DNA of 63,463 nt, filler included, from Stramenopiles sp. TOSAG23-2 (taxonomy: Eukaryota), in NCBI GenBank assembly GCA_900128395.1. It is 16 parts of 16 records of this genome, joined end to end, with 100 filler letters (N's around TTAATTAATTAA, not from the genome) between each part and the next. Parts side by side here need not be neighbours in the genome. Positions count along the whole stretch, not along the records: positions 30,663 to 34,930 come from LT650942.1; 15 more parts are not named here. One strand, written 5' to 3'. This document shows positions 1-63,463 of this stretch, in pieces (position 1 is the first letter of the stretch; each line of letters begins with the position of its first letter). The notes under the pieces were generated by a model. It was not told the origin of the DNA. It did no database searches and saw only the letters and a list, made by a program, of their open reading frames with translations. The position numbers were made by a program, and so were the translations under genes.

Positions 1-1851
1 TCCATTCCAAATTTTAATTTTATATTCAGAGTTTGCAGTTACAAATAAATCTTCACTGGAACCAGGTACCCGTGGATGCCACATACATGCTGAAGGGTAT
101 GCGATCTGCTCTGTAACAGTCGTATTACCACGTTTTTGTAGACCATCCAAAACACTTGTATTATCCAAATCGTATTCAACCATAACTTTATCTTCTCCAA
201 TTGACATTAATAATGGTCTACCATCTTGGCTAACACCAAATTCTAATCCAGATATTTTTTTAGAATGACTACGAGATTTACCAATATAAATCCAACCACC
301 ATTTATGCTTGCTAAATCTTCAATTTCATCGTCCCCAGTTGATTCTGATAATAACACTTGTTTATCCGTAGTGTATTTGTAAAGTGCCACGCAACGATCA
401 TCATCTGCTGTTGCCATTAAATCGCCTTCAGCGCTAAAACGTATATTTGTAATTTCTCCTAATGAATTTTTAAAATCACCTAATTTAGTGTCTTCAAAGG
501 TTTGCGCATTAATTAGTTTTAATGAGCCATTTGTATAGCCGATCGCAAGGTATGTGCATGATGGATCAAATACCATAAACTTTGGAGTCGCTTTGTTAAC
601 ATCCAATACTCGTACATTTAAAAGCCGCTTTTCTACGAAATCCCATAAAGCTAACGTACCCACTGTGGTAACGACAGCCATTTGCGATACTTGTGGATGT
701 ACTGCAACACCGGCAATAGGAGCATCAAAACCCTGTGCCAACAAAGTACCACGTCTGCGATCAGCTTTCAATTCTGCAAATACTGCAGCTTCTACCCCAA
801 CTATTAATGCTTTTGATGTTCCAACAATGAAATCTGGCACGGTGAATCCATCTACATCAGTTGCAGGCGGTGCAGGTAAATTAGCAAATGAAACCGATGT
901 AACAGGGCCTGCATCTAAATCTTCAAACCATGCAATAATTCGGAACTGATAATCATAAAATCTTACTGCACCATCATCTCAAGCAAAGACTAAGTACTCA
1001 TCTAGCGCTTTCATATAATTGATACCACCTTTGCCCATAGTTAACATTTTTACAGCTTTTCTATCAGATGGTCTCCCAAAGTTTTCACTTACACCGATTA
1101 AACTACAATCCCATAAGACAATATTACCTTCTTTCGTCGCAGTTACCGCTTGTTTTGTATCGGGTATAAAAATAGACTGTGTGAAGGCACCAGCGTTTGG
1201 AAAATCATGTTTTGATAATGGTGGTGAATAATATTTAAACTTTTTCTCATCCCAATTCCAAAACGTAACACGAGACGCACCATTGGAAACAATCTCTCGT
1301 ACATCACTAGGATTAAAGCGGACGGAAGTTTGAATATCTGCCGTGCCAACATTTTCACGATACAACGGTTCATCCCGTTCAGACGTCCACTCCCACAAAG
1401 CAATTTCTTGTATTCCTACTTCATTTGGAACTGAGATAGTAACAATAAACATAGCATCTGGCGTAATATCCATTGCTAAAATACCGTTTGGATGTGGATT
1501 AAATATTGTTTTAATAGGAGTGCCAGTAATGCTATCCCAAACAACAATGAGCGCATCGGCTCCTGCGTCTGCAGTTGCAATCCAACGTTTGTCTTCCGAT
1601 ACACAACAAGTTGTAATCGGATTACAGTGTCCTTGTAATAACTGTTGTCTACGACTAACATAGTCATATATCACCGCACTGTGTGCACTAACGTAAAATA
1701 TAGCACTACGTGTATCGTCTGATAAATTATGTACACCAGATAATATATCTTTGTTGAAACCGAACGCCCATGATAATTGTAAAGCAGCACTTGGAGGTGC
1801 TGGACTATCTGTTTTCTCTTCCATCTTTGAATTTTCTTGCTCACTTGACAT
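1..1851 (-). CDS. CFAP251: Cilia- and flagella-associated WD40 protein 251 (WDR66), 3'-partial, with one in-frame TGA at 979-981
   Basis: ORF 979..1851 (LSWAFGFNK, QLLQGHCNPIT, WIATADAG) continues in the same frame past the TGA as DDGAVRFYDYQFRIIAWFEDLDAGPVTSVSFA and reads DLFVTANSEYKIKIWNG at the contig edge; these are CFAP251-type WD40 motifs. Confidence 0.85.
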
Positions 1852-2082
1852 TTTAACACGTAAATCTTCTAATAGATGATATGATAGTATTGATTAAAAT
1901 ATAGCAATGAAAAAGAAATAGCACTTATATATATATATATATCGACAATAATTAAACAATTTATTAATGGAATATTTTAAATATCTGATAATATAAAATG
2001 ATAATCTAATGATAATTAATAATATCTCTTCTTTGTATGAATAAACATATATATATTTATATCTCTATTTAGTACATTTAGA

Positions 2083-2096
2083 GTTGCTATAGAAAC
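2083..2096. promoter_or_regulatory. X-box-like imperfect palindrome GTTGCTATAGAAAC upstream of CFAP251
   Basis: 14-bp sequence resembling the RFX site GTTGCCATGGCAAC, about 230 bp upstream of the CFAP251 ATG; single instance. Confidence 0.25.
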
Positions 2097-2421
2097 GGTT
2101 AACTTGGCCTCTCTCTCCGCAAATCCCTGCTAAGGCCTGCTGCATCATAAATAACAGTAATATACCAATCAAAATCTTTATATACAATGGTATGTCTATC
2201 TTGTAAGCCTGCTGTGTGTTCATAGTGCTATTTACATGTATATGCTAATTTATACCTTAATGTTGTGCAACGTTTTGATTTTTGTGTTTTTTCAATAGGA
2301 TTATGGTATAATATGCTACATATTATTCGTGTTTATATTTAACTGTCGTCCGCTATACACACATGTCGTCTTACATCATCATACCTCTTTACGTTCATGA
2401 TTATTATTACGTTCATGATTA

Positions 2422-4249
2422 TTATTCTTTACTAGTATAATAGACAAATCGGCCAAAGATAAATGCATTATCAATTATCTCACCATTTTCTGGATTTAAT
2501 AATGGTATCATACGAAATCCAGGTCTTATATTACGAGTTGCAATTGTATAAATTCCGCAAGTAATTGAATTACGGCTATTGCTACTACCATTGTGTAAAA
2601 TAACTTCAATACGGGCCAGACCAAGATCGGAACCATCTTCCAAAACTTGGAAAGACATTGTATTCGGATCTCTCCACACCCAAGTTGAATAATTAAATTT
2701 CTTTTCGTTATTGGCAAGTGTACTTTCACTTAAGTCGCTTTCTTGTAACATCTCCTCTTGCTCTTGCTCTTCTTCGACAAAATCATCATCATCCTCATTG
2801 TTATCCTCTATAAATTTATGTACTATTTCATCTTCCATCATTTCAATCATATGTTCACTATACATAGATGATGATGATCGAGAGGAAGATCGTGATGATG
2901 ATCTTGAGGAGGACCTAGACCTAAACGACGATCTCGAAGATGATCTTGATGAACGTGTAGATGTAGCAGGAGAGTGCATTGTTGGTGTTGATGCTAAAGA
3001 AGAATAATTACCACCAGCGACTGGAGCTGTTTTTTTATCTATCTTGGTTCTTACACCTGTTGAAGGATTGCATTTATCAATTCTGATATTAATAGAAATT
3101 AAATTGTCAATGTTAATATTTGTTCTTTTTTTCCCTTCATAAATGGAATCGTTACTTAAATTATTATTATTGTTATTATTATTATTCCCACTTCTAGATG
3201 ATCTTCTAGAAGGTGACAACGGGTTGTTTCCAGATTTAAAAGAAAATTTCTTGTCGTAACAAATATGTGGCAAAAAGCAACCATATATTGTAATATCGAA
3301 TATTGCGTGGTTATCATCGTCCCTATTATTATTATCTTTACTACTTTCATTTGTCAACATCATATCCAATGCACCTTTCTCGAAAAAATTTTCATGTATC
3401 CATCTTGGTTTTAACACATAACCACAATTTCCATTATCATGGAATCTAGCATATTGATAACTCATCGCTTTGTCATATGTTTGGTAATTCATTGCTACCA
3501 TTTGTACCCCTACGGCCCACGAGCGCTGTGGGCCAAAATTAGAAGAATCTATTCTCCAATATGCAGGATATACACGCATAATTTGCTTTCCAGTATAATT
3601 TCTGACTTTTTCTTTCCCCTTTGGGTCCTTCAATGCGCGTTTCAATTTTCCTTCATTCCATGAACATGAAATAGGTACCTTAGACAAGGTAAATTTTTCA
3701 ATGGTTTTGTTTTTTACTTTCATATTCTTGATATATACTAATGCTGCTAAATCTTTTGCTGTGGCTTTGACACCTTTACGTTGCCTTTTGATAAATGGAA
3801 TTTGACGCAAATATTTATACGAATTTTCCAAGAACAAGTTAATGGACGAAACTCTATTATTACTATTGCTTGTTGGCAAGAACGTTTTCGTATCTATATT
3901 CATATCTACTTTATTATCATCATCATTATAATTGCCAATAATTCGACTACTATCTGGTTTTGCCATTTTACTATTGTTATTATTATCAATAGTAGCCATT
4001 TCTTCAGACGGAGTAAATTTTTCTTCTTTAACTAAACGTGTTAAGATTGCTTCTGCTTTTTTTTTACTTTCAGTTGCACGTTGTAAAACTTTGACATTTT
4101 TATTAGCATTTAATGAATTTTCTATTTGTATTTTTGGTAATGCCCTTAATTTATGCCTTATCAATATTTTACCAATCAATTCAATAGGTGTACGAAACCA
4201 TCCTTGACGATAAATATTATTATCTAAATCATTCATAACATTATTGGTA

Positions 4250-4281
<32 letters not shown>

Positions 4282-4290
4282 GTAATCAAC
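2422..4290 (-). CDS. Phosphoinositide-specific phospholipase C, C-terminal part (PLC-Y domain plus insert-rich C2 domain), 5'-partial
   Basis: DLAALVY, SWNE, RVYP.YWRIDSSNF.P..SWAVGVQMVAMNYQT.D..M...ARF.DNGNCGYVLKP, and terminal IRPGFRMIPL; frame open to the contig edge. Confidence 0.9.
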
Positions 4291-4291
4291 A

Positions 4292-4391
4292 NNNNNNNNN
4301 NNNNNNNNNNNNNNNNNNNNNNNNNNNNNNNNNNNTTAATTAATTAANNNNNNNNNNNNNNNNNNNNNNNNNNNNNNNNNNNNNNNNNNNN
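4292..4391. other. Artificial contig-joining linker (N44-TTAATTAATTAA-N44), one of 15
   Basis: Identical 100-nt linkers also start at about 8682, 13071, 17453, 21826, 26195, 30563, 34931, 39297, 43652, 48002, 52351, 56688, 61024 and 62244; the core gives stops in all six frames; contigs decrease in length (4291, 4290, 4289, 4282 ... 4236, 1120, 1120). Confidence 0.98.
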
Positions 4392-7262
4392 TCTTTCCAT
4401 GAGATAGTTTCCGCAACGATATGGAATTACGCCAAAATTTTGCAAACAAATCTGCACCGTGAACCATCCTTTGTAACACCATGATTTCTTTATACGCCTC
4501 AAAGGCATAATGCAAGGAAGATTTGCCATTATAATCGCTATTATTAACCCTCGCACCCCATTTTAACAACACTGTAACAGAGCTTAAAGAACAGCTAGAT
4601 TTTGCAGCTAACATCAGTGGTGTTTGTCCAAGATTATTCATTGCAGTGACTGCAGCATCCATTTCAATCAAAGCTTCAATCATATTCACATGCCCCAATT
4701 TGGCAGCATAATGTAAAGGTGTATTTCCAGTATCATCTTTGGTACCAACATACTTTGTTGTCCTTAACAACAATTGTAATATTTCAACATGTTGATCCCT
4801 CATACCGCAAACAATGTGCGCGACAGTTGCACCCTTATTAAATCCTAATTTTCTTAAATGGATACGACCAAATACACGCATTAAGGAAGTATCATAATTC
4901 ATTAATCGTTCTACAACATCGCGGTGCCCATTATAACATGCTAACATCAAAGCCGTTATTCCATCATAGCTTTGAAGACTTGTTTCTACATCTTGTAGCA
5001 ACACTGCATTATCTTGTATTGGATCATTTAAAGTACCTATTTCATGCTCCATCCAACCTTGTTTGTAATCTAGCAACCAATCGACAACATCGACATCTCC
5101 CCAAACAGCAGCATGCATTAACGGTGTCCATCCATTTGCATCTCGGCAATTCGGTGAAGCAATTTTAACTAAAAATCCATGCCTATCTCGAAATGTTTGT
5201 GTTAAGATGGTTTCGATTATCTTCTTCTTGCGTTTGATAATAGTATATATCAGCGCATTCATCATTTGAGGGCCAAATACACGAGATTGTACTCCTTTTG
5301 GCGCGAATACATGGTCGTTGGGCACATTCGTAAAAATAGGTATATCAATGTATCTCCAACCTATTCTACCAGATTTAGATTTTTTAGAGAATTCTGTTGC
5401 TTTTGTCACTAATTTATATGGATCTAATTCAAGAGCCCAATGTTCCATAATTTTTCTTGCATGCTCGGTCGAATCTGAAATATTTGTTTCGTTGCACACT
5501 TGTATAAAATGATGACCCATAGTGCGTGCTAATGGAATCAAATCTTTGTTACGTAAATATGGAAGTAATGGATCTTTTTTTAACATTTCATCTGTTTGTT
5601 TTTTAAGGAACGTTTTGCCACGTCTCTGCTTGTTTTTTATAAATCCGGATGAAACTTTTACCACTTTTTGTTCCATTTGTGGTTGAGAAATACCAATACC
5701 TGGCTTATTTACAGGTTCATTAGTAGAAAAAAATCCAACAACAGCTGATAATATGCCCCCGCTGCTATGTTTTCTCTGTCTTTCTTCTTCTTTATTTGAA
5801 GCAACAGAACCATCTTCTTCCAATTTTTCCTTCTTCATCAAACGCTTTTTTTCTTTCTTTACAACATCTTTATACTCTATTAATTTTCTCATTTTTTTAT
5901 ACAATGTTTCAAAATACTCTACAGGTGGAACAGCATTACCATGTAAATATGACATTAAATATTTCCGTAAATGTAACATCTTTTTCTCATCATCAAGCAC
6001 TATAATATCATTTTTTACATCATCCCATTCAATATAACGACATAAAAATTTCCCAGTGAGATCGTATTCACATTCTTTCAAATCAATAAGTATGTCTACA
6101 TTATCTTCATCATCATCTTCATCATCGATTCCATTTTTTTTCTCCAAATTTTCTAAATTTTTCCGTATTTCTTCATTACTGAGGCCATCTCCATCTTGCA
6201 TGGACACTTCATCGGTAATATCTATTGATACACTAGGCTTGTAACGTCTTTGATGCCGTTTCAATGCATTTAATAGAAAATGTGCATACGTAAATGGTTG
6301 TCTTTTTTTATTTACATCTTTTGCAAAAATACACTTTAATTGGTGCAACATCCACATAGACAATGGAATTCTCCCATGGTATTTTGAAATTAATGGATTT
6401 AAATGCTCCAAGTGCATGTTTCTAATAGAATCATACGTTGCACCTTCCTTTAACGCTTTTATCATTGTTGTTAAAATTGCGGTTTGTGTCATAGAACATG
6501 CATTTCCTATTGCTAAACCACAATGTACATCGTTTTCGATACCTGCAGGATCATATGTTCTTTCTCCTGGTATTAAAATTTGATACCGTTTACAACTATC
6601 ACATGTTTTCTCTTGACCTTTTTTATCTACGATGTTGTCATCGTCATCGTCGTCACCGTCCTTGTCATCTTCATCGCTATCATCATTGCTATCGTGATCA
6701 TCATCTTCCTCATCATCCACATTATTTGTTATATGTTTTTTCTCATCTTCAATATATCTAAATTCAACATTGTAATAACCAATATAGTTAATGCCTTCAT
6801 ATGTTCTTGGAACACGTACAAATTCACAAATATCAGGTTTTCTTATTACATCCAATGGTATTATAGATTGAACACGTACTGTAGATTCAACATCTTCATG
6901 ATAAGCCACTCCGGATTCTAAAAAATCAAATTTCAAAATTCGTTTCGTTTCATCAACTTGTTTTCCCTCTATCACTTTACCTTCATTTATACTATCAATA
7001 ATTTTACTTTTCACGATATTATATAAATTTGGAACTTTGTTTTTCAATTTTAGTGCCATATCGATTTCCTCGTAAGAAATTGGATCCATTGATTCAACAA
7101 TATCATCTTCATTTTCTAACTCATTATCATCATCATCTTTTTCTAAGTCTTCATCATCATTATTATCAGAAATATTTTCATCAGCTAAAAAATTTACATC
7201 ATTAGTATCTACTACAATTCTCACTTCATCATCCGTTTCGACATTTTCCTTTTTAGTCTTCA

Positions 7263-7296
<34 letters not shown>

Positions 7297-7614
7297 TTCT
7301 GGAAGGTTTTTATTTTCATGACTACTAGAATCTTCTTCATTTTGTTGTGGTTGTTCTTCCTTTTCTTCATCTATGGTGATGGAATCTTCCTCATTTGCAT
7401 CACCATCGATGGTTGGAAGATCTGGTGTTTTAGACGATACGGTTGGGTTAAAGATATCAGCAACAGACGAATGGTTTTCAATGACGTCTGTATCCAATTT
7501 ATTTTTACTATTACTATTTATATCTTCATTATTATCTTCTTCATTTTTATTATTATTATGATCTTTTTTATTATTATCATTATCCGTCTTCTTCTTCTTA
7601 TTATTACTATCCAT
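4392..7614 (-). CDS. Large ankyrin-repeat protein with acidic/Asn-rich N-terminus, 3'-partial
   Basis: Repeats GWTPLMHAAVWG, GITALMLACYNGH, GNTPLHYAAKLGH, GQTPLMLAAK, GKSSLHYA; runs into the linker. Confidence 0.85.
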
Positions 7615-8042
7615 TTGTATTTTTATTCTCCAATTTATTTAATTATTAATCCAATCTACTAGTCTAATACATTTAGGTAAGTGTAAATATATATATATAT
7701 ATTACAATCGATCATTTGTATGAATACACCTTATCTATATACAGTATACATAAACTACTTTTACATAAATTAGATAAATATCTATAATAAATAAATAACG
7801 ACGACGGACGATATTTGTAACAAAATCCAAGCAAAAAAATAGGATGTCCAACCAAACAATAGGATACACCAAACAGATGTAGGTTCATATTATTTTTAAT
7901 ATAATTTGAAAAATTGCTTAATATCTATTATATATATAAATATTATATTATAAAAAAAAAGAAAAGTTCAATATGTAAATAGAATTATGTCTTTTACATA
8001 TATGATTATTGTTGTACTCTTCAATGTATACATATATACACT

Positions 8043-8681
8043 CTAGCTTGAAAAAAGCTTTTTAGCTTTTTCAATATCTTTCTTTCTTGTCAATTTTTTT
8101 AACTTTGTGTGTGTTTTTTTATAAAAATTGATACCCTCAACAGCTCTATCTGTGTTAAATACGCAAACAGTTTGGTCATAACTGGCGGCTGCCAAAGCCT
8201 TTTTCCCCGAATCAAAACATAAATTCCCATTGTGGCCATTTAAATATTTGTTGAAAATTTTTGTATTTTTTTCCAGTTCCTTGGCTTTTTTTTGTCTCTT
8301 ATTCGCATCGTCGTTCCTCTTGCGTTCACGTTGTTTTTCTCTTCGGCCAGGCGTTTTGTAATATTCATTTTGCCTTTCACGTTGTTTTTCTTTTCGGCCA
8401 GGCGTATTTCTATAATCCTTTTGGTATTCTCGTTGTTTTTCTCTCTTGCCAGGCCTTTTTCTATAATCCTTTTCGTATTCTCGTTGTTTTGCTTTAATTT
8501 CTTCACGAAATTCTGAATCTGTCGCATACTTTAAACGACGCCTACGATTTTTCTCAAGCCTTTTTTCCTCCTTGGTTAAACCAGTACGGAAATTTACATT
8601 TACTACCCTCATTTCTTGCAAACTCGTTTTATTTTCCGAGCAAAACCATAGCAATAGCATCAATGCCCAAACATCATATAA
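8043..8681 (-). CDS. Hypothetical basic protein with 17-aa tandem repeats, probably 5'-partial
   Basis: About 3.5 copies of KQRE..kdY.k.PG.RE (51-bp unit, about 8320-8490); no family recognised. Confidence 0.5.
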   Translation of the reverse strand, partial: LYDVWALMLLLWFCSENKTSLQEMRVVNVNFRTGLTKEEKRLEKNRRRRLKYATDSEFREEIKAKQREYEKDYRKRPGKREKQREYQKDYRNTPGRKEKQRERQNEYYKTPGRREKQRERKRNDDANKRQKKAKELEKNTKIFNKYLNGHNGNLCFDSGKKALAAASYDQTVCVFNTDRAVEGINFYKKTHTKLKKLTRKKDIEKAKKLFSS

Positions 8682-8783
8682 NNNNNNNNNNNNNNNNNNN
8701 NNNNNNNNNNNNNNNNNNNNNNNNNTTAATTAATTAANNNNNNNNNNNNNNNNNNNNNNNNNNNNNNNNNNNNNNNNNNNNTT

Positions 8784-11108
8784 AACAATACATATGAACA
8801 ATTAGAAGCGGATCCACCAGATATTAACATTTTGCCAGAATATGACAATGATCCACGAACTGTTGATAAATTGCTAGATGGGCATAATCATACGTGTGAT
8901 GATATGCACGCATGGCTTGCACCTTTTCGTAAAGGTGGCGATCATTTCATTTATCTTGCATTTGACGATGTGACAACAATATCTATGATGCGATTTTGGA
9001 ATTATAACAAATCACGAATACATTCATATAGAGGTGCTAGATATGTTGAGATTAAATTAGATAATCGTTATATTTTTAAAGGTGAAATACAGCGAGCCCC
9101 AGGTGCAATGCTCGGTTCAAGCGTTTGCGCGGAATGTATATTGTTTACTATGGATGAGAATGTTTTACGCATCATAGAAAGATACGATAAACATCCAGAG
9201 CATAGTATGGCTATGCAAAGAGATGATTTTGAAATGGATCTGGAATCGCAATGGCGTAATGGATGGGGTGGTGGGGAAGGAAATAAACAAAGACCCAAAT
9301 CAGTTGAACGTCCTCGAACAGCTGGAGTTAGTTTAGGATTGATTGATAAGGAAGGTGGCGAAGGCAGGGACGATTCTAGCAGTGAAGATGAAGATAGTAA
9401 TGCAAATGCTCAAGTTCAAAATGCAGTTGGGACAGATGGCAGGCCTTTAACATCAGCTGGTGCAAGACAACGTCATCGACTACGAAATAAAAAAAAAGGC
9501 AAAAATGGTAAATTAATCAATAATAAGAAACTTCAGAGTAACAATCGTAATTCTAATAATATGACCAATGGTGGTGGTGGTGGATTATCCATTGTATCGC
9601 AAGCAAAGCCTTTGTCCAAACGACCAAAGAAGAAAAAACGCCCGATGACAGCACCATTACGTGGCAGTTCTACTAAACCAGTAATAGGACAAGTGTTGGA
9701 AATGTCAGTAGGAATGTCTTGGGGCAATGTCGATACGGTTGGTATGACATCGTTGAAAATATTAGATGCAAATTTTAAACCATTAGAAATACGACCATCT
9801 ATGATATCTTGCACCCCAAATGATAATGGAACGCCTGTCCATAGATTGATTGATGGCGTTGATAACACTGAGGATGAAAATCATATGTGGCTTGCCCCAT
9901 GCCGTCCATATGCACAACAATATATGTTGCGTATTGATTTTGGAAGTCAGGTAGGGTTGACTGGGTTGAAAATATGGAATTATAATGCAAGCTTAGATGA
10001 TTCGTTCATGGGCGTAAAACGCTTAGTTGTAAATTTGGATGGACAAATGCTATCTCCACCACACGGATTTTTAATACGCAAGGCACCTGGTGACGTCAAG
10101 TCAATTAATGATTTTGGACAATTTGTAGCATTAAATAGACGAGAGGAATCGAATAATGGCAATGGAAAGGGTGGTGGTACTAATGCAAATTCGACCATTG
10201 CTGCTGCAGCAAGGGCAAGTGCAAAACGTCGTGCCAATCAATCAGCAAACAATAACAATCAAAATAATAATTCATATGGGAATGATTATAATATGAATAA
10301 CACAAATAATGGAGATGAATACGGTTTAAATCGTACTATGAGTTCACTAAGTTTAGGTTTGGCACCAGTAATGGAAAGGAAAGTAACTCAACAATACGAG
10401 ACGCCGACACTTCCATGTGGATGTATTTTTAAATTTGTTTTATTAAGTACCCATGGTGATCCTCATTATATTGGATTGAATGGTTTAGAATTGTACGATG
10501 GAGATAATAATTTGATTGAATTAGATGAAACAAATGTGGAAGCATCTCCAAAGGATATTAATGCATTACCATTTGTTGAAAATTCAGGTGTTAAAGATGT
10601 TCGTACGTTAGACAAATTGTATGACGGTGTCAATGAATCTTTTGAAGATGAGCATATGTGGCTTGCACCATATACATCAAAAAGTTCGCAAGTGAACTCT
10701 ATTTTTGTCTATTTAGATGAACCACTAATTTTATCTAAAATAAAACTTTGGAATTACTCTAAAACCCCATCGCGTGGTGTAAATGAAATCGAAGTTTTAA
10801 TAGATGATGTATTAGTATATCGTGGAAGTTTAAGAAAATCAAAATCAAAGATTGAAGTGGCAAATCAATCATCATATCTCAACGACGATAACAACTTTCG
10901 TCGTCAAGAGGATGAAATTGGTAATTGTAGCGCAATTTTATTTACGGATTCCGATGCAATTATTGAATCTGAGATTGAACACGTTTACAATCCATCAGAT
11001 GAAAATGAAGGCCATTGTGTTTTTATGGATAGTGGAAATGTAATAAACCAACCTCAAATTAATAGAGGAGAATCTAGACCAACGACGAGTACTGGTAGGC
11101 GAAGATAA
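8784..11108 (+). CDS. KATNIP: Katanin-interacting protein KIAA0556 (DUF4457 repeats), 5'-partial
   Basis: Three repeats of the pattern D(K/R)L.DG.N.T.D..H.WLAP / (R/K).WNYN.S / G...VEI..D, plus [20 protein letters not shown]; frame open from the contig edge. Confidence 0.9.
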
Positions 11109-11393
11109 AACATTATTTATAAATAATATATTATATATAAAAAATTCTCTTATTCATAAGTTTAAAGATTTTATTTTACTCATAATGTTATACGTATTCA
11201 CTATATACATGTGTAGTTACCAGAAATAATTAATACTATTACCTAAACAGTATATATGATTTTAGTACGAAGTATGATATACCGATATGTCATGTCTTCG
11301 TACATAGTATGATAAGAGAAAATAATATCATACGAATATACACATCCTTTTAGTCTATATATTTCATACGATTGTATTAAACACACAAACTTT

Positions 11394-12836
11394 TTACACA
11401 TCATCACTATTTAACTTTACAATCCATATATCTTCCTTGTTATTACTAGCTGCAATATATAAGCCTTGATGATCTTCAGGCGCTGGTTGTACAACTTGTA
11501 AAACTTGAGGGTATGATACGCCATAGTTCACATTATGGTTAAACAATGGTTTGCAACTCGAAGATGCATCTCCCCTTGGTAAATCATGGCATGTTAAAGC
11601 AACGCCAATTTTATTAAAATGTGCACCTCCATCATTACTAGTTGAGATGCATAATGGATCACGATGCAATGTTTTTTCATCACGTACCACTGGATTGAAA
11701 GCTAAATACACTTTCCCATCATTTAAAGTTCCAGCATTTAAATTTGTATTATCATTTGGTATATTTGTTTCATATAGTTCACTCCAATCATTTTGATTAT
11801 AACTATTGTTTAATCGTATAGATGCATATAATATATGTTTCGTATTTTCAGACCTATATAAAAGCACATCACCTATATTATTATCACCACTGTTGTATTT
11901 AATGTTGGTATTTTTATACATGTAATTAGCATAACTGTTAAAATTGAATTTATAATGAGCACGTTCATTCGTTATTTTTAAATCAAATGGAATTGTATCA
12001 TACAACATACAACCACCTTTACACCATTCGCATTTCATTGATCCAGATTCAAAGGTATTACATGGGGGGTTCATATTATTCGACTTTAAGATATCTTTCA
12101 AATCTTCATATGTAGTTTCATCCATATTTTTGGTGAATGTTTGTATATCAAACGTTTTAGTTTGAATTGAAAAGATTTCTGGTGCATCATATGAGCCCCA
12201 AAACATTGGACCAAGCGTAAAGTTTGAATATATCCTTCGCAAAAGTAAAGTGTGTTTATATTCAACTGCATAAGATGCAGCCGGCCCGCAATTTCTTGGA
12301 TCAATTGAATCCGGCCACAGTTGACATTGAGCACCTTGGGCTACATGCAAATCTTTTAATGTATAATTAATAAATGCCGGAGAGGCAGTTGCATATACAT
12401 GGCCATTAATTTGTATCGATGGTGATGGTTCTAATGAACACGGTACGTTTCCAATAGTTAAATTTGGAAATAAAACACGAGCTTTTGTATAGACATGTGG
12501 TGTTTTTGATGCAGAAAATAAAATTCTTTGACCATTTGAATCTTCTTGTAATATACCATTTTTCCAATATACATAAAATCCAACGTGTATATCATAATTA
12601 AACATAACATTGTGATTGTATTTTCCTATTTTTTCACTACCATATGCAATATTGATTGGAGGAAATTCTTGTTTTATTCGTGTGTAACCTCCTAATGGCT
12701 TGGAAGAATTTGGCAACTTTGCAGTGAATTTGGGCAAAAATGATGATGGTGCAGTTGTTATTCCTGATGACGCAAATACTTTCCCCAGTAATAGAATTCC
12801 AAAGAGAATTGCTGTTGTTAAATATGATAGTATCAT
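11394..12836 (-). CDS. Secreted BNR/Asp-box (sialidase-like beta-propeller) protein
   Basis: N-terminal signal peptide; TNIPNDNTNLNAGTLNDGKVYL, RDPLCISTSNDGGAHF (Asp-box), SYPQ, SNNKEDIW. Confidence 0.7.
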   Translation of the reverse strand: MILSYLTTAILFGILLLGKVFASSGITTAPSSFLPKFTAKLPNSSKPLGGYTRIKQEFPPINIAYGSEKIGKYNHNVMFNYDIHVGFYVYWKNGILQEDSNGQRILFSASKTPHVYTKARVLFPNLTIGNVPCSLEPSPSIQINGHVYATASPAFINYTLKDLHVAQGAQCQLWPDSIDPRNCGPAASYAVEYKHTLLLRRIYSNFTLGPMFWGSYDAPEIFSIQTKTFDIQTFTKNMDETTYEDLKDILKSNNMNPPCNTFESGSMKCEWCKGGCMLYDTIPFDLKITNERAHYKFNFNSYANYMYKNTNIKYNSGDNNIGDVLLYRSENTKHILYASIRLNNSYNQNDWSELYETNIPNDNTNLNAGTLNDGKVYLAFNPVVRDEKTLHRDPLCISTSNDGGAHFNKIGVALTCHDLPRGDASSSCKPLFNHNVNYGVSYPQVLQVVQPAPEDHQGLYIAASNNKEDIWIVKLNSDDV

Positions 12837-13170
12837 TGTCCAGGTTTTAATATATTATGCATTCGTCGTCGTCGTTGTTATTTTATGAATTTAAGCAATA
12901 CAATTGTTCACATACACTTATGTGTATGAAAATGATATTATATATATTATTATTATTACGGGTGGCACGGTGGTGAAATTCGGCCACAGCAGTCGGAGGT
13001 CGGAGGAGGTGGTCTAGGTCTACACGGTGCCCTCGTCTATTTCGTGCACTTCACTCTTGAGGAGCGAAGCNNNNNNNNNNNNNNNNNNNNNNNNNNNNNN
13101 NNNNNNNNNNNNNNTTAATTAATTAANNNNNNNNNNNNNNNNNNNNNNNNNNNNNNNNNNNNNNNNNNNN

Positions 13171-13771
13171 TGGAACAGAAACTGTTGCAATTGAAAACAC
13201 GACATTAAAGGGAACGCCATATTTCATGGCACCAGAAGTATTGATGCAAAAAGGCCATGGGAGAAAAGCTGACGTGTGGAGTTTAGGTGCTACAGTGATT
13301 CAACTAGTCACCGGGGATCCACCTTGGAAAAAAATGAATTTTGATAGTGTTGTACAATTAATGTGCTATGTCGCTCAAGACGATGAAGCAAAACGAAGAA
13401 ATAATCGACCGATGATAACTACAGTGGATAAGACGACGTCAGAAACCAAATCGAAGAAAAAGAAAAAAAAGAAAAAACGTAAAAATCGACCAGGAATGTC
13501 ACATTATGCAGAAGAATCAAGTGGCGATGATGAAGAAGAGGACAATAATAACAATAACAATAACAATGATCAGCAAAAACAAACAAATAGCAAAGACAAT
13601 GATGTAAATTTATGGAAACAACGAGAAGAGCGACCTATTAATTCATCTATTCATAGACAGAATGTAGCAACATTAAATGCAGATGAAGCAGCGAAAGCAC
13701 AAGAGGAAATGCGAAAAGCTGAATTAGCAAAATTGCAAAAAGAGGAAATTGAAAGTTTTAAAAATAGTTGA
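13171..13771 (+). CDS. Ser/Thr kinase (MAP3K/STE11-like) C-terminal fragment, 5'-partial
   Basis: TLKGTPYFMAPEV, GRKADVWSLGATVIQLVTGDPPW (subdomains VIII-IX); subdomain XI not visible. Confidence 0.8.
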
Positions 13772-13947
13772 GTTATTCGTCAGAGACACCCACAGTAAAA
13801 TTTAATATTAAATACCCCGCACACACAGTAATTTTACACGCGCACTCTAACATTTTAAAATAAATTCCTAAAATTTTATTTTTTTACGAAGTTTTTCGTA
13901 TAATTTTACTCAAATTTGATTACATACACACACACCTTTAACCCTCT

Positions 13948-16485
13948 CTAATATGGATCAGTATCATACACCATCAACCCAGTCCATTGGGCCATTTGTC
14001 CTAAATGTCTCCATGTATTGTTAAAATATTTAATTGCTGTAATATTTGTATCTTGTGTCAATGTAAATGGAAATTGTAACCCTTCTTGATAACCAAAGAT
14101 ACATGGAACGATAGTAATATAATTTGCTTCATTGAATATACCATTTAAACTACCATATTTCTCATCTCCATATTTAGCTGTCATATTACAAATAATCTCA
14201 CCAGTATCTGCATTCCAAAATTCTTCTCGGATACAAGATGGAGCATGACAATGTGGTGTCATAACAAGCGGTGTAATCTTTGTCTTGTCATTGAATGGAA
14301 TTAAATTTGCACCGGGATTATCATTCATACCGATTCCATTATCTTCTAAGCCCATATCTTTCACTTGCAAATGTGCTGTAATTGTTCCAATTCCAGTGCC
14401 CATATCAATGCCATAATGAGATGCTAGATTATCTTCCTCATAATCATTAACAGCATCATCAATTAAAAATACCCAATGATGCAAATGTTTATGACTTGCC
14501 TTTGTTGCTTTTGTTTTTGGTTTATATTCTTGAAAATAATAACGCCATTTTAAAAAATATTTATCCACTTTGCCTTTTGGTATTTTTGAATCTTGATTTA
14601 AATCAGTTAACAGTGTTTTATGCTTGCAACATTGTAAACCGCCATGATATGTTTCAACATCACATGCCATGTTTTCTATTCCAGCACGTTGCGTCCCATC
14701 ACCTTTTCGTAACATATCGGATCGTGGCTCATCGACACAGTCATAGCCAAATCCATTTTTAGTTTGATTCATATATGTAATGAATTGTTTTATATTTGGT
14801 TGACATAAGCATGAATTTATTTTTTGAGGCAACAAGACAATCATAGCTCCAGTCCTTTCTTTATGGTAACTAAGTTCAACAGTACTTCCAATTGCTGTAA
14901 TTACATTCAAATTTCCTGCATTTTTTAAATAGGACATCTCATCCGATGCAACAATTGCACGAGTGATTGTAACGGTGCGAATATTGTTTTTAACTGAATT
15001 CGATAAAACAGTTAATGTGTTTGGTAATAATTTCCCTGGGGCATGATTTCCTAGTTTACGCTCGCTAACTTTACAGTTACCATCAACAATAATAGCATAT
15101 GGTTCATCTGCCATTTTTTCTGCATTGAAACCTACACCATACCATGATCCAGATGGACCACTAATTGTAAATGTCAAATTATTTCCTACAACAAAGCCAT
15201 TATGTTCGATTGTTAATGTTGTTAAATTACCTAAATTATTTGTTCCCACTAATGCTGTTGCAGTATTATCATCACCGCATGTAACATCATCCTTTTCATC
15301 ACTGCCATCATCGTTTACTTTATTAAATATTAAATTGTATTTTTCTGGCTCTTGCGCTTTATTTGTAATAGCAGAAGAAGCAACAGGTTGAATGATGCAA
15401 CCACTTGGTAATGATTTATCATTTTCAACAATTTGAACTTTATTTAACACAATATTACCTTTGTTAATATTCATAATATCTTGAAATGCACTTTTACAAC
15501 TTTTGAAATCAAGGATTGGTTTTTGGCATTGACTATTCGAAGTTAAAACATCCGGTGTTTTAACTTTTATTTTTCCAATACGATCAGTACATGGACATTC
15601 AATTAATGGACACATACCAGAACCTAAATCTGTCATATTGTTATCAGTAAAACGTTTTGGTAAGAACCATTCTTTATAACCAATTTTATCATCGTTAATA
15701 TCATAGTTACGGTTATGTGTGTCGATTTGCATTGGTTCTACAACCCATTGTGTTGGCGATGCAAGTAACTGTGCATAACCAGATGGATAGCCATGATATG
15801 ATTTACGAAATTCACCACCTGGATTTTCTTTATAAACAATTGACGCTGGATAACCATGAGTTGTATTCTCTTTTGCACGGAAAGAGGTAGACGTAGGATT
15901 TGGTACATTTCCTAAATTTTTATTTTCATACATTTCTGCGTCAGCTCCAGTCAACCAACTGAAGTAATGATGGTTATATGCATTATAGATTGGAACAGAT
16001 TTATCTTCTCCATTTTTATCGCATGAAGGGTAGCACGAAAATCCGCCAAGTTCTGTACTAGTCGTTGTTGATCCTGGCTCAGGTCCATCATGAGTTACTT
16101 GATCTACTTCATAACCTGTTATCGCCATTACTTTGCCTTCAAAACGTTTAATTAATTCTTTTGGCAAGTTAATTGGTAAATTTCTTGTCCAATACACTTC
16201 TGAATAGACTGTTCTTACTTCACCATAAACATCAAAATATTCTACTTCACCTTCAATATTCTCAGTAAATTGTGTTTTATATGTGCCTGGTGTGCCGTTC
16301 CATTTATGTTTATCGTTTTTAACCATATTTGGTCCGTTTGAAATTTGATATGGCACACCACCCATGTTCATATTATTATTATTATCATCATTATTATTAT
16401 TATTAGCACATGTTGGTACTACTATTGTTGATACAACAAGTAATATTACATATGATTTAAATAATGATATAATTTGTTCCTTCAT
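13948..16485 (-). CDS. Secreted 845-aa protein, copper type II monooxygenase-like (PHM/DBH/SURNod19-like) with internal DOMON-like domain
   Basis: Signal peptide; YNHHY, MQIDTHN, PHCHAP and GQMA motifs; central GSWYGVGFNAEKMAD...LSYH segment. Confidence 0.6.
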   Translation of the reverse strand: MKEQIISLFKSYVILLVVSTIVVPTCANNNNNDDNNNNMNMGGVPYQISNGPNMVKNDKHKWNGTPGTYKTQFTENIEGEVEYFDVYGEVRTVYSEVYWTRNLPINLPKELIKRFEGKVMAITGYEVDQVTHDGPEPGSTTTSTELGGFSCYPSCDKNGEDKSVPIYNAYNHHYFSWLTGADAEMYENKNLGNVPNPTSTSFRAKENTTHGYPASIVYKENPGGEFRKSYHGYPSGYAQLLASPTQWVVEPMQIDTHNRNYDINDDKIGYKEWFLPKRFTDNNMTDLGSGMCPLIECPCTDRIGKIKVKTPDVLTSNSQCQKPILDFKSCKSAFQDIMNINKGNIVLNKVQIVENDKSLPSGCIIQPVASSAITNKAQEPEKYNLIFNKVNDDGSDEKDDVTCGDDNTATALVGTNNLGNLTTLTIEHNGFVVGNNLTFTISGPSGSWYGVGFNAEKMADEPYAIIVDGNCKVSERKLGNHAPGKLLPNTLTVLSNSVKNNIRTVTITRAIVASDEMSYLKNAGNLNVITAIGSTVELSYHKERTGAMIVLLPQKINSCLCQPNIKQFITYMNQTKNGFGYDCVDEPRSDMLRKGDGTQRAGIENMACDVETYHGGLQCCKHKTLLTDLNQDSKIPKGKVDKYFLKWRYYFQEYKPKTKATKASHKHLHHWVFLIDDAVNDYEEDNLASHYGIDMGTGIGTITAHLQVKDMGLEDNGIGMNDNPGANLIPFNDKTKITPLVMTPHCHAPSCIREEFWNADTGEIICNMTAKYGDEKYGSLNGIFNEANYITIVPCIFGYQEGLQFPFTLTQDTNITAIKYFNNTWRHLGQMAQWTGLMVYDTDPY

Positions 16486-16658
16486 GTTTTGTTGTTGAAA
16501 TGTTATTGTGTTGTTTTGATGACAGATCTATGTTTGATGTTGTTCTATACTGTATGTTCTATCTCTGTATCGTTACGACAAAGTGTTTACCGTGTCTAAT
16601 AATCTATATATTCACTACATGTAAATATTTGCATACTAATACATATTAATATTAATAT

Positions 16659-17259
16659 CCCTCTACTTTTGTGAAACTTGGCTTCAAGCCAAGTTTCAAC
16701 GCTAAATGGTGGTAGTCATAATTTAAGGTATTATGAAACTTGGCTTGAAGCCAAGTTTCATAAGTACCTAAATGTAATTGGCTGCTAAATTTGTTAAGGA
16801 AAGTGTTAATTTTGCTCTTTTCTTGATTGTGATTTCCAAAATGAAAATTACAATTGCCTAAAATATCAATTTTGATAAAATAGGTGTGGAAAACATAATA
16901 AGATAATATGCTTTATTTTATACCCATTTAACATATACACAATGTTGTATCTTAAAATCATCATAGTTGGATTTTTTTTAAATTAATTTATTTTAATGTT
17001 GCACTGCTTCTGGGCACCACATCTTAACGAATCTCTGATTGATAGCTTCCTCTCCACCATGCAAACCACTTAAATACCTAATTTCACAATGGTATGCAAT
17101 GGTGTAATAATCTAATATTTAGAGCCGATCACTACAGAAAAAACATCCAATTATTGCAATTAAATTACCTCAAAAAAACTGTAAAAAATTTTTTTTTCCC
17201 ATAGTAATTACCTGCTATTTTTGAAACTTGGCTTGAAGCCAAGTTTCAAAAGTAGAGGG
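16659..17259. mobile_element. Non-autonomous DNA transposon (MITE), about 600 bp, about 40-bp TIRs
   Basis: Left CCCTCTACTTTTGTGAAACTTGGCTTCAAGCCAAGTTTCAA, right TTGAAACTTGGCTTGAAGCCAAGTTTCAAAAGTAGAGGG; both flanked by ATAT; third internal palindrome copy at about 16731-16763. Confidence 0.85.
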
Positions 17260-17556
17260 ATATAATACTCACTCGATAATACCCTTGTGCCCTTTGTCAC
17301 CTTGGTGGTATTTTTTATAGTTCTTCATTCTCGGCCTCTTGTGCTCTTGGCGTGCTCTTCCAAAATTCTTCAAGTTAAAAAAGTTGGGCTTTCCAGCTTT
17401 GCACCTTTCCAGCTTTCCTTATCCTGGCTTTCTATAGCTTTCTAGCTGATTGNNNNNNNNNNNNNNNNNNNNNNNNNNNNNNNNNNNNNNNNNNNNTTAA
17501 TTAATTAANNNNNNNNNNNNNNNNNNNNNNNNNNNNNNNNNNNNNNNNNNNNCTTT

Positions 17557-20500
17557 TCATCTTAAGCCATTTCCAGCGGTTTTTGATAATCTACTTTTAC
17601 CATGTAAGCCTATAGGAGTATTTTCCCTTGATAATGCTGGCATGGACATCGGGGTGTTTATATTACGTTTTCCACCGGCACCTTGTTGTGCCGGTGTGGT
17701 TGGAGCAGAAGAACGCCCATATGAACCATACGAACTTGATGAAGCATCGGATCCACGTGATTCTAAAGTTGGAAATCTCGATTTTCGTTGCTTTGATCCA
17801 CCACGGCTTGTACCTGTACCACCTCTTGTTCCAGTTTTTTTACCACTATGTTTGCGAATGCATATTTCTGTCTCGTGATACAATCGATCTTTCTCCCTTA
17901 GTTCAACACCACAGCCGAGACTACAAACAGTATTTCTCATGGGACAATGACGCTTTTCATGAGTTCTCATTTTACCTCTTATAACCATTTCACCGCATCC
18001 GAAACGACAGTACATCTGTGCTTTTTTACATTTATTTTGTAAATGAAATGCCAATTCATCGGCATACATTTCTTTTGGACAATGTGTACATATAATCGTT
18101 CGTTTCCCACAAGTCTTCTCCTTATGCTGTTTCATCTCGGACAATTTTAAACGTTCCCCACACCCATTTCCACAATTTACCCAACGATGTGGACAATCAT
18201 GCAATTCATGTTGTTCTTTCTCTTTATGCACCATTTCTTTACCACAGCCTTGGCTACATTTATACATACGTGCTTCACATTCATGTTCCACATGTTTTAT
18301 AACGTTTGCAAATGCAATTTGAAAGCCACATTTTAATGGACATGGAACAGGGCGATAAATACAATCATTCTTTAGATGTCGACTCATTTCTTGAGCTGGA
18401 AATTCCTCCCCACACCTATTTTTACAAGGTACCGTTCGTTTTATGCAGTAATGCGCCTCATGTGTTGGACGATCTTGAAATTGCATTTTCTTTCCACAAT
18501 GCAAACGACATGGAACTTCCCTACACAAGCATCTATCCAGATGGTGTTCTTTCAGCTCTTCAAACATCATTTCTTTTCCACAACCTTGTTTACATCTAAC
18601 TATTCGCTTTATACATTCTAGTTGACAATGTTTATTTTGATCTTTGTACTTTAACTTTATACCACAACCTTGTTTACAAAATACTAATCTATGTTTGCAA
18701 TCAACATCTACGTGTCTTTCAAGCTCTTGGAATTCCATTTTCTTACCACAATGTAATTTACATTTAATTTCACGCCTTCGACAATGTTTACGAACATGTT
18801 TAACCATCTCATCTTCCGGTATCATCAACTTACACTTCAAAATACAAGGTAACAAGCGCTTTTTACACTCGTGTTTTTTATGATATTCTTCATCCTGAGC
18901 CCATAAATCATCAATACCGCAGCCGTTAGTACATGGTATGATTCGTTTTGGACATTCCGTCTCCTCATGCAATGGTATATCAATTTTTGGCAACTTCTTA
19001 CCACAGCCGAGACCACAGGTATATAGAACAATTGCTTTACCCTTATTAGCACGAGCCATTCCTAAATTACCTGCTTGCGCATTGTAAATATTTCTAGCAA
19101 CGCCACTGAAATTATTCGCAAGTGCCCAATCAATTGCATTTTTGCCGCCATGATCCTTCTGGAATGGATCTGCGCCTCGTTCAATTAATAAGCGAACAGA
19201 TTCATTCTGCCCATTCATCGCCGCATGCAATAAGGCAGTTTTACCGTCTCTAGCTATACGATTAATTTCTGATCCACGATCGAGTAATACCTCAATTGTT
19301 CTTACACGTCCATTCTTAGCAGCCCATGACAAAGCTGTATAACCTTGAGGAGTCTCATAGTCAATATTCGGACGCCTCTCTTCACGATCTAATAGTAATT
19401 CTACCGCTGGTGTTACGGTACCATCGTCGTTAACAGATGTAATTTCACATGCTGCTGCCATAGTTAATGGTGTATGGCCGAACTCGTTCACAAAATCGCT
19501 AGATGCACCAAGTTTTAACAAATGATCGACTTCATTGAAGTTACAATTATTTACTGCTATACCGCATTTAATGTCAAGTTGTTTCAAATGCTCAATTTCT
19601 TCCTTTGCCTTCAACCATGAATTTCGATGCTCAATCCATTTCGCAATAGCATCATCACTCAATCGCTGTGCTTTATCTAAGTATTCGACAGTATAAGTCC
19701 ATCTATTACGTATAATCCAACCACGACCATCTTGCCAATGATCATGGCCAAAATGCTCCTTCCCTAATTTAGCACAAGCAGCAGAATCCATACCTTCCTC
19801 TAAGCGATGTACTATTGGACCATACTGTGGAATTTTATCGAGGCCAGCAGTAGCACCATCGACGGTAAAGGAAGGATATCGATGCGGCGGAGGAGCAGTA
19901 GGATGAAGACCTGTTTTACGTGATAATGTTGCACCGCGTTCTATTAATAATTTAACTGTTTCTAAATGACCATTATACGCCGCTTCAGTCAATGGCCCAC
20001 GAACCTGCAACCTTACCTTACGAATTTGAGCGACTAAACTTTTCATAGCGAACATGTGAGCAATTTCTGCCATTTTAAATGTCAAAGACACAAGCTTATT
20101 CCATTTCCCACGATTACGTTTGTACAAGACGTAACGCCATTTGTATTGAATAATTTTTGCTGCTAGCTGATAGTGATCATCCTCAAAAACAAGACTTGCT
20201 CCATGATCTATTAGAACCGCTACCATGTCTGTTTTTCCATTTGCACATGCCCAAGTAAGAGCATTATGCCCACCTTCACTTCTGTAGGATAACAATTCAG
20301 CCACGCGAAGATGTTTTAATGTTTTAAATATAACCGATTCCGCTTCTTCTAATTTTTCTCTATGATCGTCTAATACATTTTCTATGACCGAGCAGTCTGA
20401 AAATATTCTTCGATATGCTTCCCGAGCTTGCCACAACCCATTATCTATCGTTTCGTAACCTACACGTAGCTTCGTTTCCTCCTCAATCATTGGTTTGAAT

Positions 20501-21825
20501 TCTTCATTAACACGATTTAATTTTTCCACAGTACGGACCCATCTTGATAATAATCTCATAAAACCATACCTTGGCTCCGTTTCCAAATTATCGTCATCCA
20601 CATCATCTCTCTCTCCTTCTTCATCACTACTTTCGCCCTCCCAGTCATATTCAATCAATGGATTATCTGTAAATTCCGTTTGTAGTTTCTCCAATTTTTC
20701 CGGCTCCAAAAGGATTTTAATGTTTACTTTGTTCCAAAATGCACGGAAGTAATTGTTAGATTTCATCATTTTGCAGCCAGCTGTCCAATAATCATCAATC
20801 ATTTCGTTGGTCCGTGGATCCCTTTTACGTTTTGGCGGAATGTCAAGCATTAACATGGCAGCTCGCATAATCAAATCAAACTGCGGGGTTGGATATTTAA
20901 TATCACATGCAGAACGAATTTCATTGCTTTTCAATCTCTGTACATCAAATAAAATATTATTGACTGCACTTTCTATCGTATTTCTCATTCCTTCCACTTT
21001 CACATGAATCTTGTCCGCTTCAGCTTTCATCACAACTATTTCTGCTTCCGCATCATCGATGACTTTTTTCTTTGTCGTTAGCTCTGGCTTCTTAAGTTCC
21101 AACTCGGCTGATATTTTTTCTATCTCCCTTATAGACTCTCCTCGAATTATTCGAGCCTTTTCAACCTTTTCTCTCATGAGCGGAATTGCATTCATTTCAT
21201 GTTCAATACCATCTCTAATCATATCATACATTTCTTCGAAGCGATCCATCAATATATGATTCAATAAAATTCGATGTCGTTTTTGCATCACGTCAATTTC
21301 ATTTAATTTTTTGTACTCGTCACTTTCTTCCCCGAATTTTAATCGCGCCCAATCAAGTGCACTGCGTCGAAATCTATTTTTGTATGCAATAATAGCACCT
21401 TGCGCTGCCAAATACAATGCGATTTCTTTTCTGCCTTCTTTAATAGATTCTATCAAGGGTGTATATCCGCGAGAAGTCTCTCCATCAATGTTTGCCCCTC
21501 GTTGTAGTAACAGTTTAACAGCCCTAAATTGCCCCGCATTACAAGCAGTTATCATGGCATTTAACCCAACAGAAGATTCATGATCAATATCACTCCCATC
21601 AGTACAACCAATTAAGTAATCCATTAAATCAAGCTCTCCACGGCCAGCAGCCCATATTAATGCGGTGCTTTTATGCTCTTCACAATACTGCAACTTTCCA
21701 TTTGCATTTGCAGTATCTCCGGTTAACCACATACGAATTTGACGAGTGCAGTTTTTGGCACGTTGACCGCATGGTATGCGCCTACATGGACATGACTTTT
21801 TATGATATTTTAATGTTTCTGCAAC
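17557..21825 (-). CDS. Ankyrin repeat / dynein-stalk MTBD-like / IQ / multiple TRAF-type zinc-finger protein, 5'-partial
   Basis: Several ANK repeats; AAKIIQYKWR IQ motif; more than a dozen C-x3-C-x11-H-x4-C TRAF-type fingers; coiled coil flanking a DYW/WVR stalk-like segment; frame open to 21825. Confidence 0.85.
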   Translation of the reverse strand, partial: VAETLKYHKKSCPCRRIPCGQRAKNCTRQIRMWLTGDTANANGKLQYCEEHKSTALIWAAGRGELDLMDYLIGCTDGSDIDHESSVGLNAMITACNAGQFRAVKLLLQRGANIDGETSRGYTPLIESIKEGRKEIALYLAAQGAIIAYKNRFRRSALDWARLKFGEESDEYKKLNEIDVMQKRHRILLNHILMDRFEEMYDMIRDGIEHEMNAIPLMREKVEKARIIRGESIREIEKISAELELKKPELTTKKKVIDDAEAEIVVMKAEADKIHVKVEGMRNTIESAVNNILFDVQRLKSNEIRSACDIKYPTPQFDLIMRAAMLMLDIPPKRKRDPRTNEMIDDYWTAGCKMMKSNNYFRAFWNKVNIKILLEPEKLEKLQTEFTDNPLIEYDWEGESSDEEGERDDVDDDNLETEPRYGFMRLLSRWVRTVEKLNRVNEEFKPMIEEETKLRVGYETIDNGLWQAREAYRRIFSDCSVIENVLDDHREKLEEAESVIFKTLKHLRVAELLSYRSEGGHNALTWACANGKTDMVAVLIDHGASLVFEDDHYQLAAKIIQYKWRYVLYKRNRGKWNKLVSLTFKMAEIAHMFAMKSLVAQIRKVRLQVRGPLTEAAYNGHLETVKLLIERGATLSRKTGLHPTAPPPHRYPSFTVDGATAGLDKIPQYGPIVHRLEEGMDSAACAKLGKEHFGHDHWQDGRGWIIRNRWTYTVEYLDKAQRLSDDAIAKWIEHRNSWLKAKEEIEHLKQLDIKCGIAVNNCNFNEVDHLLKLGASSDFVNEFGHTPLTMAAACEITSVNDDGTVTPAVELLLDREERRPNIDYETPQGYTALSWAAKNGRVRTIEVLLDRGSEINRIARDGKTALLHAAMNGQNESVRLLIERGADPFQKDHGGKNAIDWALANNFSGVARNIYNAQAGNLGMARANKGKAIVLYTCGLGCGKKLPKIDIPLHEETECPKRIIPCTNGCGIDDLWAQDEEYHKKHECKKRLLPCILKCKLMIPEDEMVKHVRKHCRRREIKCKLHCGKKMEFQELERHVDVDCKHRLVFCKQGCGIKLKYKDQNKHCQLECIKRIVRCKQGCGKEMMFEELKEHHLDRCLCREVPCRLHCGKKMQFQDRPTHEAHYCIKRTVPCKNRCGEEFPAQEMSRHLKNDCIYRPVPCPLKCGFQIAFANVIKHVEHECEARMYKCSQGCGKEMVHKEKEQHELHDCPHRWVNCGNGCGERLKLSEMKQHKEKTCGKRTIICTHCPKEMYADELAFHLQNKCKKAQMYCRFGCGEMVIRGKMRTHEKRHCPMRNTVCSLGCGVELREKDRLYHETEICIRKHSGKKTGTRGGTGTSRGGSKQRKSRFPTLESRGSDASSSSYGSYGRSSAPTTPAQQGAGGKRNINTPMSMPALSRENTPIGLHGKSRLSKTAGNGLR

Positions 21826-21925
21826 NNNNNNNNNNNNNNNNNNNNNNNNNNNNNNNNNNNNNNNNNNNNTTAATTAATTAANNNNNNNNNNNNNNNNNNN
21901 NNNNNNNNNNNNNNNNNNNNNNNNN

Positions 21926-24900
21926 AGGACCGTGATAATCTTTGTATCTTTGATAAATTACAGAGCCTATTGGCTGCTCATTAAAGAAACATTCACCAGG
22001 CGCACCAACAGCAGCCGATATGAAATTTGGACCCCTTTTTAAGTCATCAATTGGTTCCGCTAAACGTCCGTAGAAATGAAGGGCTTTCTTAATACATTGA
22101 AATTGAGATTCTCCAGCGTTGGTAGGAACGTAAGGTATAGGAAAATCGCTCTGCGTACATGGTCTGGTCATACCATCGATCGGACATACAATACCGGTTG
22201 GACAACGGTTGCATTCACCTTCATCACGCAGTTCCCAATTTTTGGACCAAGTTCCTTGTGGGCATCCAGCACATATGACACCTGTACCAAGCCCACGCAT
22301 ACCCGTGACTTCCCCTAATAAGGAGCGAAATGTCCCTGGAGGACAAATTGTAGCAACTGCTGTCATATCATTTTCGCATTGCGTACCGGGTGGACAAGGG
22401 TAACATTGTATTGTTTCGATAGTTGGGGCATAGTAACCAGGAAGACAAGACGCAGGCTCTACAGTTCCAAGCATCTGAGCAAATGTCCCAGGTGGTGTCG
22501 GAACAGGAACTGCTGTTCCAATAGGGCAAGTAAATCCACGCGGGCATAATCCATTCCCCATGGGAGAACTGGAACCCAACTCACAGTAAAATCCCTCTGT
22601 GCATGCTTGCGCATACAGGAAATTGCCTTGTACAATTCTGTCATAGCCAACGCCACCCATACAATAAGTTCCAGGTTGACATGGATATGGACGCAACGTT
22701 GTATCATTACGAAATGGATCCGTTGTCAGCGTACCGTTTGGACAGAAGAAACCAGACGGGCATCGTGCATTAGGCGAATCTAATCCTGATTGGGAGCACA
22801 CGTATCCAGGAGGGCAAATAGCTGGATCCACACGACCGAAGCCTGGGCATATGAAACCCTCAGGGCACTTTTCGCAATTCTCCTGCCCCACCATACCATT
22901 ATATTCCCCAGGCTTGCATGGAATGGGATCCCATTGTCCGGTCCTATCACAATATGTACCAGCAGGACAACCAATTTTTACACCAAACGGGCAGTAAAAC
23001 CCTTTGGGGCATTTACCGACCCCTTTTGGATCCATGCTGCCTTCTGGACAGTACATCGATTCAAAGCATGGTTGTGGTGTTGAAAAATTTTTCATATTTC
23101 CAGCATTCACAGCAGTACCAGGATGGCAGTAAGTTCCAGGTGGGCATGGCACTGGACGGCGTAGTGCATATTGAGACGATGAGTAATCAAACACGTAATC
23201 AGACGCTGACATATTCAAGGCATCAGCCAGTGCAAAACAACTATCGTCTAAACAAAATTTACCACGAATTGGTGAAAACGGCGATGTTGGAGACAAAGGC
23301 AAAAGATGCCTCTCCATCCAAAAGCGAGCTGGATAAGGACTAATTTGCAAAGCAAAATCACTTGTTGCATTTGTCCAGCAAGCCGTATTTCTGGCACCTA
23401 AAACTAGTTTGTGACCCCGCGCCTTTTTACCTCTCCTGATAGTCGATGAACGCTCTGCATGACTTAAAGATGGGAATAATTGACTAGATGGCCTTGGCCT
23501 ACCACAGGTTGTAGCAGTTGTAGCCGTGCCTTCTAGGCAAAAATGACCTTCAGGACAAGGTTGATCAGCAATACTGATCCCTGTGACTTCACATACAAAT
23601 CCTGCTGGACATAACCTTGGAACATGCATGCCTTTATCTGGACATGCATAGCCGATTGGGCAACGAGAGCAATCTGATTGTCCTTCCTGGGCTTGGTAAG
23701 TACCCGCAGGACACAATGTAAAGTTGGAATTACCTTCCCCAGGGCAGAATGTGCCACGGGGGCATGGATATATCGCGGTAGATTCGCCAACAGGACAATA
23801 TTGACCCGTTGGACATGGGCCGGAGTAATTAAATAACTTAAAAGATGATGTATAATCAAACGCATTGTTAGTCAATTCTACATAGACATGACCAGCGGAT
23901 CCCCAACTTGCAGGCTCTCTGGAGCGACCAGCACTAGCTTGCCCCATGTTTTGAGGGTTAGAATTTCTTAGCACACCATGACGATGCTGTCCATGCTCTA
24001 ACTCTCTTGTTGGATGCATCGGCGATGCACAAAACACTAACCGCGACGTGATGAACGTGCCACGAACGGTAAAATCTCCAATGCGACATTTCAACTCAGT
24101 TGAATTAACGAAATATTTGCCCACCACGAATATGGGCGATTTACCAGTATCCCAACCAATTGGTGGATCTGGCGCTAGCTTATCTATTATCGCATCTTTT
24201 TGATACAAAAACCGTATACCGGAATCGGTGAAGTCTTGTCCATTATTGCTTATTTCAAGATGCACTAATTTAGATAAATACAATGGATAATAATGTGACG
24301 TTGGAAATAGTTTCACACTACCCGTTGTTGGATTGATACCTCTATTTTCATGGGCGACAAGAGGTTGCCAAACCATTTCACAACCACCTGGGATATTTGG
24401 TCCCATGATGTCCCCAGTACGTTTATCTATCGGCGGAATTGCACCACCGGTATAACTCTTTAAACACGGTGGGGTATAACAAATTATTTCTTTTGAACTT
24501 ACATATTCTCCAGGAACGTTGGTATCTGCAAACCTGCATGTAAGGCTAGAAACATTTGCAAAGTTTTCGCCATACACATGAACTTCCGTTCCTGCCACTT
24601 CCCCGGGACCAGAAACTGGCGTTATTCTTTCCAAAGCAAGTGGTTCGTAAAACAAAAAAGGGATTCGTTGATCAGTGTAATCTTGATCATTCACAGTTAT
24701 TTCTAAAGAATATAGACCAATTGCATATGCCGGGGTGCGACAAATAAGTTCAGCACCGTTTAGCCAAGCCGCTTGCACAATCACATCTCCGAATTTACAC
24801 TTTAATTCATCAGTCGGCAAAAAGTTTTCACCTGTAACTCTAATTGAAAAATTACCTGTGTTTGGTGCTGAGCTTGGGTAGATATTTCTAATTTTAACTC

Positions 24901-26194
24901 GAGAATCAAATGTGTACCATGCCCCGTCCGTCGATACATTCACACGGCTTCGGATTCCATTATTCGAGACCTCAAGTCTAATGCTCTTTTCGAACAAAGA
25001 CGGCGGTGAGACGCATTTGATAACAGATGAATTATAAAAGGCCGACGCAGCTACTACAGCATCCTTTCCCGTACCAAAATGACAGTGTAGCTTCGATGAA
25101 TTTTTAAAATTTTTACCGAATAAATAAATTTCAGTACCTCCATACATCGGACCATGCGTAGGCACAATCCTGTCCACGTAAATAATTGCTTGATATTCAA
25201 ACGTTACTCCACTGGAAGTGTAATCTTGATTATTTTGAGACACCTCAACAGCAACACGCCCGGTAGATAGGGTTGTTCCATTGATTAACGTTGTTACAAC
25301 GACACCCGCACTATTATTGATGGATTTATCACTTGGTGCCACAACTTCCATGCTTGGTATATTTCCAAGTTGCAGCTTCGATGAAAAGGTTACATGCCAC
25401 CAAAAAGCGTTATCACCATTTGGAAATTGAGTCACACGAATAGTTCCGATACCTGGTAGTTCTTCCAGAATAGATTTTAGCAACTGCCTAGATGCATTGT
25501 AGGGTATTGGTGCAGATATGCGCGGCTCACAAAGCGTTGGATGCGGCAGCGAACTACCATCAAGATCGAATCCTTGATACCCATTGATTGGACGGCAATA
25601 ATTCCACAATTTTAAACTGAACGTACAATTTTCTGTCGAAATACATGCATCGCTTGCATTTGATGCAATACGTTGAACCTCTCTTCTAGGCCTTAGTCGT
25701 GGAGACACACATTCAACGACTTTCTCGCTGATATAAACTGCAGTAACGATTTGATCTGCGAAACGGCAACATGACNNNNNNNNNNNNNNNNNNNNNNNNN
25801 NNNNNNNNNNNNNNNNNNNNNNNNNNNNNNNNNNNNNNNNNNNNNNNNNNNNNNNNNNNNNNNNNNNNNNNNTGTAATTTTTGAAAGGCCCACCAATGAC
25901 ACTGATTATTGTTTGACCAGTTGCTGGCCCGGAATTCGGATGTATTTCAGCAATATGTCGATGGGCTTCATAATGAAATTGGACAGTCTCACTGGTAAAA
26001 TCTTTTCCATTTACAGCGATTTCTACAGCAACACCCTTTGGCAATACAACTGGTGGAGTATGGCATCGAATTTCAAATTGTGTAGCATAGACAGCGTTCA
26101 CAACTTCTTCACCAAAAGAGCACTTCGCGGTCTCAATATCATTTGAAAAGTCTGACCCTGTAAGTCTAATTAATGTGCCACCAGCAATTGGTCC
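21926..26194 (-). CDS. Giant IPT/TIG-repeat and GCC2_GCC3 (ephrin-receptor-like) cysteine-rich protein, partial at both ends; internal 97-N gap at 25776-25872
   Basis: Repeated P.SGP..GGT...G.NF...L.C.FG and VEVS.NGQD(F/Y)T IPT motifs followed by many CP.G.YCP.G repeats. Confidence 0.85.
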
Positions 26195-26294
26195 NNNNNN
26201 NNNNNNNNNNNNNNNNNNNNNNNNNNNNNNNNNNNNNNTTAATTAATTAANNNNNNNNNNNNNNNNNNNNNNNNNNNNNNNNNNNNNNNNNNNN

Positions 26295-26620
26295 GCTTTC
26301 CTTTTCTTAATTGCTGCCAATGTTCGAACGCGCAATAATTTATTTCCATGTTCCCATTGCAATGCTATTATAAATCGTAAATCAACATTGGAATTTACGA
26401 AATCAATTTTGCGAATCTTTTTAATTACTAAATGCATAGATATATGTGTCCTTGTATCGTCGTCTGAGAAATGTGGCCTAGACTTAACTAAATCTATATT
26501 TGCATGTTCCGTTTTAATCGGGTAGATAACAACAGCTTTAACAAGGGCAAAAAGCAGCAGCAGCAAAAGGTAGGGTTTAGTCCATTTACAACACCAAAAC
26601 CTAAGAAACGTTTCGTACAT
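26295..26620 (-). CDS. Probable Cys-loop (pentameric) ligand-gated ion channel N-terminus, 3'-partial
   Basis: Hydrophobic signal-like stretch, then RP...T.ISMHLVIKKIRKIDFVNSNVDLRFIIALQW, matching the beta1-beta2 pattern of pLGIC ligand-binding domains. Confidence 0.5.
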
Positions 26621-27056
26621 ACGCCATCACCATCGTTTCAAAGAAAAGGGCATACATATTTGAAGAAAGGCTCGTCAACAAAGCAAAAGTTACAGCCAAA
26701 GGTCCGATGCCATTCTTTTCATTTCATTGCTTAATGCAAAATCTAGATTTTGTATCAATTTATTTCGTCCATTTTTGATATATTAGCTCTTAATAACTGA
26801 ATTGACATTAATTTTTCTATCAATACAGGTTTATAGGCATTGAAGGAATATATCTTTTTTAATTTGTCGTATCTTTATAATCTATATATCTATCTCTTCT
26901 ATTTGTTTTCATATTTGTTGTATAAAGGGAGGTAATATTATATTAGTGTTATTACTAATAACAACTTCGTATATAATACCAGGTAAAATGTCAAAATCTG
27001 TATAGCAGGCATACAGGCTTAAATAATATGACATGCGAAAGAGGAATGGTAAAGCT

Positions 27057-27563
27057 AACAAAGAAAGAATTGCTTGTCAAATGTTGGTTCAGAATTTTTT
27101 TAATTATTAAGTATAGTGTTATTTGTACTATAGTATAAGCTTATTTAACCTATATATGTTCTATCTTCTCCGGACGGCTCCTAAAAAAACCAAATAAATG
27201 TCAAAACTGCTTCCGTCATGGTTCAGAATTTTTTTAATTATTAAGTATAGTGTTATTTGTACTATAGTATAACCTTATTTAACCTATATAAGTTTTATCT
27301 CCGGCCGGCTCCTAAAAAAAAACCAAATGAATCAAAAAATGCTTCCGTCTTACGAGCACTTCTTCAAACCAAAAAAAAAACAACAAAAAAACAGTTAGTG
27401 GAGAGAGTAAAAGTAAATCATATACTAAATAAACAACAAAAAAACATTCTAATTCTTCCAGTGCACTTTCACTGCTGTCTCTTCCCATCATTGCTTCCGT
27501 CTTACGAGCACTTCTTCAAACCAAAAAAAAAACAACAAAAAAACAGTTAGTGGAGAGAGTAAA
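27057..27563 (+). repeat. Left block of long direct repeats flanking the YHYH gene
   Basis: Units A (27057-27217), B (27219-about 27385), C (to 27491) and a partial C (27491-27563), near-identical to 29784-30270. Confidence 0.9.
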
Positions 27564-27590
27564 TTTGTTGTTTTCATATTTGTTGAAACT

Positions 27591-29426
27591 TTAAACATAT
27601 ACTATATAGGTGATGACGATGAAAAAAATCATTGTCATGTAAAAGTGGTTTCCTTTTTTGCTGTGAATTCTTACGATTGAATACGCATTGCTTATTGTTT
27701 CTTCAGGGATCTTAATTTCTTTATCGTTTTCTTTTTCATTTTTGTTGCTACTAATAAGAGCTAGCGTTGTTGTGATTGGCATGGTTTTTGTTGTTATTGC
27801 TGATGAACTTGATACTGATACTGGTGTTGTTGTTGATGAACTTGATACTGCTATCGGTGTCGTTGCTGATGAACTTGATACTGTTACTGGTGTTGTTGCT
27901 GATGAACTTGATACTGCTACCGGTGTCGTTGTTGATGAACTTGATACTGCTACCGGTGTTGTTGTTGATGAACTTGATACTGCTACCGGTGTTGTTGTTG
28001 ATGAACTTGATACTGCTACCGGTGTTGTTGCTGATGAACTTGATACTGCTACCGGTGTTGTTGCTGATGAACTTGATACTGCTACCGGTGTCGTTGTTGA
28101 TGAACTTGATACTGCTACCGGTGTTGTTGTTGATGAACTTGATACTGATGGTGTCGTTGTTGGTGAATTATTTATATCTACTATGGTAATTCCATTTGAA
28201 TAATCAGATAAATCAGCAAATGTGCCTGTAGAATCGTCTTGATAAGCACCATTTACATATTTTCGCACAACCCATTGTCGTGTGCTTTCTACATTACCAA
28301 CATTCAAACCTACACCATCTGGACCAGCTCCTGATTTATCCCAACATGGGCACCATGGTTGATATGGAAATGTTTTTACTACACCATTTTTATCCTTAAC
28401 CGTGAATAATTCTAACTTTGCTGTTTCACTACATTCGTCATATACATCTCTACATTGCTGCACGGTAACTAGAGAATTATCATCATTTGGTCCATAGCAA
28501 CCGATAGTAAATGGTGGGTGCTCCGTGATATGATAATGATAAATATCTTCATCTGGTGAATCCGGTGTCCTACCCCATTGACCATTACAGGCATCTAGGG
28601 TTGGTAACAATGAATTTGAAAAGTCTTCCCATTTGCCATATACACCTTGCCCAGCTGCCAATCGTCGTCTACCGCCACCACCGCCGCCGCCTGGACGGCC
28701 AGAGCCTCCACCGCCAGAGCCTCCACCGCCGCCGCCTGGACCACCAGAGCCTCCACCCCAAGAACCTCCACCGCCTCCACCGCCTCCACCACCATTCCAA
28801 CCACCAGCATTTTCCTGTACTTCTGCTACTCGAATCGAATGTTTTGAATTTGCCGCAGTGGTATATAAACAACCTAAATCTTTATGATAATGGTAAGCTT
28901 GCGTATGCCCACCACAATTATCTAAGAAGCCGTAGTATTTTCCATCTTCTGTTCTTGGAAGTGTAATATCGCAATTGTATGCACATATTTTCTCAGCGAT
29001 AGTTACATCTGAACCACCTTCTGAATAGCACAAACTTGTATCTGGAGTACAACCCATTTGTCCAGTTATTACCATATTTTGTGTCGGTCCAAAACCAGCT
29101 TCAAATGGTCCATAGATATTTTCTCCAGCAATTCGTGTTGCACCAGCAGTGCCTACATTCGCACCATTTTCCTGCGTTGCAAATCCTGATACTACCGTCA
29201 AGGCTACATCGCCTAAAAGTCCTGTTTTTGTTACAGCTAACTTTCGTGTACCTAGGTTTCCTTCTGTATCATTATTATTAATATATTTCACGGCTTTACC
29301 AACAATAGATTGCAAATGTTTTCGTTTTAACCGTCGGACAGCTTCACTTTGTTGTTGTTGTAGAATTGACGTGGCAATAATAATACTAAGAATAATGAAT
29401 ATTTGTATAGAATTTCGAAATCTCAT
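27591..29426 (-). CDS. Surface-anchored YHYH-domain protein with Gly-rich insert and mucin-like Ser/Thr repeats
   Basis: ATG at 29426 plus signal peptide; LDNCGGHTQAYHYH and LDACNG...YHYHITEHPPFTIGCYG; C-terminal hydrophobic tail (TM or GPI signal). Confidence 0.75.
   Translation of the reverse strand: MRFRNSIQIFIILSIIIATSILQQQQSEAVRRLKRKHLQSIVGKAVKYINNNDTEGNLGTRKLAVTKTGLLGDVALTVVSGFATQENGANVGTAGATRIAGENIYGPFEAGFGPTQNMVITGQMGCTPDTSLCYSEGGSDVTIAEKICAYNCDITLPRTEDGKYYGFLDNCGGHTQAYHYHKDLGCLYTTAANSKHSIRVAEVQENAGGWNGGGGGGGGGGSWGGGSGGPGGGGGGSGGGGSGRPGGGGGGGRRRLAAGQGVYGKWEDFSNSLLPTLDACNGQWGRTPDSPDEDIYHYHITEHPPFTIGCYGPNDDNSLVTVQQCRDVYDECSETAKLELFTVKDKNGVVKTFPYQPWCPCWDKSGAGPDGVGLNVGNVESTRQWVVRKYVNGAYQDDSTGTFADLSDYSNGITIVDINNSPTTTPSVSSSSTTTPVAVSSSSTTTPVAVSSSSATTPVAVSSSSATTPVAVSSSSTTTPVAVSSSSTTTPVAVSSSSTTTPVAVSSSSATTPVTVSSSSATTPIAVSSSSTTTPVSVSSSSAITTKTMPITTTLALISSNKNEKENDKEIKIPEETISNAYSIVRIHSKKGNHFYMTMIFFIVITYIVYV
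27801..28160. repeat. Coding minisatellite, 33-bp unit x about 11 ((T/A)TTPVAVSSSS)
   Basis: GATGAACTTGATACTGCTACCGGTGT(T/C)GTTG(T/C)T repeated in tandem. Confidence 0.95.
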
Positions 29427-29783
29427 GGTGTATTGTAGATGTTGTGTTTTGTTGTTTATTATCAATAAAAAGAGAAGTATGTTTTACCCACAGTGTTTGT
29501 ATAGGATTCATTTTAAACACGCACCTTTCCTCTTCCAGTAATAATGTTAAGGCTACAACACACAGTGTTATAATTCATATATTAATATTAATAATAAAAA
29601 TATATAAAAGATAGCGATACATAGTGCCATATGGCAATAAAAATAATATAATATATTATAAGTCCTGGAGACTTTTTTAACTTTATCATCACAGTAAAGT
29701 CTAGTTACCAGGTAATATAGTCGTCAGAAAGCTGGAAAGTAAAAGCTAAAAGGTAGATTTAAAGTGAGATCCCAGACCAGGAT

Positions 29784-30270
29784 ATGTTGGTTCAGAATTT
29801 TTTTAATTATTAAGTATAGTGTTATTTGTACTATATTATAACCTTATTTAACCTATATAAGTTTTATCTCCGGCCGCCGGCTCCTAAAAAAACCAAATGA
29901 ATCAAAATTGCTTCCGTCTTACGAGCACTTCTTCAAACCAAAAAAAAAACAACAAAAAAACAACAAAGAAAGAATTGCTTGTCAAATGTTGGTTCAGAAT
30001 TTTTTTAATTATTAAGTATAGTGTTATTTGTACTATAGTATAAGCTTATTTAACCTATATATGTTCTATCTTCTCCGGACGGCTCCTAAAAAAACCAAAT
30101 AAATGTCAAAACTGCTTCCGTCTTACGAGCACTACTTCTTCAAACCAAAAAAAACAAAACAACAAAAAAACAGTTAGTGGAGAGAGTAAAAGTAAATCAT
30201 ATACTAAATAAACAACAAAAAAACATTCTAATTCTTCCAGTGCACTTTCACTGCTGTCTCTTCCCATCAT
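29784..30270 (+). repeat. Right block of long direct repeats flanking the YHYH gene
   Basis: Units B (29784-about 29960), A (29962-30122) and C (to 30270), matching 27057-27563. Confidence 0.9.
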
Positions 30271-30293
30271 ATATATATATATATATATAAACC

Positions 30294-30506
30294 ATGTCGA
30301 ACAGAGATGTGAAACAATCTAATATTGGAATACTTATTAATTGCCAACAGTTGAATGAAGTAGAAAAAAGTATAGCACGTACTTCAAGATATATGGAAAA
30401 TATTGCAACACAATACAGTGCTTCGCGTATGTACATTCGGGCACCAGTATCTAAATTTAGAGCTGGTCGAAGTGGAAGAGCGTCAACCTATTTTGGAATA
30501 TTGTAA
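30294..30506 (+). CDS. Possible short ORF or first exon of a gene cut by the contig end
   Basis: ATG in A-rich context (TAAACCATG) right after the repeat block; 70 codons; no family recognised. Confidence 0.3.
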   Translation: MSNRDVKQSNIGILINCQQLNEVEKSIARTSRYMENIATQYSASRMYIRAPVSKFRAGRSGRASTYFGIL

Positions 30507-30663
30507 TGTTTGAATTGCATACTTTACCTTTTTATAAAGCTAAAAGTAGCAAACTCAATCTANNNNNNNNNNNNNNNNNNNNNNNNNNNNNNNNNNNNNN
30601 NNNNNNTTAATTAATTAANNNNNNNNNNNNNNNNNNNNNNNNNNNNNNNNNNNNNNNNNNNNG

Positions 30664-31149
30664 GGAGGAGGCGGTGGTAGCGGCGGTGTTCGCGTACAAG
30701 GTCCAGATGGACGTGATATCAATATCAATATAAATGTAACCACATCACCAAAAGCAGGTGGTGTAAATAACATTCAATCTCAATCATTAGAAGAATCAAC
30801 AGATGATGTTGATCCATTTACCTGCCAGTTTTGTGGTCGTTACGATCCAAATTTCACTGAAGATTCATTGGATATGCATTATTGGAAAGAATGCCCAGTA
30901 TTGACTAGTTGTAGAATGTGTGGACAAGTTGTTGAAATCATGTGTTTACATGAACATATGTCGACTGAATGTGAGCACAAGGAAAAATTTAAAAGCGAGA
31001 ATGCCGGGAAATTGAAACAAATGGCAAAACAGTGCCCTTTGTGTCAAACAGTAATAAAACCATTCAATGAGGCTGGATGGAGACGTCATTTATTAAGTGG
31101 TGCTGGATGCAGTTGTAATAGCAGAACAAAGCATTTAAGTGGTCAATAA
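30664..31149 (+). CDS. CEP104: Centrosomal protein 104 C-terminal zinc fingers, 5'-partial
   Basis: CQFCG..DPNFTEDSLDMHYWKECPVL..C..CGQVVEI..L.EH..TEC and CPLC...I...EAGWRRHL. Confidence 0.85.
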   Translation, partial: GGGGGSGGVRVQGPDGRDINININVTTSPKAGGVNNIQSQSLEESTDDVDPFTCQFCGRYDPNFTEDSLDMHYWKECPVLTSCRMCGQVVEIMCLHEHMSTECEHKEKFKSENAGKLKQMAKQCPLCQTVIKPFNEAGWRRHLLSGAGCSCNSRTKHLSGQ

Positions 31150-31581
31150 AAAAAATTTAAAATTAAAAAATAATACGGTTCGTAGTGTATTTTTATCTCT
31201 TGGTTTTGTTTTTACGCACATTAACATATGTGTGTATTACTCGTCGTGTCGTAATCATTTTTAATTAATCGCGCGTGTACGAAATTAGAAGTGTACATAA
31301 TAATAAAACGAAGTCCAGTATTTTTTAAATATAATTTTTCTGGTAAATAAAAATATCAGTACTGTATCATATATTTTAATTTATTCATATTTTTTATTGA
31401 TATATATTTTATTAAAGTATTTTAAATATATATATATAAAAAAGAATGTACAGATTCATAAAAATGTGTACAAACTTCTGGTTTCTATTGCTTTCTCTTC
31501 CTCACTATATTATACTAACGTGATCGACGTCTCACCATCCTATTTTACAAAACACATACAACATGGGACACGAGATCTGAT

Positions 31582-32154
31582 CTACCAGGCATTCTCCCCT
31601 TTATCTATGATACGATTACGCGTTACAGAGCAGTTCAAACCTTGATCCCTGTTTTGTATACCATTAAAAGTACTTGAAAATTCATTTTGTACAGGGAATT
31701 TTTTATCTGGAAATTCGTGTGCAGATGGTGCTTTGTAACCTATTTCATGCGCACTAGTGGTATACATTGGATTTTGCTCTGGTGCACGGTATCCCCATGC
31801 ATTTGCTCTTGCTATACGTGTTGCCATATCTTGGTCGTTAACTTCTGGTCCACGTGCAGGTGGCATTTCAGAAGGTAAAGGTTTTGGCATGGTTTTATGT
31901 AACTCTGGATTAAACATTTCTTTATTACGCATTGGATCCATAGCTAGGGATATAAAATTTTTATTGTTTTGAATTTGTGTACCATAGTTTGAGCTGATCG
32001 TACTATAGTGATAGGTGGATGGAGTTGCTTCTTTCTCCTTTGGCACAGGTGCTTTTTTACCTGCACTTACTTGTTTTCTTGCTTCCAACGCCAATTCAGC
32101 TATTGATTTGGTTGTAGCATAAAATGGATTTGTATTTCTTGCTTTACCAGACAT
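31582..32154 (-). CDS. PIERCE1/2-family (DUF4490) axonemal microtubule-associated protein
   Basis: C-terminal GYR...QNPMYTTSAHEIG.KAPS.HEFP.K.FP..N.FS..F...RD.GLN.S pattern. Confidence 0.75.
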   Translation of the reverse strand: MSGKARNTNPFYATTKSIAELALEARKQVSAGKKAPVPKEKEATPSTYHYSTISSNYGTQIQNNKNFISLAMDPMRNKEMFNPELHKTMPKPLPSEMPPARGPEVNDQDMATRIARANAWGYRAPEQNPMYTTSAHEIGYKAPSAHEFPDKKFPVQNEFSSTFNGIQNRDQGLNCSVTRNRIIDKGENAW

Positions 32155-32601
32155 TCTGTTGTTTATTTTGTTGTAACAAATAACGTATACAATGATAATA
32201 ATAATACAATATATATATATATTAATATATGAATAGTATATTTTCTAAACACTATTATAGTTTGTTTGTATCTTTCTATTTTCTTATATTTAAAACAGAT
32301 TTATATAAAAAGTCGAATATTTTTCTAACGTATTATTTTGAGCAAAACGCCATAGATGGATTACCAGGTAGTATGGTACTGATAGGAAAATTAGACTACA
32401 TATATATAGAAGTATAAGAGGGGAATACCATTGATGAAAAATATCAGATTTATAGTTGTTTGGCACACTTCAATTTAAATTATTATTTTTGTTTTGATTT
32501 TTTACAACACACACCTTGCACTCTCTCACACTTTTCCTCTACACACACTCTCAATTAGCTACACATTTTCCAGTTTACATCCTTATATGTATATATGCCA
32601 T

Positions 32602-34786
32602 TCAACCAAATTGTTGTTGCATTGATGTAGATTTTCGCCAACCAGCAATCATTTGTTGTGTAGAAATTTCATATTTAGTACGGTCCAATGCAATTTTATC
32701 AAGTGTTATTTGACGTAGCGTTTGTTGCAATTCTTCCGGTACGTGTGGACTTATTAAATTCAAAAATTTTTCTGTATGATGTTCCTCGATGATTAAAAAA
32801 TTGGACATCGGAGTTTGATTTAAATATTCAGTATCAGTTAGAAGAGTCAAGGATAATGTTGAATCAATACCCAATTTATTTCTCAAACCTCTTTGTAACA
32901 ATTCTACATCTTCCATTCGTCGCCAATTATCAAGGCGTAATGATATCATCGTTGTTAAATCATCATCATCATCCACAATCATCGACATACCATTGCTGTC
33001 GTTGTCATTCACACGTAAAATATCACCTTTACCTAAATACCAATGTGCAACGACTCTAGGAGTCAAGTAACTTTCAATATTGTCTGGAATTTTCTTTTCA
33101 TATCGAATATAATTTGTTTTTTTATTAGAAAATTTAAATTGCCTACGAGTATTTTCTTTTTTTCGCATGAAATCGCGAAACAAGGGCTCAAAATCTTTAC
33201 TTTGCTCTGTATAGATACGATAACTTAATTTTCTGGAAAAACGTTCACCTTCTTTAAACGATATATCGGTTAAATACATATGTGGTAAACTAGACGTGAT
33301 GGTATCCATTAATTTTAACCAGTGTGTTTTAAATTTACGACCTCGATTCAAATAATTTATATTTGTTCCATATCGTTCACTAACCTTTACACCATATGCA
33401 TTTGAAACAAGTTTAAAATATGGAGCTATAGAGTGTGTTTTATATATATAATATATATATATTTTTTTGGTTAGAGAGAGATGTTTTTCGTTGGCTTTGT
33501 GGTGCTGTAAAAGAGAATTTTATTTTTTTTTTCAATAAATAGTGATACTTACCTTGGTATGCATGTTTTATTAATTCACCATCACCTAAGAAATAACCAA
33601 TTAAATTTTCATATTGTTCATTGTTAATTAAACTTTCAATATCTGGATCATCATTATCAATCATGGTCATGTTGATTATATTATTTTTATTTTTATTATT
33701 ATCAGCAATAGTTTTTTTCTGTTTCGCTTTTAGTTTAGCATATTTTTTTCTTCTCCTCATTGCTGCATAATCATATAAATCACCATTGAAATGATATTGC
33801 CTAATATTATAATCACTTGTGTACGGCAATGCGTTTGCAAATGGATACTTGTTTGTTGCATTAATACTACCACTTGCTTTGCTAGCAAGAATTGCTGATG
33901 TATTAGCTTCTGATGAGACCATACTACCATCCAGTAGTAACTCCTCATCTTTTGGTAGATTATTATGTAAGATTTCATATAAATCCATTAAATGTTTCTT
34001 ACGTTTTTTATTTCTTCCAATATTTTTCATTTTTAGCTTTGAAACACTATCATGAACAAATTTTAAAATTTGCCGGTTATAGATAGTATCATACGCTTTA
34101 CTTGTTCGAAATACAGTTGGAATCAATGGATCTTTCGTTCTATTTTGACCAATATTACCTGCAAACAAATCGACCACTGCATCCTTTCTTTTACCTAAAA
34201 GTTCACCATCTTTGTCATACAACTGTAAAGTTGGTATTGCGCGTTGTATAATCATATTTACAGAATTTAAGCGTTCTTCGTCCAGTTCTTTCCACGTATG
34301 GAATTCAATTGATTCATGTGGATTTTCAAAAGCTTCTCTTATATCGTTTAAACTATTCCTTGTTGATGGATCAGATCTTCCAGTATATATACCATCAACG
34401 GAACAAACATTACAATCATATTTAATTTCATTTATTTTACTATTATTATTATTATTATTATTATCATGCTTATGTTTCACCGTTCTCTTTTTATTTTTAC
34501 TACTTTCATCATTGGATATGCTTGTTTTTTTTATACTTCTGCCTTTAGTTAATTCCGGAGAACAAGTTACAATCAAACCAACTTCATGAAATAAATTTAC
34601 AGGCCTTAAAGCTGGTGGTTTTATATTCTTGTAGTTATTTACATTTTTCTTGTTTTTTTTCTTTTTCTTCTTATTACTTATAAGATTATTAGTATTATTT
34701 CCAGCAGCTAATATTTTCGTTGCATGATGTTGATTATTTTTATTTAAATATTTTCCAATTTTACTTGATAATTTAATACCAAGCAT
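32602..34786 (-). CDS. Nuclear-encoded double-motif LAGLIDADG (LAGLIDADG_2-type) protein, 685 aa, join(33553..34786, 32602..33425)
   Basis: Motif 1 EQYENLIGYFLGDG; then SYRIYT..S..F..L...F, KKIPDNIESYLTPRVVAHWYLGKG (motif 2), EDVELLQ.GL..KLGI; splicing 33426-33552 joins the two track ORFs in frame (2058 nt). Confidence 0.8.
33426..33552 (-). other. Spliceosomal GT-AG intron, 127 bp
   Basis: Donor CAAG|GTAAGT, branch point CTAAC, acceptor TATAG|CT; restores the reading frame (..AYQ-APYFKL..). Confidence 0.85.
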
Positions 34787-35676
34787 ATTGTTTCAATATT
34801 TGATATTTCTATTTGTTTACAACGGAAAGGGTGGTAACCTTTATTAATATATCTGTAAAGTAGTAAAGCCATATGTATGTCACCATACAACAACTAGCTA
34901 GCTACTATTATTTTCTGTTACAAATATATTNNNNNNNNNNNNNNNNNNNNNNNNNNNNNNNNNNNNNNNNNNNNTTAATTAATTAANNNNNNNNNNNNNN
35001 NNNNNNNNNNNNNNNNNNNNNNNNNNNNNNCTATATATTAATAATAACAATAATAGTATTATTAGTAGTAGTATTTATATAATAGTATTATGTATTATTG
35101 CTATTGCTATTTTTATTTTTTGTCGGCAATTTTTGTTATCAACTTAGAAAATTGCCTCTTTGAAACTTTTAAACTATTATAATAATACTATAATATAAGG
35201 ATCGAGAGAAGCCGAAAAACAAAAATCCGATGTGGTGAAAATGGCTTTTCCCTTGTATATTAATATTTGCATTTTTATGGTTCCTCTTTTTTTTTTCTAA
35301 TATTCGGATACATTATTTGTTCTTGTGCCTTCAATTACACTTTATAAAATACAAAACTGAATCCTAATCGCATGCTAATCAAATTTCTAATACGGAAGTT
35401 ATTGACGCGGCACAAAATGCATATATGGTACATTTAATAGTAATAATGTAATATTATTATTATTACTGATAATAATAGCGTATATTATACTTATGAAGTT
35501 TTTTAATTTTAACAGCATTATAATTAGAATAATAGCAGCATTATTATATTTTACTTATAATACTTCAAGATTCGGTTACTTGCAGGTTGCAGTCTTGCAG
35601 TGTGACTAATTATTATAAGATTGTGGTAAAACCAAAAAAAATGAAACCAAAAAAATCCAAAATGTTAAATTAGTTG

Positions 35677-35885
35677 GGCCGAGTTTTATGCCGCTTGTTT
35701 TTTTGATATAATTTCAGAATTTCCATTGTCTAAAAATAATCATAAAGTAAATATACTAAATGAAGCATATTATAGTTATTAATACTAATTACTAGGTACT
35801 AATTATCGGATATTATTTTTCATATTTCACTCTAAATAATCAGTTTGGTAACTTGAAACGATGAAACCCTAAAATTACAACTCTC
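35677..35885 (+). repeat. Degenerate copy of the 47118/47419 element family
   Basis: Shares ATTTCAGAATTT..CTAAAAATAATCAT, TTATCGGATATTATT, CACTCTAAATA.TCAGTTTGGTAACTT and AAACCCTA with the copies on another contig; remnant left end GGCCGAGTTTTATGCCG. Confidence 0.75.
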
Positions 35886-36192
35886 ACATATCATCATCAC
35901 ACCAGGCACACATCATCATCAACAACAAAAAAAACTTAATAACTTAAACTTATACTTAACACTTGCAGGCTTAATAATGGTGCTAATACTACTACTACAA
36001 CAACAACAACAACAACATTAACATAATAATAATAATAATATTAGTCTGGATATAACAATACTTGATTATATATAAAAAACACACACTATAGTCACCGATG
36101 ATAAATATAAAATAATACATTTACTTGTAGCCTTAATTAGTTTGCGGTGATTGTTACATTTTATAATAGCCGGGCATACATAATATAATATA

Positions 36193-37539
36193 ATGTCAAC
36201 TACTCCTGCAAATACAGATAATCAAAGTGCCGATGACCCGGGCGTGATAAATGCACCTTCTAATAATACCGCGGAAGTGCAACAAGCTGAAGTGCAACAA
36301 GCTGAAATACGACAAGCGAAAAATAGTGAAGTTGAATCAAATAATGAAAGACCAATAGAAAATCAAGAAAATAGTAGTAGTGTAACTGACAGTAGTAGCG
36401 AAATAGCGATAAATAGTGACAGTATAAAGAACGATGAAGACAACAAAATAAGTTCTCGTTTAAGCCATGCAGAAAAAGTGCGGCAACATGCAGATAAAGC
36501 AAAAGCCCACGCAAAGAAAACATACAATTGCGTTGGAGAAATCTTAAAACGAAGGAGAGACCATGCGCAACAACTTGCGCTAGAACAGGCAGCAGCTGCT
36601 AAAAAACTTGTTTCGGAAACGTTAATCATGCGACCTGGAGAAAGTTTAAAAGATTCTGATGCTATAAAAATTGCAAAAAGAATTACAAAGGAAGATACCT
36701 TGCTTTTTGTTGATATTCACGGTAATAAAAAAATAACCGACAAAGGGCTTAAAGCAATAGCAGAAGGATTAAAAATAAATAGTACGTTAAAAGAATTGAT
36801 TTACTGGAACAACGTCGTAAGTCTTGAAGGCGCAAAATACTTTGCGGAATCATTGAAAGTAAATAAAGGATTGAAAGCATTAGATCTAGACCATTGTGGT
36901 ATCCCAGCAGAAGGAATTATAGTCATTGGGGAAGCTTTACTCGTGAATAGCACATTAGAATCATTGTCCCTTTCAAAAAATAGTGTAGGGCATGGATTTG
37001 TACAGTTTGCAAAGCATCTTGGGGAAAACAAAGGATTGAAGCGTTTAAATTTGAGAGCATGTGGAATCAATGATGTTGGTGCAGCATCGTTAGGAAAATG
37101 TATACGTAAAAACTCATCATTGGTGGAAATAAATATAAAGAACAATTTGATCACCGGTGTCGGTGCCCATTGTTTAATGGAAGCTGTAAAAGACAATAAT
37201 ACTTTAGCCCGTTTGAAAGTGTTCCGTAACAAGTTGACCAACAAAGAACGTGTTGAATTTGTTAAATGTATGATGAAATATTTACAACCACCACCACCAC
37301 CTCCAAGCACTGAGGGAAATTTAGCGGAACAACTAGCACAAAATATGTTAAAACATGGTACATTCGCAGTCAAAGGAGGTATGGCACTCGGATTGAAAGG
37401 CGCCAAAGCGTCATTAACAGCTGGTTTAAAAGGAGCTAAAATGGGTATGAAAGCTGGAAAAGCTGGGATGGCAATGGGTATAAATGCAGTGAAAAAAGGT
37501 TCAAGTGTAGTAAAAATTACACCAAAGAAGAAGAAGTAG
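36193..37539 (+). CDS. Ribonuclease-inhibitor-type leucine-rich repeat protein (NLRC3-like LRRs)
   Basis: 28-aa repeats such as IAEGLKINSTLKEL, FAESLKVNKGLKALDL, IGEALLVNSTLESLSLSKN. Confidence 0.85.
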   Translation: MSTTPANTDNQSADDPGVINAPSNNTAEVQQAEVQQAEIRQAKNSEVESNNERPIENQENSSSVTDSSSEIAINSDSIKNDEDNKISSRLSHAEKVRQHADKAKAHAKKTYNCVGEILKRRRDHAQQLALEQAAAAKKLVSETLIMRPGESLKDSDAIKIAKRITKEDTLLFVDIHGNKKITDKGLKAIAEGLKINSTLKELIYWNNVVSLEGAKYFAESLKVNKGLKALDLDHCGIPAEGIIVIGEALLVNSTLESLSLSKNSVGHGFVQFAKHLGENKGLKRLNLRACGINDVGAASLGKCIRKNSSLVEINIKNNLITGVGAHCLMEAVKDNNTLARLKVFRNKLTNKERVEFVKCMMKYLQPPPPPPSTEGNLAEQLAQNMLKHGTFAVKGGMALGLKGAKASLTAGLKGAKMGMKAGKAGMAMGINAVKKGSSVVKITPKKKK

Positions 37540-38053
37540 AAATAAATGTTATCATAGAAGTTTGCTCATTGTAACAAATGGAGTCTAAAAAACATAAATG
37601 TGAGAGGGAGCAAATGTATTTTTTCATGTTTTGATATTAAAAGAAATAATAAAAAAAGGATATCATATTTTGATAAAAGATAATATATATCATATGCATA
37701 CGTACAAACACACTTTTTTAGTGGGTATGTAGAAAGAAAGATAATAAGAGAAAAAAAAGAGAGAGATATGGCAAAAACGGCACACACAACACACACAAAA
37801 ATAAAAATTAAAAAAATGATGTGTTCAAAATCTAAGTTTATTTATATTTTATATAATATTATTAATAATTAAAATCTTTAAAAAAAGGATTTACTTCTAA
37901 CTAAATATTTTAATAAAAGTTCTCATGCGCCAGTCACAAAAAGCCAAATACTCTCTAGAAGCGCAAGTAGGTCTGAATCCAACTCGATGAAAGTGATGTG
38001 AACACTCCATAGGTTTTCCAAAACATTAACAATATTTTAACACCATAGTATTA

Positions 38054-39076
38054 TTATTTAAATCGTTTAAAAAACTTTTTCCGTCGTTTTTCTTTTGCTC
38101 TAATATTTTTAGGGTTATATTTAGTCTTTTTTTGATCAACTTTAAGTGTAATCGGTCGCCCCATGATCACTTTTCGATTCATTTCTTTCATAGCATTATA
38201 ACAATCATATGGATCTAGAAAACTAACAAAACCATATCCTTTGGACATGTTTGTTTTATGATTTATAATAACACGAGACATGGCAAAAGATTTATATTTA
38301 CTAAATGCATCATTTAAATGTTCTGCTTTGACTTGGACATCTAAATCACCAACAAATAGTCGAAAATCATTTTCTGGCCATTTTTTTACTTCAGGAATCG
38401 TCGTTGTTACTCCCCCACCACCATTATCACCGTTATTAGTAGCAATTACACCGGTAGTCGTTGAGGTTGTTGAAAAATTGGTTGCATTTACTTTTTTATC
38501 ATTTGGTAACTGATGATGTGATGGAATGGTTGGTCCAAAAACAGCTTGTACGTTTCCTTGTGGCAATACACTTGATATTGTTGGAGGAGTCAAAATCGAG
38601 GTTGATGATGAAGCATAACTACCAAGATTGGCATTTAACAATGGTGGACGCCCAATTAAATTTTGTTGTTCTTGTGCCTGTGTGTTAGCCATCCACGCCG
38701 GTATATTAACGTTTCCACCTCTTCCTCTACCACTTGCCATCCTGGGATGCGGATACAGTAATGGTGGTGGTTTATTGGTATAATGATTATGTAATTTTGC
38801 TTTTTTAAAGCTTGGTTGCTGCTGCTGTTGTTGTGAATGTATTTTTTGACCACCGTGAATCTGAAAACCTTTAATTTCATTATTCGTGTTGTTATTAACA
38901 ACATCATCATTCACATTTAATTTTCGTTTCTTCATATTATTATTTGGTTGGTTTACATTATTATTATTATTATTATTTTTCACATCATGATCAATCTTTG
39001 TTTGTTCCTCTGCATCAGGGGCTGTCAAATGATCTACCTCTTCTAAAAACGCTGAAAAATCATCATCCAAGGACAT
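38054..39076 (-). CDS. RBM42: RNA-binding protein 42-like (single C-terminal RRM)
   Basis: WPENDFRLFVGDL...L..AFSKY.SF...VI..K.T..SKGYGFVSF.DP.D...AMKEMN.K....RPI.L. Confidence 0.8.
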   Translation of the reverse strand: MSLDDDFSAFLEEVDHLTAPDAEEQTKIDHDVKNNNNNNNVNQPNNNMKKRKLNVNDDVVNNNTNNEIKGFQIHGGQKIHSQQQQQQPSFKKAKLHNHYTNKPPPLLYPHPRMASGRGRGGNVNIPAWMANTQAQEQQNLIGRPPLLNANLGSYASSSTSILTPPTISSVLPQGNVQAVFGPTIPSHHQLPNDKKVNATNFSTTSTTTGVIATNNGDNGGGGVTTTIPEVKKWPENDFRLFVGDLDVQVKAEHLNDAFSKYKSFAMSRVIINHKTNMSKGYGFVSFLDPYDCYNAMKEMNRKVIMGRPITLKVDQKKTKYNPKNIRAKEKRRKKFFKRFK

Positions 39077-39823
39077 GATGACGACGATGATCGTGGGTAG
39101 ACTTCGTCTTATTACTATACTTGTTATGGAATGAATATAACACGATTATTCCTGTATTTCTCTCGTCGTCACTGTTTATTGTATTTTCAATTATTATTAT
39201 TTTATATTTATTTAATAAATAATAATAATTGTTTTGAATTTATTCTTCTTTTCTTCTTCATTTCAGAACGAAAATCCATAAATATAATCGGTTTTANNNN
39301 NNNNNNNNNNNNNNNNNNNNNNNNNNNNNNNNNNNNNNNNTTAATTAATTAANNNNNNNNNNNNNNNNNNNNNNNNNNNNNNNNNNNNNNNNNNNNTTGT
39401 TGTTCACAACAGGATCTTTCACTTTGACAGCCTCACCGCTATCGAGTGAACCCGACGTCCAGCGCGTTCAACGATTGCGCACGGAAGGATAGAAACCTAC
39501 TTGTGCTTGTAGAGTATTAGTTTGCAGAGGTGCATTAGAGCTTTACTATAGTGTAGGATAGAGTAATATTCTTGCGATTGAGTATTTGAGCATTATTACT
39601 TAACACGAGAAAGTGTAAAATTTATTTACCTCGTATAACTTAGATTTTAACACACCATCATTTTTACTAAAACAAAAAAACTAAAATTTTAAATTAAACT
39701 ATTTTCAGAAATTTTATTATTTTTTTACTAATATGCACAATCATATCATTATCTCACATCTTTTCCCACATTTTAAATTTGAAAAACATTACACTATTTT
39801 AATCTCACACAGAAATTTTTTCT

Positions 39824-42800
39824 TCATATCTTCTTCACTGATCCTGGTGTTTTACCACTATTTGTCGAACCTAAACTATTTTTACCATATCCATCAAAAC
39901 TTGGGTTTGTATCTTCCCCAGAACATACATGCCACCATAATTTCGGCAATGATTCGCTAGCTTTTTCTAATGAATCGCATAATGTTTCTGGGCACCATCG
40001 ACAACATGATGGACCACCACCACAACATGGCAAATCTGGGTTGTCCGCTAAAAACGGCGACATGGTTGCCAAATCAGCAGGACTCTTTGGATCGATTATT
40101 TTTACTATACCATCAACTTTAATGGGTTGACAACATGGTACGTCAAATGTATCATCCTGTATTTTTATATCACCTGGGCAATCTGGTTGTTTTGGCATCT
40201 CACGTGTATCTCGATTGAGTACATAACCATATTTATAATCCGAACGAGATATAACTTGTCTTCTAACAGCATTATTTCTTCCGAAAGGACTCTTCTCTGT
40301 TTTTTCATCTTGTCCGTATAAATTGAAAGTTTCCGTATATAAATGATCTCTACAAATAGCACATTGAAAATTATTCAATGTGTTTTTTGGTTTCTCCAAA
40401 TGTAGCATAACGTCACGCTTGCAATTATACAACGTATCGCATGGTATTCTATCTTTTCCGTCTGGAAACTTTAATTTTAATTTTTTATTAATTTCTTCAA
40501 TACATACATTTTTCGTAAGACCTGAAGTATTTTCTGGGGGGCATTTATCAACTTTTGATGTCCATTTTTCTAATATTTCTAAAAAGTTTAATTCTTGTTT
40601 TTTTGCGTTACCATATTTTGAATTACTTCTGTTTTATTTAATAAATATATAAAAATAGTTGTGAAATGTTAGAAAAACATTCTAATAAAACTTTAAATAT
40701 GGAATAATTATATATATATATATATATGAATGATATCAATGTATGGAATATGTGTGTATCTATGCTTGTATGTACATATATATATATATATATGAATGAT
40801 ATCCATGTATGGAATATCTGTGTATCTATGCTTGTGTATACATATATATATATGCAACATATTCTATGTCCTGTTGTCTATGATTCATTTTGATCTATAT
40901 CGTATATATAATAAACTTACAAACTTACATCATGGTTTTTGTTCCTATTATTTTTCGTTGCTTCACCACCTCGAAGCTTGGAGTTTTTATTTTTATGACT
41001 ATTGCTTAAGCTATTGTGCCTACTATTTGTTCCTAATTTTGTATGACGCATTGCTGCATTGTATTCTATAAATGCGGTGCGAATATCTGCATTGCATAAA
41101 TCACCTTCTTCAAATGCAATATCGCGTAAATCATGCTTCTTTTGTGCTTTGGATAATTCATTTGTAATACTCAATGCTCTTTCTTTACATTTTGCGATTT
41201 CCTCTGCGTTTGCAATTGCCATAGCATCTTTTTTACTTTTTGGCAATTCTTCAAATAGTGTTCTATTAGCAGTGGCAATCAAGATATTTGAATCTACAAT
41301 TACTTTATTCATTTCAAATGTAGCACGTTTTGTTTCACTAGGGTCAAACCATAATCTTACACCAGGATCGCCTTTCAGCGCTTCAAAAGCTGTGCATGGT
41401 ATACGATTTTCCTTTCTTTCTTTCATTTTACTTAACTTTTCCACTTCTTTTGCTACGCAATCAGCGCCACTTTTTTTCTGTATCATTCGTTGCTCCAAAT
41501 ATCTCATTTTTTCTTGCAATTCTGTCAACATGGAAGTGGATTTGATAACAATTTCAGCAGGGAAACATACTTCATCAGGATCGTTACTTGTCATAATGGC
41601 TTTGGTCTCGCGTTTTCTATAAATGAAGCCACATTGTTCTAAGTATTCGATAGCAGCTAATGCAGCTTCGTTGGCAACGCGGGCATTGATTGTACGAGTT
41701 TTTGCAACTGCATCCCATGCTGTTAAACCACGATCATCCATTTCATCCCTCATCGATAATGTTGTTGCTTCTTGTGCCATGGTTACAATTAACATGGCTT
41801 TTTTCTTTGCGTTGCTATGTCGTTTTTTAATATTACCGAAATTCTTTTTGTTTTCAGCTTTACATAAACGTGCTTTTTCAACTTGTTCTTTACAATATAA
41901 ATCGTCTTTCACCGTTTCCAATTTTAATTGGCTATTTGCTTTACGACCATTTTTCTCGAATTCATTACAAGTTTTCTTTTGAGCTTTATATGCGTTGGTT
42001 ATATTCTCCGTAGAGTCCTCAACTTGACGTTGATGCAATAGTAACGCTGCTTCGTTTTCCTCTGACTTCGTTTCGTTATTATCTTCATCTAAATGTTGGT
42101 GAAGTTTTGATAATAATACTCCCATTTGGCCAACTTCTTGTTTCATAGCATCATGGTCCAAACCAAGAGTTGCCATACACGCGTCGTATTTTGCCCAAGC
42201 TTCTTTAGCTATTTTTTCGGCTTTTTTAGCTGGAACGGATGCAATACGAGTTGGGAAGCATGTAGGTGGTTCTCTTTCATCTTTGTCTACTTTCTTTCCT
42301 TCTCCGCCTGTAACTGCAACTACTACAACAGCAACTGGTGCCTCAGGTTGTACAATAGTATTTGCAATTCCTGAAGCACCACTTGGTGCTTCAGCACCAC
42401 TTGGTGATTCAGGTGGTGGCTCTTCAGGTCTTGTCACTGTACCAGTCTGAAATTGGCTTGTAACTGGATTGCCAGTATTTGAATTGCCACTACCAGTATT
42501 TGAATTGCCACTACCAGTATTTGGATTGCCACTACCAGAATTGACGTTACTATCAGAATTGGCATTACTATCAGAATTGGCATTACTATCAGAATTGACA
42601 TTACTAACAACGTTACCATTACTAACAACGTCTTGGCTGCCGTTGTTATTGCTGCTAGTGTTATTCTTATTGTTACTGCTATTATTATTATTATTATTAT
42701 TATTAGTATTAGTATTTGTAACAACATTTCCTTGGAAGTTGTTACTATTGTCGTTGTTTGAATTGTCGTCGTTATTGTTGTTGTCGTTGTTGCCACTGCC

Positions 42801-42998
42801 ACCCTTTTCTGTTGCAAGTTTCCAATGTGGTAACCCTGAACCTGCTTGACTTGTTGCAAAAGCATTTACACCAAATAAATCAGTTGCTGGTTCCATTGGT
42901 TTTAAAGCTATATCATCATATTGACTATTAACACCAATTGCAACACATAATACGTATAATAAAGTAACACTTGCTACTAAATGTAAACCTTTCATCAT
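39824..42998 (-). CDS. Secreted Cys-containing coiled-coil protein, about 960 aa, join(40921..42998, 39824..40628)
   Basis: Signal peptide, Asn/Ser-rich repeats and coiled coil; the intron 40629-40920 joins the two track ORFs in frame (2883 nt); exon 2 frame is open from 40627. Confidence 0.6.
40629..40920 (-). other. Probable GT-AG intron (292 bp) containing a tandem duplication of about 66 bp
   Basis: GTAAGT donor at 40920 (alternative at 40928), CTAAC branch point at about 40670, AAACAG acceptor. Confidence 0.65.
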
Positions 42999-43540
42999 AT
43001 TGTTCTACTACTAATTGTATATGTATATTATATGAAATGAAATGTCAATATTATATTAACTTTGTATCTATCTATATTTATATGTAAACGATATATCAAG
43101 ATATAGTGTATCACACGTATATATATATGTTCTATATTATTGTATGTATTATTATATTAAAAAAACGCTATGCTATTGTAGTACTCTCGAAATTTGGTTC
43201 GTTCCTGCTGGCCTGCCCTTCTTTTTTAAAAAATGAAGGAAAAACACTTCATTCCTCCTTTTTGGTTTCTTTCTTTTTACCATAGCTTTAGCATTAGAGC
43301 TATTGTTTGATGTGATTTTTGTATTTTGTTAGCAGGTAAATAACACGAAGTATCATCTCCTCCTCCTTTCCCCTTTCCTTTGTCGATAGGCTAAAAAAAC
43401 ATCACATGCTACTATTAAATACAATATCACCTCTTTTTTTAAAAGCACACAATGCAAGGTGCAAGCCAGCAAGGTGCACTATTAAATAATGGTAAACATG
43501 TGCTTATTATTATTTGCCACATATAATATGGCACTCTATA

Positions 43541-43640
43541 GCACTATACCACTATACCACTATACCACTATACCACTATACCAGATACCAGATACCACAG
43601 ACTACCACAGACTACTGGACTACTGGACTATACTACTACT
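43541..43640. repeat. Compound short tandem repeat (CACTATAC)n-(CAGATAC)2-(CACAGACTAC)2-(TGGACTAC)2
   Basis: Directly visible array near the contig end. Confidence 0.85.
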
Positions 43641-43753
43641 AAAACTATAAGNNNNNNNNNNNNNNNNNNNNNNNNNNNNNNNNNNNNNNNNNNNNTTAAT
43701 TAATTAANNNNNNNNNNNNNNNNNNNNNNNNNNNNNNNNNNNNNNNNNNNNCA

Positions 43754-44218
43754 AAATTAATCGAAGAAGCAAATAACAATGAGATTATTCATAATGGTGA
43801 AGGTACTAATAATACTCATCCTGCTGATGGCGAGGAGGATAATACTAGTAATATATCATCCTCCAGTGATGATGGTAGTGCAATTTTCCATGCATTTGAT
43901 GATGAGCCAGAAGAAGATGAAGACGATGCAGAAGAACAACATGAAATTGTTATAAGTAAATCATCACCAACATTAAATATTAATTTAATAAGACCTGTAC
44001 ATAATCATGTTTATTCCATTTCACCAACACATAAAACAAAATCACGTTTATATAAGGAGGATGATGGAAAGACAAAGAATAATAATAATAGTATGAACCA
44101 TCAAGATGATGATTATGATAATACGTCATCATTACAACAATTATTAAAATACCAAAATACGAAACGAATAAATAAAAATAATGATGATACGTTAACATTT
44201 AAACGAAGAGATCCGTAA
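43754..44218 (+). CDS. Low-complexity acidic C-terminus of an unknown protein, 5'-partial
   Basis: Open frame from the contig edge, KLIEEANNNEII...TFKRRDP*, 155 codons. Confidence 0.55.
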   Translation, partial: KLIEEANNNEIIHNGEGTNNTHPADGEEDNTSNISSSSDDGSAIFHAFDDEPEEDEDDAEEQHEIVISKSSPTLNINLIRPVHNHVYSISPTHKTKSRLYKEDDGKTKNNNNSMNHQDDDYDNTSSLQQLLKYQNTKRINKNNDDTLTFKRRDP

Positions 44219-44422
44219 AGATTAAAAAAATTGGTAGAGTAGAGAGTAGAGACTAAAAAAACTATTAGTAATAAAATAAAAATATGTTTGTTGATTCGAA
44301 TTTTATGATCTGAAATATTTTCCTGTTGCTTTTTGCTTTTTCATCCGCGTTAGTGCATCATTCTTCGGCCTCTATAAAAGGTGATGAAAAAATCGAATCT
44401 ATCACGTATCTATTGCAGTATT

Positions 44423-44820
44423 GCAGTTCTCAAAAATCTTGCCGAAAACCTTATATCGATTAACATCCAAATTCTTTCTCTTTTTTTTTATTCCAATCGT
44501 GTTTGTATATACTAATAAGTATACGCTACTATATGTATTTTGTATGATTTTATTTGTCATTTTACATTAAAAAATACAATAGTGTGCCATTATATTTTAT
44601 ATCTTTTTCAATTTTGAACATTTTATTAAATTTTGATGCAATAAAATATAATAGCACACTATTGTATTTTTTAATGTAAAAATGAACAAATAAAATCATA
44701 CAAAATACATATAGTAGCTTATACTTATTAGTATATACAAACACGATTGGAATAAAAAAAAAGAGAAAGAATTTGGATGTTAATCGATATAAGGTTTTCG
44801 GCAAGATTTTTGAGAACGGC
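44423..44820. mobile_element. Foldback-type element, 398 bp, about 175-bp inverted arms, 4-bp TSD TATT
   Basis: GC(A/C)GTTCTCAAAAATCTTGCCGAAAACCTTATATCGATTAACATCCAAATTC... is mirrored at the right end; TATT at 44419-44422 and 44821-44824. Confidence 0.9.
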
Positions 44821-45268
44821 TATTCTACTATCTACTCACACCTCACACCACAGAGAGTCCGAAACCGTTGCACCCACCACCAGTCATTTTTTTCCTGTTT
44901 TCGTGTGTGTTTTTGTATACTGTGTAGTGCTAATACACATGTTAATATTTACGCATGTAATATGTAATATGTAACGATATGTGATATGTGATATGTAAAT
45001 TATAAATAGATATAAAATATGTACATACATATATATAAAACATATTCATTCATATATTTGTACTAAAGATAGATAGAAAGAAAGAAAACATACAACAGTA
45101 GAAAACATTCTTGCTTATTGAAAATCATAAATATAATAAGAGTCGTCATTTGAATAACATATTTAAATATATTGAAACTATACCACATTTGGCCCAAGTT
45201 AAACAAATAAATAGTCTTAGAATTTGCACATTTTGCGATCATTCTATCACACATATTAGAATATAGTT

Positions 45269-45862
45269 TTGGAATTTGCACATTTTGCGATCGCAACATC
45301 TGATTCAAGTTGCGTACAATGTGGTCAAGGACAATTTCAACCTTTAAATCAATTTACTGGTACAAGTTGTACAAATTGGAAGCAATGTAGTAATAATGAA
45401 TACATTTCATTCAATGGTAATCGTACATCTGATCGTGTTTGTGTATTAAACCAAACAACTACAACAGCTGCACGAACAACTACGGCAGCTGCACCAACAA
45501 CGACAACAGCTGCACCACCACCAACAACAGCTGCACCAACAACTACAACAGCTGCATCGTTAGGTAGTACTACAACAAAAAGAGTAATAACAACATCGTC
45601 GCCAGTAGCGGTAACAATTACTACATCAGCTGCGCCAGTATCAGTAGGTAATACGACATCAGCTGCACCATCACCTCCTGCAGGGGCCACAACAGTTGCG
45701 GCAACAATTACAGCAACGACAACTACAAATTCGCCAAGAAAAAAAGATTCAAACACAGGCAATGGGAATGATGAAGAGGAGGAGTTATCAAATAGTATCG
45801 TAAATACTATGTCAACAATTTCAATGATCATCGTATTTATGATAGTAATTTATAATTTATAA
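45269..45862 (+). pseudogene. 5'-truncated (or last-exon) surface protein: TNFR/GCC-like Cys repeat, Thr/Ala mucin stalk, GPI/TM tail
   Basis: SDSSCVQCGQGQFQ...C.NWKQC..NEY....GNRTSDRVC; TTAAP repeats; hydrophobic C-terminus; no ATG or signal peptide upstream. Confidence 0.5.
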
Positions 45863-46010
45863 TTTATATAAAAAGGAAGAGAGAAGCCCACCAAAGCCAA
45901 AAAATTTACACCGTCTGCCATAATAATTAATATGATAGGCATTGCGCTATGCGTTTTTTTAAGAATGCAGCAATACCGTGAAAGGAAAAATGTTCCACCG
46001 CGGTAATATG

Positions 46011-46393
46011 CAAGGGTGGAGACAATAGATTTTTTGAGCGTCCCAGAGAGCCCTCGCTCAGGGGGTCTGGGGGATCAAGCGACTATGATCCCCAAGAAAA
46101 ATTTTTAAGACTTTAGAGTGAGGGTTTAAAGTTTTCCTTATAAAAAATTACACATTTCCTCTAATTTTTTGTATTGTTTACTGTAAAATAAGTACAAAAA
46201 TGTTACCCTATATATACTTTTAGCCGTACGCAGTACGAAAATTTTGTGCCCCATACACACTTTTAGAGCTAAAAAATCTATTAAAAAAAGGCTTATTTTG
46301 GGACTTTCAGATGAGCTAGTGTATCAAATACCAGGAGGTGCCAGGAATTTGGGCGTCCTAAAGGACGCTCAAACCCCTTCTCCTCCACCCTTG
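46011..46393. mobile_element. Non-autonomous hAT-like element, 383 bp, 8-bp TSD
   Basis: TIR CAAGGGTGGAG / CTCCACCCTTG; perfect TSD GTAATATG at 46003-46010 and 46394-46401; subterminal inverted motif TTTGAGCGTCC / GGACGCTCAAA. Confidence 0.85.
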
Positions 46394-47117
46394 GTAATAT
46401 GGCATGATTTTTTTTGTGAATTTATGAATATACAAGAGGCAAGAGGGGCATAAAATAGTATAATGTTATATTAGAATTATAATGACATTATTTTATTTTA
46501 CTTTTATACTTTGTATTTTGTAGCAGACTTTTTTGTTTTTTATTATCCGTAGTATTTGTCTTCAAGTCATCTTTACTGAAAAAATAAAATTACCAATCGC
46601 TTCATTAGTCCGGTGACACCTAATGTTCCATATTATTGACATAGTTGAAATTAAATTATAAAAATAACCGTAAAGTACAGAAACAATAAAATAACATTTA
46701 AGATATACACAGTGACTATTAATGTCTCTTATCTACCATATTAATGTCATAGTGATTTCCATCTGTCGAATATTCAGATTCCGAAACTTTTTATACCAAT
46801 TTATCTATTCCTTCAGCTTAATATATGGACACAGCATTGCGAAACGATAATATGTCACATTTTCTTTTGCAAAAAAAAACCCGGATACTTAAAAGATAAA
46901 ATTTTGATCAACCACCTGAAATCTATGAAATACCATCTACATGTATACCCTTCCGCAAATTCATGCCAACACCACCATTCATATTTTTCCTATTTTCGTG
47001 TTTTTGTATTTTTTTGTATATACCTGGTATGTCACTATACCAGTATCTGTGTAGTGACGCATGACGCATAGTATACGCATGTTATAATAGTAGCAACATG
47101 CATAAACGCATGCCTTA

Positions 47118-47394
47118 GGCAGAGTTTTAAAAGATGCTCGTGATGCCGATGGATTTTGCCTTAGAAAAATCAATAACATTTCAGAATTTTCATCATCTAA
47201 AAATAATTATCAAGTAAACATACTGATATTTGGCCACTAATTATATATTATCGGATATTATTATTCCTATTCCACTATAAATAGTCAGTTCGGTAACTTA
47301 AATCGATTAAACCCTACACGATAATCTCTTTTTTTTGTGATTTTAATGCTATGTCATGCTAAAATCCATCACCGGCATCTTTTAAAAATTTACC
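47118..47394. mobile_element. MITE-like element, copy 1 of a tandem pair
   Basis: Imperfect inverted ends GGCAGAGTTTTAAAAGATGC..GTGATG / CATCACCGGCATCTTTTAAAAATTTACC. Confidence 0.7.
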
Positions 47395-47418
47395 GGGCAT
47401 GCCCGCATGCCCGCCTTA

Positions 47419-47708
47419 GGCAGAGTTTTAAATGATGGCGGTGATGGCGATGGATTTTGCCTTAAAAAAATCAATAACATTTCAGAATTTTCATCATCTA
47501 AAAATAATCATCAAATAATTATATGAAGAGAATAAATAATTAAATAATACCGGATATTATTATTCCCATTCCACTCTAAATAGTCAGTTTGGTAACTTAA
47601 AACTTCTAAACCCTACAATATAACTCTAAAATTTGGGTTATAATGCTATGTCTATGCTATGTCAAATCCAAAACCATCGGCATCACCGGCATCATTTAAA
47701 AATTTGCC
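47419..47708. mobile_element. MITE-like element, copy 2 of a tandem pair
   Basis: GGCAGAGTTTTAAATGATGGCGGTGATGGCGATGG / CCATCGGCATCACCGGCATCATTTAAAAATTTGCC; interior homologous to copy 1. Confidence 0.75.
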
Positions 47709-47865
47709 GGGCCTGCCGGCCCAGCCGGGCCGCCGGGCCTGCATGGAGTGCCGCTTTGCTTCAGCAATTTATAGATCTACACTAGACGACTACCAGACTA
47801 CCAGGTAGAGCTACTAGTCGTCTACGAACTACGAGCGTACGCAGTGCTACCCTCTAAACCGTGAG

Positions 47866-47971
47866 AAAACTGTGCACTTAACACTATTCACTATGGGGGA
47901 AATATTCATCATTTTTTCTATATTTTCGGATATTTGCTATTTTTTCCAAATATATGAAAAATAAAATTGGC
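47866..47971 (+). repeat. Dispersed repeat of about 105 bp, copy 1
   Basis: AAAACTGT(G/A)CACTTAACACTATTCACTATGGG.GAAATATTCATCA.TTTTTCTATATTTTCGGATATTT, near-identical to 50309-50414 on another contig. Confidence 0.85.
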
Positions 47972-48296
47972 ATTTTAGAAAACGATATTTACATATTTCC
48001 ANNNNNNNNNNNNNNNNNNNNNNNNNNNNNNNNNNNNNNNNNNNNTTAATTAATTAANNNNNNNNNNNNNNNNNNNNNNNNNNNNNNNNNNNNNNNNNNN
48101 NTATAAACATAGTACAATAATAAATGTTATAATAGTTTGTTTATTCATGTTTTTTTTATTCAAATAATTTATAATTATATATAATTATATATAATTATTT
48201 ACAAAAAGAAAAATGTTTATATATATACGATACTACTAATTGATGCTATTATTACGTTCTTTCCTTGATGTACACACACTCACACGCGCGCATGCA

Positions 48297-48329
<33 letters not shown>

Positions 48330-48766
48330 AGTAGATGCAATCTCGAACATTGTGTATCTACAAATTAAAATAAATAATAAATAAAATAATATTATTTTTT
48401 TTTCATTCAAATTATTTTTTTGCCCTTCTTTTTTCTCTTTCCAGAGGTTTTCGTTGAATAATACCAGGTATGGTGGTTTTTAACCAATTGTATCAGAGTG
48501 AAGACATCTGTACTTATAGACCATAATTTGTATACTAATTTTTGTGATAGGAGTAAATAATTACTTCGAAATTACACAGGTTACAGGAAATTGATGGGAA
48601 ATCATAAAGTTAGTATAGAGAAATAGAGAATATTTTTGTAGTCCGTATTATTATATATAACACATCAGTGATTTTACCAAATTTTACAAAAACCTTCTCT
48701 CTTTTCTTTTCTTTTTTGTACATATCATATATTATATATTAATATTATTGTGATTGGGTTTGTATG

Positions 48767-49903
48767 TTATTGATGTAATTTTGTATACTTTCCATATTTA
48801 CCATATTTATCTTGTATGCTTTCCATATTCACCATATTTTGTTGTTCTTCTTCTTCATCATTAGCATCATTATTCTCTACATCATCACTACTAGAATTAG
48901 AACTCGAAGAAGAAGAAGAGCTAGATGACGAGGAGCTAGAAGAGGTTAAATCTCCTGAAAATTCAACATCAACTTTTAATACCAAACGATTAACAATATT
49001 GCCATTTGTTGTATAATATCGTTTTTCAGGTGATTTATGTACTAATCCAGAAACATCTTTGGAAAATTTTTTGCCTTTAATAAATAACATATCACCTAAA
49101 TTGGCATGTTTTACAAGTTTCATGTCTTTTATAATATGCTCATTACATCCGCAATGTAGCAATTCATGAAAGTCAACATTTTCATCATTAGTATATTCTG
49201 TGCCAATTTCTCCTGTATAACTTACAATTGCACGACCAACGAAATTATCCATATGCCATCGACTACATGAATTATTTCCAAAAACTTCCAACTTCACGGT
49301 TAAATAATCAGACGAGGAGCAAACCGACGCAATTGTTTTTCCAATCTGGCAAGCATCTTGTTGAATTTGTTTCCCAAGTACTTCTGGTAAATTTGCATCA
49401 ATTAATAAATCCTTAACAACAATATTTAAACGTGATGATAGTAGCTCAGGGTCGTCAACAATTTCTATTGTTACCCGTAGCTCATCATTATATTGAAGTT
49501 TTCCTAAAAGCTCATTCACAGTTGAATTGTGCCATTTTTCAGTATTCAAAGGTCGTTGTACCATTAGTCCATTATAACTATGTCCATCAGAATGTAACCA
49601 GCCATCCAAAGTATCAGTAAGATAAACTGCTGGTTTATTTTCAACCTCTTTCACATTTGATACTGTATTTTCAATATCATTTTTGTTATTATCATCATGA
49701 TTACCCTGTTCTTTAATAGATAGTTCTTTTATCGTGACGGCTGTTTCTTTTTCATCCTCAACCTCTTTATATGTTGGTGGCAGTATATCTGTTGTTACCG
49801 GTGAATTGTTTTCTACTTGGTTATTATTATTTTTCATTTTATAATCAATTGGTAAATGCGGCTCAACATTATTAATAGAGGAATCAACCATCAATGCACT
49901 CAT
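48767..49903 (-). CDS. DUF1826-family protein
   Basis: CSRWHMDNFVGRAIVSYTG.IGTEY, GDMLFIKG, GLVHKSP, RLVLKVD. Confidence 0.8.
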   Translation of the reverse strand: MSALMVDSSINNVEPHLPIDYKMKNNNNQVENNSPVTTDILPPTYKEVEDEKETAVTIKELSIKEQGNHDDNNKNDIENTVSNVKEVENKPAVYLTDTLDGWLHSDGHSYNGLMVQRPLNTEKWHNSTVNELLGKLQYNDELRVTIEIVDDPELLSSRLNIVVKDLLIDANLPEVLGKQIQQDACQIGKTIASVCSSSDYLTVKLEVFGNNSCSRWHMDNFVGRAIVSYTGEIGTEYTNDENVDFHELLHCGCNEHIIKDMKLVKHANLGDMLFIKGKKFSKDVSGLVHKSPEKRYYTTNGNIVNRLVLKVDVEFSGDLTSSSSSSSSSSSSSSSNSSSDDVENNDANDEEEEQQNMVNMESIQDKYGKYGKYTKLHQ

Positions 49904-50308
49904 TTTACTTGTTCAATTGTTTTTTTTTTTTCGTCTTGTTGTTGTTGTTCTTTTTTAACGTTACTGTATATGTAATTTGTTTTTGAAAATATGTTGTATG
50001 TATATATCTCTACTAGTACATATTACTTTTTCTATCCATAAAAAAAGTTTTTGTTTATAGTAATGGGTATATGTTTCATATCATATATTTTTAATTTCAC
50101 TGATGGTGTGTTCATGTTGTTGACGACAAAACAAATCTGAAAAATCAACCATTCTCAACAAAAGCTTATATTGAACTTCTTATTTTCAAGATTTACAATT
50201 CCGTATATAGCACCCCACCGGCAGCATAGAGTACAGTAGTCGATACTTGTAAATGAGTCGAGGAGGTCGTAACGTAAAGCGGACAAAACTGTCCAAAACA
50301 GCGTGTAC

Positions 50309-50414
50309 AAAACTGTACACTTAACACTATTCACTATGGGAGAAATATTCATCAGTTTTTCTATATTTTCGGATATTTACTATTTTTTACAACTATATGA
50401 AAAATAAAATGGGC
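50309..50414 (+). repeat. Dispersed repeat of about 105 bp, copy 2
   Basis: Matches 47866-47971 with few substitutions. Confidence 0.85.
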
Positions 50415-50852
50415 GTACTTGTATAATATAAAAAGTAGCGACGTGGATTTTTCCAATAATGTAATAGACACAGCATTATAGCGTAGACACAAAGGGTGTT
50501 ATAATCGATGATGAAAAAAAAAAAACACAAAAGTCGACGATTTTTTTTTCTTCATTCAAGGTTCAAGGTATCTTTTTTTCTATAATTTGTATATATCATA
50601 ATTTGCGCATAGTTGCCTCTACATATTTATCATCGAAACCATTATTTATTTAGCATTAAAACACAAAACAAGTTATAGAAAACCAATTACATACATAGAT
50701 TGAATAATTAGTAAATTGTTTTTAAATTAAGTTGATCCATTCAGTTTCCTTGTTAAATTTTTTTCTTTAATTTTAAATTATAAATTCAAGTAACTTTCAT
50801 ACTTAGTTGAACGTGTACACACAGTTAAATTTGCTCACCACGGCATATATAT

Positions 50853-51827
50853 ATGGGACAAACGACGTCAACGAAAAAGGATGAGAAGGCACTCAATGTG
50901 CCATGGGGTCCACAACTGCCAGGTGGTTCGGGTAAAAGGACATGTTTGATTACTGGAGGGAACTCAGGCCTTGGATTCGAAACAGCAAGGTCCCTTTTGG
51001 TGAAGGGATACAAAGTTATTATTGCATGCCGGAACCCGGATAAGGCAACGGAGGCGGTGGCTAAGCTGCGGTCCCTCGCCTCGCTGGACGACACAGACGA
51101 GTCCATATCGTACGAGGTGTTGGATGTCTCGAGTCTTAATTCAGTGGATAAGTTTGCAGATAAATTTTTATCCAACTCGAACAATCAGTGCCATGTTCTT
51201 ATTTGCAACGCGGGCATTATGATGGGGGCACAGCGGCAGAGCGCAGACGGGTTTGACTTGCAACTCGCTACGAACTACTTAGGGCACGTGTATCTAATCA
51301 AACGAATGCAAGAGCGTCTTGTAGAATGCGCGCCCGGGAGGATCATTCATGTCTCTTCCATCGCGGCAAGATTCGGGCATATATATTGGAACGACATTAA
51401 TTTTTTTGGCGGGGATAAGTATGATTCGTTGAAGATGTACCAACAGTCAAAGCTGCTGCAAGTCGTCTTCTCTAGAGAGCTAGCAAAACGGTTGAAAGGG
51501 ACGGGGATCACTAGTAACAGTTTAGAACCAGGCATCGTAAAGACCGGGCTGAGTGCAACAATTACAGATGACCCTGCGATGCGCCGGCGCCTGGAGAATG
51601 GGATCAGCGTCGAAGAGGGTAGCAAAACCCACGTCCATCTTGCGTCGTGTACCGATGCAAGTGTTGTTGGCATTACTGGCGAGCACCGGGAGAAATGTGG
51701 TATCATATCACAAGGCTTCTCAAAATTGAAGTATATTCTTGCAGCACACGATTTGAGGGAAAGTGTTGGTCCAAAGCTGTGGGATTTTACCGAGAAGTTA
51801 ATCGAGGATGCGCGAAAAAAAAGCTAA
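50853..51827 (+). CDS. Short-chain dehydrogenase/reductase (retinol dehydrogenase/WWOX-like)
   Basis: ITGGNSGLG, IACRN, LICNAGIM, ATNYLGH, VSS, YQQSK; possible N-myristoylation site MGQTTS. Confidence 0.92.
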   Translation: MGQTTSTKKDEKALNVPWGPQLPGGSGKRTCLITGGNSGLGFETARSLLVKGYKVIIACRNPDKATEAVAKLRSLASLDDTDESISYEVLDVSSLNSVDKFADKFLSNSNNQCHVLICNAGIMMGAQRQSADGFDLQLATNYLGHVYLIKRMQERLVECAPGRIIHVSSIAARFGHIYWNDINFFGGDKYDSLKMYQQSKLLQVVFSRELAKRLKGTGITSNSLEPGIVKTGLSATITDDPAMRRRLENGISVEEGSKTHVHLASCTDASVVGITGEHREKCGIISQGFSKLKYILAAHDLRESVGPKLWDFTEKLIEDARKKS

Positions 51828-51877
51828 AAGAAATTAAATTGTAAAATATTAAATATTAATATTACTTGATATAATAA

Positions 51878-51913
<36 letters not shown>

Positions 51914-51914
51914 T

Positions 51915-52350
51915 TTACTTTTTACAAACAATCATTCCATTGAAACGATAAAAAGAACTTGATTGACATTTAATAATTTCATATAATGAGTTGTTAGAAA
52001 TCTTAGATGATGATTCTTCTTCATCATTATCTTCTCCTCCATGTAGTTCTTCAATATTATTATTATCACCCTTCTCCTCCTCCTCCTCCTCTAATCGACC
52101 AAGCAATGCTATAATTGCATTTAATGTTTTTTGATGTGGATCTAAAATCATTCCATTGAAACGATAAAAAGAACTTGATTGACATTTAATAATTTCATAT
52201 AATGAGTTGTTAGAAATCTTAGATGATGATTCTTCTTCATCATTATCTTCTCCTCCATGTAGTTCTTCAATATTATTATTATCACCCTTCTCCTCCTCCT
52301 CCTCCTCTAATCGACCAAGCAATGCTATAATTGCATTTAATGTTTTTTGA
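51915..52350 (-). CDS. C-terminal fragment of an unknown protein containing an exact 216-bp tandem duplication
   Basis: Open frame; 51931-52134 is repeated at 52147-52350. Confidence 0.45.
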
Positions 52351-52774
52351 NNNNNNNNNNNNNNNNNNNNNNNNNNNNNNNNNNNNNNNNNNNNTTAATT
52401 AATTAANNNNNNNNNNNNNNNNNNNNNNNNNNNNNNNNNNNNNNNNNNNNCAAAAGGGTTTGTATAAAAAAATATATTTTACGAAGGAAAATATAATATT
52501 TTAAAGCAAAACGATATTATTATAAGCGCAAGTTTTAATAAATCGCGGTTTGTACATATCTCTCTACACGTGTAGTAGAAATCCAATTGGAAGCTGCGAG
52601 CCTCCATTATTTCGGCTTTGTTAGAGATCTTTGCAAATTTGTTATTAGCGACTTCTTTTATAAAAAAGGTATGTCATAATAGCAACGGAGCAAAAATTAC
52701 CTAACGTATCGACTGAAAGGAACTATTAATGTATTAGAGTGAGAACCGTTAGCTAATATATATATATATACGAT

Positions 52775-53713
52775 TCATTCGTCATCATTGTCCTCCATAT
52801 ATAACGCCTGTCGTTGTTTACTTCGTTGTTGTTTCAGCGGCGCTCGCTTTAAAATATGTTTATTATTATTATTATTATTATTACTGAAATGTATTTTTTC
52901 CATTGAGACATTTTCATTTATATGATTACTGCTGATGTTACTAATCTGACTTTCAACTTCATTGTTATAAAGATCATCTTCGTTAAAGTCCAGATTATTA
53001 GTATGAAAATCTTGAGCAATACCACTCCAGATTAAGACAGGCGTTGGCCGGTTTCGTCCAAATATAGATTGCCAACCATCTGTATATTTATTAACTAAAA
53101 ATCCATTTTCATCCAAACAACTTTTTTTTTTTACCAATGTTGTTGTGTCAAGTCGACTCTTTTCGGTATCCAAGATCTCTTTGTTTGATAACGATGATTT
53201 TATGCTTGACCATTGCAAGATACTCCATGGTTCTAAATTCATTTCATGTAATATCGTTTCTTTTGTAAATTTACCAAGAGATTCTTTTATTGTATTTGTT
53301 AAAGTAACCTGTTTTTTTCTACGATTATTATTATTGTTATCACTAATATTGTCATAGTTATTTCTCATCACGACTCTTCTTCGTTTTTTCGATACATTAT
53401 TTTTCAAATATGTTGATGATGACATCGGAAATAAAAAATGAGGTATTGACAAGCTTGATTTATTTAGCATGCCACCAGAAGATGGAATCAAACTTTGTTC
53501 ATTTACGTTATCGGTACCTTCATTGCTGGTATTTAAAGTCCCATTTATAACTGTTGATAGTATTTTTCTTTTTGGTATTGCAGTTTTCATTCCAACATTA
53601 TTTTTACCATTTTTTATTATTGTATTCTGATGACTATTGTTGTTGCCACTTGTTGTAGCCTTCTTTCTTTTCTTGTTGGCCTTTCTGTTTAACTTTAATT
53701 TTTTGAAAGGCAT
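52775..53713 (-). CDS. Hypothetical basic, Asn-rich protein (312 aa) with NLS-like N-terminus
   Basis: Long ORF with an ATG in A-rich context; no domain recognised. Confidence 0.55.
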   Translation of the reverse strand: MPFKKLKLNRKANKKRKKATTSGNNNSHQNTIIKNGKNNVGMKTAIPKRKILSTVINGTLNTSNEGTDNVNEQSLIPSSGGMLNKSSLSIPHFLFPMSSSTYLKNNVSKKRRRVVMRNNYDNISDNNNNNRRKKQVTLTNTIKESLGKFTKETILHEMNLEPWSILQWSSIKSSLSNKEILDTEKSRLDTTTLVKKKSCLDENGFLVNKYTDGWQSIFGRNRPTPVLIWSGIAQDFHTNNLDFNEDDLYNNEVESQISNISSNHINENVSMEKIHFSNNNNNNNKHILKRAPLKQQRSKQRQALYMEDNDDE

Positions 53714-54143
53714 TTTGTACTATATATCAATAGTTGATTTGTTTACATATAGATGAAGTTTTGTGATGCATATGATAGATCTGTGTTTTATGTATCTCTC
53801 TCTCTCTCTCTCTCTCTGTGATGATAATACAGTAATAAATCAATAAATAATAATAAGGCATGAGTGCATGATGATGATTATTTATAAAAATAATAATAAT
53901 AATACTACCTGGTACTACAGTGGTGTAATCCAGTAATAGTCGTCTTATAAGTGGTATTATTACTAATATAAAAAATATTATAATTTATTTTGAAATTTTT
54001 TTTTGGTATGACATATTGAAAAAAACTTTAACTTATGATATGTTATTATTTATTGAATTAGTACGAGTATACAACACAGGATCTAGAGATATACATAATA
54101 ATTATATCATAGGTATATATATCAAAACTTATAAATCTAGAGA

Positions 54144-56687
54144 TTAAAAGAAATTGATTTGTGCTTCCAACTCGTCAATCTCTGCATTTATACCATCATT
54201 TCTTGGATCACTATATCTATTCGATATTTCATACAACATCGCGTCGCCATTTGAAGCACCAATAAACATTTTAGCTTTAGTACCTTTCACAGGGCATGAT
54301 GTTAAATCAAAATGTTGAATGAAAACATCTGAATCATCATATTCACCTTTCAAAGGGTTTTGAGATGATATTGGACCATGTTGCTTTTGCAACAAATCCC
54401 ATACATGCAACATACCAGATGAATCTAAAATGAAAAAAACTGCAGGGCGTGTATTGGACCACTTCACGTTCGTAATATATTGCATTGATGAGAGATCATC
54501 ATCATTCATACGCAAACCAATACATTCACCAGTCCATATAGTCATTGGCGCACCGCAATCATTTTTATACATGGATAAAGTTCCATCGTCAAGTGCAACC
54601 AAAAATAAATTTGGTACAAATGGATTAAAATCAATTGAAACAACTGCAGAACAGGACGAAGAAAAACTTTGATTGTAATTATTTCCATCTTCCACCATAC
54701 CACATTCATACACTCGTGGTGTAACTACTGATGCAAATCTCGATTTATGTATTAATGATCCATTCGCCGTGCCAATTATGAAATGGCTATTATCGTTTGG
54801 AAAAACGCCAAATGCATATGTTTCTACTTTGTTGCCACTATTAATACTATTTAGCTGAACCCTTGATGTTCTTGTCAATTTCACGCGACCGCCAATGCCT
54901 AATCCTAAATCTGTTTCTGATCCAGCCTCATCAATACTACGCATTTCTAATGCGGTCCAAAAAATAATTACGCCATCTTGATCCAATGACGCAAGCTGAA
55001 AGGAGGAATGATCACTCCCACTTTGAAATCGACCTTTCCCACCATCACCAGCTGCAATTGGGCGAACGTCAACAACTGGTGCGCAATGTTGGCTTTCCGT
55101 TCGTTGCTGATCATCTGATTTTAAAACAAACGCATCAGTTGTATAAGTCGGTCGCCTGAAACAATCTGGATATTTAAAATACACACTTTCCTCATTGGCA
55201 TGGTATGAACTTGGTTCTCTTAAATCCCATAAAACAATGGAACCGGATAAGGTACCTGCTACTACAATATGTGCGCGTGATGGGCTAAATGCACAACATG
55301 TTGGAATGCCTTCACATATCAATGCTTTATATGGAAGTGTCACACCATCATCCCGTGTCTGGTTATCATCTGCATGCCATACGCATGTTAACCCTTTCCC
55401 AGCTAATGACGCAGTAAAGGCAAGCGCTTCAACATCATCCTTGCTAATTTTTTCACTCATTTCTTTAGGTCCATAACTAGTTAAAACAGTTGAAGCTGAA
55501 TTATTTGCAGTTGACATTGCTGTTATTTTTCTGTCTGATAACCAAATTGGATATTTCAATAATTTCTTATTTTTTGGAGTTAAAAATGCAGATTTATTTT
55601 CATTTTCCTCCCTATCATTATCAGATGATTTAGATTCCAAATTTTGATCTTCAATATTTTCTTCAAGAGAAATTTCAATAACTGGTGAAATCCTACGCAA
55701 AAAGCTTAAAAGTGCATTGCTACTATTGTTGTTATTTTTGCTGCTATTATTACTATTGCCGTTGTTGTTATTGTTATTACTACTGTTACTATTACCAAAA
55801 CCGAGATCATCTGGAACTTGCCCAGATTGATCGTTGTATGTTAGATCAGGAGTTTGTGTTTCCGTTGTGCGCGCATCATCGTTCGTTAAATTCGCAGCTT
55901 GTTTCCATGTTTTACTACCAAGCTTTCGGACGTAGACATCGTATGGTTGCAATGGTGCTAAATTTAATGTCACATTCGATTCTTCCGTCAAATTGACCAA
56001 CTTTTTCAGTTCTCGCAAGCGTCGTTCCCTAGCTGGATTGACGTCCAATTCACGCTTATTGATATTGTTTTTAGACTTTGCATGTGGTGATGAAACAACA
56101 CCAAATTGTTCTTCGTTATTTTTGCTATTATAATTATCAGCCATTTTTGATGAACCAGTTTTATTATTGTTGTTATTGCGATCATCATTCAATTTTGCAG
56201 TAGGAAAACGTAAACGTGCGCCACCATCTGTTTTTTCTTTTTTCTTATAAGAAATTTTACTTTCTGTAGTAGTAGAAGAATTATAATTATTATTTTCACT
56301 ACCAGTTGCTTTTTTGTTCAATGGTTTCTCTTCATCATCATCAGACATATCATCAAAGTCGTCATCATTGTAATCATCGAAATCTTCGTCATCGTAATTG
56401 TCATCATCAGATTCATCTTCGCTTACAACTTTTTTTGGAGATGGCCTGGATCTTTGAACAGGTTTGTTACTTTGTTGTTGTTGTCGTCTGTCTCGTGATG
56501 CATAGCTATTATTATTATCATACATATTATCTCCACTGCTCCCATATCTATTGTTGCCCCTACTGCTACGATCATCGCTTCTTCTTAATGGGACAGTTTT
56601 TTTCCTAGATATTGGTTGCGAATCAAATGATCGTAATTGGTTTGTATTTGAATCACTGGCCATATACCTTGCATCGTTATTTCCACC
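54144..56687 (-). CDS. DYNC2I1: Dynein-2 intermediate chain WDR60, possibly 5'-partial
   Basis: L.L.PL..YDVYVR.LG....KQA..TNDD....ETQT, AGT..GS.VLWDLRE, RPTYTTD, ETDLGLGIGGRVKL, WS.TRPAVFF.LD....LHVWDLL. Confidence 0.88.
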   Translation of the reverse strand, partial: GGNNDARYMASDSNTNQLRSFDSQPISRKKTVPLRRSDDRSSRGNNRYGSSGDNMYDNNNSYASRDRRQQQQSNKPVQRSRPSPKKVVSEDESDDDNYDDEDFDDYNDDDFDDMSDDDEEKPLNKKATGSENNNYNSSTTTESKISYKKKEKTDGGARLRFPTAKLNDDRNNNNNKTGSSKMADNYNSKNNEEQFGVVSSPHAKSKNNINKRELDVNPARERRLRELKKLVNLTEESNVTLNLAPLQPYDVYVRKLGSKTWKQAANLTNDDARTTETQTPDLTYNDQSGQVPDDLGFGNSNSSNNNNNNGNSNNSSKNNNNSSNALLSFLRRISPVIEISLEENIEDQNLESKSSDNDREENENKSAFLTPKNKKLLKYPIWLSDRKITAMSTANNSASTVLTSYGPKEMSEKISKDDVEALAFTASLAGKGLTCVWHADDNQTRDDGVTLPYKALICEGIPTCCAFSPSRAHIVVAGTLSGSIVLWDLREPSSYHANEESVYFKYPDCFRRPTYTTDAFVLKSDDQQRTESQHCAPVVDVRPIAAGDGGKGRFQSGSDHSSFQLASLDQDGVIIFWTALEMRSIDEAGSETDLGLGIGGRVKLTRTSRVQLNSINSGNKVETYAFGVFPNDNSHFIIGTANGSLIHKSRFASVVTPRVYECGMVEDGNNYNQSFSSSCSAVVSIDFNPFVPNLFLVALDDGTLSMYKNDCGAPMTIWTGECIGLRMNDDDLSSMQYITNVKWSNTRPAVFFILDSSGMLHVWDLLQKQHGPISSQNPLKGEYDDSDVFIQHFDLTSCPVKGTKAKMFIGASNGDAMLYEISNRYSDPRNDGINAEIDELEAQINFF

Positions 56688-56788
56688 NNNNNNNNNNNNN
56701 NNNNNNNNNNNNNNNNNNNNNNNNNNNNNNNTTAATTAATTAANNNNNNNNNNNNNNNNNNNNNNNNNNNNNNNNNNNNNNNNNNNNA

Positions 56789-58495
56789 GCGGAAGGAAGA
56801 AGTTATAAAGATTATGATCGAAGTCTCACTAAATTTCCCCACATTCTTTTAGAAATTGTAAAGAACAATAACAACATAGAAGGTGGCACGTTAAAAGGTT
56901 CTGCAGTAGAAAATTGGAAAGTTTTAAAGGAGATTCCAACAACACAATTTTGGGATATTTATCGCGCAGTAGTACATGCAAATCGAATTCAGCATCGTGG
57001 AATTGTACCAATAGAATGTGCATTCGTCGATCGTACAAATGTAGTATTACAATCTAGATTTTACAAGGGTGGAGACATGAGATGCTGGTGTGAAGGTAAA
57101 GAAGAAAAAGCTAAAATAAATGCGTTCGCAAGAATATCCGAAGCACTCGCCTACCTTCATGAGAAAGGTATCGTACATAGAGACATAAAACCTGAAAATA
57201 TTGTATTTGATAGTAATCAGGAAAATGCATTTCCAGCTCTATGTGATTTTGATATAAGTAAAGATACGAACGAAACAAATAATACTACAAAAGGATATGT
57301 TGGCACATCCTTATACATGCCCCCTGAGAAAAATACTAGATTTGAAAGAGATGTGTTTTCACTTGGTATTGCGATGGTTGATATTTTATTTTATGATGGA
57401 ATTTTAAGTAATATTCCAACTAAAGAAAATGTATCGATGGGTATCTCTCCTCTTGATCTTGACAAAGTAATAAAAGAATTAAATGGTAGTAAAACACAAT
57501 TACAAGATGCTATGCAAAAGATTGTACAGCTAATTGTAGATATGCTAAATACAAATCCGGAAAAACGCCCAGTGATACAAACAGTGACGAAGAAATTGAA
57601 GGAGTATATAGAGTTATTTAGTTTGCGCGAATGTAAAATATGTATGTGTGATTATCATATTAGTGATATGATAAAATGTGAAACAATGGACATTTTTTGT
57701 TGTAAAGAAAACTGTTTCAAAACTTTTGTGGCTCATGAGATTAAAGAAATGAACGAAACTCGACTTGGAATACGTTGTTTTGCACTTGGAGAAGGGTGTG
57801 AATGTGCCAATTTTTACTTTTCACATCAAACGTTGGCCTTGTCTGCATCTGACGAAGTGTTTAAAAAATATCTCGATAAAAGAGAGGAATTAATACAAGT
57901 GAAAATGGAAAAAGAGAGCGATGTAAAGGTGAAGAAAATGCAGCAGGAGATGCTTAAAAAGTCACGCTTTGAACTAGAGTTGCTTGATGTACGACGAAGA
58001 ATTGAGGAAATTGTGTGTTTAAAATGTCCTAAATGTAAAAGAGTTTTTGTTGACTATAATGGTTGCGCAGCATTAAGATGTTCCGGCGAAGGTGGTTGTG
58101 GCACTGGATTTTGTGCATTTTGTCAAAAAGATTGTGGACAAGACGCGCACGCACATGTATTGCGTTGTGTCTTAAATCCTAACCCAAATAACTATTTTTG
58201 TGATCAACAACAATGGAAACGAGTAGTGGACAGAGAAAAACGTAAAAAAATACTTGAACTTTGGAATGGATTAAAAAAAAAGTTACAAGAAGAACTGGTA
58301 CGCGACAACGCAATTCGAGACATTTTCAAAGATTTGAATATAAATGATATCCCTGGTGTAAAAAATCGATTAGGGTATGTAAACGAAATCGCTTTAATTC
58401 GTGGGATGGGTTTTCAACTTGACGATGAAGTGATATTTAATGCATTGATAAGAGTAAAAGGAGATATTGATGAAGCGGTGGCAATTTTAATGTGA
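56789..58495 (+). CDS. Protein kinase fused to RING/Rcat (RBR-like) E3 module and C-terminal UBA, 5'-partial
   Basis: VLKE, IVHRDIKPEN, LCDFD, VGTSLYMPPE, DVFSLG; CKIC...C...C..C RING; CPKC....DYNGCAALRC....C...FCAFC; MGF...AL....GDIDEAVAILM UBA. Confidence 0.85.
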   Translation, partial: AEGRSYKDYDRSLTKFPHILLEIVKNNNNIEGGTLKGSAVENWKVLKEIPTTQFWDIYRAVVHANRIQHRGIVPIECAFVDRTNVVLQSRFYKGGDMRCWCEGKEEKAKINAFARISEALAYLHEKGIVHRDIKPENIVFDSNQENAFPALCDFDISKDTNETNNTTKGYVGTSLYMPPEKNTRFERDVFSLGIAMVDILFYDGILSNIPTKENVSMGISPLDLDKVIKELNGSKTQLQDAMQKIVQLIVDMLNTNPEKRPVIQTVTKKLKEYIELFSLRECKICMCDYHISDMIKCETMDIFCCKENCFKTFVAHEIKEMNETRLGIRCFALGEGCECANFYFSHQTLALSASDEVFKKYLDKREELIQVKMEKESDVKVKKMQQEMLKKSRFELELLDVRRRIEEIVCLKCPKCKRVFVDYNGCAALRCSGEGGCGTGFCAFCQKDCGQDAHAHVLRCVLNPNPNNYFCDQQQWKRVVDREKRKKILELWNGLKKKLQEELVRDNAIRDIFKDLNINDIPGVKNRLGYVNEIALIRGMGFQLDDEVIFNALIRVKGDIDEAVAILM

Positions 58496-59103
58496 CTGGG
58501 AACTGGGAATGAAAATTAATGGACTACGACAGTATCATATATCATATAATATGCATATGATACGGATCGTACATCTATACGACAGAACCCTTTCGTATTT
58601 TACAAAATAAAATTTTTTGTGTACATGGGTATGATATGATATGATAATAAATTTTATCATATCATATATAAGAGTAATAATACGAATAATAATTATACCG
58701 CGAGGCTTTAAAAAAATATACGGAGCGAGGAGCGAGTTGTTCGTAATCTAAATACGCGTATAATTTTCTTACAACTTACTGTATATACTTCGTGTTAAAA
58801 AATACGCCCTCTCTTGTCTTCCACCTTAACCTGCGCAAGCCTCCACGCAAGCTTATATAAATAGTAGGTGAATAGCACTTAGGACGTCATAGCATGGAAG
58901 GCCTATGCTATTCCTTAAAAACCTCCCAAGGCTTGCAATCGGGAGACGACAATAATAATATTATATATAATTATTAGTAAATAATTATTAAATATGTATT
59001 TTGTTGTTGTATGTGTGGATGGCTGTGTTGGTTTAGAAAATAACCAAAGGGATGCAATATCTGTTTTTCCTTTTATTGCTTCTTTAAGCAACCTAACAAT
59101 AAA

Positions 59104-59514
59104 ATGGACATTTTATCAATTGCAATTTGTTTTGCAATTGTAATTGTAATTGCACTTAGTATTAATAAGTATTACATACTGAACGATGCACACATCTATG
59201 TGTGGTTTTTTTTTGCATTATTTTTATTATTGTTAGGTGGATATTTAAAGAATATTGTAAAGGATGGTATGCTATTAAATCTTTTGTTAGTTGGTGTCAT
59301 ATTTGTTATGGAAAGGAGGCTGAAAGATGTTACAGATAAATTTGCAGTTACAGTGGAAAAATTATCTGATGCTAATAATAAATTAGATGAACTGGTTAAT
59401 ATTAACGGAACTAATAATATATTACTGCAAACTAATGAGAAGTTAGAACATACAAATAAAAAATTAGAAGAACTTGTTGATTTGGCATGCATGATAGGTA
59501 CGCGTAATACGTAA
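59104..59514 (+). CDS. Small membrane protein (3 hydrophobic helices plus coiled-coil tail)
   Basis: ATG in AAAATGG context; hydrophobic segments; heptad-like C-terminus. Confidence 0.55.
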   Translation: MDILSIAICFAIVIVIALSINKYYILNDAHIYVWFFFALFLLLLGGYLKNIVKDGMLLNLLLVGVIFVMERRLKDVTDKFAVTVEKLSDANNKLDELVNINGTNNILLQTNEKLEHTNKKLEELVDLACMIGTRNT

Positions 59515-59766
59515 CCACAACAAATTAAATGATATTGATATGGTATGATATTTACATTTTGGAGAGAATTATCAATTGAATATGATATTTATATTTTGAA
59601 GAGAATTATCAATTGTAAAAGTCAAAATATGTTACACCAAAAAAACAATTACAGATTTTATTATAATTTCTGAATATTAAAAATTAAAAAAAATTGCAGT
59701 GCTTTCCATTTCGCTTCTTGTTTCTACTCTCTATGCATCTATATAATTTTTCTTCTCTCTTTATAT

Positions 59767-61023
59767 TTAATATCCTTGACCTTTTAAGCTTGCTTTGTCA
59801 TCTTCCTGGTTGCTGCATCCACAATTTGTTTCATGGCATATTTGTTTTGCAATTGTCATTGTCTTTTTATGGAAATTAGGATGTTTATAAAGTTGTCCAA
59901 TACGTAACATGACAGATAAATACAAAGGATTCTCTCCATCTCCTGGTTTTGCAATTAATTCTTTAAACATCTTACCAATTTCAGTACTATCAATATCTTT
60001 ACCCTTTTCTTTTTCTTCCACCATCATCCTAACAAAATCAGCATTGCAATAATCAACTTCATTTCCTTGGGTAATTCCTTTGGCACAATGGCAATGCTTA
60101 CGTGATTCATCCGCTACCATGCAAGCCTCATACCCTCCTGTTTCTAATCCAGGTACAACATCTTCTGGTAATTTTCTATTGACTAAAACATGCCAATTTA
60201 AAACATCACTATTGCCTTCAAATATAGTTTTTTGTTTTGTAACAAGCATGCCAATCGCTTCTGTACATTTGCTACAATGGGAAACAAAACTATTCACATA
60301 CATTGCCTTGCACATACTATTTTCACGTAAAATTTCAATTGGTGTCATGGACAAGATATCTTTCTTTTTAGCCTTGTTTTCAAAATTAGCAGTCAAACGT
60401 TTTACTTGCTCTTGTATTTTTTTAATACAATTCGGTATTGATGTTGCCAATTCCATATTTTTCCAATCTACTTTCATACCAAATTTGCTTTCAGTATCTT
60501 TTAATATCTTTAAGTTGAAAACGGAAGTTTGTTTCATATCATATTTGATTTGCTCCCAAATACCATATAATCCAGGTAAATTAAAATCTGCACTGTGAAC
60601 CATACCAATCGATGCTTCATTAAATTTAAGTTCCACTAAATCGCCGTCAAATTGCATGTCCCATTTAATGCAGTATTTACCAATGGATTTAACGAATTTC
60701 TCCGCATTCCAATATCCAGCAGTAAATTTGGTCAATGTATTTAAAATAGGTGTGACAGGCATATGTACAGTTGAACCAGCAAGAAATTTTAACAAATCAA
60801 GCATATTGATACAATATGGTTTATTGCTTGGAGATTCCCCTAGATTTACTAATGTAAACAATGGTTTAAATTTAGCTTTCTCCGACGTTTTCACTCCTAC
60901 TTGTGCGGTTAATTTTGTTGGAATTCCAAGTTTTTGAAACATTTGTAACATTGCTTCTTTTCCTGATAATGGATGGTTCACTTTTTGTTCTTGTTTACCA
61001 AACATTTTTGCCGTTTCCTTCTC
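59767..61023 (-). CDS. Hypothetical protein (more than 412 aa), probably 5'-partial
   Basis: Long ORF, frame open to the contig edge; Cys/His clusters (HCSKC, HCHC, CHETNCGC); no family recognised. Confidence 0.65.
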   Translation of the reverse strand, partial: EKETAKMFGKQEQKVNHPLSGKEAMLQMFQKLGIPTKLTAQVGVKTSEKAKFKPLFTLVNLGESPSNKPYCINMLDLLKFLAGSTVHMPVTPILNTLTKFTAGYWNAEKFVKSIGKYCIKWDMQFDGDLVELKFNEASIGMVHSADFNLPGLYGIWEQIKYDMKQTSVFNLKILKDTESKFGMKVDWKNMELATSIPNCIKKIQEQVKRLTANFENKAKKKDILSMTPIEILRENSMCKAMYVNSFVSHCSKCTEAIGMLVTKQKTIFEGNSDVLNWHVLVNRKLPEDVVPGLETGGYEACMVADESRKHCHCAKGITQGNEVDYCNADFVRMMVEEKEKGKDIDSTEIGKMFKELIAKPGDGENPLYLSVMLRIGQLYKHPNFHKKTMTIAKQICHETNCGCSNQEDDKASLKGQGY

Positions 61024-61309
61024 NNNNNNNNNNNNNNNNNNNNNNNNNNNNNNNNNNNNNNNNNNNNTTAATTAATTAANNNNNNNNNNNNNNNNNNNNN
61101 NNNNNNNNNNNNNNNNNNNNNNNCACAAGTGTAACACACTCGTATACCAAATACGACTTCGTACGCTTCGTATGTTTTTTTGACGAAGTAGTTAATATAT
61201 ATATATATATACGAACTTCGTATATACGAGTAATTATTATAATTTTTGTACTCGCGTATTTTTCTTCCTTCGTATTCCAAGTATGTCGTATTCTCCTCTC
61301 TTCTCATTT

Positions 61310-62243
61310 TCATTGCGTTTTCTTTCCTTTTTCAAAAACTAAATTATTTATACGTATTGTCTCCTCACCGTCTTTTTCACTTAAATATTTTCCAACATCT
61401 TCAACCGTTTCCACTATAACAACTTTTTTTCGACTGAATGTTAATGCTTGTAACACATCACTCATTTCCCAGGAAGGTGTTATGGCTAAGATAATAGTTG
61501 ATACAGCCTTCCCTTTTAGATTGTTATTTCCATGCAATATATGAAAAGTATTGGTAAATTCACTTTCTTTTAATACTCGTATTTTATCATTAGATCCACC
61601 AGATCCGTATAAGTCAAGATATTTTGATAGCAAATTATTATATTGTTGTGTATCTAATACAACAATTTTAATATTATCCTTTGCTTTCTTTCGCCCACTT
61701 GTAACATTTTTAACTTTTTTCAAACTTTTTCGCCACAACATTCCACCTAACTTTCCTTTTTTTTTATTAGTATTGTTATCTGTGTTATTATCAATATTGT
61801 TGTTATCTGTTCTAGTAGTTTTTGTTCTTGATCGTAAAATTAAAATTCTTCTTGCTCATAACAAATTAATAATAACTCAACCCCGTGATTGACAGTATCG
61901 ATCAAGTTGCTTTTAGACGCATCCAATTCGAATCTATTGTATTGATATTTATGCCCAGTTTTAAATAATAACATGGATATTGAAAGGTTGGTACTATCAC
62001 CTCGGTTCCACGGTTTACTAATCAGATTTTCTAGATTAATATTTGATTTTTGAAAAGTAACATCACATTTTAATGCATACATTAATTGTGTGAAATGTCT
62101 GAGTTTGGCTAAATGCGGATCGCGATATGATTTTTCTAAATTTTTTCGCAATACCTCGAGCTTATTATTAAATATGTTGCTATCGGTAATAAATTTGTCC
62201 ATTCCTGTTAATGATTCGACTAAATTTCGTTTTTCTATTAAAT
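61310..62243 (-). CDS. Hypothetical protein C-terminus in two frames (61840..62243 and 61310..about 61856)
   Basis: Two overlapping open frames with similar composition; the junction near 61850 is not resolved by a convincing intron. Confidence 0.35.
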
Positions 62244-62344
62244 NNNNNNNNNNNNNNNNNNNNNNNNNNNNNNNNNNNNNNNNNNNNTTAATTAATTAAN
62301 NNNNNNNNNNNNNNNNNNNNNNNNNNNNNNNNNNNNNNNNNNNG

Positions 62345-62434
62345 CCAGTTCAATCTTCACTAAAAGGTGATAAATGGAAACTATCATTAACAATGTCAGA
62401 TGAAACTGAGGAAAGTTATCAATCCAAGTTGTGA
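62345..62434 (+). CDS. 3' end of a gene ending in the peroxisomal targeting signal SKL
   Basis: PVQSSLKGDKWKLSLTMSDETEESYQSKL*. Confidence 0.45.
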   Translation, partial: PVQSSLKGDKWKLSLTMSDETEESYQSKL

Positions 62435-62601
62435 AATTAAATACGGGCGCGTGTGGTAAAATGTTTTTGTGTCCGGGTGTTGCTTTATTTACAATATATA
62501 TATGTATAAAAGTGTAGTGTTTTAGGCATTTTCATTTTTTACGAATCGTACAATTTTACGGCCAGTCGTCTTCTCTACTGTATTATATCTATCCATACTC
62601 T

Positions 62602-63426
62602 CTACTTCTTCCGCCGGGGCTTCTCTGAAGAAGCCTTTGCCTTCATGGTACGATTATATGCCATGGCAAGATTAAACCAGTGCCGTAATTTGCTCATAGA
62701 ATTAAAGTGTGATGATTCAATCATCAATGTGCCTGGAAAAGCACGACCGCTCTTCATGATACAACGCTGGACACCTACAGGAGAATCAGCTAGTGTTGAG
62801 ATCACAGCTTCCTCTCCCACACGTACTAGAAGGTTTTCGCTATAAGAGCTACTATTATTCCCAAATCCAAGAAACATATTACCACGAACCATAAACATGG
62901 CAAAGCCAAACATTTGCTTTTCCTCAAAATCCCAATCTTCAGGTACATTATCAGCCACAAAAGTCTGTACAAAGTGCCATCCATTTAACTCACTCTCTGT
63001 ATATCTCTTTTTCTTCTTCCGTTTCTTCTTAGCGGGTGCACCGGCTGCAGGAAGACCTGGAACAAGCCCTGTCAAAATTGAATTTTGAGATGAATTATTA
63101 TTTACATTTTTACTGAGGTTGTTTACATTTTTTAATCGCTTTTGTCTCGTGGAACTGAGAGTTGGTTTTTCCGTCAAATTATTAATGTTGTTTACATCCT
63201 TAGATAGCTTTTTTCTCTTTCTTTCAAGTCTTTTTGCAGCAGCAATTTGTTGTTTCTTCTTCTGTTGTTCTTCCAAGTCCTTTTTTATACTTGTTTTACT
63301 AAGTCCTAATGAAGCAAGTTTCTTTTTATTTGATTTGATATTTTTCAAACGTGCTATTTCATACGCTGAAAGGCCCGTATGATTATTATTATTAGAAGAT
63401 GATGATGATACTGTTGTGGAAGACAT
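62602..63426 (-). CDS. TfoX N-terminal-domain protein with eukaryotic LSxYE..RL.NI..N...L.SLGL N-terminal motif
   Basis: EEKQMFG.AMFMVRGNMFLG...LLVRVGEE...M.SGR.FPG.LMI......L.HW..LA..YN.TM; basic NLS-like runs. Confidence 0.7.
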   Translation of the reverse strand: MSSTTVSSSSSNNNNHTGLSAYEIARLKNIKSNKKKLASLGLSKTSIKKDLEEQQKKKQQIAAAKRLERKRKKLSKDVNNINNLTEKPTLSSTRQKRLKNVNNLSKNVNNNSSQNSILTGLVPGLPAAGAPAKKKRKKKKRYTESELNGWHFVQTFVADNVPEDWDFEEKQMFGFAMFMVRGNMFLGFGNNSSSYSENLLVRVGEEAVISTLADSPVGVQRCIMKSGRAFPGTLMIESSHFNSMSKLRHWFNLAMAYNRTMKAKASSEKPRRKK

Positions 63427-63463
63427 CTTTATATTAGAGGTATCAAAGGAAAGATCGCGAAGT

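Follow-up and report, generated by a model that had tools for sequence, protein, structure and literature searches.

The gene that we have analysed in Stramenopiles sp. TOSAG23-2 (assembly GCA_900128395.1) encodes a 685-amino acid protein ending in a double LAGLIDADG domain, and it is well supported that this is a homing-endonuclease derivative which has been domesticated by its host. Our preferred reading is of a nuclear, domesticated and non-cleaving LAGLIDADG derivative which would be mitochondrial and would most likely act on organellar RNA in the manner of a maturase, and to this we give a rough probability of 0.45. The gene lies in a window of 63,463 nucleotides (the whole stretch of DNA that was analysed, filler included) which consists of a chain of ~4.3-kb contigs, one of them shorter, with N44-TTAATTAATTAA-N44 linkers between them. 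Since the contigs are joined by linkers, the true genomic context of the LAGLIDADG gene is limited to its own contig, and ORFs outside of this are not neighbours (see Table 1 for coordinates).

Table 1. Features of the LAGLIDADG gene and its contig, in positions along the window.
Feature	Position	Strand	Basis or remark
Contig carrying the LAGLIDADG gene	30663..34930	.	Flanked on both sides by N44-TTAATTAATTAA-N44 linkers (N runs and linkers listed)
Piercer of microtubule wall (PIRC1/2), ciliary, downstream neighbour on the same contig	31582..32154	-	PF14892, 41.5 bits
Exon 2, stop included (32602..32604)	32602..33425	-	Last two bases of codon 412 plus codons 413–685; translation P0002
Pfam LAGLIDADG_2 (PF03161) match, residues 515–602	32854..33117	-	E 6.8e-9, 36.3 bits, P0002 residues 103–190
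Motif 2 HWYLGKG, residues 539–545	33025..33045	-	Residue-by-residue I-SceI alignment
Spliceosomal intron, 127 nt, GT..AG, phase 1	33426..33552	-	Sequence and RNA contigs
Exon 1, 1234 nt, ends in phase 1	33553..34786	-	Codons 1–411 plus base 1 of codon 412; translation P0001
Motif 1 LIGYFLGDG, residues 395–403	33578..33604	-	In register with I-SceI 27–57 and the first motif of ordinary LAGLIDADG_2 members
Family-specific N-terminal domain, ~residues 119–394	33605..34432	-	Conserved blocks, no known family
Basic acid-free leader, residues 1–60	34607..34786	-	Composition, hydrophobic moment
5' UTR, at least 64 nt	34787..34850	-	X2 RNA contig (record 19) covers 34643..34850 unbroken

The earlier note on this DNA had joined two ORFs across a 127-bp intron into one protein of 685 residues and had proposed that the junction be looked for in RNA. 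This gene model holds, as the joined CDS of 2058 nt remains open under the standard code with one terminal stop, and the exact splice junction is found without mismatches in RNA contigs from two of the four marine RNA runs examined, representing two studies. In these contigs (X2 record 14 and X3 record 21; X2 is an oligo-dT library) position 33553 is joined to 33424 with one letter between them. The LAGLIDADG gene is transcribed and its intron is removed. The intron starts with GTAAGT, ends with TAG and has a CTCTAAC branch-like site, and an in-frame TGA occurs two codons 5' of the ATG, as read from the sequence and the L001 stop-to-stop ORF. In the related locus L002 the orthologous exon 1 ends at the same position, with an intron of 113 nt identical in position and phase, and the proteins P0026 and P0027 span the junction without interruption. 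Parts of the gene stretch were found in 20 runs from eight studies (12 of these runs are on record as RNA), and in a further one of the four RNA runs, X1, one contig extends into the intron, which may reflect either unspliced RNA or DNA carry-over. We also considered the 728-amino acid protein P0039 as a transcript-derived full-length form and rejected it; it corresponds to an allele in which the intron is kept in frame and is therefore no evidence of splicing.

The gene is a genuine nuclear one, from a flagellated marine eukaryote with an AT-rich genome. The earlier note had argued against a recent NUMT, and the open frame, the correlation in RSCU of 0.92 with the remaining ORFs of the window (GC3 of 0.20), the spliced RNA contigs and a dN/dS of ~0.25 all bear this out. 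The last value comes from the comparison with L002 over 640 codons and the whole length of the gene (dN 0.32, dS 1.30), and variants amongst the RNA contigs give a pN/pS of ~0.19 (13 synonymous changes in 401 sites and 10 non-synonymous changes in 1654 sites), so that the gene is under purifying selection both between and within species. L002 also carries the LAGLIDADG and Piercer genes in the same order and orientation, and the two Piercer proteins are 90% identical. The family is a small one with eight members among 1.84 billion protein representatives, found in five lineages, and relatives are carried by contigs of 197,725 and 105,064 bp; orthologues and a dN/dS below one, which the note had suggested looking for, were thus both found. 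The window has no second copy of the LAGLIDADG gene, and two pattern-based scans found no relative in viral contigs. We note that P0008, one of the relatives, clearly stems from a chimeric contig.

The C-terminal part of the protein is an I-SceI-type monomeric double LAGLIDADG_2 domain, as the earlier note had surmised from the two motifs. The Pfam score for PF03161 (Table 1) is that of exon 2 alone and exceeds the curated cut-off of 25 bits, and four relatives (P0012, P0013, P0007 and exon 2 of L002) score 31.2 to 49.8 bits, with no Pfam family matched by the fragment P0009. In an exhaustive protein search, ordinary LAGLIDADG_2 members were matched only weakly, at E values of 5e-6 to 5e-4. 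When the family profile was compared with PDB, the best solved relative of the C-terminal part was I-SceI (E 9.5e-12) followed by I-WcaI (8.9e-10), with both motifs in register and the second half-domain aligning with both enzymes across ~110 residues. Foldseek searches using the model of P0012 pointed the same way (I-WcaI 1.1e-7, I-SceI 2.7e-6, target-normalised TM-scores of 0.52 to 0.56), and all of the matches listed for this predicted structure are LAGLIDADG proteins, including the bI3 maturase (2ab5) and WhiA. These alignments cover almost the whole I-SceI chain, and the P0012 model itself is of low confidence; both AlphaFold models are poor overall (mean pLDDT of 43.7 and 46.4), with ~58 to 89 for the LAGLIDADG part alone. 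The motifs, the I-SceI register and the Foldseek results together place two LAGLIDADG helices and two alpha/beta half-domains in one chain. None of the three outcomes that the earlier note had held to be fatal to its proposal was encountered, as the domain has profile and structural matches, the gene is expressed and spliced, and orthologues are conserved.

Both motifs that the note had read from the DNA, LIGYFLGDG with its acidic residue and HWYLGKG, were located in the translation. The window protein keeps the motif 1 acid equivalent to I-SceI D44 and has Lys (AAA, 33028..33030) at the position of the catalytic I-SceI D145. Active endonucleases have an acid ending each LAGLIDADG motif, and here only the first of the two does so. 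All five lineages found have Lys as the D145-equivalent, while their D44-equivalents are D, D, S, N and N, with Asp kept by the window species and L002; the family can dispense with the motif 1 acid. On the basis of these residues a loss of double-strand cutting is well supported. The note had allowed for either lost or nicking-only cleavage, and with Asp replaced by Lys in motif 2 of five lineages and the motif 1 acid unconserved, loss is the better reading of the two. That Lys never varies where the metal was once bound points to continued use of the central DNA-binding saddle, and this would suit a DNA-binding protein no less than a maturase.

The N-terminal part of ~390 residues, described in the note as unique, has no detectable relative in Pfam, NCBIfam, PDB or the ESM Atlas. 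No Pfam family matched the N-terminal 411 residues at E values up to 1, PPR included, PF03161 was the sole Pfam match of the full-length relative P0012, NCBIfam gave no match to this part, and the PDB profile search matched the LAGLIDADG part only. The Atlas returned nothing usable for P0001 and only chance-level scores of 0.76 to 0.77 for P0012 residues 1–225. Within the family it has conserved blocks (Y-x-C-N-x-C-S, FHTW-x-ELDEERL, IIQRA, KDP-x-IP, AYDT and GDLY-x-Y), and the Cys-x2-Cys knuckle is conserved wherever the N-terminus is present, with nearby His residues that are not; we do not claim this as a zinc site. The possibility that the extension hides a second LAGLIDADG pair was rejected, as motif 1 was all that matched when the exon 1 alignment was compared by hhalign with one of LAGLIDADG proteins. 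The leader is basic and free of acidic residues as the note had stated, with 15 K+R in residues 1–60 and the first D/E at residue 68. It has an N-terminal amphipathic helix (hydrophobic moment of 0.48 at residues 3–20), and the N-terminal features that were computed included no hydrophobic segment of the signal-peptide type. By composition and hydrophobic moment the leader fits a mitochondrial presequence. It should be noted that it also contains a KKKKKKNKK tract resembling a nuclear localisation signal, and that the lineages share conserved first ~20 residues and a conserved RPVNLFHE motif, something seldom seen in presequences that are cleaved off.

Comparison with known systems helps to place the family. 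I-SceI and I-WcaI, the genes of which sit in yeast mitochondrial rnl group I introns, share PF03161 and both helices in register with the window protein and are its best fold matches; in contrast to these, the window gene is nuclear, has a spliceosomal intron and a ~390-residue N-terminal addition, and belongs to a family with Lys at D145 and an unconserved D44. Yeast HO and bacterial WhiA are, like the window gene, host genes of LAGLIDADG-endonuclease origin. HO keeps its cleavage activity and derives from inteins and WhiA has a C-terminal HTH, whereas the window protein matches no other Pfam family and hence none of inteins or HTH proteins. The maturases characterised to date fall within LAGLIDADG_1 and not with I-SceI, and this counts against a maturase role for the window protein. 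The origin of HO from a LAGLIDADG endonuclease is described in an excerpt of PMC8393795. Excerpts of PMC2647301 and PMC9275481 describe LAGLIDADG maturases as proteins in which selection keeps a non-cleaving role of benefit to the host, and those of the latter add that some LAGLIDADG proteins retain maturase activity only. The window protein may share such a role with the bI3 maturase and I-AniI (PMC2647301, PMC9275481, both in excerpt), the first of which was amongst the fold matches to the predicted structure. Unlike the window gene, theirs are in mtDNA inside the intron that they serve, and the sequence affinity of the window protein is with the I-SceI group.

OTP51 is nuclear-encoded, has two LAGLIDADG motifs and splices a plastid intron, ycf3 intron 2 (PMC9275481, in excerpt). 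It resembles the window protein in being encoded in the nucleus and in having two LAGLIDADG motifs behind an N-terminal extension, and its organellar RNA role can be compared with the one proposed for the window protein by analogy only. The OTP51 extension consists of PPR repeats, whereas the window protein has neither PPR nor any other N-terminal Pfam domain, and as no OTP51-like protein was present among the 11 matches of the exhaustive protein search, the window family would be an independent recruitment. In Ustilago maydis, a homing endonuclease gene of mitochondrial origin is found in the nuclear genome with a mutated active site (PMC7593156, in excerpt), as may be the case here. That gene is GIY-YIG, recent, strain-specific and not detectably transcribed, whereas the window gene is of the LAGLIDADG type, spliced, expressed, found in five lineages and under purifying selection. 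Our literature searches recovered no relevant paper on nuclear-encoded or domesticated LAGLIDADG proteins under those phrases, and nothing relevant linking LAGLIDADG with the mitoribosome.

The function that we propose is that of a domesticated homing-endonuclease derivative, encoded by a nuclear gene of a flagellated marine eukaryote, which would no longer make double-strand breaks and would bind nucleic acid in a sequence- or structure-specific manner. Its basic, acid-free and amphipathic N-terminus would direct it to the mitochondrion, where it would most likely act on organellar RNA as a maturase-like cofactor of splicing or processing and so provide a nuclear replacement for an intron-encoded helper, with the N-terminal domain perhaps contributing binding or partner contacts. 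Both the mitochondrial import and the maturase-like role are inferred. A more elaborate scenario, which we regard as rather unlikely, is that uncultured marine flagellates moved a group I intron helper to the nucleus, making it an RNA-specific imported maturase for mitochondrial introns which no longer have ORFs. Here an I-SceI-type gene would have moved out of the mitochondrion, acquiring a presequence, a spliceosomal intron and a new 300-residue domain, with the catalytic Asp becoming the invariant Lys; if true, this would be the first case of a LAGLIDADG maturase for group I introns that is encoded in the nucleus, and the LAGLIDADG_2 branch would have its first maturase.

It is also quite possible, if short of an even chance, that the protein binds mitochondrial or nuclear DNA, rather than RNA, in a sequence-specific manner and does not cleave it or at most nicks it; its role could then be, for instance, in the maintenance of mtDNA, in transcription or in the control of recombination. 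The Lys at the D145 position in all five lineages would be in keeping with continued use of the saddle, where its positive charge could make phosphate contacts; I-SceI and I-WcaI, the relatives of known structure that come closest, are enzymes acting on DNA, and the fold matches include WhiA, a LAGLIDADG-derived bacterial DNA-binding regulator. The Lys- and Arg-rich tracts that look like nuclear localisation signals, and the motif 1 Asp kept by the window species and L002, would also suit this. However, as three of the five lineages have S or N in place of the motif 1 acid, nicking cannot be the conserved function, no HTH, NUMOD or zinc finger was detected in the N-terminal part using Pfam and NCBIfam, and the N-terminus is more like a presequence than like that of a nuclear protein, although a role on mtDNA would still be compatible with this.

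Two further readings can be given. That the gene is non-functional (a NUMT, pseudogene or assembly chimera) or belongs to a giant virus or contaminant is very improbable: the window was assembled from small contigs, one relative is a chimeric product, and giant viruses also yield AT-rich, intron-poor contigs with ankyrin-rich ORFs, but the frame is open over 685 codons in the standard code, RNA contigs carry the spliced junction, selection is purifying between and within species, codon usage is similar to that of the other ORFs, a ciliary Piercer gene is found on the same contig here and in L002, and the viral contigs had no relative in the two pattern-based scans. Also very improbable is an active selfish homing endonuclease gene, mobile in the nuclear genome. 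In its favour, the double-LAGLIDADG fold is complete and the window species keeps the Asp of motif 1, and against it are the Lys in place of the motif 2 catalytic Asp, the single copy in the window, a site beside Piercer which is fixed in two species with a dS >1, the dN/dS of ~0.25 over the full length, and the location outside of any group I intron or intein with a spliceosomal intron of its own.

Few cases of host recruitment of homing endonucleases have been documented (HO, WhiA, OTP51 and the intron-encoded maturases), and the window family is a further and apparently independent one, in protists. It provides a natural experiment in the re-use of a DNA-cutting scaffold, in which Lys is invariant at what was the metal site and the first acid can be dispensed with, joined to an N-terminal domain which is new and has no relatives, in a gene that is defined, expressed and clonable. 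If the protein is an imported maturase, then group I intron helpers can take the nuclear route of plant group II maturases, and if it is a DNA binder, it would provide a natural non-cleaving meganuclease scaffold.

The intron is not covered in run X10, and depth at 34606..34686 is a low-complexity artefact. A poly-Asn run, as mentioned in the earlier note, was located at residues 109–115 of the 685-amino acid protein, and poly-Lys and poly-Asp were located at residues 39–44 and 563–567.

The two exons join across the proposed intron into an open frame, as the earlier note had claimed, giving a spliced coding sequence of 2058 nt (a computed join) with a single terminal stop and a product of 685 residues; an in-frame TGA lies two codons 5' of the ATG. 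The described protein features were also found, with motif 1 (LIGYFLGDG) at residues 395–403, motif 2 (HWYLGKG) at 539–545, a poly-Asn run at 109–115, and a leader whose first 67 residues include no acidic residue (15 Lys or Arg in residues 1–60).

Part of the gene's stretch is present in 20 public runs from eight studies (12/20 are recorded as RNA), with a marine or seawater origin for every labelled run (16/20), and four of these, the RNA sequencing runs X1, X2, X3 and X10, were aligned to it. An X2 (oligo-dT cDNA) contig joins 33553..34026 to 33377..33424 without a mismatch and with a single letter between them, and an X3 contig from a different study joins 33283..33424 to 33553..33600 in the same way. 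The single unplaced letter is explained by the masking of 33425–33475 as a repeat in the run alignment, and both contigs therefore lack exactly 33426..33552, so that RNA from two studies bears out the junction. An X1 contig (33476..34388) runs from exon 1 on into the intron and is either unspliced RNA or DNA carry-over, X10 gave no cover at the junction region, and a second X2 contig spanning 34643..34850 shows that the 5' UTR extends over 64 nt or more. Depth is meaningless over the low-complexity run of Lys codons, which draws in unrelated 31-mer RNA contigs by the thousand and produces false joints. On comparison, the junction is backed independently by three relatives: in the sister-species locus L002 a GT..AG intron of 113 nt sits at the matching codon position in the same phase, unrelated in sequence to the window's intron, and the full-length proteins P0026 and P0027 have no break at the site (...VKYHPSQHPYFKLTSNAYG...). 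The intron is TA-rich and varies in length within the window species; P0039 represents an allele with an in-frame, stop-free intron, from which a gene caller derived a product of 728 aa that carries 43 inserted residues, and retention in such an allele would not truncate the protein.

Coordinates of the LAGLIDADG gene and other features of the window
Feature	Position	Strand	Characteristics
Exon 1	34786..33553	minus	411 codons plus one base
Intron	33552..33426	minus	127 nt; GTAAGT start, TAG end, CTCTAAC branch-like site inside
Exon 2	33425..32602	minus	
Lys-codon run	34644..34672		AAG/AAA repeats on coding strand
Contig carrying the gene	30663..34930		true genomic context
IPT/TIG-rich ORF	21878..26101	minus	1407 aa
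DUF1826 ORF	48767..49903		GC3 0.20
Short-chain dehydrogenase ORF	50853..51827	plus	GC3 0.54

Exon 2 alone scored 36.3 bits against Pfam LAGLIDADG_2 (threshold 25), with I-SceI as its top PDB sequence match, and the family profile A4 matched I-SceI (E 9.5e-12) and I-WcaI (8.9e-10) in PDB. AlphaFold models of two full-length relatives were poor (mean pLDDT 43.7 and 46.4, with the LAGLIDADG part at ~58 to 89), and with one of these low-confidence models, that of P0012, the matches listed by Foldseek were all LAGLIDADG proteins (I-WcaI 1.1e-7, I-SceI 2.7e-6, bI3 maturase 8.3e-4, WhiA 3.6e-3). The protein is thus a member of LAGLIDADG_2 by HMM and fold, in agreement with the earlier note. In the A4 alignment to I-SceI the second half-domain is matched over ~110 residues and motif 1 is also in register, and counting along the alignment places the motif 1 Asp of the window protein opposite I-SceI D44 and the Lys of HWYLGKG opposite D145, which we take to be the catalytic pair. 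The D145 equivalent is Lys in 5/5 lineages, while at the D44 position the five carry D, D, S, N and N, so by alignment the second catalytic acid is absent and the first is also lost when judged family-wide.

These lineages were counted from profile matches, their cluster members and metagenome loci. When 1,835,955,588 protein representatives were searched exhaustively with the profile (E up to 0.001), 11 matches were obtained, eight of them family members and three ordinary LAGLIDADG_2 proteins (E 5e-6 to 5e-4). The five lineages are the window species (L001, P0003 cluster), its sister (L002, L003, P0004, P0006), P0007 with P0026 and P0027 (629–634 aa, with no intron at this site), P0012 with P0018 (504 aa), and P0013; the only name carried by the family's clusters is 'hypothetical protein'. 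The N-terminal part has blocks conserved within the family; Pfam, NCBIfam, PDB and Atlas contain no relative of it, nor is it a hidden LAGLIDADG repeat. P0008 (423 aa, on a 1559-bp contig) combines a bacterial-looking lipoprotein-like N-terminal part with the last ~100 residues of the LAGLIDADG protein and is in all likelihood the product of a chimeric metagenome contig.

Compared with L002 over 640 aligned codons (56% identical), dN is 0.32 and dS 1.30, and dN is well under dS in every 100-codon block; the orthologue and dN/dS below 1 sought in the earlier note were therefore both found, the ratio being ~0.25. The Piercer of microtubule wall gene gave dN 0.057 and dS 1.15 between the same species, with 90% protein identity, and against these values the LAGLIDADG gene is fast-evolving but constrained. 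RNA-contig variants comprise 13 synonymous changes over 401 sites and 10 non-synonymous over 1654 sites (pN/pS ~0.19). Piercer (PF14892, 41.5 bits) lies downstream on the same contig and strand, and this order is identical in the window species and L002. Codon usage of the gene correlates at 0.92 with that of other window ORFs (GC3 0.20), no further copy was found in the window, relatives sit on contigs of 197,725 and 105,064 bp, and no relative turned up when viral contigs were scanned twice by pattern. Together, dN/dS, pN/pS, synteny, codon usage, the single window copy, the long contigs of relatives and the viral scans exclude a NUMT or pseudogene as well as a mobile selfish copy, and they make a viral origin unlikely. 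The gene is nuclear, expressed, spliced and under selection, and it encodes a double-LAGLIDADG protein.

We suggest that the protein is a nucleic-acid binder that makes no double-strand breaks, and that it may be imported into the mitochondrion and serve as an RNA splicing or processing cofactor, a reading to which we give a probability of roughly 0.45. Import would follow from the amphipathic, basic and acid-free N-terminus (an amphipathic helix with no signal-peptide-like segment) and from the usual organellar home of the parent family, but it is weakened by the conservation of the extreme N-terminus and RPVNLFHE motif across lineages, and by the Lys tract, which could be a nuclear localisation signal. 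The cofactor role is suggested by known fates of such proteins, which include maturases retaining a splicing role alone and the nuclear plant factor OTP51 (PMC9275481, PMC2647301). OTP51 has PPR repeats, whereas the protein here has none. An active homing endonuclease is contradicted by both catalytic acids, judged family-wide, and by the genomic setting. The main rival, in which the protein is a non-cleaving DNA binder, is plausible though somewhat less likely: a Lys that never varies where the metal site used to be speaks for continued use of the central saddle, the closest relatives are DNA enzymes, and known maturases belong to the other LAGLIDADG branch.

No account of such a nuclear LAGLIDADG gene came up in the literature searched. 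The nearest published case is a recent and untranscribed GIY-YIG insertion in Ustilago maydis (PMC7593156), whereas the gene here is LAGLIDADG and expressed. It is another, apparently independent domestication, marked by a distinctive Asp-to-Lys change and by an N-terminal domain that is new.

The window spans 63 kb but is no single locus, consisting of a chain of contigs of ~4.3 kb, shorter at the end and in descending length, joined by N44-TTAATTAATTAA-N44 six-frame-stop linkers (at 4336, 8726, 13115, ... 62288); contigs on either side of a linker are not biological neighbours. Upstream of the gene, the sister-species locus L003 (1..4534) has an ORF of 952 aa that matches no Pfam family, together with an alpha/beta-hydrolase ORF; the window contig stops short of this region, and the synteny comparison covers the downstream side. 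On the remaining contigs lie ordinary genes of a eukaryote, among them ankyrin/TRAF, TIG, PI-PLC, KATNIP-like DUF4457, WD40/EML and kinase genes. GC reaches 0.47 over 22001..24000 on the contig of the IPT/TIG-rich ORF, far higher than the window mean of ~0.32. The short-chain dehydrogenase ORF, which shares a 4.25-kb contig with the DUF1826 ORF, has a codon-usage correlation with other ORFs of only 0.14, and could be a transferred gene or reflect a chimeric contig.
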